From assembly GCA_038046665.1 (NCBI GenBank), contig JBBSVS010000089.1:1-28200 (forward strand): 28,200 nt of DNA. The letters are read 5' to 3'. The notes beneath the pieces were generated by a model, which saw only the letters and a program-made list of their open reading frames with translations, did no database searches and was not told the DNA's origin. How positions within the stretch are numbered: the first letter of the stretch is position 1; each line of letters starts with the position of its first letter. Source of the DNA: Thermoplasmatota archaeon. Its GTDB lineage: Archaea; Thermoplasmatota; Thermoplasmata; RBG-16-68-12. Shown here piece by piece: positions 1 to 28,200 of this stretch. A program made the translations under genes and the position numbers.

Positions 1-1
1 G

Positions 2-178
2 CGCCTTATCGGAAACCTCGTCCGTGCGATGAAGAACGTACCTCGCGAGATCCAGCTTCGCCAGATCGGTCACTTCTACCGGGCCGACCCCAACTATGGC
101 CGCGGCGTCGCGCGCGGACTCGGTATCGAGAAGGAGATCCCCCGAATCGCAAGAGAGGTCGAAACGACGAAGGCGTGA
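2..178 (+). CDS. katA: Monofunctional heme catalase, C-terminal fragment (gene starts before the window)
   Basis: Frame 2 reads [45 protein letters not shown]...KA*, matching the C-terminal helical domain of small-subunit catalases (HFYxADPxYGxxVAxGL). TGA at 176-178. Confidence 0.8.
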
Positions 179-326
179 GACTCCGACCCGGTCCTATCGG
201 GCCGCCTCTCGCGGAGACCATGACCCCGATCGCGAAGCCATGGGCCGGGACGATAGGAGCAGGTTCTGGTTCCTCGTCTGGGTGACCGCTTTCCATATCT
301 TTATTCAGAGGGGCATATATTTTACT

Positions 327-821
327 TCAGGCGAAGTAGGAGGCAGATCCGCGGTCGAATCCCGGAACGAACTCGAGGCGCAGCTCCTGGGGCTGCCATG
401 CCGCGTCCGGGAAGACCAGGTTCGGGAAGAACCTGGAGAAGTCCTGGGAGATCTGCGTCACCAGGTGCTCGGGCCCGAAGAGGGTCTCCGCGATCGCGTG
501 CGCGCGGTCCCGGCAGACGAGCTCGTCCACGAAGCCCAGACTGTGGAGGTACTCGTGGAGCAGGACGTAGAAGGCGTAGGGCTTGTAGAGCTCCGGGTTC
601 GTCTCCTGAATCCGGAGCAGTGGGACCTTGTTCATTACGATCACGTTCGTCGCGATCGGATAGAAGGCGCCGAGGAATCCCTGCGGGTGGTTGCCCAGGT
701 CTGCGAGCGCGAGCATGAGACCCGCACGGTTCCGGCCCAGGACGGCGTCGACACCGCGCTTCACGAGCTCGAAGACGTCGACGAGGTTCCTCGCCTGGTC
801 CAGCTTCCTCGGGAAGTCCAT
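327..821 (-). CDS. Uncharacterised zincin-like metalloprotein (HEXXH)
   Basis: 164-aa ORF with host-like codon use. VLLHEYLHSLGF is a HEXXH motif. CTTAAG TATA-like box about 25 nt upstream of the ATG. Confidence 0.7.
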   Translation of the reverse strand: MDFPRKLDQARNLVDVFELVKRGVDAVLGRNRAGLMLALADLGNHPQGFLGAFYPIATNVIVMNKVPLLRIQETNPELYKPYAFYVLLHEYLHSLGFVDELVCRDRAHAIAETLFGPEHLVTQISQDFSRFFPNLVFPDAAWQPQELRLEFVPGFDRGSASYFA

Positions 822-843
822 CGACAGCTTGCACGACGACGGT

Positions 844-853
844 CGGACTTAAG
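844..853 (-). promoter_or_regulatory. Putative TATA box (CTTAAG) of the zincin gene, leaderless spacing
   Basis: Minus strand CTTAAGTCCG lies 23 nt upstream of the ATG at 821. The same 10-mer precedes icd (8657-8666). Confidence 0.45.
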
Positions 854-871
854 AGATTGCACGAGGGGGCT

Positions 872-1570
872 TCACACGCGGAGGATGGGCAGGAGGTTCA
901 ACCCCTCGTACCCGAGGAACAGATAGATTGCGTAGGCGATGCTCAGGAGGGCCGCGCCGACGTTGACGACGCGGCGTACGCGAGCGCGGCCCCAGCGCAG
1001 CATCGGGTAGCTCACGCCGATGCCGAAGAGGATCATTCCCGCGACGACCCCGATGCTGAAGACGCCCACGCCACCCAGGAGGCCTGCGAGGGACGTCACG
1101 CCGAAGGAAGCGACGAACAGGATGAGGATCTCGTCGTTGCTCGCCAGGCCGTGCACGATCCCGATCCCGAACATCGTCCTGTGCTCGTTCATCCGTCGCA
1201 CGTGGACGTGGGTGTGGCTGTGGCTCTCCACACGGTGGTCTGCCAGCTCGTGCTCATGCGGATGGCGATGGAGGAGGTCGAACTCGATGAGCAGCCCCAC
1301 CACCCCGATGACGACGAGCATGACCGCGACGACGAGTTCGAAGTTGCCGAGGAAGTCGCGGAGGATGGTCTGGCGAAACTCGTACAGGAGGATCATGATG
1401 AACGTCGCGGTCACCATGTGCCCCGCCGCCCAGCTCACGCCCATCAGGGTGGTCTTCCGGAGGCTGTGACTCCGCGTCAGGAGGTTCGACACCGCGACGA
1501 GATGGTCCGCGTCGTAGCTGTGCTTGAATCCGAGAGCGAGGGCCAAGGCGATGAAGAACAGGAATTCCAT
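872..1570 (-). CDS. Nickel/cobalt permease (HoxN/HupN/NixA-UreH superfamily)
   Basis: Multi-TM 232-aa protein with HSYDADHL (cf. NiCoT HAxDADHI signature), His-rich loop HRHPHEH...HSHTHVH and GIVHGLA. Divergent from nikR. Confidence 0.85.
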   Translation of the reverse strand: MEFLFFIALALALGFKHSYDADHLVAVSNLLTRSHSLRKTTLMGVSWAAGHMVTATFIMILLYEFRQTILRDFLGNFELVVAVMLVVIGVVGLLIEFDLLHRHPHEHELADHRVESHSHTHVHVRRMNEHRTMFGIGIVHGLASNDEILILFVASFGVTSLAGLLGGVGVFSIGVVAGMILFGIGVSYPMLRWGRARVRRVVNVGAALLSIAYAIYLFLGYEGLNLLPILRV

Positions 1571-1609
1571 GGGAAACGACGCGCCTGCGACGGCCCGAGG
1601 GACGTCGGC

Positions 1610-1699
1610 GTAATACTCTGTCTATGGTGGTAACACGCCTTAAAGTTTCACCCTCGTGTTCAAGACCCCCGTAGCACTTCGCCCGGCGAGGAGTAACAC
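1610..1699. promoter_or_regulatory. Divergent promoter with candidate NikR operator half-sites
   Basis: GTAATAC (1610), GTAACAC (1630), GTAGCAC (1671) and GTAACAC (1693) form two pairs spaced 20 and 22 bp, either side of a TATA-like CTTAAAG at ~1639-1645. Confidence 0.5.
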
Positions 1700-2107
1700 A
1701 TGCCCGTCGAACGCATCGGAGTGTCCCTCGAGGGACCCCTCCTGGAAGACTTCGACCGTCTGGTCCGCGAGCGGGGATACGCCAGTCGCTCGGAGGCCTT
1801 GAGGGATCTGATCCGGCAGGGCCTCGTCCGCCGCCGTTGGGATTCGGGAGGGAAGGTCGTGGGCACGATCACCTTCGTCTACCGTCACGACGTTGGCATG
1901 GTCACCCATCGCATCCTGCATCGCCAGCACGACTTCCTCGGCACGATTCGTGCGACGGCCCACACGCACCTGAACGAGGAGACGTGCCTCGAGGTCCTCA
2001 TCGTCGAGGGCGAGGCGAAGCGCATCGCGGAGCTCGCGGACCGCATACGAACCGTGAAAGGCGTTCTCTCGACGGAGACGGTGGTGGCGAGCGCGGACCT
2101 GCGGTGA
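1700..2107 (+). CDS. nikR: Nickel-responsive ribbon-helix-helix regulator NikR
   Basis: N-terminal RHH (ERIGVSL...FDRLVRERGYASRSEALRDLIR) and C-terminal ACT-like metal domain with H-x-H...C-L-E (AHTHLNEETCLEV). Confidence 0.93.
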   Translation: MPVERIGVSLEGPLLEDFDRLVRERGYASRSEALRDLIRQGLVRRRWDSGGKVVGTITFVYRHDVGMVTHRILHRQHDFLGTIRATAHTHLNEETCLEVLIVEGEAKRIAELADRIRTVKGVLSTETVVASADLR

Positions 2108-2127
2108 GGCGGGCGATCGTGAATACC

Positions 2128-2145
2128 AGCGGTGGGAACACCGTT
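2128..2145 (+). terminator. GNRA-tetraloop hairpin downstream of nikR (possible 3' end structure)
   Basis: (AG)CGGTG-GGAA-CACCG(TT) 20 nt after the nikR stop, followed by the TATA-like AAGATTTATCA (2148-2158) of the next gene. Confidence 0.35.
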
Positions 2146-2210
2146 GAAAGATTTATCAGGGGGCAAGTCGACGCAACAGACTCGACGTCCCCTCGGGACC
2201 CGTCAGGACC

Positions 2211-2675
2211 GTGTTCCCCGTGGCCATACCGCTCGCCTACGCCACCACCCGCAACCGAAGAGCCCCGCCGTCCCTCCCCCTCGGCTGGGGAGCCGTGACG
2301 GTCCTCCTCGTGGGAGCGGCCCTCCTCATCATCGGTATCGTGATCATTCTCCTGGGGTTCTTCGATTTCATCTCGGGAACAGTGGGCGCGGCCACGAGCT
2401 CCTCCTTCAGCGTGACGACGTTCTTCCAGTCCTTCGTGGGGTCGATGATCCTCTTCGTCGTCGGCGGCGTCCTCGCAGGCGTCGGCGGCTGGCTCGTCCG
2501 TCTCTGGTGGCTCTTCCTCCTCGTCGGGGTCGTGACCGGCGCCGGGAGCACGGGCAACACCGTGCGGGAGCGCGAAGCGATGCGTGGGCCCGACGTGCGG
2601 GTTCGCTGCCGCGTGTGCGGCCGACTCAACCCCGAGGAAGCCAAGTTCTGCCTCTCCTGCGGGCAGGCCGTGTGA
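2211..2675 (+). CDS. Membrane protein with C-terminal zinc ribbon
   Basis: Several hydrophobic segments followed by CRVC...CLSC (CxxC-x10-CxxC). TATA-like box at 2148-2158. Confidence 0.7.
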   Translation: MFPVAIPLAYATTRNRRAPPSLPLGWGAVTVLLVGAALLIIGIVIILLGFFDFISGTVGAATSSSFSVTTFFQSFVGSMILFVVGGVLAGVGGWLVRLWWLFLLVGVVTGAGSTGNTVREREAMRGPDVRVRCRVCGRLNPEEAKFCLSCGQAV

Positions 2676-2734
2676 GTTCGACCCGCATCCTCTAATCGGA
2701 ACTTATTTGAACGGAAGCGCGGAATCGCCAGACC

Positions 2735-3577
2735 ATGGAGCTCCTCATTCGCCTCGCTCGCCAGTGGGTCGCGGGCGAGACGATCGAGGACGCCGTGCGC
2801 GTGGCCCTGGCGGCGAACGCCCGCGGGATCCACGCCATCGTGAACCACCTCGGGGAGCACTACCGTGAGAAGGGGCAGGTCGAGGCGACGGTCCAGGAAT
2901 ACCTGCGGCTCGTCTCGCAGCTCAGGGCCGCCGGCGTCGACGGCGACGTGAGCGTGAAGCCGACCCAGCTCGGCCTCCTCATCGACAAGGGATATGCCTT
3001 CTCCCATATCCTCCCGGTCCTCGACGCAACGAAGGCCTGGGGCCGCATCCTGTGGGTGGACATGGAGGCGGCGTCGACCGTCGAGGATACGATCTGGATC
3101 TACGAGAACCTACACACGCGGTATGAACGGGTCGGGCTCTGCATCCAGGCGAACCTCCGGCGGACGGAGGGAGACCTGCGGCGGCTCCTTGCAAACGGTG
3201 CGCGCATCCGCCTCGTGAAGGGCGCGTACAAGGAAACGCCCGAGGTCGCGTACGCGAGCCGCGCCGAGATCGACCGAGAATACGTGCGGCATCTCGAGAC
3301 CCTTTTCAAGGAGGGAAAGGACTTCGCGGTCGCGAGCCACGACGGGAAGATGATCGAGCGCACCCTCGAGTTCGCGAAGACGCATGCGGGCGTGCCCTTC
3401 GAGTTCGCGATGCTCCAAGGCGTCCGCGATCCCCTCAAGGCGGAGCTCGTGGGCCAGGGCCACCTGGTCACGGAGTACATCCCCTACGGTCCGACCTGGC
3501 TCCCCTACTTCAGCCGCCGCCTGCGCGAGCGACCCCGCAACATCGTCACGATGGTCCGATCCTTCGTCGGCGGATGA
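2735..3577 (+). CDS. Monofunctional proline dehydrogenase
   Basis: VSVKPTQLGL, VDME, GLCIQANL, RLVKGAYKE, ASHD, EFAMLQG and YIPYG...YFSRRLRERP are PRODH family motifs. Confidence 0.92.
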   Translation: MELLIRLARQWVAGETIEDAVRVALAANARGIHAIVNHLGEHYREKGQVEATVQEYLRLVSQLRAAGVDGDVSVKPTQLGLLIDKGYAFSHILPVLDATKAWGRILWVDMEAASTVEDTIWIYENLHTRYERVGLCIQANLRRTEGDLRRLLANGARIRLVKGAYKETPEVAYASRAEIDREYVRHLETLFKEGKDFAVASHDGKMIERTLEFAKTHAGVPFEFAMLQGVRDPLKAELVGQGHLVTEYIPYGPTWLPYFSRRLRERPRNIVTMVRSFVGG

Positions 3578-3755
3578 GTTGCGGCGGCGGACGAGTGACC
3601 TTCAGGTAGAAGGGCATGAACACGGCCAGGATGTCGCAGACGACGAGTAGGATGAGGGCCACCGCCATTCCGACCGGGTCGAACCAAATCGCCGGCACTC
3701 CGGGCAGCATCCCCGTCACGGAGAGCGCGAGAGGGAACTCCGCAAGGACGAGCAC
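3546..3755 (-). CDS. Possible small two-TM membrane protein (start uncertain)
   Basis: Two hydrophobic stretches. The frame stays open and hydrophobic (RRAKALLFIL) for 11 codons upstream of the GTG with no canonical start. Overlaps the proline dehydrogenase 3' end by 32 nt. Confidence 0.4.
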   Translation of the reverse strand: MLVLAEFPLALSVTGMLPGVPAIWFDPVGMAVALILLVVCDILAVFMPFYLKVTRPPPQLIRRRRIGPS

Positions 3756-3940
3756 GAGGATGAATAGGAGGGCCTTCGCACGGCGAGTCTATCCACTCGA
3801 GACGGATCGGACCAAGGGGATTCTTCCGGGCCCGAATCCGTGCCGAAGGAAATGAAGGCCGCGCTCCACCAACACGCACCCTCGGCCGCCGCGGCCTACG
3901 GGCGCCAAATCCTTTTCCCGAGGCGCGACCTGCGCCATCC

Positions 3941-4669
3941 GTGGATCGCCGCACCTTCCTCCGGACGATGAGGATCCTCGAGGCCCACTATCCCACGGAG
4001 GATTGGACACGGTCCATGACGCCCTTCGATGTCCTCGTGTCGACAATCCTCTCCCAGAGTACGACCGTGGCGAACGAGCGCCGGGGCCTCGAAGGACTGC
4101 ACACCGCATTCGGGCGGATTTCGCCGGACCGGCTCGCGGTGGCCGAGGAGGAAGACATCGCGCGGGCCATCTGGCACTCGGGACTCGCGGGACAGAAGGC
4201 CCCGCGCATCCGCGCGACGGCGGAGGAGGTCCTCGCGCGCTGGGACGGGGACCTGGGCCGCGTCCTGCGACTCCCCACGCCGGAGGCCCGCGAAGCCCTG
4301 ATGGCTCTACCCGGGGTAGGACCCAAGACTGCGGACGTGGTCCTCGCGATGGCGGCGGACCGACCCGTTTTCCCGGTGGACACGCACATCGCTCGCATCG
4401 CACGTCGCTGGGACCTCGTGGGTCGCGGAGGCTACGAGGCGACCCGGACCGCCCTGGAGCGATGGACCCCGCCGGGGAAGCGGAAGACATGGCACCTTGC
4501 GATTATCGCCCACGGCCGCGCGGTCTGCAAGGCGGGAACTCCGCGCTGCGAGGTGTGCCCGGTCACACGGGACTGCGATTGGTACCGGAGGCATCGGACG
4601 CGTGGACGCTCCCGTGGAATCAAATCAGGAAACGGGAAGCGTGCGCGACAAAAGGTTAAGAACCGCTAG
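3941..4669 (+). CDS. nth: Endonuclease III (HhH-GPD DNA glycosylase/AP lyase with [4Fe-4S])
   Basis: VSTILSQST, HhH LMALPGVGPKTADV with catalytic Lys, PVDTH, and the C-x6-C-x2-C-x5-C cluster motif (CKAGTPRCEVCPVTRDC). Confidence 0.9.
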   Translation: MDRRTFLRTMRILEAHYPTEDWTRSMTPFDVLVSTILSQSTTVANERRGLEGLHTAFGRISPDRLAVAEEEDIARAIWHSGLAGQKAPRIRATAEEVLARWDGDLGRVLRLPTPEAREALMALPGVGPKTADVVLAMAADRPVFPVDTHIARIARRWDLVGRGGYEATRTALERWTPPGKRKTWHLAIIAHGRAVCKAGTPRCEVCPVTRDCDWYRRHRTRGRSRGIKSGNGKRARQKVKNR

Positions 4670-4683
4670 GGACTAGGCGCGAG

Positions 4684-5571
4684 GTGCGAGCGTCCTTGGT
4701 CCTTGATGATTACGTTCAACTGATGAAGTTGCGCATCGACGCGCTCCTGCTCCTCGTCGCCGCGGCGGGGTACGTGGCCACGAGCGGACCCCGCATCGAT
4801 CCCGTGTCCTTCGGACTCCTCATGGTGACGGGCCTGCTCGCAGCCAGCGGCGCGAGCGCGACGAACCACTACCTGGACCGGGACGTGGATGCGATCATGC
4901 GGCGCACGTCCGGAAGGCCCCTGCCGATGCACCGCATCGAGCCCGCGACGCGGGCCCTCGGGTTCGGCATCGGCCTCACGGCAATCAGCCTCGGAGTCGC
5001 GTACCTTTGGATCAACCCGCTCACGGCCGCGATGATCGGCCTCGGCTATGCGGTCTACGTGGGCGTCTACACCCTCGGGCTCAAGCGGAACCACGTGAGC
5101 AACATCGTGATTGGCGGCTTCGCGGGATCCTGCCCCGCCCTCGCCGGATCGGCCGCCGCGGCGAACGCGATCAGCCTGCCCGCGGCCCTGATCGCCCTCC
5201 TCGTGTTCCTCTGGACCCCGGGCCACTTCTGGGCCCTCGCCTACCGCAACCGCGAGGACTACCGCCGAGCGGGACTCCCGATGCTCCCCGCGGTCCAAGA
5301 CGAGCGGACCTCCGCATGGGCCATCGGCATCTCCACGGCGATCGTCGCCCTGTCGAGCATCGCCTTCGCCTTCACGGATGCCTTCCACGACGGCTATCTC
5401 GTCGTGTCACTCATCGCGGGCGCGATCCTCCTGTATCTCGCCGCCGGCTTTGTGCGGAGCCCGACGCCGGAGCGGGCGTGGACGGGCTACAAGTTCTCCG
5501 GAATCTATCTGGCGATCCTCCTCGTGGCGATGATGGCGGACGCCCTCCTGCCCCTGACCTTCTCCCTTTGA
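4684..5571 (+). CDS. ctaB: Protoheme IX farnesyltransferase (heme o synthase)
   Basis: NHYLDRDVDAIMRRTSGRPLP, YVGVYTLGLKR, IGGFAGSCP, FLWTPGHFWALA, DYRRAGLPMLP. Confidence 0.93.
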   Translation: MRASLVLDDYVQLMKLRIDALLLLVAAAGYVATSGPRIDPVSFGLLMVTGLLAASGASATNHYLDRDVDAIMRRTSGRPLPMHRIEPATRALGFGIGLTAISLGVAYLWINPLTAAMIGLGYAVYVGVYTLGLKRNHVSNIVIGGFAGSCPALAGSAAAANAISLPAALIALLVFLWTPGHFWALAYRNREDYRRAGLPMLPAVQDERTSAWAIGISTAIVALSSIAFAFTDAFHDGYLVVSLIAGAILLYLAAGFVRSPTPERAWTGYKFSGIYLAILLVAMMADALLPLTFSL

Positions 5572-5668
5572 GAAATGTCCGGCGCCGCGCTATCGACGCG
5601 GAGAGCTGCACCCTTGACTTTTAATAGAGCCAGAGCTTAGTCCGACCTACCACAAGACGGTGGAAGGC

Positions 5669-6931
5669 ATGCCGGGGCAAACGATTGTAGAGAAGATTCT
5701 ATCCCGCGCCTCTGGTCGTCCCGTTCTCGCGGGCGACATCACGATCGCCAAGGTCGACCTGGCGTATGTGCAGGATGGGACCGGGCCCCTCACGTTCCGC
5801 ATGATGGAGAAGATGAACCTCGTCAAGGCCGCGAACCCCTCGCGGTCCGTCGTGTTCATCGACCACTCGAGCCCGCCGCCTCGGAGGGAGCTTGCGACGG
5901 ACCACGTGTACCTGCGGGAGTTCGCCGCGAAGACCGGAATGGTCCTCTCCGACGTCGGGCAGGGGGTGTGCCACCAGGTGGCCTTCGAGAAGTTCGTCCG
6001 CCCGGGCGATGTGGTCATCGGCGCCGATAGCCATTCCGTGATGGGCGGGGCCATGGGCGCCTTCGCCACGGGCATGGGATCGACCGACGTGGCGGTGGCC
6101 CTAGCCCTCGGGAAGACCTGGCTCCGCGTGCCCGAGACGATGAAATTCGACGTTGGCGGCAAGTTCCCCAAGGGCGTCTACTCGAAGGATCTCATCCTCA
6201 GGATCATCGGGGACATCAAGACGGACGGCGCGACGTACAAGGCCATGGAATGGGGCGGGCCCGCGTGGTCGTCCATGCCCATGACCGAACGCATGGTCCT
6301 CTCGAACATGGCCATCGAGGCGGGCGGCAAGTGCGGGCCGCAGCCCTCGGACCGGGAGACGAAGCGGTACCTGAAGGAGCATGGGCGGGAGACGGACTGG
6401 AAAGAAATCGAGCCCGATTCAGACGCCGCGTACGAGAGCGTGGCCCACTACGACGTCGGCGAGCTGGAGCCCATGGTGGCCCGCCCGCCTCAAGAGGACA
6501 ACGTCGTGCCCGTGACCGATCCGAGCGTGAAGGGGCTCAAGATCCACCAGGTGTACCTGGGCTCCTGCACGAACGCGCGGTACGAGGACATCCAGGTCTT
6601 CTGCGACTACATGAAGGGCGAGAAGGTCGCGAAGGGCACACGCCTCATCGTCGTGCCGGCCTCCAAGGAGTCCTACGAGAAGTCCCTGAAGAACGGCCTC
6701 TTCGAGATCCTCCTCGACGCGGGGGCGACGATCAACCCGCCCGGCTGCGGCGCCTGCCCGGGCGTACACCAGGGGATCCCCGGGGACGGGGAGAACGTCC
6801 TGTCCACCACGAACCGCAACTACGTCGGGCGCATGGGCAACCCCGCGGCCTTCACCTACTTGGCCTCGCCCGCCACCGCGGCGGCCACGGCCATCTATGG
6901 CATAATCACGGACCCACGGGAGGTGAAGTGA
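5669..6931 (+). CDS. leuC: LeuC/HacA-family aconitase-superfamily large subunit (isopropylmalate/homoaconitate/aconitate hydratase)
   Basis: QD, DH, GVCHQ, GADSHS, GSCTN, PGCGAC (three Fe-S cysteines), STTNRNYVGRMG, YLASPATAAA. The ATG at 5669 follows GGTGGA; an alternative GTG lies at 5660. Confidence 0.9.
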   Translation: MPGQTIVEKILSRASGRPVLAGDITIAKVDLAYVQDGTGPLTFRMMEKMNLVKAANPSRSVVFIDHSSPPPRRELATDHVYLREFAAKTGMVLSDVGQGVCHQVAFEKFVRPGDVVIGADSHSVMGGAMGAFATGMGSTDVAVALALGKTWLRVPETMKFDVGGKFPKGVYSKDLILRIIGDIKTDGATYKAMEWGGPAWSSMPMTERMVLSNMAIEAGGKCGPQPSDRETKRYLKEHGRETDWKEIEPDSDAAYESVAHYDVGELEPMVARPPQEDNVVPVTDPSVKGLKIHQVYLGSCTNARYEDIQVFCDYMKGEKVAKGTRLIVVPASKESYEKSLKNGLFEILLDAGATINPPGCGACPGVHQGIPGDGENVLSTTNRNYVGRMGNPAAFTYLASPATAAATAIYGIITDPREVK

Positions 6932-7428
6932 TGGGGCGCGCCTGGAAGTTCGGGGACAACATCTCCACGGACCTCATCGCCGCCGGACGGTACTACCACC
7001 TGCGCTCGAACCTGCCCGAGCTCGCGAAGCACGTCCTCGAGGACGCCCGCCCGGAGTTCGCGTCCCAGGTCAAGCAAGGGGACTTCGTCGTGGGCGGACG
7101 AAACTTCGGCAAGGGCTCATCCCGCGAGCATGCGCCGGTGATCATCAAGCTCGCGGGCACACGGGCCGTGCTCGCCAAGTCCTTCGCGCGCATCTTCTAC
7201 CGCAACTGCATCAACATCGGTCTTCCCGCAATCGTCGTGGACACGGACAAGATCGACGAGGGGGACGACCTGGACATCGACTTGGAGAAAGGCGTCGTGC
7301 ACGACCGGACGAAGGGGATCGAGCTGACGTTCCCGCCGCTGCCCGCCGTGATGGCCCGCATCCTCGAGGAGGGCGGGCTCGTGGACTACGTCAAGAACCA
7401 CGGCGACCTCGTCATCGCCGGGACGTGA
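6931..7428 (+). CDS. leuD: LeuD/HacB-family small subunit
   Basis: MGRAWKFGDNISTD, NFGKGSSREHA, SFARIFYRNCINIGLP, ILEEGGL. The ATG shares its A with the leuC TGA. It is the C-terminal part of track ORF 6250..7428. Confidence 0.9.
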   Translation: MGRAWKFGDNISTDLIAAGRYYHLRSNLPELAKHVLEDARPEFASQVKQGDFVVGGRNFGKGSSREHAPVIIKLAGTRAVLAKSFARIFYRNCINIGLPAIVVDTDKIDEGDDLDIDLEKGVVHDRTKGIELTFPPLPAVMARILEEGGLVDYVKNHGDLVIAGT

Positions 7429-7466
7429 GCCCATGGTCCCCGTCGCGACTTGGGGAGGCCTGTGAC

Positions 7467-8633
7467 ATGGGGACGAGTGCGAAGCCGACCCTGGAGACCC
7501 CTCCCCGGATCGACAAAGGGCTGGACGACATCTACGTGAAGGAGACGTCCATCTGCTTCGTCGACGGACAGCGCGGACGTCTCCTGTACCACGGCTACGA
7601 CATCCGCGACCTCGCGCAGTACTCGACCTTCGAGGAGACCGTTTTCATCCTCATCCACGGCAAACTCCCGAACCGCGAGGAGCTCACCCAGGTGAAGACG
7701 ACCCTCGCGGAGAACCGTGCGATCTCGCCGGAAGTCGTGAAGCTCCTGCGGTGCATGCCTCCGGACGCGCCGCCCATCGACGTGCTGCGGACGGCGGTGT
7801 CCTACGTCAGCAACTACGACCCGGAGCGGGACGACCCCACGCGGGCCGCGAACATGCGCAAGGCCCAGCGGCTCATCGCCAAGTTCCCCACCCTGGTGGC
7901 CGCCCACCACCGCATCCGCCAGGGGATGAAAGTGGTCCCGCCCGACCCCACCTTGGCCCATGCGGAGGACTTCCTCCGCATGCTCACGGGAAAGAAGCCC
8001 GACCCGCTCTCCGCGCGGGTCCTCGACGTCGCCCTCATCCTGCACGCGGACCACAGCATGAACGCATCCGCCTTCGCAGCCACCGTGGCCGCGTCCACCC
8101 TCGCGGATCTCTACAGCACGATCGTCGCGGCAATCGCGGCGCTGAAAGGCCCGCTCCACGGCGGCGCGAACGAGGCCGCTCTGAAGACGATGCTCGTGAT
8201 CGGCAAGCCGGAAAATGCGGAGGCCTACGTCCTGGACACGTTGAAGAACCACGGCAAGGTCTTCGGCTTCGGCCACCGCGTCTACAAGACCTGGGACCCG
8301 CGGGCCCTCATCCTGCGGGAGTACGCGAAGCAGCTCAGCGAGCTTAAGGGCCAGCAGGAGCTGTTCCACATCTCCGAGGTCGTCCAGGACACGGTCGTGC
8401 GGGAGCTGCAGTCCAAGCACATCTACCCGAACGTGGACTTCTACTCCGGCCTCGTGTACCATCTCCTGGGCCTGCCCACGGACCTCTTCACCCCGACCTT
8501 CGCGGTCTCCCGTATCGCAGGCTGGACTGCGCACGTCATCGAATACTGGGAAGACAACCGACTCGTGCGGCCGCTGGACTACTACGTCGGCCCGACGGAC
8601 GCGGTGTACGTGCCGCTGGACCAGAGGCCCTGA
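7467..8633 (+). CDS. gltA: Citrate synthase (type I dimeric; 2-methylcitrate synthase activity not excluded)
   Basis: KGL...GRLLYHGYDI, HADHSMNASAF, LKGPLHGGANE, GFGHRVYK...DPRA, YPNVDFYSG. The ATG at 7467 follows GGAGG. Confidence 0.92.
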   Translation: MGTSAKPTLETPPRIDKGLDDIYVKETSICFVDGQRGRLLYHGYDIRDLAQYSTFEETVFILIHGKLPNREELTQVKTTLAENRAISPEVVKLLRCMPPDAPPIDVLRTAVSYVSNYDPERDDPTRAANMRKAQRLIAKFPTLVAAHHRIRQGMKVVPPDPTLAHAEDFLRMLTGKKPDPLSARVLDVALILHADHSMNASAFAATVAASTLADLYSTIVAAIAALKGPLHGGANEAALKTMLVIGKPENAEAYVLDTLKNHGKVFGFGHRVYKTWDPRALILREYAKQLSELKGQQELFHISEVVQDTVVRELQSKHIYPNVDFYSGLVYHLLGLPTDLFTPTFAVSRIAGWTAHVIEYWEDNRLVRPLDYYVGPTDAVYVPLDQRP

Positions 8634-8695
8634 GGCGCATGCGTACGTACACCAGCCTTAAGTCCGAAAACCTCTGTTGACGCGGCGGTGTCTCT

Positions 8696-9952
8696 GTGCC
8701 CACCGAGCAGCTCCGGCTCAAACCCCCTTCCAGCGGCCACAAGATCCTGATCACCGAGAAAGGGATCCTCGTCCCCGACGACCCCATCGTCCCGATCATC
8801 GAGGGCGATGGGATCGGACCGGACGTGACGCGCGCCGCGCGATCGGTCATCGACGCGGCCGTCGAGACGACCTTCCATGGGAAGCGGCGAATCGTCTGGT
8901 ACGACGTGCCCGCCGGCGAGACGGCGATGTTCCGCTACGGGGACATGCTGCCGCCGGCGACCCTGGGCGCGATCAGGGAGTACGTGGTCGCGCTCAAGGG
9001 TCCCCTGACCACGCCGGTGGGCGGCGGCTTCCGCTCCCTGAACGTCACCCTGCGCCAGACCCTCGACCTGTACGCCAACGTCAGGCCGATCTACTGGATG
9101 CCGGGGGTGCCCAGCCCCGTCACGCACCCAGAGCGGCTCGACATCGTGATCTTCCGGGAGGCCGAGGAGGACGTCTACGCGGGGATCGAATGGGCGGAGG
9201 GCTCCGCGGAGGCCAAGCGGATGATCTCCCTGCTCAAGGAGCAGTTCAACGTCCGCGTGCGGGACGACAGCGGGATCGGCGTGAAGCCGATCAGCGAGTG
9301 GGAGTCCAAGCGCCTCGTGCGCAAGGCGATCCGCTTCGCGATCGAGAACAACCGCAGATCCGTGACCCTCGTCCACAAGGGGAACATCATGAAGTACACG
9401 GAGGGCGCGTTCCGCGAGTGGGGCTACGAGCTCGCGCGGGAGGAGTTCCAGGACCGGACGATCACCTGGGACGAGGTCCTGGAGAAGCACGACGGCAAGG
9501 CGCCGGAGGGCAAGGTCGTGATCAAGGACGTCATCGCGGACAACATGTTCCAGCAGCTCCTCCTCCGGCCGGACGAGTACGACGTCCTCGCGACGACGAA
9601 CCTGAACGGGGACTACCTGAGCGACGCGGCGGCGGCGCAGGTGGGCGGTCTCGGCGTGGCCCCGGGCGCGAACATCGGGGACGCCCACGCCCTCTTCGAG
9701 CCCGTCCACGGGAGCGCGCCGAAATACGCGGGGATGGACAAGGTCAACCCGACCGCGGAGATCCTCGCGGGCGTGATGATGCTCGAGTACCTCGGATGGA
9801 AGGAGGCGGCCGCGCGCCTGCGCGAGGCGGTGAAGGTGACGATCGCCTCCAAGGTCGTCACCTACGACCTCGCGCGACAGATGCCGGGCTCCAAAGAGGT
9901 CGGCACGACCGCCTTCGCGAACGCAATCATCGAGCGGCTGCAGGCGGCCTGA
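8696..9952 (+). CDS. icd: NADP-dependent isocitrate dehydrogenase (E. coli/archaeal subfamily I)
   Basis: [73 protein letters not shown]-like box at 8657-8662. Confidence 0.95.
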
Positions 9953-9954
9953 CG

Positions 9955-10380
9955 TTGGCCAAGGCCCGCGCAGCCCACGGCACGGAGTCCGACCTGGAGC
10001 TCAAGGTCTGCGAGGAGATGGGCCGCCAGGGAGTGGTCCATGAGCACCGCTCGCTTCACTTCCGGGTGCGGCTGCCGAGCGGCGACGTGGCCGAGTACGA
10101 GCCGGACATCGTCGCGCGGCGTGGACCCATCCTCTTCCTCCTCATCCACCTCGAAAACGCCCAAGAAATTCCGAGGCAGAGGGAGTTCCTGAACAACTTC
10201 CTCGAGCAGCATTCGCCGGAAATCGTGCTCATCCTCATCGCTCCGCCGGAGGCACTCAGGGAGCTGCCTCCCGAAATCTACGACGAGGTCTACGCGGCCA
10301 CGGACATCGGGCGTGTGGTTCGGCGGATCCGCGATCAGGATCCGAACGGGATAATCCGTCCCTTCGTCAAGCCGCAATAG
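9955..10380 (+). CDS. Uncharacterised protein with restriction-endonuclease-like (PD-(D/E)xK) pattern
   Basis: A TTG 2 nt after the icd stop opens 141 codons with host-like codon use. ESDLE...YEPDIV resembles the E...YxPD core, but the expected (D/E)xK position reads HLE. Confidence 0.6.
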   Translation: MAKARAAHGTESDLELKVCEEMGRQGVVHEHRSLHFRVRLPSGDVAEYEPDIVARRGPILFLLIHLENAQEIPRQREFLNNFLEQHSPEIVLILIAPPEALRELPPEIYDEVYAATDIGRVVRRIRDQDPNGIIRPFVKPQ

Positions 10381-10385
10381 GGGCC

Positions 10386-11345
10386 TCACCCGAGGGAGAC
10401 GTCGGCTACGACGGGGAAGTGGTCCGAGGCGTCGCGGGGAAGCGGCAGGAACATCGATTGGTTCGGCGGGATGTTGCCCAAGACCGTGCATGCGTTCACC
10501 TCAATGCCCGGCGATACGAAGACGTAGTCAATCCGCTCGTAAGGATAGAGGGAATCATAGGTGTAACTCGACGGAACGGGCGAAGGACCGTTCGCCTCGG
10601 TCCAAGCGTCGGACCAAGTGGCATTGATGTCTGCGTACACGTGGTCCGGCGTGGCGCCCGTCTCCGGGCAGAGGCCGGGGGGGCAGGCGTTGAAATCCCC
10701 CAGGAGGACCTTGAGACCCGTGACCAGGGCGGTGACACGAAGCACTTCGGCGACCTGTGCATCTCGCTCCGCGCCGTCCAGACCGAGATGGACGGCGAAG
10801 ACCTGGAGGTCCGTGCTCGGCAGTCGAAGGAATGCATGGACGAGGACCCGCTGGTCCCCCCGACTGGGGAGGAGCTCGTAGTTCCAGGATTCAATCGGGT
10901 AGCGGCTGAGGATCGACACACCGTAGGTCTGGACCCGTGTTGGCGGGCCGTAGGCCACGTGATAGCCGAGCGTCGACGCGAGGTAGCCGACCAGGTTGAC
11001 GCCGCCGCTCGTCACCCGCACGGAGTCGCTCTCCTCGAGGGCCAGGATGTCTGGATTCGCCAAGCGCACCATCTCGACGATGCGGTCCACGTTGAGGCGC
11101 CCGCCCGCACTGAAGCCTTGGTGCACGTTGTACGTCATCACGCGAATCATGCCGGAGGATGGAGCGGGCACGGCGACCGGAGCCGAGGCCACAATGCCCA
11201 AGGAGGCGAGGAGCAGGATGACCGCCGCCGTGGCCGCGGCCCAACGCATCGAGGTGCGTGTGGGCGCGGCGCTCGGGGAGCGTCCACCGGCGACGAGAGC
11301 AGGCACAACCAGGCCGAGGGCGATGAGCACGAGGATGGCGGGCGC
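10386..11345 (-). CDS. Membrane-anchored endonuclease/exonuclease/phosphatase (EEP) family protein, apparently 5'-truncated
   Basis: RVMTYNVHQG, DILALEE, VHL, LLGDFN, ERIDYVFV and ASDHFPV catalytic motifs, preceded by two TM segments. No convincing start upstream of the first TM. The ATG at 11249 could serve as a secondary start. Confidence 0.8.
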   Translation of the reverse strand, partial: APAILVLIALGLVVPALVAGGRSPSAAPTRTSMRWAAATAAVILLLASLGIVASAPVAVPAPSSGMIRVMTYNVHQGFSAGGRLNVDRIVEMVRLANPDILALEESDSVRVTSGGVNLVGYLASTLGYHVAYGPPTRVQTYGVSILSRYPIESWNYELLPSRGDQRVLVHAFLRLPSTDLQVFAVHLGLDGAERDAQVAEVLRVTALVTGLKVLLGDFNACPPGLCPETGATPDHVYADINATWSDAWTEANGPSPVPSSYTYDSLYPYERIDYVFVSPGIEVNACTVLGNIPPNQSMFLPLPRDASDHFPVVADVSLG

Positions 11346-11489
11346 ATGGTTCCGCCCCACGAGGCATGGACCCTCCTCGAGGCGGCGGGGTGGGAGGTCG
11401 AGGCCGCCTACGGCGGATGGGGGCGCGAGGCGGTGAGCGCGGAACGCCGCAAGCTCGTGCTCGTCGCGCGGCCTGCCGCACGGGATTAA
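11346..11489 (+). pseudogene. Orphan C-terminal fragment of a class I SAM-dependent methyltransferase
   Basis: (R)MVPPHEAWTLLEAAGWEVEAAYGGWGREAVSAERRKLVLVARP* matches the typical methyltransferase tail (LLEAAGF-V--VYG-W......-L-LVAR). The SAM-binding part is missing. Confidence 0.6.
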
Positions 11490-11493
11490 ATAG
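11484..11493 (+). promoter_or_regulatory. Putative TATA box for the Fe-S oxidoreductase gene
   Basis: GATTAAATAG, AT-rich in a GC-rich context. The identical 10-mer precedes etfB on the minus strand (17258-17267). Confidence 0.5.
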
Positions 11494-11567
11494 CGTCGAG
11501 ACCTTGGAGGCGCGGGCCAACGACGATGCTGCCCGACCATCCGTGGGCCCACGAGGAGGTGTGAGGA

Positions 11568-13670
11568 GTGCCGCTGCCGGCGTGCGACCCCACGGGGACC
11601 GTGCCGTGCCGCACGAACCTCAGCTTACTGCCGGATTGGACGCTCCTCGCCCTGTGGGCCGTCACCGCCGTGGCCGTCGCCTTCACGGCCTACGGGCTAT
11701 TGACGCGGTGGAAGGTGTGGAAGCAGGGCCCCGCAGGCTCCACGGGCGCATCCTTCTGGCTGCACCTGCAGCAGCTCCTCGTCGTCGGGATACTGCAAAA
11801 GAAGGTCGCGCAGCGCCGCTACGCGGGCGTGATGCACGTCCTGATGTACACGGGCTTCATCGCTCTCGGGATCGGCACCACGATCGTGTTCGTCAACATG
11901 GACATCACGGCCCAGGTGGACCTGGACATCCTCCGAGGCAATCCCTACCTCCTGTTCGAAGCCGCCCTGGAGTTCATGGGCCTCGCGTTCATCGTCGGCC
12001 TGGGGATGGTGTTCTACCGACGGCTCGCGGCCCGCCCCAAGTACCTGCGGAACGAGCGGCCGGACCTGTTCCTCCCGGGCATCCTCCTGCTCCTCATGCT
12101 CCAGGGCTACCTGCTCGAGGCGATTCGCCTCGCGGTCCTCCAGCCGAAGTGGGAGGAGTGGTCCTTCTTCGGGTACTTCCTGTCCCTCGGGCTGCGGGGC
12201 CTCGGGATCGATGAGACCCTAGCCACCGTCGCGGTGAGCGGCGGCGGGTCTGTCGTCACGATCACGCCCGTGCCGGCCCTGGCCTGGGGCTACGGAATCC
12301 TGTGGTGGTTCCACGCGGGCACGTGGTCCGCCATGCTCGCGACGCTACCGTGGACGAAGGCGAGCCACTTCCTCTTCAGCCCGGCGAACACGTTCTTCGA
12401 GCGCGCGCTCCCGTATGGCAAGCTGCCGACGGTCTTCGACATCGATGCGATGATGCAGGAGGGGGCCGCGCAGCCCATGATGGGCGCCGCGACGACGAAG
12501 GCCTTCTCCTGGTTCGACCGCCTCCAGCTCGACGCGTGCACGATCTGCGGCCGCTGCACGTCCGTTTGCCCCGCGTGGACCACGGGGAAGCCTCTGGATC
12601 CCATGCGCGTAATCCTCGACCTGCGGGAGGCGATGACGAAGGAGGCGAAGGGCGTGACCCTGGGGGAGCCGCTCCCGGACTTCGTCGGGTACGAGGAGCT
12701 CTTCGCCTGCACCACGTGCGGGGCGTGCATGCAGGAGTGCCCGGTGTCGATCCGCCATGTCCCCTTCATCGTCGAGCTGCGCCGCAACTTCGCCATGGAG
12801 CTCGGGAGAATCCCTGAGGAATCCCAGGGCATGCTGCGGAACATCGAGACGAACTACAACCCCTGGGGCATCGGATGGGACCAGCGGGGGAACTGGGCCG
12901 CGGGGATGGGCGTCCGCACGCTCTCCGAGGCCGTGGCCGCGGGCGAGGCCGTCGACGTGCTGTACTGGGTCGGCTGCGCCGCCTCCTTCGACGACCGGAA
13001 CAAGAAGGTCGCCCAGAGCTTCGCGCGGCTCCTGCAGAGGGCCGGCGTGCGCTTCGCAATCCTCGGGCCGGAGGAGAAATGCACAGGCGACCCGGCGAGG
13101 CGCCTCGGGAACGAGTACCTCGCGCAGAGGATGATCAAGGCGAACGTGGAGACGCTGAACCGGTATGCAGTCAAAACAATCGTCACCGCGTGCCCCCACT
13201 GCTTCAACACGCTGAAGCACGAGTATCCGGACTTCGGCGGGAGCTACGAGGTCATCCATCATTCCGTCTTCCTGGACGGGCTGCTCAAGCAGGGGAAGCT
13301 CAAGCCGACGAAGGAGGTCGAGTCGTTCCTGACGTACCATGACGCCTGCTACCTCGGGCGGTACAACAAGGTGTACGACGAGCCGCGGGATGTGCTCCTG
13401 CGCATCCCGGGCGTCCGCACGGTGGAGATGAAGCAGTGCCGGGAGAAGGGGTTCTGCTGCGGGGCCGGCGGCGCGCGCATGTGGATGGAGGAGAAGGTCG
13501 GCGAGAAGGTCAACCACCGCCGCCTCGACCACGTCGCGGAGACGGGGGCGAAGGCCGTGGCCTCCGCGTGCCCGTACTGCTTGATCATGATGGACGACGC
13601 GGCGAAGACGAAGAACCGGGAGGACATCGCCCGCGAGGATATCGCGGAGATCCTCGAGAAGTCCCTCTAG
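11568..13670 (+). CDS. Membrane-bound Fe-S oxidoreductase, FadF / ETF:menaquinone oxidoreductase-like (NarI-like membrane domain, 2x[4Fe-4S], two CCG domains)
   Basis: TM domain with conserved His (GVMHVLM, WWFHA, KASHF), CTICGRCTSVCP and CTTCGACMQECP, then WVGC...EKCTGD...TACPHC and YHDACYL...CCGAGG...SACPYC. SD GGAGGTG upstream. Confidence 0.88.
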   Translation: MPLPACDPTGTVPCRTNLSLLPDWTLLALWAVTAVAVAFTAYGLLTRWKVWKQGPAGSTGASFWLHLQQLLVVGILQKKVAQRRYAGVMHVLMYTGFIALGIGTTIVFVNMDITAQVDLDILRGNPYLLFEAALEFMGLAFIVGLGMVFYRRLAARPKYLRNERPDLFLPGILLLLMLQGYLLEAIRLAVLQPKWEEWSFFGYFLSLGLRGLGIDETLATVAVSGGGSVVTITPVPALAWGYGILWWFHAGTWSAMLATLPWTKASHFLFSPANTFFERALPYGKLPTVFDIDAMMQEGAAQPMMGAATTKAFSWFDRLQLDACTICGRCTSVCPAWTTGKPLDPMRVILDLREAMTKEAKGVTLGEPLPDFVGYEELFACTTCGACMQECPVSIRHVPFIVELRRNFAMELGRIPEESQGMLRNIETNYNPWGIGWDQRGNWAAGMGVRTLSEAVAAGEAVDVLYWVGCAASFDDRNKKVAQSFARLLQRAGVRFAILGPEEKCTGDPARRLGNEYLAQRMIKANVETLNRYAVKTIVTACPHCFNTLKHEYPDFGGSYEVIHHSVFLDGLLKQGKLKPTKEVESFLTYHDACYLGRYNKVYDEPRDVLLRIPGVRTVEMKQCREKGFCCGAGGARMWMEEKVGEKVNHRRLDHVAETGAKAVASACPYCLIMMDDAAKTKNREDIAREDIAEILEKSL

Positions 13671-13712
13671 CCCTCACCGAGGCAGAAGCGCGGAGGCCGC
13701 TCGCTTCACGTG

Positions 13713-14000
13713 TCAGCCGAGGGCGTCGATTTTCTTCGCGAGGACGAAGTCGCGTTCCGTGAGCCCGCCGACGTCGTGGGTCGTGAGGCTCAGGCTCACG
13801 GTGGCCCACGAATTGGCGATGTCCGGATGGTGGTTCATCTCTTCGGCGAGTGCACCGACCCGGTTGATGAACGCGAGCGCGGATGGAAATCCGTCGAACG
13901 TCCACGTGCGCGTGATCGCGCGGCCTTTGCGCGTCCATTTCGGGATTTCGCCGAGGCGGGCGCGGATTTCCTCTTCACTCAGGAGCTTGCGGCGGGCCAT
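13713..14000 (-). CDS. Pterin-4-alpha-carbinolamine dehydratase
   Basis: W...ITRTWTFDGF...FINRVGALAEEMNHHPDI...LTTHDVGGLTERDFVLA. The ATG at 14000 is more plausible than the TTG at 14078. Confidence 0.92.
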   Translation of the reverse strand: MARRKLLSEEEIRARLGEIPKWTRKGRAITRTWTFDGFPSALAFINRVGALAEEMNHHPDIANSWATVSLSLTTHDVGGLTERDFVLAKKIDALG

Positions 14001-14044
14001 GGTCCCGCGCGGTGAGAAGGCCCTTCGGGGCAAAAGCCTGCGCG

Positions 14045-14068
14045 CGTTAACCTTAAACAAGGTTAACG
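14045..14068. repeat. Perfect 10-4-10 palindrome, copy 1 (candidate operator overlapping the TATA box)
   Basis: CGTTAACCTT-AAAC-AAGGTTAACG. A second copy with identical arms lies at 27211-27234. Confidence 0.85.
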
Positions 14069-14076
14069 TGGATTGC

Positions 14077-14097
14077 AAGAGACCAGAACGGTCTCTT
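14077..14097 (-). terminator. 8-bp stem hairpin just after the arrestin-like gene
   Basis: AAGAGACC-AGAAC-GGTCTCTT (plus strand), beginning 5 nt after the stop at 14103-14105. Confidence 0.45.
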
Positions 14098-14102
14098 CCG
14101 CA

Positions 14103-14949
14103 TCATCGAACGATCACAATCGGCGTCTGCGCGACGAGGTCCGTGGCCCAGGCGATGTCCAGCCCCACATGGAGGACGTAGCTGTAATAGGAGTGCATCC
14201 CGCGATAGGCGGACTGCACGTCCGCGGGAATCGGGATCTCGAAGGCGAAGGGGACGCCGACCTGGATGCGCTCCATGGGCACGTCGACCTGCGTCTGGAA
14301 GGTCATGATCGTCTCCTGCACGCCCTGGGCCTGCGCCCATTCCCCGCCCACGAGGCGGGCGTACACGCGGCGCACACGGAAATCCCCGAGCCGGAGCAGC
14401 GTAATCCGGCAGCCAATGAGCTCGCGGGCGAAGAAGCGGTCTCCGTCCAGCTCGACGTAGACCTCGGGACCGTCGCCTCCGGAGCGGAAGCGCACGGGCT
14501 GGGAGAAGGTGCGCACGCTCGCTCGATCGTAGAAGACGAAGAGCTCGCCCTTCCACACGGTGTCGAGCCAGAGGGGCACGTCGAGGCGCGCCGTGAGCGT
14601 GTATCGCACCCACGCATGGCGGCCGGTGTAGCTCGGCAGGCCGTTCGGCGGGATCTGGAACCGGAAGGGGAATCGATGGATGCCCGCGGGAACGGTCGTC
14701 TCGCCCTGGAGTGGGAGCCGCCACACCGCGAAGTCCCAGGTGGAGCGGTACGTCTGCTGGTTCTTCCCGGATCCGCGCGTGATCACGGTCTCCTCCTGCC
14801 CGAGGAAGTCCAGGTAGAGGCCGCGGCTCGGCACCTCCTTCGTCGTCTCGACGACCACAATGCCCTCGACGACCTCACCGGTGTAGTAGACGTTGCGCGG
14901 CAGTTCGACCGAGATCGACCGAGGCGCGCTCTCACCCGCCTGAGGCCAT
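14103..14949 (-). CDS. Arrestin-fold / Spo0M-like protein; start region out of frame
   Basis: SISVELPRNVYYTGEVVEGIV...VPAGIHRFPFRFQIPPNGLPSYTGRHAWVRYTLTARLDVPLW is the arrestin-N pattern. The only SD-preceded ATG (14949) is one base out of frame with the body. Confidence 0.75.
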
Positions 14950-14954
14950 GGACG

Positions 14955-15386
14955 TCACCGCACGAGGTACCGCGTGTTGCAGTAGGAACACGTGGCCACG
15001 CCGAAGCGGTCCACGCCCTGGGGCGGCGCGCCGCAGTTCGGGCAGTTCAGGGCGACGGGGCCCTGCACGCCCGCGGGGACCATGGGCTGCTGGATCGGTG
15101 GGGGCGGCGGGATCGTGGACCGGTAGCCGCCTATGCCGGCCACGGCGAGGACCGCAATGAGGATGACCACGAAGACGAAGATGCCGCAGAAGGGGAAGAG
15201 ATCGAAGGGCGTCCCGAAGCCCATGCCTGCCATGCCCGTGAAGATGAAGATCATCACGAGGACGAACATGACCATGAAGACGCCGAAGCCGAGGAGGGCC
15301 AGGGGCGGGGACTGGGGGCCCCACCCGTAGGCGGGGCCGTAGGGTCGATAGGGAGGGGGCGGATTGAAAGGGGGAGGCTGGGCCAC
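14955..15386 (-). CDS. Pro-rich two-TM membrane protein with C-terminal zinc ribbon
   Basis: N-terminal PPPFNPPPPYRPY, two long hydrophobic helices, PPPPP linker, CPNC...CSYC. Confidence 0.72.
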   Translation of the reverse strand: MAQPPPFNPPPPYRPYGPAYGWGPQSPPLALLGFGVFMVMFVLVMIFIFTGMAGMGFGTPFDLFPFCGIFVFVVILIAVLAVAGIGGYRSTIPPPPPIQQPMVPAGVQGPVALNCPNCGAPPQGVDRFGVATCSYCNTRYLVR

Positions 15387-15462
15387 GGGCCGGCATGGGA
15401 CGCGCGCCTAGATGAAAGCTACGGGGTCTCTGGTCGAGTCGGATTACGCGGTCAGGACGGCT

Positions 15463-16431
15463 TCAGGCCTTGAGCTCCTTGATCACTGCGGGCAGGAGCT
15501 GCAGCACGTTGGCCACCACGCCAATGTGGGCGACCTCGAAGATGGGCGCGGTCGAGTCCGTGTTGATCGCCACGATGAGACCGGAGTCCTTCATGCCCGC
15601 CACGTGTTGCATCGCGCCGCTGATCCCGCAGGCCACGTAAAGCTTCGGCCGCACGGTCTTCCCGCTCTGGCCGACCTGCCGCGTCTTGGGCAGCCACTCC
15701 ATGTCCGTGAGGGGCCGGGACGCGCCGACGACGCCGCCGAGGAGCTTCGCAAGCTCCTCGATGAGCGGGAGGTTCTCCTTCTTCTGGATGCCGCGTCCTG
15801 CGGACACGATCACGTCCGCGGAGGCGAGGTCGATGTCGGAGACCTGGGGGCGCTCGAGGCCGAGGCATTTCGTGCGCACCTTCGACGCGTCGACGGACGC
15901 GGGGACGCGGTTGACCGCGCCCCCCGGAGCGGGCTCGGCGGGCTTCACGGTCCCCGGCCGCAGGGTGACCACGAAGGTCTTGTCCGAGGCGATATCGAAT
16001 TCACCCTGGATCTTCTCGTTGAGGAGGCGGCGCGTCGCGACGAGCTTGTCGCCTTCGAGGCGGATGTCCACCGCGTTCGTGACGAGGGGGAGGTTCGCGA
16101 GACCCGCAATCCCGGGGGCCACGTCGTAGCCTTGGGCTGTGTGGGCCACAAGGAGGACGCGCGGTGCGTGGCCCTCCAGGAGGGCGACTGCCGTCTGCTC
16201 GTACCCGCCGTCCGTGTACTCCGCGAGGGCGGGGTCGTCCACAAGGAGGACCTCGAGGCCGTACCCCGCCAAACCCTGGGCCAAGCTGCCGGCGTTGTGG
16301 CCCAGGAGCGCGGCCTTGAGGACACCCCCCGACTGCGCGGCCAGCTCCCGACCTTTCGCGACGAGCTCGAACGTGGACGGGGCCAGTTTCCCCTCGAGGT
16401 GCTCCGCCAGGATGAGGATGTCGTGGCCCAC
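15463..16431 (-). CDS. etfA: Electron transfer flavoprotein alpha subunit
   Basis: LASADVIVSAGRG, VGASRP, RQVGQSGKTVRPKLYVACGISGAMQHVAGM, AINTDSTAPIF. Confidence 0.95.
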   Translation of the reverse strand: MGHDILILAEHLEGKLAPSTFELVAKGRELAAQSGGVLKAALLGHNAGSLAQGLAGYGLEVLLVDDPALAEYTDGGYEQTAVALLEGHAPRVLLVAHTAQGYDVAPGIAGLANLPLVTNAVDIRLEGDKLVATRRLLNEKIQGEFDIASDKTFVVTLRPGTVKPAEPAPGGAVNRVPASVDASKVRTKCLGLERPQVSDIDLASADVIVSAGRGIQKKENLPLIEELAKLLGGVVGASRPLTDMEWLPKTRQVGQSGKTVRPKLYVACGISGAMQHVAGMKDSGLIVAINTDSTAPIFEVAHIGVVANVLQLLPAVIKELKA

Positions 16432-16435
16432 GGCA

Positions 16436-17233
16436 TCACCTCCTCACGAAGCCTTTCTCGCGCAGCAACCGGGCGAGCGTCTTCGCCTGCTCCTCGAGGG
16501 AACCTGAGATCATCTCCGCGTGGTCCTGCGCCCCGGGCGGGGCCAGGCCGCGCACCGCGAACGTGTACGGCAGGGCGACGGCTTCCCACGACGCGAAGCC
16601 GAGGGCCGCGGGCGCGATCTCCTTGATGGGCACGCGGGCCGCCCTCATGATCGCCGGGAGCGGCGCGTACCGCGGGATGTTCGCGCCGAACTGGATGGAG
16701 AGGAGGGCCGGCAGACCCACGGAGTACTTGCGCTGGAGCCCGCCCTCGAGCTCGCTCCAGGCCTCGAGGGTGGCGCCCTGGACCTGGACCTTCGTGACGA
16801 CGCTCACATGGGGCAGGCCGAGCAGGCCCGCGACGAGACCGCCCGTCGCAGAGTTGCTGTAGTCGTCCGACTGCACGCCCGTGAGCACGAGGTCGTGGGG
16901 GATCGTCTTGACCGCGGCCGCGAGAATCCGCGCGACCTTGCCCACGTCGAAGGCCGCGGGGTCGTCGTAGGCCACGCGCACCGCCTCGTCGGCGCCTTTC
17001 GCGAGGGCTTCCCGCAGCATGGACTCCGCGCGCTTCGCGCCGATGGTGATCGCGACGACCCGCCCCCCGTTCTTCTCCTTGAGGCGCACGGCCTCCTCGA
17101 GGGCGTACTCGTCGGAGCCGTTGATCTTGTAGTTGAGCCCGTCCCGCTTGATGTCGAGGCCGTCCGGCGCGACCTGGAATTGAAGGTCGGGGTTGGGGAT
17201 CTGCTTCAGGCAGACGACGATGTTGAGCGCCAT
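16436..17233 (-). CDS. etfB: Electron transfer flavoprotein beta subunit
   Basis: IVVCLKQIP, DEYALEEAVRLKE, REALAKGAD, LVLTGVQSDD...TGGLVAGLLGLP, PRYAPL. TATA GATTAAATAG at 17267-17258. Confidence 0.95.
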   Translation of the reverse strand: MALNIVVCLKQIPNPDLQFQVAPDGLDIKRDGLNYKINGSDEYALEEAVRLKEKNGGRVVAITIGAKRAESMLREALAKGADEAVRVAYDDPAAFDVGKVARILAAAVKTIPHDLVLTGVQSDDYSNSATGGLVAGLLGLPHVSVVTKVQVQGATLEAWSELEGGLQRKYSVGLPALLSIQFGANIPRYAPLPAIMRAARVPIKEIAPAALGFASWEAVALPYTFAVRGLAPPGAQDHAEMISGSLEEQAKTLARLLREKGFVRR

Positions 17234-17308
17234 GGCGGGCGTGCGTACGGGAGGACTCTATTTAATCGTGTCGCGCGCGTAAGGACTCGCGGCCGCCGCC
17301 GCTATCCA

Positions 17309-17875
17309 TCACGCCTTCCGCGCGGTCCACCAGGCGGTAACGATTCCCAGGCCGCCGATTAAGTAGCCGACGAGGGCGACGCCCATCAAAGCCGCAATCG
17401 GGACGACGAGGGGCCCCAGGACGTTCGTATGAATCCAGAGACCGGTCTGGCCGCCGCCCCCGTACTTCGGGTCCAACGCCGCGATGCCTGCTTGGTAGCC
17501 GCCGTAGGTCATCAGGAGGGACGCCGCGGCGGCTCCGATGCCGCCTAGGAGCAGGTGGATCCACGCGGCCGCGTTTCGCCATCCGCTCAGGGGCGCCCCT
17601 AGGCTCGCCTCGAGATGTTGGAAAAACAGGGCGCTCAACCCGAGGCCCGCGATTCCGACGATGAGGTACGACAGGATGCCCATGACGAACCACATCCCTG
17701 CACCGCCGCCGGCGACGATGCGCGAAGACGCCGGGCCGAGGGCGTAGTTCGGCGGCTCAAGACCCGCGAGGACGTTCCCCAGGACGAGGAGCGTGATGAT
17801 CAACCACGCGATGCCGCCGAGGATGAACGTCACCCCCATGAACCGAACGACCCATGTACTTCGCTTCTCCTCCAT
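17309..17875 (-). CDS. Uncharacterised four-TM membrane protein
   Basis: 188-aa ORF with four hydrophobic helices, host-like codon use and a TATA-like CATTATA upstream. Confidence 0.72.
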   Translation of the reverse strand: MEEKRSTWVVRFMGVTFILGGIAWLIITLLVLGNVLAGLEPPNYALGPASSRIVAGGGAGMWFVMGILSYLIVGIAGLGLSALFFQHLEASLGAPLSGWRNAAAWIHLLLGGIGAAAASLLMTYGGYQAGIAALDPKYGGGGQTGLWIHTNVLGPLVVPIAALMGVALVGYLIGGLGIVTAWWTARKA

Positions 17876-17950
17876 GGTCGCACGTACGGGAAAAGGCGCC
17901 TATAATGGTTGCGTCGTCTCGGCCGGATACCCGCGTGGGCCTTCGACCGC

Positions 17951-17980
17951 GAAAAGGAAGGAAAGGGGCCCGCGGGCCCC
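17951..17980 (-). terminator. Hairpin plus pyrimidine tract after gdhA
   Basis: Minus strand GGGGCC-CGCG-GGCCCC followed by TTTCCTTCCTTTTC, starting 12 nt after the gdhA stop. Confidence 0.6.
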
Positions 17981-17992
17981 GGGCTCAAGGTC

Positions 17993-19255
17993 CTACGGGT
18001 AGATGCCGCGCCACTTGTACGCTTCCGCGACGCGGTTGATCGCGACCATGTAGGCCGCCTGGCGCATGTCGATCTTCTTCTCCTCGTGCATCTTCCAGAC
18101 CGCGTCGAAGGCCCGGACCATGACGCCCTCGAGCTTGGCGTCGACATCGGACTTCGTCCAGAAGAAGTTCGCAAGGTCCTGGACCCACTCGAAGTACGAC
18201 ACGGTCACGCCGCCGCCGTTGGCGAGGATGTCCGGGATCACGAAGACGCCCTTCTTGTAGAGGATGTCGTCCGCCTCGGGGGTCGTCGGGCCGTTCGCGC
18301 CCTCCGCGCTGACCTTGGCCTTGATGCGGGGCGCGTTCTCCGACGTGATGGCGCCCTCGAGGGCACAGGGCCCGAGGATGTCGACCTGGAGTTCGAGGAG
18401 CTCCTCGTTGGTGATCTTCTTGGTGCCGGGGAAGCCGACGACGGACCCGGTCTTCTCCTTGTAGGCGAGGACCTCCTTGGGGTCGAAGCCCTTCTCGCTG
18501 TAGATACCGCCCTTGCTGTCCGAGACGGCGACGATCTTGGCGCCGAGCTCGTCCTGCATCAGGCGGGCGTAGTGGTGCCCTACGTTCCCGAAGCCCTGGA
18601 CGGCCACGGTCGCACCCTTCACGTTGAGCCTGATCCGCTTGCAGGCCTCGCGGGTCGCGTACATGAGCCCGCGGGAGGTTGCCTCGTCGCGGCCGAGGGA
18701 ACCGCCGATCGGGACCGGCTTGCCCGTGACGACGCCAGGGACGGCGAAGCCTTTGTGCATGGAGATCGTGTCCATGATCCAGGCCATCGTCTGGCTGTCC
18801 GTGTAGACGTCCGGTGCGGGGATGTCCTTCTCGGGCCCGATGATAATCGAGATCTCGGAGGCGTACCGGCGGGTCATGCGCTCGAGCTCGCCCTTCGACA
18901 TCTCCTTGGGGTTGCAGATGACGCCGCCCTTGGCCCCGCCGTAAGGGATGTCCATAACGGCGCACTTCCAGGTCATCCAGCAGGCGAGGGCCCGGACCTC
19001 GTCGATGGATACGTTCCAGTGGTAGCGGATGCCGCCTTTGAAGGGGCCTCGGGCATCGTTGTACTGCACGCGGTATCCGGTGAACACCTTGACGCTCCCG
19101 TCATCCATCTTGACGGGGAAGTTCACCGTGAGTTCGCGCTTCGGGTGCTTGAGGAGCCCCAGGAGCCCTGGGTCCAGATTCAGCTTCTTCCCGGCCCGGT
19201 CGATCTGCTCTCGGGCCACCACAAAAGGGTTCAAAGATTCCTTCGGTTTCGGCAT
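17993..19255 (-). CDS. gdhA: Glutamate dehydrogenase (Glu/Leu/Phe/Val family)
   Basis: RGPFKGGIRY, MTWKCAV...YGGAKGG, DIPAPDV, VTGKP...GGSLGR, VQGFGNVG, AEGANGP, PDILANGGGVTVSYFEWVQ. The ATG at 19255 follows GGAGGTG; TATA TTTAAA at ~19317-19322. Confidence 0.95.
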   Translation of the reverse strand: MPKPKESLNPFVVAREQIDRAGKKLNLDPGLLGLLKHPKRELTVNFPVKMDDGSVKVFTGYRVQYNDARGPFKGGIRYHWNVSIDEVRALACWMTWKCAVMDIPYGGAKGGVICNPKEMSKGELERMTRRYASEISIIIGPEKDIPAPDVYTDSQTMAWIMDTISMHKGFAVPGVVTGKPVPIGGSLGRDEATSRGLMYATREACKRIRLNVKGATVAVQGFGNVGHHYARLMQDELGAKIVAVSDSKGGIYSEKGFDPKEVLAYKEKTGSVVGFPGTKKITNEELLELQVDILGPCALEGAITSENAPRIKAKVSAEGANGPTTPEADDILYKKGVFVIPDILANGGGVTVSYFEWVQDLANFFWTKSDVDAKLEGVMVRAFDAVWKMHEEKKIDMRQAAYMVAINRVAEAYKWRGIYP

Positions 19256-19362
19256 AGACACACCTCCGAGTATCGAACCTCGATATCGGGAGCGGGCGCG
19301 AGTAGGTGCCTTCGCTTTTAAACCCTTTGTGCAAGTGTGTAATGTCAGGGGGTCCGACACCT

Positions 19363-20367
19363 TCATATTCCGGGGCCGTCGCGTGGCGGGCCTTGGTATT
19401 CTGTCGCATCCACCACGTGCCTCGGGGTCACGCCCTGGAGGAACCGCATCACGTTGTCCAGGGCCGCCTCCATGGAATGCGCCTTCTGCTCCGGGATCGC
19501 GAAGGCGATGTGCGGCGTCATGACCACGTTGGGCAGCTCGTGGAAGGGCCTGTGAAACGGCCGCCCGATCCTGCCCCGCGGATAGGACCACCATACGTCC
19601 AGGGCCGCGCGGAAGTTCGGGTGGGCCTTGAGGTGGTCATATAGGTCGTCCTCGACGACGATTCTCCCGCGGGCGATGTTCACCAGGACCGCATCTTCCT
19701 TCATCGCGCCGAGGATCGTGCGGTCGACGAGACCCTCCGTCTCCGCCGTCAGGGGCAGGGCGATCACGAGGGCGTCGGCGCGCGGCGCGACCCGCAGGAG
19801 ATCGTCCAAGGTGGCCCCCTCGTCCGCGGGCGGGACGACCATGCCGGACCGGGTGAGGCCGATGACCTTCGCGCGGAAGGCCTTGCAGAGGCGCGCGACC
19901 TCGGAGCCGACTCCGCCCATGCCCGCCACGACGACGGTCGAGCCGGCGAGGGCCTTGTTCATGACCTCCTGGTCGAAGGTCCCGCGCCGGATCTCGTCCG
20001 TCCGGCGGGGCACGTCCTTCGTGCCCGCGAGGAGGAGGGCCATCGCGTGCTCCGCGACGCTCGTGTTGTAGGCCCCCGCGTTACCGCACACGAGGACGGA
20101 GGGCGGGATGCGGTCGTAGGGAAGATGGTCCACACCGGCCACGAGGGCCTGGATCATCTTGAGCCTCGGCGCCTTCGCGGCCACATCCTCCGGGATCTCC
20201 GCGCCGAACCCCGAACACACGAGGACATCGGCCTGGGACCAGGCCTCGTCCCGGTGGTCCTCGGGCCGATCCTCCAGGATCACCGCGTCGAACGCACCCT
20301 TCGCCCGGGACACGAGCACGGCGCGGCGCTCCACGTCCATGGGGCAGCTGAACAGGACCGTGGCCAT
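19363..20367 (-). CDS. D-isomer-specific 2-hydroxyacid dehydrogenase
   Basis: AGVDH, NAGAY...VAEHA, GMGGVG Rossmann motif, LPLTAET, LVNIARG, ALDVW, MTPHIA (catalytic Arg/His). Confidence 0.9.
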   Translation of the reverse strand: MATVLFSCPMDVERRAVLVSRAKGAFDAVILEDRPEDHRDEAWSQADVLVCSGFGAEIPEDVAAKAPRLKMIQALVAGVDHLPYDRIPPSVLVCGNAGAYNTSVAEHAMALLLAGTKDVPRRTDEIRRGTFDQEVMNKALAGSTVVVAGMGGVGSEVARLCKAFRAKVIGLTRSGMVVPPADEGATLDDLLRVAPRADALVIALPLTAETEGLVDRTILGAMKEDAVLVNIARGRIVVEDDLYDHLKAHPNFRAALDVWWSYPRGRIGRPFHRPFHELPNVVMTPHIAFAIPEQKAHSMEAALDNVMRFLQGVTPRHVVDATEYQGPPRDGPGI

Positions 20368-20395
20368 GGCCGTCCCCCTAGGCGGCGGAGGGCTT

Positions 20396-20409
20396 GGGTC
20401 TTTCGACCC
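20396..20409 (-). terminator. GAAA-tetraloop hairpin after nrdJ
   Basis: Minus strand GGGTC-GAAA-GACCC, 15 nt after the RNR stop. Confidence 0.35.
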
Positions 20410-20424
20410 CCTCGGGCGGGAGGC

Positions 20425-23400
20425 TCAGCACTCGGAGTACCCGCAGGAGTGGCACTTCACGCAGCCCTCTTCGTAAATCAGGTGCTTGCCGCACTCGGGG
20501 CACTCGGGGTTAAGGCCCTTCTTGAGCATCTCTTCCGCGGACCGGGACTCCTTCTCCAGCTCCACGTCCGTCTCCACGGCACCGCCGAGCTCGTCGAAGG
20601 TCTCCACGGGCGGGACGACGCCGGACTTCTGCATCCCGATGTGCCGCTTGACCGCCTTCGCGACCGCGTCGGGGATCGAGTAGACGCGCTCGCCATGGTC
20701 CACGGCGATGCGCGGGCTGCGGATCCCCTCGAGCTGGTCGATGATCTCGTCCACGGGCACGCCGGACCGGAGGCACAGGGAGACGAGGCGGGCGATGCCC
20801 TCCGTGAAGGACGCGGTGTACCCGCCGCCGCGGCCGATCTGGGCGAAGACCTCGAACAGGCCCCTGTCGTCCTCGTTGATCGTCACGTAGAGCGCGCCGT
20901 AGCCCGTGAGAATCTTCTGCGTGCGGCCCGTAATCACGTCCGGGCGGGCCCGGGGGCGCACGGCGACCGGTTCCAGGGGAACCTGGACGGTGACCTGCTT
21001 GGGCTTCTCCTGATCCGACACGCCGATGTTCATGACCTGGTCCTCGCGGGAGCCGTCGCGGTACACGGTGATGCCCTTGCAGTGCAGCTCGTGGGCGAGG
21101 AAGTACGCCTTCTTCACATCCTCCACGGTGGCCTCGCGCGGCAGGTTGATCGTCTTCGAGACGGCGCTGTCCGTGTGGTCCTGGAAGGCGGCCTGCATGC
21201 GCACGTGCCACTCCGAGCCGATGTCGTGGGCCGTGGCGAAGACCTTCTGCCACTTCTCCGGGACCTCCGGCAGGCCGCGCGGGGACCCGTGGTTCTCGAG
21301 GATCCTCTGGACGAGGTCCTCCCGCCAGAAGCCCTCCCGCCGGGCGACCTCCTCGAAGAACTCGAGGAAGTAGGGGAGCTCCTCGCCGTCCATGACGCGC
21401 TTGTACCAGATCAGGCTGAACTCGGGCTCGCAGCCGCCGGACGTGTCCGCGATCATCGACAGCGTACCCGTCGGCGCGACCGTGGTCACGTAGGAGTTGC
21501 GCATCTTGAGCCCCGCCTCCCAGTGCCGGCTGCCCTCCCATGCGGGGTACACGCCCCGTGTGACCGCGAGCTTCTGGCTCTCGTCGTAGCCGATGTCGTG
21601 GATGAACTTCATCACCTTGCGGCCCGCCTCCACGCCCTCCGGGCTGTCGTAGGGGACCTCGAGCATGAAGAGCATGCGGGCGAAGCCCATGACGCCGAGG
21701 CCGATCTTCCGCGTGGCCTTTGTCATCTCCTCGATCTCCTTGACCGGGTAGGCATTCATGTCGATGACGTTGTCCAGTATGTGGACGCAGCTGCGGATCG
21801 AGGACTCGAGCTTATTCCAGTCCACGTCGTACTTGCCCGCCTTGGTACGGACCATGTGCCGCTCGAGGTTGATCGAGCCGAGGTTGCAGGACTCGTAGGG
21901 CAAAAGCGGCTGTTCGCCACAATTGTGCATTACTAGACAATTACCGACATAGGAGTGGGTTACGGGCTCTTCGAGATCGTACACGTCCTCCATGGCCGCG
22001 GGTTCAATCGCGGCGACCGAATCCTCGAATGTCTCGCGGTAGTAGGAATGCCCGCGCAGCTTTTCCTGCATTTCGGGCGCGACGACGTCCCCGAGGAATT
22101 CGAGCAAGCGGAGCACGTTGTCCCGGGACACATTCAACTCGAACAGTTCTCGCTGCGACCGATACTCACGAGGCTCTCCCTTGACGGTAACGTAGTAGAA
22201 CACCCGCGGAGATGCCTTCGTACGAAGGTAAATGGTGGATCGCACTCCAAGGGCTCCCAGGAGCTTCTGCACATCGTCGAGCAAGCCCCTCGAGGTCGAC
22301 GTCAGCCGCACATAAGCATTCGATCCGCGGACGAAGTTCTCCGTACCGTCGGAGCCGAAGAGCCCCTGGAGGAATCCAACCACCGCGGGAAGCGGCGCGC
22401 GGAGAACGGACTGGGGCACGCGCTTGTCGTGGCCTTGCCAAGCATCGACGCCCAAGCGCTGGAAGAACTCCACGACGTACTTAGAGTGGAACGACAGGTG
22501 GTAGACCCCGTTCTCCCGACGCACCGGGCGAATCCGTCGGCCCACGATGGCGGCCATGAAGCGCTCGACCCTCTCCATCGCAGCCCTTTCGGAAGGCGCG
22601 AAGGTGAAACCGACGCGGCAGTTTCGGTCCCCGGCGCGAAGCCACCCATCGCCAAGGAGCCAACCGAGGGCGAAACCGAGGTCCTCGGACCAACGGATTG
22701 GGAAACCGAACTGATACAAACGCCCGTTGGCGCCGCGGACCGCGTCCTTCATGCGAAACGGAAGCATGTCATTCGCGGAGAAATCGCAGGCTCCGGACTG
22801 AATCAACACTCGATCGCCGACCTCCAAGGAGTCCAGTCGGCGCCACCCCTCCGGAGTCAGGAAGCGGTGGTCCGCGGTCGCCCGCACGGAGTAACCTGAG
22901 TGGGTGACGAGTCGGCACACGGGCTTGACCCCAGTCTTCCACGCCCGCACGGCCTTCGTCTGGAGAACACCGAGGGTTAGCAAGCTTCGGCCATTTCCCA
23001 CCGACCGCACGTCAGAAACGAGATCGGCCGGGCCTCGATTCGCGAGTTCCCGAATCGGGACGAGCCCTTCGGCCGTCGCCACGAGCGTATCCCCGGTCAC
23101 GCATGGGTTCGTGGCCTCCATGAGTCCCACGTGGGGCGTCGGCTGCCGGCGGTTCGTCTCATCGATGAAGAAGAGGCCCGGCTCGCCGTTCTTCCACGCC
23201 TGGTAGGCGATCTTGTCGAAGACGTCGCGGGCGTCGAGCTGCTTGACGACCTGATGATTGCGGGGATTCACGAGGTCGTAGGAGGTCCCCGCCTTGACGG
23301 CCTCCATGAACTTGTCCGTCACCGCGACGGAGATGTTGAAGTTCGTGATCTCGGAGGTCCGGTCCTTGCAGGTGATGAACTCGAGGATGTCCGGGTGATC

Positions 23401-23973
23401 GATTCGCAGGATCCCCATGTTAGCACCCCGCCTCCTGCCGCCTTGTTTCACAGTCTGCGTGGACGCGTCGAAAATCTTCATGAAGGAGACGGGCCCGGAG
23501 GCCACGCCCATCGTCGACTTGACGAAGTCGCCCTTCGGGCGGAGGCGGGAGAAGCTAAAACCAGTTCCTCCGCCACTTTGATGGATCAGGGCCTGCTGCT
23601 TCAGCGCGTCGAAGATCCCGACGAGGCTATCGTCCACCGGGAGGACAAAACAAGCTGAGAGCTGCTGCAGGTCGAGGCCCGCGTTCATCAGCGTGGGACT
23701 GTTCGGCAGGAAATCCAGGTTGGACATGAGGCGGTAGAACCGCTTCGCGGCCTCCTCGACGCGGGCTTCGTCCCCGCCGTAGGAGCGCTCGGCCTGGGCC
23801 AGGTTCCAGGCCACGCGGGTGAAGAGCTCCTTGGGCGTCTCGATGACCTTGTTCTTGTCGTTCCGCTTGAGGTAGCGCTTCTCGAGCACGCGGAGGGCGT
23901 TCTCGGATAGCTGGGGATCGGGCTCACGCGCGAGAATGTCGATGCCCTTGGACTCGACGTTCATGTGTTCCAT
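20425..23973 (-). CDS. nrdJ: Class II adenosylcobalamin-dependent ribonucleotide reductase with intein, C-terminal TSCPD domain and zinc ribbon
   Basis: FLPNSPTL, SACFV, GGGTG, RRGANM, TNP|CGEQPL, CNLGS, GLGVMG, TVAPTGT, KTIN, KGITVYRDGSR; TSCPD region (RPDVITGRT...EVFAQIG) and CPEC...EEGC...CGYSEC. No N-terminal ATP cone seen. The ATG at 23973 follows GGAGAGG. Confidence 0.95.
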   Translation of the reverse strand: MEHMNVESKGIDILAREPDPQLSENALRVLEKRYLKRNDKNKVIETPKELFTRVAWNLAQAERSYGGDEARVEEAAKRFYRLMSNLDFLPNSPTLMNAGLDLQQLSACFVLPVDDSLVGIFDALKQQALIHQSGGGTGFSFSRLRPKGDFVKSTMGVASGPVSFMKIFDASTQTVKQGGRRRGANMGILRIDHPDILEFITCKDRTSEITNFNISVAVTDKFMEAVKAGTSYDLVNPRNHQVVKQLDARDVFDKIAYQAWKNGEPGLFFIDETNRRQPTPHVGLMEATNPCVTGDTLVATAEGLVPIRELANRGPADLVSDVRSVGNGRSLLTLGVLQTKAVRAWKTGVKPVCRLVTHSGYSVRATADHRFLTPEGWRRLDSLEVGDRVLIQSGACDFSANDMLPFRMKDAVRGANGRLYQFGFPIRWSEDLGFALGWLLGDGWLRAGDRNCRVGFTFAPSERAAMERVERFMAAIVGRRIRPVRRENGVYHLSFHSKYVVEFFQRLGVDAWQGHDKRVPQSVLRAPLPAVVGFLQGLFGSDGTENFVRGSNAYVRLTSTSRGLLDDVQKLLGALGVRSTIYLRTKASPRVFYYVTVKGEPREYRSQRELFELNVSRDNVLRLLEFLGDVVAPEMQEKLRGHSYYRETFEDSVAAIEPAAMEDVYDLEEPVTHSYVGNCLVMHNCGEQPLLPYESCNLGSINLERHMVRTKAGKYDVDWNKLESSIRSCVHILDNVIDMNAYPVKEIEEMTKATRKIGLGVMGFARMLFMLEVPYDSPEGVEAGRKVMKFIHDIGYDESQKLAVTRGVYPAWEGSRHWEAGLKMRNSYVTTVAPTGTLSMIADTSGGCEPEFSLIWYKRVMDGEELPYFLEFFEEVARREGFWREDLVQRILENHGSPRGLPEVPEKWQKVFATAHDIGSEWHVRMQAAFQDHTDSAVSKTINLPREATVEDVKKAYFLAHELHCKGITVYRDGSREDQVMNIGVSDQEKPKQVTVQVPLEPVAVRPRARPDVITGRTQKILTGYGALYVTINEDDRGLFEVFAQIGRGGGYTASFTEGIARLVSLCLRSGVPVDEIIDQLEGIRSPRIAVDHGERVYSIPDAVAKAVKRHIGMQKSGVVPPVETFDELGGAVETDVELEKESRSAEEMLKKGLNPECPECGKHLIYEEGCVKCHSCGYSEC
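21922..23103 (-). mobile_element. 394-aa intein with LAGLIDADG homing endonuclease, inserted at RNR TNP|CGE
   Basis: Begins CVTGDTLV and ends VYDLEEPVTHSYVGNCLVMHN, followed by Cys+1. Two LAGLIDADG-like blocks (ALGWLLGDGWL, FLQGLFGSDGT). More A/T-ending codons than the host exons. Confidence 0.95.
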
Positions 23974-24088
23974 GGAAAGACCCTCTCCACAGGGGCTTGG
24001 ATGCTGCACAACCAAGTCGTGGACGACCATCCCTGGGGGTGAGCGCGGCGAACGGAGGGCGGGGGTATAGTTCTTTTTGAATCACCTT

Positions 24089-24152
24089 TGTTACCGCGTG
24101 GGACGGCATTGGTTACCATATCTGTTACCACATCACGGGTCGGCTATAAAAT
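24089..24152 (-). promoter_or_regulatory. nrdJ upstream control region with three GTTACC repeats and a TATA-like box
   Basis: GTTACC at 24090, 24112 and 24124 (plus strand). Minus-strand TTTTATAG at ~24151-24144. Confidence 0.45.
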
Positions 24153-24213
24153 ACTCGGTCCCGGCTCAAATTCAGGACATCCGAAACGTTCGGTTCCCTC
24201 CATAGAAACGCGG

Positions 24214-25404
24214 TCAGAGGAAGGGTGGACGCACGATTCTCGCAGGATGAGGCGTGCCGCGGATGTCCACATCAAGGCGCGCATCCGGCGACGTGTGCGC
24301 GCGGTCCACCGAGGCGAGCGCGATCCCCACGCGGAGGGAGGGGGACATCGTCCCGCTCGTGACCGTGCCCACAACCGCGCCTTCCGTGAGGACGCGGCAA
24401 CCGTGACGGGGGATCCCTTTGTCCGCCATCCGCAGCCCGACGAGCCGCGGGTAGTCGTCGCGGCCTCGCTGCGCCTCGAGGGCCTCGTGTCCGAGGAACG
24501 GACGGCCCCACTTCACGACCCAGGCCGAGTTCACCTCGAGGGGGGTCTGCCGCCCGTCGAAGTCCTGGCCCGACAGGAGGTAGCCCTTCTCCAGGCGAAG
24601 CGTGTCCCGGGCCCCGAGGCCGATGGGACGGATTCCGAGGTCGGCCCCTTCCGCCAGCAAAGCCGCCCACACGCGACGTCCCGGTCCTTCGGGTGGAAAG
24701 AGCTCGAAGCCTTGTTCGCCGGTGTAACCCGTCCGGGTGATAAAGAAACCCGGTCCATCGGAAACGGCGGTCCCGGGTACCTCCGCTGCGGCCGCCATCA
24801 AGGAATCCTGGAGACTCGACCCCCACCCCTCCACTTCCACTGGAACGCCCGTCCCGGGGGCACCCCTCGGCGGCGAGTAGAAATCGACGCGGGCACCCCA
24901 GAACGGCTTGAGGACTGCGAGGTCCAAGGGGGTGAAGCGTTGGAGAAGCTCGGGGGCCCGCGGACCCTGCAGGGCCAGACAGAGGTGGGTCCGTGTCAGG
25001 TCCTGGATCCGAACGCCGGCCGGCCGGTGGGCCTCGAGCCAGGCGAGGACCGCGGGCCGGGGACCTGCGTTGCAGACCACGAAGTACCGCGAAGGCGAGA
25101 GGCACGTGACGATCACGTCGTCGATGATCGTCGCATCCTCGCGCAGGAGCTGCGTGTACCGTGCCCTTCCCGGTTGCGTCGAGACGTCGTTCACGCTCAG
25201 CCGATCGAGGAAGTCGTGGGACGACGGACCGTCGACGAGGAGCTTGCCCATGTGGCTCACGTCGAACAGGCCGACGGCCTTGCGCACGGTGAGGTGCTCC
25301 TCGACGATTCCGGAGTACTGCAGGGGCATCTCCCACCCGCCGAACTCGATGAGCCGCGCGCCGGCGGCCACGTGCCAGTCGTAGAGGGGCGTGTGAAGGG
25401 CCAT
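24214..25404 (-). CDS. gcvT: Glycine cleavage system aminomethyltransferase T with a 44-aa internal insertion
   Basis: HTPLYDWH...FGGWEMPLQY...EEH, GLFDVSHMG, GRARYT, IIDD, ALQGP, TRTGYTGEQGFE, GLGARDTLRLEKG, VTSGTMSP. ATG at 25404. Confidence 0.93.
   Translation of the reverse strand: MALHTPLYDWHVAAGARLIEFGGWEMPLQYSGIVEEHLTVRKAVGLFDVSHMGKLLVDGPSSHDFLDRLSVNDVSTQPGRARYTQLLREDATIIDDVIVTCLSPSRYFVVCNAGPRPAVLAWLEAHRPAGVRIQDLTRTHLCLALQGPRAPELLQRFTPLDLAVLKPFWGARVDFYSPPRGAPGTGVPVEVEGWGSSLQDSLMAAAAEVPGTAVSDGPGFFITRTGYTGEQGFELFPPEGPGRRVWAALLAEGADLGIRPIGLGARDTLRLEKGYLLSGQDFDGRQTPLEVNSAWVVKWGRPFLGHEALEAQRGRDDYPRLVGLRMADKGIPRHGCRVLTEGAVVGTVTSGTMSPSLRVGIALASVDRAHTSPDARLDVDIRGTPHPARIVRPPFL
24818..24845. 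repeat. 28-bp perfect inverted repeat, copy A (inside the gcvT insertion)
   Basis: Plus strand GACCCCCACCCCTCCACTTCCACTGGAA is the exact reverse complement of 27161-27188. Confidence 0.9.
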
Positions 25405-25489
25405 GGGCAGCGGGAACAAGGAGCGGAGGGCATTGAATCCTTGCTCGCCGGGCAAAGCTTATGACGCACGCGAGGATAGCCGGCCGAGC

Positions 25490-25867
25490 ATGGGCCTCTT
25501 CCGCGATTTGCGCTATGAGCTCAGCACACTCGTCTTCGGCCTGGGCATCCTGAGCATGGTCCTCGCCATCACCAACTACCTTCTCCCTTCCCAGACCCCG
25601 GAGTGGCTCATGTCCGTGAACCGCGCGATCGGGAACTGGATGATATGGGTGACCTTCCTCGGGTTCCTCGCCCTGATCGGCGGTGGGTACTACTTCATCG
25701 ACACGATCCGCAAGGAACGGGAGTTCGACCGCCTCGTGTCCACGAACTCCAAGGAGGTCTTCGTGAAGAACCAGAGGCGGATCGAGGAGCTCGCCTACTA
25801 CCACCTGCCCTCCGCCTACGAGAAGCGGTACCACACGAAGAAGAAGGAATTCCACATCAAGGGCTGA
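25490..25867 (+). CDS. Small archaeal two-TM membrane protein (DUF3198-like)
   Basis: Two TM helices then ...EFDRLVSTNSKEVFVKNQRRIEELAYY..., which I recall as the pattern of the Thermoplasmata DUF3198 proteins (not verified by search). ATG at 25490. Confidence 0.7.
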   Translation: MGLFRDLRYELSTLVFGLGILSMVLAITNYLLPSQTPEWLMSVNRAIGNWMIWVTFLGFLALIGGGYYFIDTIRKEREFDRLVSTNSKEVFVKNQRRIEELAYYHLPSAYEKRYHTKKKEFHIKG

Positions 25868-25878
25868 GGCCCGCCCCC

Positions 25879-27126
25879 TCACCCAAGGTTTCTCAGCAGC
25901 GCTACGGAACCGAGGGCCTCCACGGTCGCGCGATCTTGGACGCGGCATCGGACCACGGCCTCGATGCGTTCGGGGCCATGGACGACGGATAGGACGTCCG
26001 CATGCTCGTGGAGCCAGTGGAGCCTCGCCTCGCTCTCCGGTCCCTGCGGGAGGATCAGGTGGACCTCGAGGGGATAGGCGAAGGTCGCGAGGATCGCGTC
26101 GCGCAGGGCGTCGAGGCCACGACGGGTCGTCACGGAGAGGGCCATGGGCCTCCGATGGAATTCGGATTCCGCGAGGACCTGACCCTTGGACTCGAGCTCC
26201 TCCTCGGAGAGGAGGTCGGCCTTCGTGAGGACGGGGAGGACGTTGTCCACGGAGACTTTCGGCAGGAGAGTCCGGGCGGCGAGGCGCACCTTCCGGCGGA
26301 TCTCCTCCTCGGGGTCGGAGGCCTCGACGAGGAGGACGACCAGGTCCGCCTCTAAGATCTCCTCGAGGGTCGCGTGGAACGCCTCGATCATCCAGAAGGG
26401 CACCGCGTCGACGAACCCGATCGTGTCCGTGAGTAGGATCCGCTTCCGCGTCCCGAGGAGGTTGCGGGTGGTGGTGGAGAGGGTGGAGAACATGCGTTCG
26501 TCCACGAGGACGTGTTCGCCCGCGAGGACGTTGAGGAGGGAGGATTTGCCCGCGTTCGCATAGCCCGCGAGGGCGACGAGGTGGTAGCCCCGCTCCTTCC
26601 GCAGCTGCCGCCGGACATCCCTCTCCCTCCGGATCGTGTCGAGGTCGTCGCGGATCTTCTTGAGCCTCCGCTTCACGGTCTCGTAGTACGCGTCGACGCG
26701 CTGCTCGCCGCCGGCCATGAAACCCGGCCGCTCGCCGAGGTCCGCCTCGTGAATCCATTCCCGGAGGAGCGGGATCTCGTATTGCAACAGGGCGAGCTCG
26801 ACCTGTAGCTTCGCGTCCCGCGTCGTGGCCCGCTGCGCGAAGAGCTCGAGCAGCACGCGCAGCCGATCGTAGCACTCCACTCCGAGCTCCCGTTCGAGAT
26901 GGTGGTGCATCGTGGGCCGCAGCCCGCCGTTGAACACGACCACGTCCACGTCACCCCGCTCGACGCGCTCCCGGATCTCGTCGAGCTTCCCGCGCCCGAC
27001 GAAGAGCCGCGGTTCCGGGCGGTCCCGCCTCTGGATCATCCGATCGACGATGCGGTGCCCGGCGGACTCGAGGAGGGCGGTGATCTCCTTCACATCCTCG
27101 GACAGGGAGACCAGGAGGACGTCCAA
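25879..27126 (-). CDS. hflX: Ribosome-associated GTPase HflX
   Basis: QRRDRP...FVGRGKLDE, YDR...LELFAQRA...KLQVELA, G1 GYANAGKSS, G2 FSTL, G3 DTIGF, G4 TKAD. TTG start ~27 nt after a TATA-like CTTTAT (27158-27153). Confidence 0.93.
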   Translation of the reverse strand: MDVLLVSLSEDVKEITALLESAGHRIVDRMIQRRDRPEPRLFVGRGKLDEIRERVERGDVDVVVFNGGLRPTMHHHLERELGVECYDRLRVLLELFAQRATTRDAKLQVELALLQYEIPLLREWIHEADLGERPGFMAGGEQRVDAYYETVKRRLKKIRDDLDTIRRERDVRRQLRKERGYHLVALAGYANAGKSSLLNVLAGEHVLVDERMFSTLSTTTRNLLGTRKRILLTDTIGFVDAVPFWMIEAFHATLEEILEADLVVLLVEASDPEEEIRRKVRLAARTLLPKVSVDNVLPVLTKADLLSEEELESKGQVLAESEFHRRPMALSVTTRRGLDALRDAILATFAYPLEVHLILPQGPESEARLHWLHEHADVLSVVHGPERIEAVVRCRVQDRATVEALGSVALLRNLG

Positions 27127-27160
27127 CGCCTCGTCTAAGGCCCCACCACCCCATAAAGGA

Positions 27161-27188
27161 TTCCAGTGGAAGTGGAGGGGTGGGGGTC
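27161..27188. repeat. 28-bp perfect inverted repeat, copy B (intergenic)
   Basis: Plus strand TTCCAGTGGAAGTGGAGGGGTGGGGGTC is identical to the gcvT sense-strand sequence encoding (V)PVEVEGWG(S). Confidence 0.9.
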
Positions 27189-27210
27189 CGGCCGGGTCCG
27201 CCCACCCACG

Positions 27211-27234
27211 CGTTAACCTTAAGTAAGGTTAACG
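27211..27234. repeat. Perfect 10-4-10 palindrome, copy 2
   Basis: CGTTAACCTT-AAGT-AAGGTTAACG. 27209-27234 matches 14043-14068 at 24 of 26 positions. Confidence 0.85.
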
Positions 27235-27247
27235 GGATGCCGATGGC

Positions 27248-27484
27248 GTGCAGGTCGGCTGTGGCGTCACCACGAAGGCGATCCGAGGCAGGCCCTACCT
27301 CTACTTCTGGCACTACGAGGAGCGCGGCGGCCGGCGGGCCCAGGTGTATCAGTACATGGGCTCCGCGCGGTCCGAGGCCGTCCGGCAGCGCCTCGCCGAG
27401 GCGATCGGCGCCTACTTCGACCGGGTGAGCGTGGAGCTCCGGCACAGGCGCTCGGAGATCCTCGCCCGCGCGATGCTCCCGTGA
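27248..27484 (+). CDS. Small basic protein, putative beta-sheet DNA-binding domain (integrase N-terminal/arm-binding-like)
   Basis: TTKAIRGRPYLYFWHYEERGGRRAQVYQYMG followed by a long helix. The GTG lies ~27 nt from the CTTAAG at the centre of the palindrome, consistent with a leaderless transcript. Confidence 0.65.
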   Translation: MQVGCGVTTKAIRGRPYLYFWHYEERGGRRAQVYQYMGSARSEAVRQRLAEAIGAYFDRVSVELRHRRSEILARAMLP

Positions 27485-27526
27485 GGCCACAAAGCCCATA
27501 TCGTGCCCGCGGGTTGGTCTCCCCGG

Positions 27527-27778
27527 ATGCGCCTGCGCGTGAAGCTCTTCGCCACCTATGGCGAGATCGCCGGGTCCAAGGAGTTCGCGTGGACCGCGAA
27601 GTAAGGCGAACGGCTGGGCGATTTCCTCGACGCTCTCTTCCAGAAGTATCCGCGCCTCGCGGGCCACAGGGAGACGATGCTCCTTGCGGTGAACCACTCC
27701 TTCGCGCCGCCCGACGAGGTCCTCCATGACGGGGACGAGATCGCCCTCATGCCCCCGGTGAGCGGAGGCGCGGCATGA
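27527..27778 (+). pseudogene. moaD: MoaD/SAMP-type sulfur carrier with in-frame TAA at codon 26 (pseudogene or sequence error)
   Basis: MRLRVKLFATYGEIAGSKEFAWTAK*GERLGDFLDAL...LAVN...LHDGDEIALMPPVSGGAA*. TAA at 27602-27604. The stop overlaps the moaE ATG. Confidence 0.85.
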
Positions 27779-28173
27779 TCGAGATCACGCGGAAGCGGAT
27801 CGACGTGGGCGCGGTCCTCGACTCGGTGCGCCGCGACGACGCCGGTGCGGTCGTCCTGTTCCTCGGCACCGTCCGCGCGGATCCCGGCGTGGCCTCCTTG
27901 GACTACGAGGTCTACCTGCCCATGGCCCGCAAGGTCCTCGCGGAGCTCGTCGACCGCGCGCGGTCGAAGTTCGGGATCCTGGAGATGTCCATCGTCCACC
28001 GCCTCGGCCGCGTGTCCGTCGGCGGGGACTCCGTGGCGATCGCTTGCGCCGCGGCCCACCGACGCGAGGCCTTCGAGGCCTGCGCCTGGGCGATGGACGA
28101 GGTCAAGCGGGTCGTGCCCATCTGGAAATCCGAGCCGCCGGAGGGCGAAGCCCGCGCTCCCCGGCGGAAATAG
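27775..28173 (+). CDS. moaE: Molybdopterin synthase catalytic subunit MoaE
   Basis: GAVVLFLGTVR, LDYEVY..MA, VHRLG, AAAHRREAFEAC...DEVK...PIWK. Confidence 0.92.
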   Translation: MIEITRKRIDVGAVLDSVRRDDAGAVVLFLGTVRADPGVASLDYEVYLPMARKVLAELVDRARSKFGILEMSIVHRLGRVSVGGDSVAIACAAAHRREAFEACAWAMDEVKRVVPIWKSEPPEGEARAPRRK

Positions 28174-28200
28174 AAAACGTCGGCGGGGCCGCGAAGGCCC

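Follow-up and report, generated by a model that had tools for sequence, protein, structure and literature searches.

This locus raises the question of which enzyme acts between citrate synthase and isocitrate dehydrogenase in its host, a soil/sediment archaeon represented by a Thermoplasmata MAG (83% complete, 444 contigs). Within the window (the whole 28,200-nt stretch of DNA analysed), a leuC-like gene for a large subunit (5669–6931, + strand; 420 aa, aconitase domains 1–3, LeuC/HacA-type) and a leuD-like gene for a small subunit (6931–7428, +; 165 aa, aconitase domain 4, LeuD/HacB-type) precede a type II (Si) citrate synthase gene (7467–8633, +; 388 aa; TIGR01800, 488 bits, cut-off 421), the sole copy found in the genome. 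Next comes an NADP-dependent isocitrate dehydrogenase (8696–9952, +; 418 aa; TIGR00183, 630 bits, cut-off 567; also above cut-off with NF005425, 586 bits) that carries the RSLN isocitrate motif. Judging from sequence, the pair is very probably a two-subunit aconitase of the TCA cycle that bears the database label of a leucine enzyme. The original prediction had described leuC-leuD-gltA-icd as tightly linked on one strand, with leuA, leuB and lysine-pathway genes absent nearby, and both points hold: all four ORFs are intact and co-directional, with successive gaps of -1, 38 and 62 nt and a small-subunit ATG that overlaps the large-subunit TGA (TGATG), and none of the leucine or lysine genes was seen within the window.

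A 97-nt gap after cyoE (5572–5668, +) contains a T/A-rich TTTTAATA box ~45 nt upstream of the large-subunit start codon and is a possible archaeal promoter; a sigma-70 scan returned nothing, as expected for an archaeon. Further upstream lie nth and a proline dehydrogenase-like gene. Directly 3' of icd, an ORF without a Pfam family (9949–10380, +; ~140 aa, start not fixed) is probably co-transcribed with icd and has a 46–59% identical counterpart at the same position in nearly all congeners, whether the pair is present or absent; an EEP-family gene and an Fe-S oxidoreductase complete the downstream flank.

The two proteins combine PF00330 (large) and PF00694 (small) in adjacent genes and score above cut-off with subfamily models (NCBIfam hacA_fam, 505 bits, and IPMI_arch, 503 bits, for the large subunit; LEUD_arch, 190 bits, for the small one). 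They fall below every equivalog cut-off compared, both for the large subunit (HacA_Meth 409/550, LEU2 402/611, leuC 212/560) and for the small (leud 181/246, HacB_Meth 145/230, HacB2_Meth 192/230), the LEU2 and leud cut-offs being non-discriminating here, as the leucine-cluster copy from the same genome is also under both (475/611, 188/246). Single-chain aconitase models likewise fail on the pair (PRK07229 348/612, AcnB 164/782, AcnA 86/686, mitochondrial 127/825), as does the AcnD model (52/1420). In overall identity the large subunit is closer to IPMI/HACN proteins (46% with the leucine copy) than to aconitases (35%), and the ESM Atlas matches comprise only clusters named isopropylmalate dehydratase.

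At the level of individual residues, the three cluster cysteines (C300, C360, C363) and the DSH, DH and GSSRE motifs of the aconitase superfamily are all kept, and the large subunit carries Q35-D-G-T-G, D65-H66, H102, D120-S121-H122, E217, R383 and R388. Q35 aligns with Q72 of mitochondrial aconitase and its motif matches QDATG/QDFTG in the single-chain enzyme and in AcnA; this glutamine is evidence that the earlier note missed. In the small subunit, the motifs RYYHLRSN (residues 20–27) and NFGKGSSREHA (58–68) had been read correctly: the loop is G19-R-Y-Y-H-L-R25-S-N27, nearly invariant in 120 homologues from archaea and bacteria, with R25 invariant, and the second motif is N58-F-G-K-G-S63-S-R65-E-H-A, in which S63 and R65 align with S642 and R644 of mitochondrial aconitase. 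The loop LRSN matches the LPLRSN of single-chain aconitase, whose Arg aligns with R580, the R25–R580 correspondence being a weak, non-significant local alignment bridged by a third protein. An AlphaFold2 model of the small subunit from a 20-row alignment had a mean pLDDT of 59, with values <50 across residues 8–40, including the loop, too low to support a structural reading.

Two of the original arguments from these motifs need revision. The loop had been likened to the YLRT of methanogen homoaconitase, but it is one residue longer than in MJ1271, and while its Arg does mark a tricarboxylate substrate, it is common to homoaconitase and does not tell citrate from homocitrate. The Cys-to-Lys change in NFGKGSSRE, pointed out previously, was dropped as a diagnostic, since the position varies (K, L, Q and M in the clade of the pair described below; I in P. 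horikoshii 1V7L). The case for citrate is thus made by gene context, by the Gln of the large subunit and by the fact that pair and single-chain aconitase exclude each other, rather than by the loop Arg.

Elsewhere in the genome, PF00330 occurs at only one other locus, on contig C379, where a second leuCD is flanked by genes for a LeuA-family protein and a LeuB-type dehydrogenase. This copy has His (MHE) at the Q35 position and a loop, GRYLGSSD, without Arg, and so has both leucine features (leuA/leuB linkage and an Arg-free loop), whereas the gltA-linked pair has neither; a full 2-isopropylmalate synthase is encoded on contig C226. Neither AcnA, AcnB nor a single-chain aconitase was found in the MAG, an absence that alone proves little given 83% completeness and 444 contigs. 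The gap in the pathway (citrate synthase, isocitrate dehydrogenase and isocitrate lyase present, another aconitase not found) is backed by 10 congeners with completeness of up to 98%, and the genome also encodes fumarase, SdhA and an MDH/LDH-family gene. On both genomic tests of the original reading, in which the pair converts citrate to isocitrate, the outcome is thus favourable, and the activity is a prediction. An AcnX on contig C164 was weighed as the missing aconitase and discarded, since proteins of this type are hydroxyproline or phosphomevalonate dehydratases (PMC8184944).

Comparison within the genus is more telling than the single MAG. Among 38 congeneric genomes, 11 carry the pair, 23 a ~650-aa single-chain aconitase (PRK07229/TIGR01342), none both and four neither; AcnA and AcnB were found in 0 of the 38. 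Congeners without the pair thus mostly carry an ordinary one-piece aconitase, and G003 and G008 (93–94% complete) have gltA-icd and neither the pair nor the single-chain enzyme. In all 11 pair genomes the pair is directly upstream of gltA-icd, and 10 of them hold a second, leucine-type LeuC; in pair-less congeners cyoE abuts gltA directly wherever a contig covers the region. Since the pair occupies this slot in 11/11 pair-bearing congeners and in other genera, the gene order is not chance. A Fisher test on the 11/23/0/4 distribution gives p = 1e-6, treating related genomes as independent; because kin are not independent, we set it aside in favour of the count on a five-gene tree, in which pair presence needs three changes (bootstrap 2–4, at least two forced) and a tree that unites the pair-less genomes in one clade is rejected (p-AU 5.8e-5).

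Similar pairs had been thought possible in other prokaryotes, and the large subunits do group in a clade of their own (FastTree support 0.95) that excludes the leucine-cluster copies; its members come from further archaea as well as several bacterial phyla, where they neighbour citrate synthase, IDH, MDH and fumarase. Gene orders include gltA-L-S (large and small subunit) in two complete 1.4–1.5 Mb Thermoplasmata genomes that lack any larger aconitase, gltA-L-S-icd in WOR-3, L-S-icd-mdh-fumA-fumB in an Acidobacteria MAG and S-icd-mdh-fumA in a deltaproteobacterial MAG, and in two Methanosarcinales genomes citrate synthase is divergent from the pair. At 74 metagenomic clade loci, an IDH-family neighbour was present in 40 (29/44 where at least 1.5 kb lay downstream), MDH in 12 and fumA in 6, and the isocitrate S-x-N motif was found in all 40 neighbouring dehydrogenases. 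Nine of the 74 adjoin nifV-like synthases, which may make homocitrate rather than citrate, and in some distant members (L109, L112, L132, L157, L158) His replaces Q35. Carriers of the clade include complete genomes and Methanosalsum, and the distribution across the phylum is patchy: a small-subunit profile places the clade in 2–3 of 250 other Thermoplasmatota. Clade members share a genome with AcnA in one Methanoperedens and two 4.1–4.2 Mb Methanosarcinales, and with a single-chain aconitase in G034 and G320; all five genomes are outside the genus, and the clade copy there is outside a TCA cluster.

We propose that the pair forms a heterodimeric [4Fe-4S] aconitase that would turn citrate into isocitrate by way of cis-aconitate, acting between the citrate synthase and isocitrate dehydrogenase encoded alongside, and would also feed isocitrate lyase. 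By analogy with established aconitase chemistry, C300, C360 and C363 would hold the cluster, whose fourth iron would bind substrate; S63 (corresponding to S642) would act as base and H66 (corresponding to H101) as acid, and R383, R388, R65, Q35 and loop R25 would bind the three carboxylates in an active site at the subunit interface. Counterparts of Q72, E262, C358/C421/C424, S642, R644 and, weakly, R580 of mitochondrial aconitase (1ACO, 7ACN) can be found, although that enzyme is a 754-aa monomer of distant sequence (126 bits, large subunit). The single-chain aconitate hydratase (PRK07229/TIGR01342, Aquifex type) would share the reaction inferred for the pair, and its QDATG, its LPLRSN loop and its GQGSSRE, which lacks Cys, resemble the corresponding motifs of the pair; it differs in being one chain, with 35% identity to the large subunit and a separate tree branch, on which grounds we rejected the pair as a single-chain gene split in two. 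The TIGR01342 family is itself termed putative. LeuC and LeuD are known to resemble consecutive parts of single-chain aconitase (PMC3917532).

The same folds serve other substrates, and alternative roles must be weighed. That the pair is a second isopropylmalate isomerase, as annotated, has next to no chance of being right: homologues bear that name publicly and the M. jannaschii isopropylmalate/citramalate isomerase (4KP1/4NQY large, 3VBA small) is the best PDB match (364 and 153 bits), sharing the two-subunit build, sizes, cluster cysteines and GSSRE motif, but that enzyme, of leucine/isoleucine role, has His at the Q35 position, the hydrophobic, Arg-less loop ARYLVYT (GRYYHLRSN in the pair) and NFGCGSSRE, none of which is kept here. 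Moreover, the pair is under the LEU2 and leud cut-offs, and the leucine cluster on C379 has its own leuCD in a separate clade. A homoaconitase of the lysine or coenzyme B type in an incidental TCA neighbourhood would account for the loop Arg, a hallmark within the substrate recognition region (PMC7308503) that is shared with the two-subunit M. jannaschii homoaconitase (4KP2 large; 2PKP small, YLRT), whose substrate is a tricarboxylate, as proposed for the pair. Among NCBIfam models, HacB2_Meth also scores best on the small subunit, and nifV-like synthases flank the nine loci noted above. This reading is nevertheless highly improbable: the M. jannaschii enzyme, of the coenzyme B pathway, has His at the Q35 position and the shorter loop, both subunits of the pair are under the equivalog cut-offs, LysX and LysA were not found in the host genome, and clade-bearing Methanosarcinales hold two further LeuC-type genes, which suffice for leucine and coenzyme B. 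It also fits poorly with the isocitrate motif in all 40 neighbouring dehydrogenases, and leaves the exclusion with the single-chain aconitase unexplained.

TIGR01800 covers citrate and 2-methylcitrate synthases alike, and amino acid breakdown to propionyl-CoA has been described for this taxonomic order (PMC9038741), which would suit a methylcitrate synthase and a 2-methylcitrate/2-methylisocitrate dehydratase of the methylcitrate cycle. However, IDH has no part in that cycle, PrpD was not found in the host genome, and its sole PEP-mutase-family match is the isocitrate lyase AceA (606 bits, cut-off 562) rather than PrpB (106/354), so that this option is scarcely credible. A broad-specificity hydro-lyase of Pyrococcus/Thermococcus type, which would accept cis-aconitate as one of various substrates and for which the TCA step would be one job among several (homoaconitate, citraconate, isopropylmalate), is improbable, and departs from the favoured reading solely in breadth. 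The pair shares the LeuC/HacA subfamily with the P. horikoshii enzyme proposed for leucine and lysine synthesis (PMC1963480), and PH1726/PH1724 and T. kodakarensis TK0280/TK0281 are archaeal LeuCD-type heterodimers of broad specificity (PMC1963480), encoded in a lysine/leucine cluster. The P. horikoshii small subunit, 1V7L, ranks second among the PDB matches, and stand-alone copies alongside other aconitases, together with G320 (90% complete), in which another LeuC was not found, would fit a second role. TK0280/TK0281 is reportedly active on both citrate and homocitrate. Against this stand the dedicated leucine pair in 10 of 11 pair genomes, the missing LysX and LysA, and a loop that hardly varies from archaea to bacteria, in contrast to GRYNLTKD in 1V7L, which has no such Arg. 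We therefore retain the two-subunit aconitase, which may also act on homoaconitate or other substrates as a side reaction.

With moderate confidence, we extend this reading to a separate citrate-specific aconitase subfamily on a LeuC/LeuD scaffold with aconitase-type substrate residues (QDxT Gln, loop Arg), which would range across Thermoplasmatota, Methanosarcinales and numerous anaerobic bacterial phyla, be exchangeable with the single-chain enzyme and explain many 'missing aconitase' calls in genome reconstructions. In the published classification AcnA, AcnB, mitochondrial and cytoplasmic aconitases are all single chains, and the LeuC/LeuD build is reserved for isopropylmalate isomerase and homoaconitase (PMC8184944); a dedicated two-subunit aconitase, if true, would mean one more subfamily and corrected pathway assignments, and a citrate-specific heterodimer would be a living model of an unfused aconitase ancestor. 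Mislabelling had been foreseen, and close homologues are indeed named '3-isopropylmalate dehydratase' in databases, so genomes come to be listed without an aconitase but with surplus leucine genes; the enzyme would be recognisable by a pair of short motifs, QD[GT]TG in the one subunit and G-R-x-x-H-L-R-[ST]-N in the other.

The chemistry is not new, and the two-subunit idea was raised earlier from gene context; the addition from the present locus is the evidence of reciprocal exclusion. A search for two-subunit or heterodimeric aconitase found nothing relevant in the literature covered, and the idea may already be published. Dehalococcoides mccartyi DET0448/DET0449, upstream of IDH, is a putative two-gene aconitase, annotated by context and not known to have been assayed. 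Its partner citrate synthase is Re-type, unlike that of the present locus, and clade loci such as L151 and L159, where genes for pyruvate carboxylase B, IDH, MDH and fumarase accompany the pair, show the gene order of that cluster. Labelling in D. mccartyi supports 2-oxoglutarate formation from citrate (PMC2930330).

Four consecutive, intact genes on the forward strand of contig C89 encode a LeuC/HacA-type large subunit (420 aa; 5669-6931, +), a LeuD/HacB-type small subunit (165 aa; 6931-7428, +) whose gene overlaps that of the large subunit at TGATG, a type II citrate synthase (7467-8633, +) and an NADP isocitrate dehydrogenase (8696-9952, +). Both small-subunit motifs quoted in the original prediction, RYYHLRSN and NFGKGSSREHA, are present at the locus. 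The host genome, G000, is a 1.82-Mb MAG of 444 contigs and 83% completeness; its lineage, RBG-16-68-12, appears to correspond to Ca. Angelarchaeales, a soil and sediment order (PMC9038741). From gene content, order, distribution and residues, all observed directly, we infer the reaction and the residue roles: the LeuC/LeuD-like pair is very probably a heterodimeric [4Fe-4S] aconitase. The large subunit would supply domains 1-3 and bear the cluster, and the small subunit would form domain 4 and contribute the catalytic Ser as well as two Arg that bind carboxylates; citrate would be dehydrated to cis-aconitate, which would flip and be rehydrated to isocitrate.

The proposal that this pair stands in for a canonical aconitase, and is not the leucine enzyme of its host, agrees with the remainder of the genome. 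G000 has two PF00330 loci only, the pair locus and contig C379, and queries with AcnA and the single-chain aconitase (the ~650-aa PRK07229/TIGR01342 type) found matches at these two alone. C379 holds a second leuCD, flanked by the end of a LeuA-family gene and by a LeuB-type dehydrogenase with 3-isopropylmalate dehydrogenase as its best model, an order (leuA-like/leuC/leuD/leuB) seen again in relatives; a 2-isopropylmalate synthase scoring above cut-off lies on contig C226. The genome also encodes isocitrate lyase (scoring above cut-off), fumarase, SdhA and an MDH/LDH-family gene. The cell thus makes citrate, consumes isocitrate by two enzymes and serves leucine elsewhere, which leaves the pair as sole candidate for the intervening step. 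The incompleteness of G000 weakens an inference drawn from one genome, and the genus was therefore surveyed. A separate AcnX-family large subunit (G000:C164:5-1138, -; PF04412, E 4e-135) is probably a phosphomevalonate or hydroxyproline dehydratase.

Among 38 congeneric genomes, the locus order proD-nth-cyoE-[pair]-gltA-icd-ORF is conserved, and the linkage to gltA and icd that underlay the original prediction proved to be a fixed slot, filled by the pair in 11 of the 38 (84-91% identity); in pair-less congeners with a contig spanning the region, cyoE directly adjoins gltA. A single-chain aconitate hydratase of ~650 aa occurs in 23 (PRK07229, 867 bits; cut-off 612), both enzymes together in none, and neither in four (G016, 53% complete; G017, 77%; G008, 93%; G003, 94%); searches of all 38 detected neither AcnA nor AcnB. 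Leucine-type LeuC is also present in 10 of the 11 pair genomes. A genus tree was built from proD, nth, cyoE, icd and the downstream ORF, excluding the pair and gltA (27 rows with enough sequence; a separate FastTree run had more rows). Pair presence takes three changes on this tree, of which well-supported branches force at least two, and a topology uniting all pair-less genomes in one clade is rejected (p-AU 5.8e-5); the genus's single-chain aconitases split into two groups in a 99-sequence tree. In the wider order, G034 and G320 each encode both enzymes, and there the pair lies outside a TCA cluster. Read most simply, an ancestor had the two enzymes, or gains recurred, and one of them was then lost, as expected of redundant genes; the exclusion evidence amounts to two or three evolutionary events, not 34.

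Some loci in the survey were irregular. G003 (L043) and G008 (L063), 93-94% complete, have gltA-icd and leucine-type LeuCD only, all aconitase types searched for being absent, which reflects either an assembly gap or coverage of the step by a promiscuous LeuCD. The icd of G001 (L066) is split over two frames, a TGA falls within the single-chain aconitase match on G047:C315, and a third LeuC/LeuD/dehydrogenase set in G052:C7 (L200) is fragmented; these are either assembly errors or decay.

In the best 120 small-subunit homologues, the loop G-R-[YF]-[YF]-H-L-R-S-N-L is nearly invariant and the variable position of NFGxGSSRE is K, L or Q, never C, while aligned large subunits of the pair's own LeuC-type branch (hereafter the clade) conserve V-Q-D-G-T-G. 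The Gln of this motif is the counterpart of mitochondrial aconitase Q72 and also matches QDATG of the single-chain aconitase and QDFTG of AcnA, whereas the isopropylmalate isomerase (IPMI) and homoaconitase of M. jannaschii have His there and the C379 leucine copy reads MHE. Counterparts of mitochondrial E262, the three cluster cysteines, S642 and R644 are all found in the pair; the named mitochondrial residues serve in substrate binding or as catalytic base. The single-chain enzyme has a similar loop, LPLRSN, in which the Arg aligns with mitochondrial R580, though only in a weak local alignment, and the predicted small-subunit structure is too poor for placing the loop Arg relative to R580. 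In the tree of 99 large-subunit sequences the clade forms a single branch (support 0.95), apart from single-chain enzymes and from leucine-cluster copies; judged by sequence, it is best described as a LeuC-scaffold lineage carrying aconitase-type residues. Methanoperedens-type large subunits (L092:4743-5996, L209, L216, L218, L220) read IGTSCN versus GSCTN/GTCTN in the clade, displacing the first cluster cysteine by one position. A neighbouring group (L183 in G249, L169, L172, L173, L176), with QDGT[TAS] and the loop G[KR]YKFKT, adjoins a nifV-like synthase and an IDH-family gene and might represent another type of two-subunit aconitase or homoaconitase.

Beyond the order, the complete Thermoplasmata genomes G099 (1,486,778 bp) and G167 have gltA-large-small consecutively and an IDH-family gene nearby; in neither was an aconitase-family ORF exceeding LeuC length found. 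Both carry two further LeuC-type genes outside leucine/lysine clusters (L186-L189), one with HDNSA and the loop GKYTYKIM, the other without an adjacent small subunit. Gene order is large-small-icd-mdh-fumA-fumB in an Acidobacteria MAG, small-icd-mdh-fumA in a deltaproteobacterial MAG and gltA-large-small-icd in WOR-3. A metagenomic survey recovered 74 loci with the clade loop, 44 of them with at least 1.5 kb downstream; an IDH-family neighbour was present in 40 of the 74 (29 of the 44), and all 40 neighbours bear the S-x-N isocitrate dehydrogenase motif, which is absent from the C379 LeuB. Other neighbours among the 74 were MDH (12), fumA (6) and pyruvate carboxylase B (4). Of 121 Methanosarcinales genomes, 23 contain the clade and a further 10 the single-chain enzyme, with zero overlap. 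In two clade genomes citrate synthase is encoded divergently from the pair; Methanosalsum (G411, and G326) carries three LeuC-type genes but lacks any larger aconitase.

Some observations fit less well. The clade and AcnA coexist in Methanoperedens G321 and also in G387 and G427, G378 has four LeuC-type genes, a search of G320 for a LeuC other than its clade copy found none, and His replaces Gln in five clade members. These misfits, together with the lack of either enzyme in G003 and G008 and the nifV-like neighbours described next, leave the window locus untouched, yet give room for broader specificity within the clade; a broad-specificity enzyme, which would still perform the aconitase step, is an unlikely but not negligible account of the pair. 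A nifV-like synthase lies beside the pair in nine loci, one scoring above the homocitrate synthase cut-off, as a homoaconitase might have it; these may instead be Re-citrate synthases, members of that family too. The pair itself fails both the score and the pathway test for homoaconitase, a search of G000 (83% complete) having found neither LysX nor LysA, and that identity is improbable. A methylcitrate enzyme is slighter still as a prospect: PrpD and PrpB were searched for in G000 and not found. A second IPMI, despite the LeuC scaffold, is the least credible, the pair failing the context and loop tests.

A two-subunit aconitase thus remains our preferred reading. Aconitase-like in its predicted working, the pair is yet outside the AcnA, AcnB, mitochondrial and PRK07229 families, and belongs instead to the LeuC/HacA heterodimer subfamily. 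A Thermococcus pair reportedly acts on citrate, and Dehalococcoides genes are said to have been proposed as an aconitase. A two-subunit aconitase is missing from a current overview (PMC8184944), and our literature search, key subscription papers lying outside its reach, found no paper on one. What this locus adds is a signature of two motifs and the finding that, in closely related genomes, the pair and a recognised aconitase replace one another, the pair's slot itself being either filled or empty.

Other genes of the window deserve mention. The ~140-aa ORF following icd (9949-10380, +), without a Pfam family, keeps its place genus-wide at 46-59% identity, independent of the aconitase type present. 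Further downstream lie a 700-aa membrane Fe-S oxidoreductase, HdrD/GlpC-like (11568-13670, +), electron transfer flavoprotein subunits (15463-17233, -), a Glu/Leu/Phe/Val dehydrogenase (17993-19594, -) and a 1201-aa class II (B12) ribonucleotide reductase (20425-24030, -) that contains an intein bearing a LAGLIDADG domain (about residues 310-705). A 164-aa ORF without a Pfam family (327-821, -) probably has a homologue in a different family of the order, where it lies upstream of proD (L080:155-646). Within 872-2107, nikR (1700-2107, +) is divergent from a 232-aa membrane protein whose HSYDADH motif suggests a resemblance to nickel/cobalt transporters.

What the first reader, a model, noticed from the sequence alone, without database searches (positions are those of the whole stretch)
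21904..23658. A/T-ending codon patches exactly at RNR intein-homing motifs
Seen: nrdJ exons use almost only G/C-ending codons, yet short patches deviate. SACF = TCA GCT TGT TTT (23658-23647). HQSGGGTGF = CAT CAA AGT GGC GGA GGA ACT GGT TTT (23583-23557). TVKQGGRRRGA includes ACT, AAA, CAA, AGG AGG, GGT, GCT (~23454-23422). The occupied site reads CCA|TGT GGC GAA CAG CCG CTT TTG. Other equally conserved motifs (GLGVMG, APTGT) keep GC-ending codons. Established: GGG|TG and TNP|CGE are the insertion sites of the two Pyrococcus furiosus RNR inteins, and homing co-converts flanking bases. Inference: the patches are fossil co-conversion tracts from past invasion and precise loss of inteins, or synonymous recoding that makes empty sites resistant to homing endonucleases. 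Caveat: smaller AT-rich patches occur elsewhere (e.g. ~13161-13180).
Basis: partly seen in the sequence, partly recalled or inferred. Interest (0 to 1): 0.6.

Follow-up and report, generated by a model that had tools for sequence, protein, structure and literature searches.

The report
Codon scars at empty intein sites
Short runs of rare A/T-ending codons in this GC-rich archaeon's only ribonucleotide reductase gene lie exactly where sister species carry selfish inteins, so they record intein traffic, or defence against it, at sites that are empty today.

Summary
In nrdJ (window 20425-24030, minus strand), 8% of extein codons end in A/T. Within -4..+5 codons of five intein insertion points the figure is 19 of 44, against 39 of 743 elsewhere (Fisher 5e-12; 0 of 20,000 synonymous shuffles). 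I defined those points independently, from 34 congeneric alleles. LSA|CF, HQ|SGGG, GGG|TG and KQGG|K/R are empty here but hold LAGLIDADG inteins in sister species. TNP|CGE is occupied here.

Intein-free alleles show no patches (excess +0.01, n=8). Intein-bearing alleles do (+0.25, n=44). The same signature marks empty intein sites in this genome's MCM (three sites) and Hel308 genes. It is weak or absent in Top6B, AtpB and Mrp.

The mechanism is not settled. Co-conversion is shown at the occupied site, where flank codons follow intein type. Inteins are always AT-richer than their hosts. However, the closest relative keeps 11 of 12 A/T-ending codons in patches B and C, against 5 of 30 elsewhere. 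So these are not neutral fossils: they are either refreshed by repeated invasion and loss, or selected as escape recoding.

This scan has noted similar footprints on other DNA. In passing: the KQGG-site intein family lacks a +1 nucleophile.

The parts
20425..24030 (-). nrdJ, class II (adenosylcobalamin) ribonucleotide reductase ORF with one intein. 1201 aa as the longest ORF; the true start is probably Met20 or Met23.
   Evidence: Pfam Ribonuc_red_lgN, Ribonuc_red_lgC, TSCPD, LAGLIDADG_3 and Intein_splicing; translation.
21922..23103 (-). Resident LAGLIDADG intein (394 aa, Cys1 ... His-Asn, +1 Cys) at insertion point D, TNP|CGE. This is 'type 1'; 24% of its codons are A/T-ending.
   Evidence: The same intein type occurs in G053 (L040).
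23647..23658 (-). Patch A: TCA GCT | TGT TTT (S125-F128) across empty insertion point A (A126|C127, between 23653 and 23652).
   Evidence: A 353-aa intein sits here in 10 congeneric alleles. The closest relative L122 has AGC GCC TGC TTC, and 7 consecutive codons differ.
23557..23583 (-). Patch B: CAT CAA | AGT GGC GGA GGA | ACT GGT TTT (H150-F158) across two empty insertion points, B1 (Q151|S152, 23578|23577) and B2 (G155|T156, 23566|23565).
   Evidence: B1 inteins in G003 and G004; B2 (PI-PfuI-like) inteins in G012 and G002. 25 of 27 nt match the flanks of the B1 intein of G004. Shared with L122.
23422..23454 (-). Patch C: ACT GTG AAA CAA GGC GGC | AGG AGG CGG GGT GCT (T193-A203) across empty insertion point C (G198|R199, 23437|23436).
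   Evidence: A 448-aa LAGLIDADG intein sits here in 11 congeneric alleles. Shared with L122.
23104..23106 (-). Last N-extein codon CCA (Pro309) before the resident intein.
21901..21921 (-). First seven C-extein codons after the resident intein, TGT GGC GAA CAG CCG CTT TTG. This flank haplotype goes with the type-1 intein.
   Evidence: Shared with G053 (L040). It differs from the closest relative L122, which carries a type-2 intein.

Best explanation
The patches are marks of homing-intein traffic on the target sites of nrdJ.

Proposed mechanism:
- In this archaeal genus (probably Thermoplasmata), five points in the N-terminal third of the only RNR gene are targets of distinct LAGLIDADG inteins.
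- These inteins circulate among species and are always richer in A/T-ending codons than their GC-rich hosts.
- When an intein homes, repair of the double-strand break copies a few flanking extein codons from the donor along with it (co-conversion).
- This writes a short, AT-richer, foreign-looking tract of up to about 10 codons around the insertion point.
- The tract stays when the intein is later lost, and is rewritten at each new round of invasion and loss.
- This genome is currently occupied at TNP|CGE and empty at the other four points, but carries the tract at all of them.

Shown: the position of the patches on real insertion points; their restriction to intein-bearing alleles; the AT-richer make-up of the inteins; flank haplotypes that follow intein type at the occupied site; and the same signature in MCM and Hel308.

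Inferred: that this lineage once held inteins at A, B and C and lost them precisely, and that refreshment by repeated cycles, rather than selection, keeps patches B and C.
For: 1. All patches lie on insertion points occupied in congeners. Enrichment is 19/44 against 39/743.
2. Intein A/T-ending fraction is 0.13-0.38, against extein background 0.04-0.22, in every allele.
3. Closest relative L122 (about 91% nt identity) carries a different intein type at D. Its flanks differ from the window's in codons 309-317, while the window shares its flank with G053, which has the same intein type. Flank identity depends on intein type after allowing for extein identity (0.878 against 0.823; label permutation 0 of 2000).
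4. Patch B is 25/27 nt identical to the flanks of the B1 intein of G004, itself in a GC-rich allele. The same 21-mer follows a homologous B1 intein in a 62% GC Methylomirabilota bacterium, and is the native sequence of many low-GC RNR genes.
5. Intein-free alleles show no excess (+0.007, n=8). Intein-bearing alleles show +0.25 (n=44). D-only alleles with A, B and C all empty mostly show +0.3.
6. Patch A is absent from L122, which suggests a recent event.
7. Empty intein sites in MCM (5-6 of 12 codons at each of three sites) and Hel308 carry the same signature. MCM site c matches the flanks of intein-bearing alleles.
8. Co-transfer of flanking extein codons with inteins is described for haloarchaeal MCM (PMC10643990).
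Against: 1. L122 retains 11 of 12 A/T-ending codons in patches B and C, but only 5 of 30 elsewhere (Fisher 1e-5). Neutral relics should have decayed, so recurrent resetting or selection must be added.
2. At site C and at MCM site b, intein-bearing alleles mostly have GC-type flanks, and the empty alleles are the AT-type ones.
3. Patch A matches no intein-bearing flank found (8/12 at best).
4. Precise intein loss is thought to be rare, yet the model needs it at several sites and in several lineages.
5. Identity of AT-type flanks can be partly convergent, because two-fold codons have only one alternative.
6. Empty sites in AtpB, Mrp and (weakly) Top6B lack the signature. An equally strong patch in an aldehyde dehydrogenase has no intein in the genus.
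7. Alleles are related, so the counts overstate independence.
Confidence: 0.5

Rival explanations
1. Escape recoding. Empty sites are under selection to avoid cleavage or invasion by the circulating homing endonucleases. Synonymous changes in the roughly 20-30 bp recognition sequence are favoured and kept. In a genome with GC3 near 0.95, almost every synonymous change, and every GC-to-AT transition, gives an A/T-ending codon.
For: - Patches B and C are retained non-neutrally between the window and L122.
- Codon entropy at conserved residues is 0.43 bit higher in site windows than elsewhere (p 1e-11), with six Ser codons in use at S125.
- Patches are short (about ±6 codons), the size of a LAGLIDADG recognition site.
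- At site C and MCM site b, the empty alleles are the recoded ones, while occupied alleles keep ancestral GC-type flanks.
- Empty alleles often lack the +1 nucleophile: S152G/A at B1, Ala instead of Ser in Hel308, Val instead of Thr at MCM-a including this genome. The same kind of resistance is described in haloarchaeal MCM (PMC10643990).
Against: - The window's B1 site is identical, from -3 to +6 codons, to the fused flanks of the B1 intein of G004. That should be its cognate target.
- Intein-free alleles with GC-type sites persist in species that hold other inteins. This is odd if GC-type sites are the sensitive ones.
- Intein-bearing alleles at B and D have AT-type flanks too.
- No cleavage data exist.
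Confidence: 0.33
2. Short-patch recombination with lower-GC alleles, or local selection on codons (for example translational pausing or mRNA structure), acts at highly conserved motifs for reasons unrelated to inteins. The overlap with intein sites arises only because inteins also prefer conserved motifs.
For: - An 8-of-9 patch lies on the conserved EYYAGLADK motif of an aldehyde dehydrogenase with no intein in 37 congeners.
- An AT-rich patch at nrdJ codons 414-422 in lower-GC alleles has no intein anywhere in the order.
Against: - Other equally conserved nrdJ motifs are GC-ending.
- Eight intein-free alleles with the same amino-acid motifs have no patches.
- Random placement of sites never reaches the observed enrichment.
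- Two of the three strongest patches in the genome are at intein sites.
Confidence: 0.06
3. Chance or assembly artefact: a chimeric MAG contig built from strains of different GC content.
For: The genome is a fragmented MAG (444 contigs). Patch A is seen only in this assembly.
Against: 0 of 20,000 shuffles reach the observed values. Patches B and C are present in an independent metagenome contig (L122). Similar patches occur in dozens of independent assemblies.
Confidence: 0.01

Closest known systems
Co-conversion of extein flanks, and invasion-resistant alleles, in haloarchaeal MCM inteins (PMC10643990, PNAS Nexus 2023)
   Same: There are several intein sites close together in one essential gene. 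Inteins carry at least the adjacent extein codon when they move. Empty alleles differ at the +1 residue in a way that blocks invasion, and neighbouring inteins interact. Here MCM-a, Hel308 and nrdJ-B1 show the same +1 pattern.
   Different: That work deals with amino-acid changes and measured homing rates. It does not describe a codon-composition signature at empty sites, nor its retention between species. The host here is a GC-rich, probably Thermoplasmata lineage, and the gene is nrdJ.
Co-conversion tracts of the angiosperm mitochondrial cox1 homing group I intron, used as footprints of intron loss (from my own knowledge: Cho et al. 1998; Sanchez-Puerta et al. 2008; not read here)
   Same: A short stretch of donor-type exon sequence beside the insertion point persists in alleles that lack the element, and is read as evidence of past occupancy.
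   Different: That case is an intron rather than an intein, with a single site. The tract there is treated as a neutral marker. Here there are five sites within 185 codons, and two patches are kept beyond neutral expectation.
PI-PfuI (Pyrococcus furiosus RIR1-1 intein endonuclease, PDB 1dq3) and allelic RNR inteins
   Same: The G155|T156 intein of congeners aligns full-length with PI-PfuI (E 4e-31) and hits Pfam's PI-PfuI subdomain weakly, below its cut-off. So patch B covers a classical RNR homing site.
   Different: This genome has no intein there. The Pyrococcus insertion context itself was not re-read here.
Target-site resistance alleles against homing-endonuclease gene drives (from my own knowledge)
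   Same: Silent changes in the recognition sequence of an essential gene give immunity to a homing element.
   Different: That is known from engineered drives and theory. A natural, multi-site, codon-usage-readable case in archaea has not been shown, and is not shown here.

Membership tests
Homing co-conversion tract / footprint of a homing intein | Lies on a genuine homing site: related alleles hold an endonuclease-bearing intein at that exact point. | tested here: met
   Sites A, B1, B2, C and D are occupied in congeners. LAGLIDADG domains are present in the B1, B2, C and D inteins; none was recognised in the A intein.
Homing co-conversion tract / footprint of a homing intein | The tract sequence follows the intein (donor), not the host gene's phylogeny. 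| tested here: inconclusive
   Met at D. Suggestive at B (25/27 to the G004 flanks). Not met at A (8/12) or at C, where occupied alleles are mostly GC-type.
Homing co-conversion tract / footprint of a homing intein | Composition matches the mobile element and differs from the host gene. | tested here: met
   Inteins 0.13-0.38 A/T-ending, against host 0.04-0.22. Window patches 43%, against 5% elsewhere.
Homing co-conversion tract / footprint of a homing intein | Absent from lineages without the element. | tested here: met
   Eight intein-free alleles show excess +0.007, against +0.25 in 44 intein-bearing alleles.
Homing co-conversion tract / footprint of a homing intein | After loss of the element, the tract behaves as a neutral relic. 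| tested here: not met
   11 of 12 A/T-ending codons of patches B and C are kept in L122, against 5 of 30 elsewhere.
Homing co-conversion tract / footprint of a homing intein | This lineage formerly held the intein at the now empty site. | not testable with these tools
   No ancestor or population sample of this species is at hand. The closest allele, L122, is also empty at A, B and C.
Endonuclease-resistant (immune) target allele | The site is not cleaved by the cognate homing endonuclease. | not testable with these tools
   Needs a cleavage or plasmid-protection assay.
Endonuclease-resistant (immune) target allele | The site differs from the fused flanks of intein-bearing alleles at recognition positions. 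| tested here: inconclusive
   B1: no difference from G004 over -3..+6 codons. C: differs from most occupied alleles (AAA CAA against AAG CAG; Arg against Lys at +1), but Arg at +1 occurs in other occupied alleles.
Endonuclease-resistant (immune) target allele | The variant is maintained by selection. | tested here: inconclusive
   Retention and raised synonymous diversity fit selection, but recurrent conversion would give the same result.
Class II ribonucleotide reductase (NrdJ) with a class 1 LAGLIDADG intein | RNR all-alpha and barrel domains; an intein with Cys1, terminal His-Asn, +1 Cys and a LAGLIDADG domain. | tested here: met

The most novel reading that the evidence does not exclude
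Empty intein homing sites in this lineage are under continuing selection for silent (and +1-residue) escape from LAGLIDADG homing endonucleases. This would be a natural counterpart of gene-drive resistance. The arms race would be readable directly from codon usage: A/T-ending codon islands of recognition-site size, kept between species and hyper-diverse across the genus.
Probability: 0.33. Interest if true: 0.75.

Novelty: new variant of a known kind. Interest (0 to 1): 0.6.

Why it matters
Inteins are thought to cycle through invasion, decay and loss, but loss leaves no obvious trace. The selective cost of homing endonucleases to their hosts is also hard to see in genomes.

Here a simple statistic, runs of rare A/T-ending codons in a very GC-rich genome, pinpoints intein insertion points that are empty. 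It does so in several genes (nrdJ, MCM, Hel308). It also separates alleles with an intein history from naive ones.

If the patches are co-conversion scars, they give a way to count past invasions and losses. If they are selected, they are natural resistance alleles against homing endonucleases. That would make the intein-host conflict testable with a handful of cleavage assays.

Either way, the signature can be used to predict homing sites and endonuclease recognition sequences from sequence alone.

Tried and rejected
- Longest exact shared runs between the window and other alleles. These were dominated by conserved motifs with preferred GC codons, so they say nothing about conversion.
- Viral reservoir. 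The patch-B 21-mer is absent from IMG/VR. The patch-A 17-mer hits 44 viral contigs, but only 6 are RNR genes, all low-GC and none next to an intein.
- Precise excision leaving the intein's own first codons at site A. The A intein is flanked by a 7-nt direct repeat (TGCTTCG, from Cys-Phe at both ends), but its codons are TGC TTC, not the window's TGT TTT.
- Mutual exclusion of the A, B and C inteins. They never co-occur in 35 alleles of the genus. However, A+B2 and A+C+D occur in the sister genus, so it is not a rule.
- Mirror-image strand skew around the sites, as noted elsewhere in this scan. It is only weak here at four-fold codons (purine fraction 0.53-0.57 upstream against 0.42 downstream, background 0.44). 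It is confounded by amino-acid content and by relatedness of the alleles.
- K199R as a splicing-incompatible escape at site C. Rejected, because homologous inteins elsewhere are followed by Arg.
- Generality. Not every empty site carries the mark (AtpB 0/12, Mrp 1/12, Top6B 3/12). One strong patch, in the aldehyde dehydrogenase, has no intein in the genus.
Full report
THE GENE

The ORF at 20425-24030 (minus strand) is a class II ribonucleotide reductase, with Pfam Ribonuc_red_lgN, Ribonuc_red_lgC and TSCPD domains. One LAGLIDADG intein (aa 310-703; window 23103-21922) is inserted at TNP|CGE. The genome is a 1.82-Mb, 444-contig MAG with 66% GC and median GC3 0.88. Names on related proteins point to Thermoplasmata, but I did not verify the taxon.

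THE OBSERVATION

A/T-ending codons make up 8.1% of the 807 extein codons and 24% of the intein. They cluster in three places:
- SACF: 4 of 4 codons.
- HQSGGGTGF: 8 of 9.
- TVKQGGRRRGA: 5 of 11.

Synonymous shuffling within the gene never reproduced an 8-of-9 window (0 of 20,000). Among 1444 ORFs of the genome, only about three internal 8-of-9 windows exist.

THE PATCHES LIE ON INTEIN INSERTION POINTS USED IN THE SAME GENUS

I searched the N-extein against 37 congeneric genomes. The matches were split at exactly three places. I then fetched 35 alleles and mapped the junctions. This gave five insertion points:
- A, A126|C127: a 353-aa intein in 10 alleles.
- B1, Q151|S152: 422 aa, in G003 and G004.
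- B2, G155|T156: about 476 aa, in G012 and G002. It is a full-length homologue of PI-PfuI (PDB 1dq3, E 4e-31).
- C, G198|K199: 448 aa, in 11 alleles.
- D, P309|C310: two intein types. One is 394 aa and ends His-Asn, as in the window. The other is about 412 aa and ends Arg-Gln or Arg-Asn.

The B1, B2, C and D inteins carry LAGLIDADG domains. No intein interrupts the C-extein anywhere in 79 genomes of the order.

With these independently defined points, 19 of 44 window codons at -4..+5 are A/T-ending, against 39 of 743 elsewhere. The odds ratio is 13.7 and Fisher p is 5e-12. No synonymous shuffle or random site placement reached this value.

ACROSS THE GENUS

The mean A/T-ending profile of all alleles peaks at the same four places. 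There is one exception, at codons 414-422 in the lower-GC alleles, where no intein is known.

Eight alleles without any intein show no excess at A, B and C (+0.007). Forty-four intein-bearing alleles show +0.25 (Mann-Whitney p 1e-5). Most alleles that hold only a D intein still carry the patches at their empty A, B and C sites. The alleles are related, so these p-values overstate independence.

OTHER GENES OF THIS GENOME

The second-strongest patch in the genome lies in a Hel308/Ski2-type helicase on contig C152. It sits just upstream of ATTTL|A, where seven congeners hold a roughly 393-aa intein.

I sampled 60 intein loci of the genus and mapped them back to this genome. This revealed further empty sites. 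A/T-ending counts in 12-codon windows were as follows:

| Gene and site | A/T-ending codons of 12 |
|---|---|
| MCM, three sites | 5, 6 and 6 |
| Top6B | 3 |
| AtpB | 0 (a small patch lies 8-13 codons upstream) |
| Mrp | 1 |

Over the eleven empty sites there are 49 A/T-ending codons, against 14.4 expected.

The aldehyde-dehydrogenase patch has no intein in the genus. So the mark is common at empty intein sites, but it is neither universal nor exclusive.

EVIDENCE FOR CO-CONVERSION

- Inteins are AT-richer than their host exteins in every allele.
- A metagenome scan found a closer relative, L122 (93% aa, about 91% nt identity, background A/T-ending fraction 0.03). It carries the other intein type at D. 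Its flanks differ from the window's in codons 309-317. The window shares TGT GGC GAA CAR CCG CTT TTG with G053, which has the same intein type.
- Over 25 D-occupied alleles, flank identity depends on intein type after allowing for extein identity (0.878 against 0.823; 0 of 2000 label permutations).
- Patch B is 25/27 nt identical to the flanks of the B1 intein in the GC-rich allele of G004.
- Its right-hand 21-mer also follows a homologous B1 intein (42% identity) in a 62% GC Methylomirabilota bacterium. The same 21-mer is the native sequence in about 20 low-GC RNR genes. Because two-fold codons have only one alternative, part of this identity may be convergent.
- MCM site c in this genome likewise resembles the flanks of intein-bearing alleles.

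EVIDENCE THAT THE PATCHES ARE NOT PASSIVE RELICS

Between the window and L122, A/T-ending codons turn over quickly. Only 5 of 30 outside the site windows are shared, which is close to saturation for a two-state model. Yet 11 of 12 in patches B and C are shared (Fisher 1e-5). The surrounding codons have diverged normally.

Patch A is the opposite case. L122 has AGC GCC TGC TTC there, and seven consecutive codons differ. That is the longest run of differences in the gene.

Across the genus, conserved residues in the site windows use more synonymous codons than the same amino acids elsewhere (+0.43 bit, p 1e-11).

At site C and at MCM site b, the intein-bearing alleles mostly keep ancestral GC-type flanks, and the empty alleles are the recoded ones.

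Empty alleles also often lack the +1 nucleophile:
- Gly or Ala for Ser152 at B1.
- Ala for Ser in Hel308.
- Val for Thr at MCM-a, including in this genome.

This is the kind of resistance described for haloarchaeal MCM (PMC10643990).

READING

That the patches are caused by intein homing pressure on these sites is, in my judgement, very likely (about 0.85). Which process writes and keeps them is open.

I give 0.5 to co-conversion footprints refreshed by repeated invasion and loss. This accounts for the AT-rich make-up, the type-specific flanks at D, the match at B and the recent event at A. It does, however, need frequent precise loss.

I give 0.33 to selected escape recoding. This accounts for the retention, the hyper-diversity, the recognition-site size of the patches and the pattern at C and MCM-b. 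It sits badly with the window's B1 site being identical to an intein-bearing allele's fused flanks, and with GC-type intein-free alleles persisting in intein-rich species.

The two processes are not exclusive. A cleavage assay on AT-type against GC-type targets would separate them.

RELATION TO WHAT IS KNOWN

Co-transfer of flanking extein codons and invasion-resistant empty alleles are described for haloarchaeal MCM inteins (PMC10643990). From my own knowledge, co-conversion tracts as footprints of element loss are classical for the plant cox1 intron.

I found no paper that describes a codon-usage signature at empty intein sites, or its retention between species.

Earlier notes of this scan report similar AT-rich or A-ending patches at empty intein sites on other DNA (e1-3958793, e1-5839390). 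So the phenomenon recurs.

Noticed in passing
L047:727-2070 (G046) and 10 other alleles of the genus; L276 (sister genus); proteins P0002-P0121: The intein at KQGG|KRRGANMG has no +1 nucleophile. The +1 residue is Lys in all 11 alleles of the genus, and Lys, Arg or Ile in about 60 homologous inteins of Thermoplasmata, DPANN, Asgard, Bathyarchaeia and Actinomycetota. Only the most distant homologues (33-38% identity) are followed by Thr. Cys1 and the terminal His-Asn are conserved. In five genomes with this intein (one 98% complete), the interrupted nrdJ is the only RNR found. So the enzyme must mature by a route that textbook splicing does not cover. Earlier notes of this scan report the same lineage with Arg at +1.
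   Followed up: partly
G000 contig C432, about nt 2286-2290 (outside the window): A second family-B DNA polymerase gene is frameshifted exactly at an intein insertion point (LKWLLVT|SFGY). Four bases (GCAT) stand where the +1 Ser codon should be, and congeners hold 175-527-aa inteins there. This could be an imprecise excision, an error-prone repair scar after endonuclease cleavage, or an assembly error.
   Followed up: partly
L031-L036, L042, L044, L051, L052, L055, L122 and others (insertion point D): The second intein type at TNP|CGE ends in Arg-Gln or Arg-Asn. The terminal residue is polymorphic within one intein family, and the penultimate residue is Arg rather than His.
   Followed up: no
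Insertion point A in L017-L019, L037-L044: The A intein begins Cys-Phe and the C-extein begins Cys-Phe. This gives a 7-nt direct repeat (TGCTTCG) at both ends, which would allow precise deletion by slippage. One allele of the sister genus holds a 181-aa mini version.
   Followed up: partly
35 nrdJ alleles of the genus; L274-L278: Inteins at A, B and C (within 72 codons of each other) never co-occur in one allele of the genus, while each co-occurs with D. In the sister genus, A+B2 and A+C+D do occur. This may relate to the interference between neighbouring inteins described in PMC10643990.
   Followed up: partly
G000 contig C311, ORF 63-1580, codons about 137-146 (outside the window): An 8-of-9 A/T-ending codon patch lies on the conserved EYYAGLADK motif of an aldehyde dehydrogenase. 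Orthologues in 36 congeners are uninterrupted, so this patch is not explained by inteins.
   Followed up: partly
G000 contig C300, about nt 2400-3450 (MCM; outside the window): About 1 kb of MCM spanning three empty intein sites is rich in A/T-ending codons, while both ends of the gene are GC-ending. At the Walker A site this genome has GDPG|VGKS, where intein-bearing alleles have GDPG|TAKS.
   Followed up: partly
It lies just before a CPHC motif of a membrane-anchored iron-sulfur/CCG-type oxidoreductase. I did not test whether it is an intein site.
   Followed up: no
nrdJ alleles, ±8-15 codons round the four sites: At four-fold codons there is a weak excess of purine third positions upstream and pyrimidines downstream (0.53-0.57 against 0.42; background 0.44). 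This is far weaker than the mirror skew noted elsewhere in this scan, and is not established here.
   Followed up: partly
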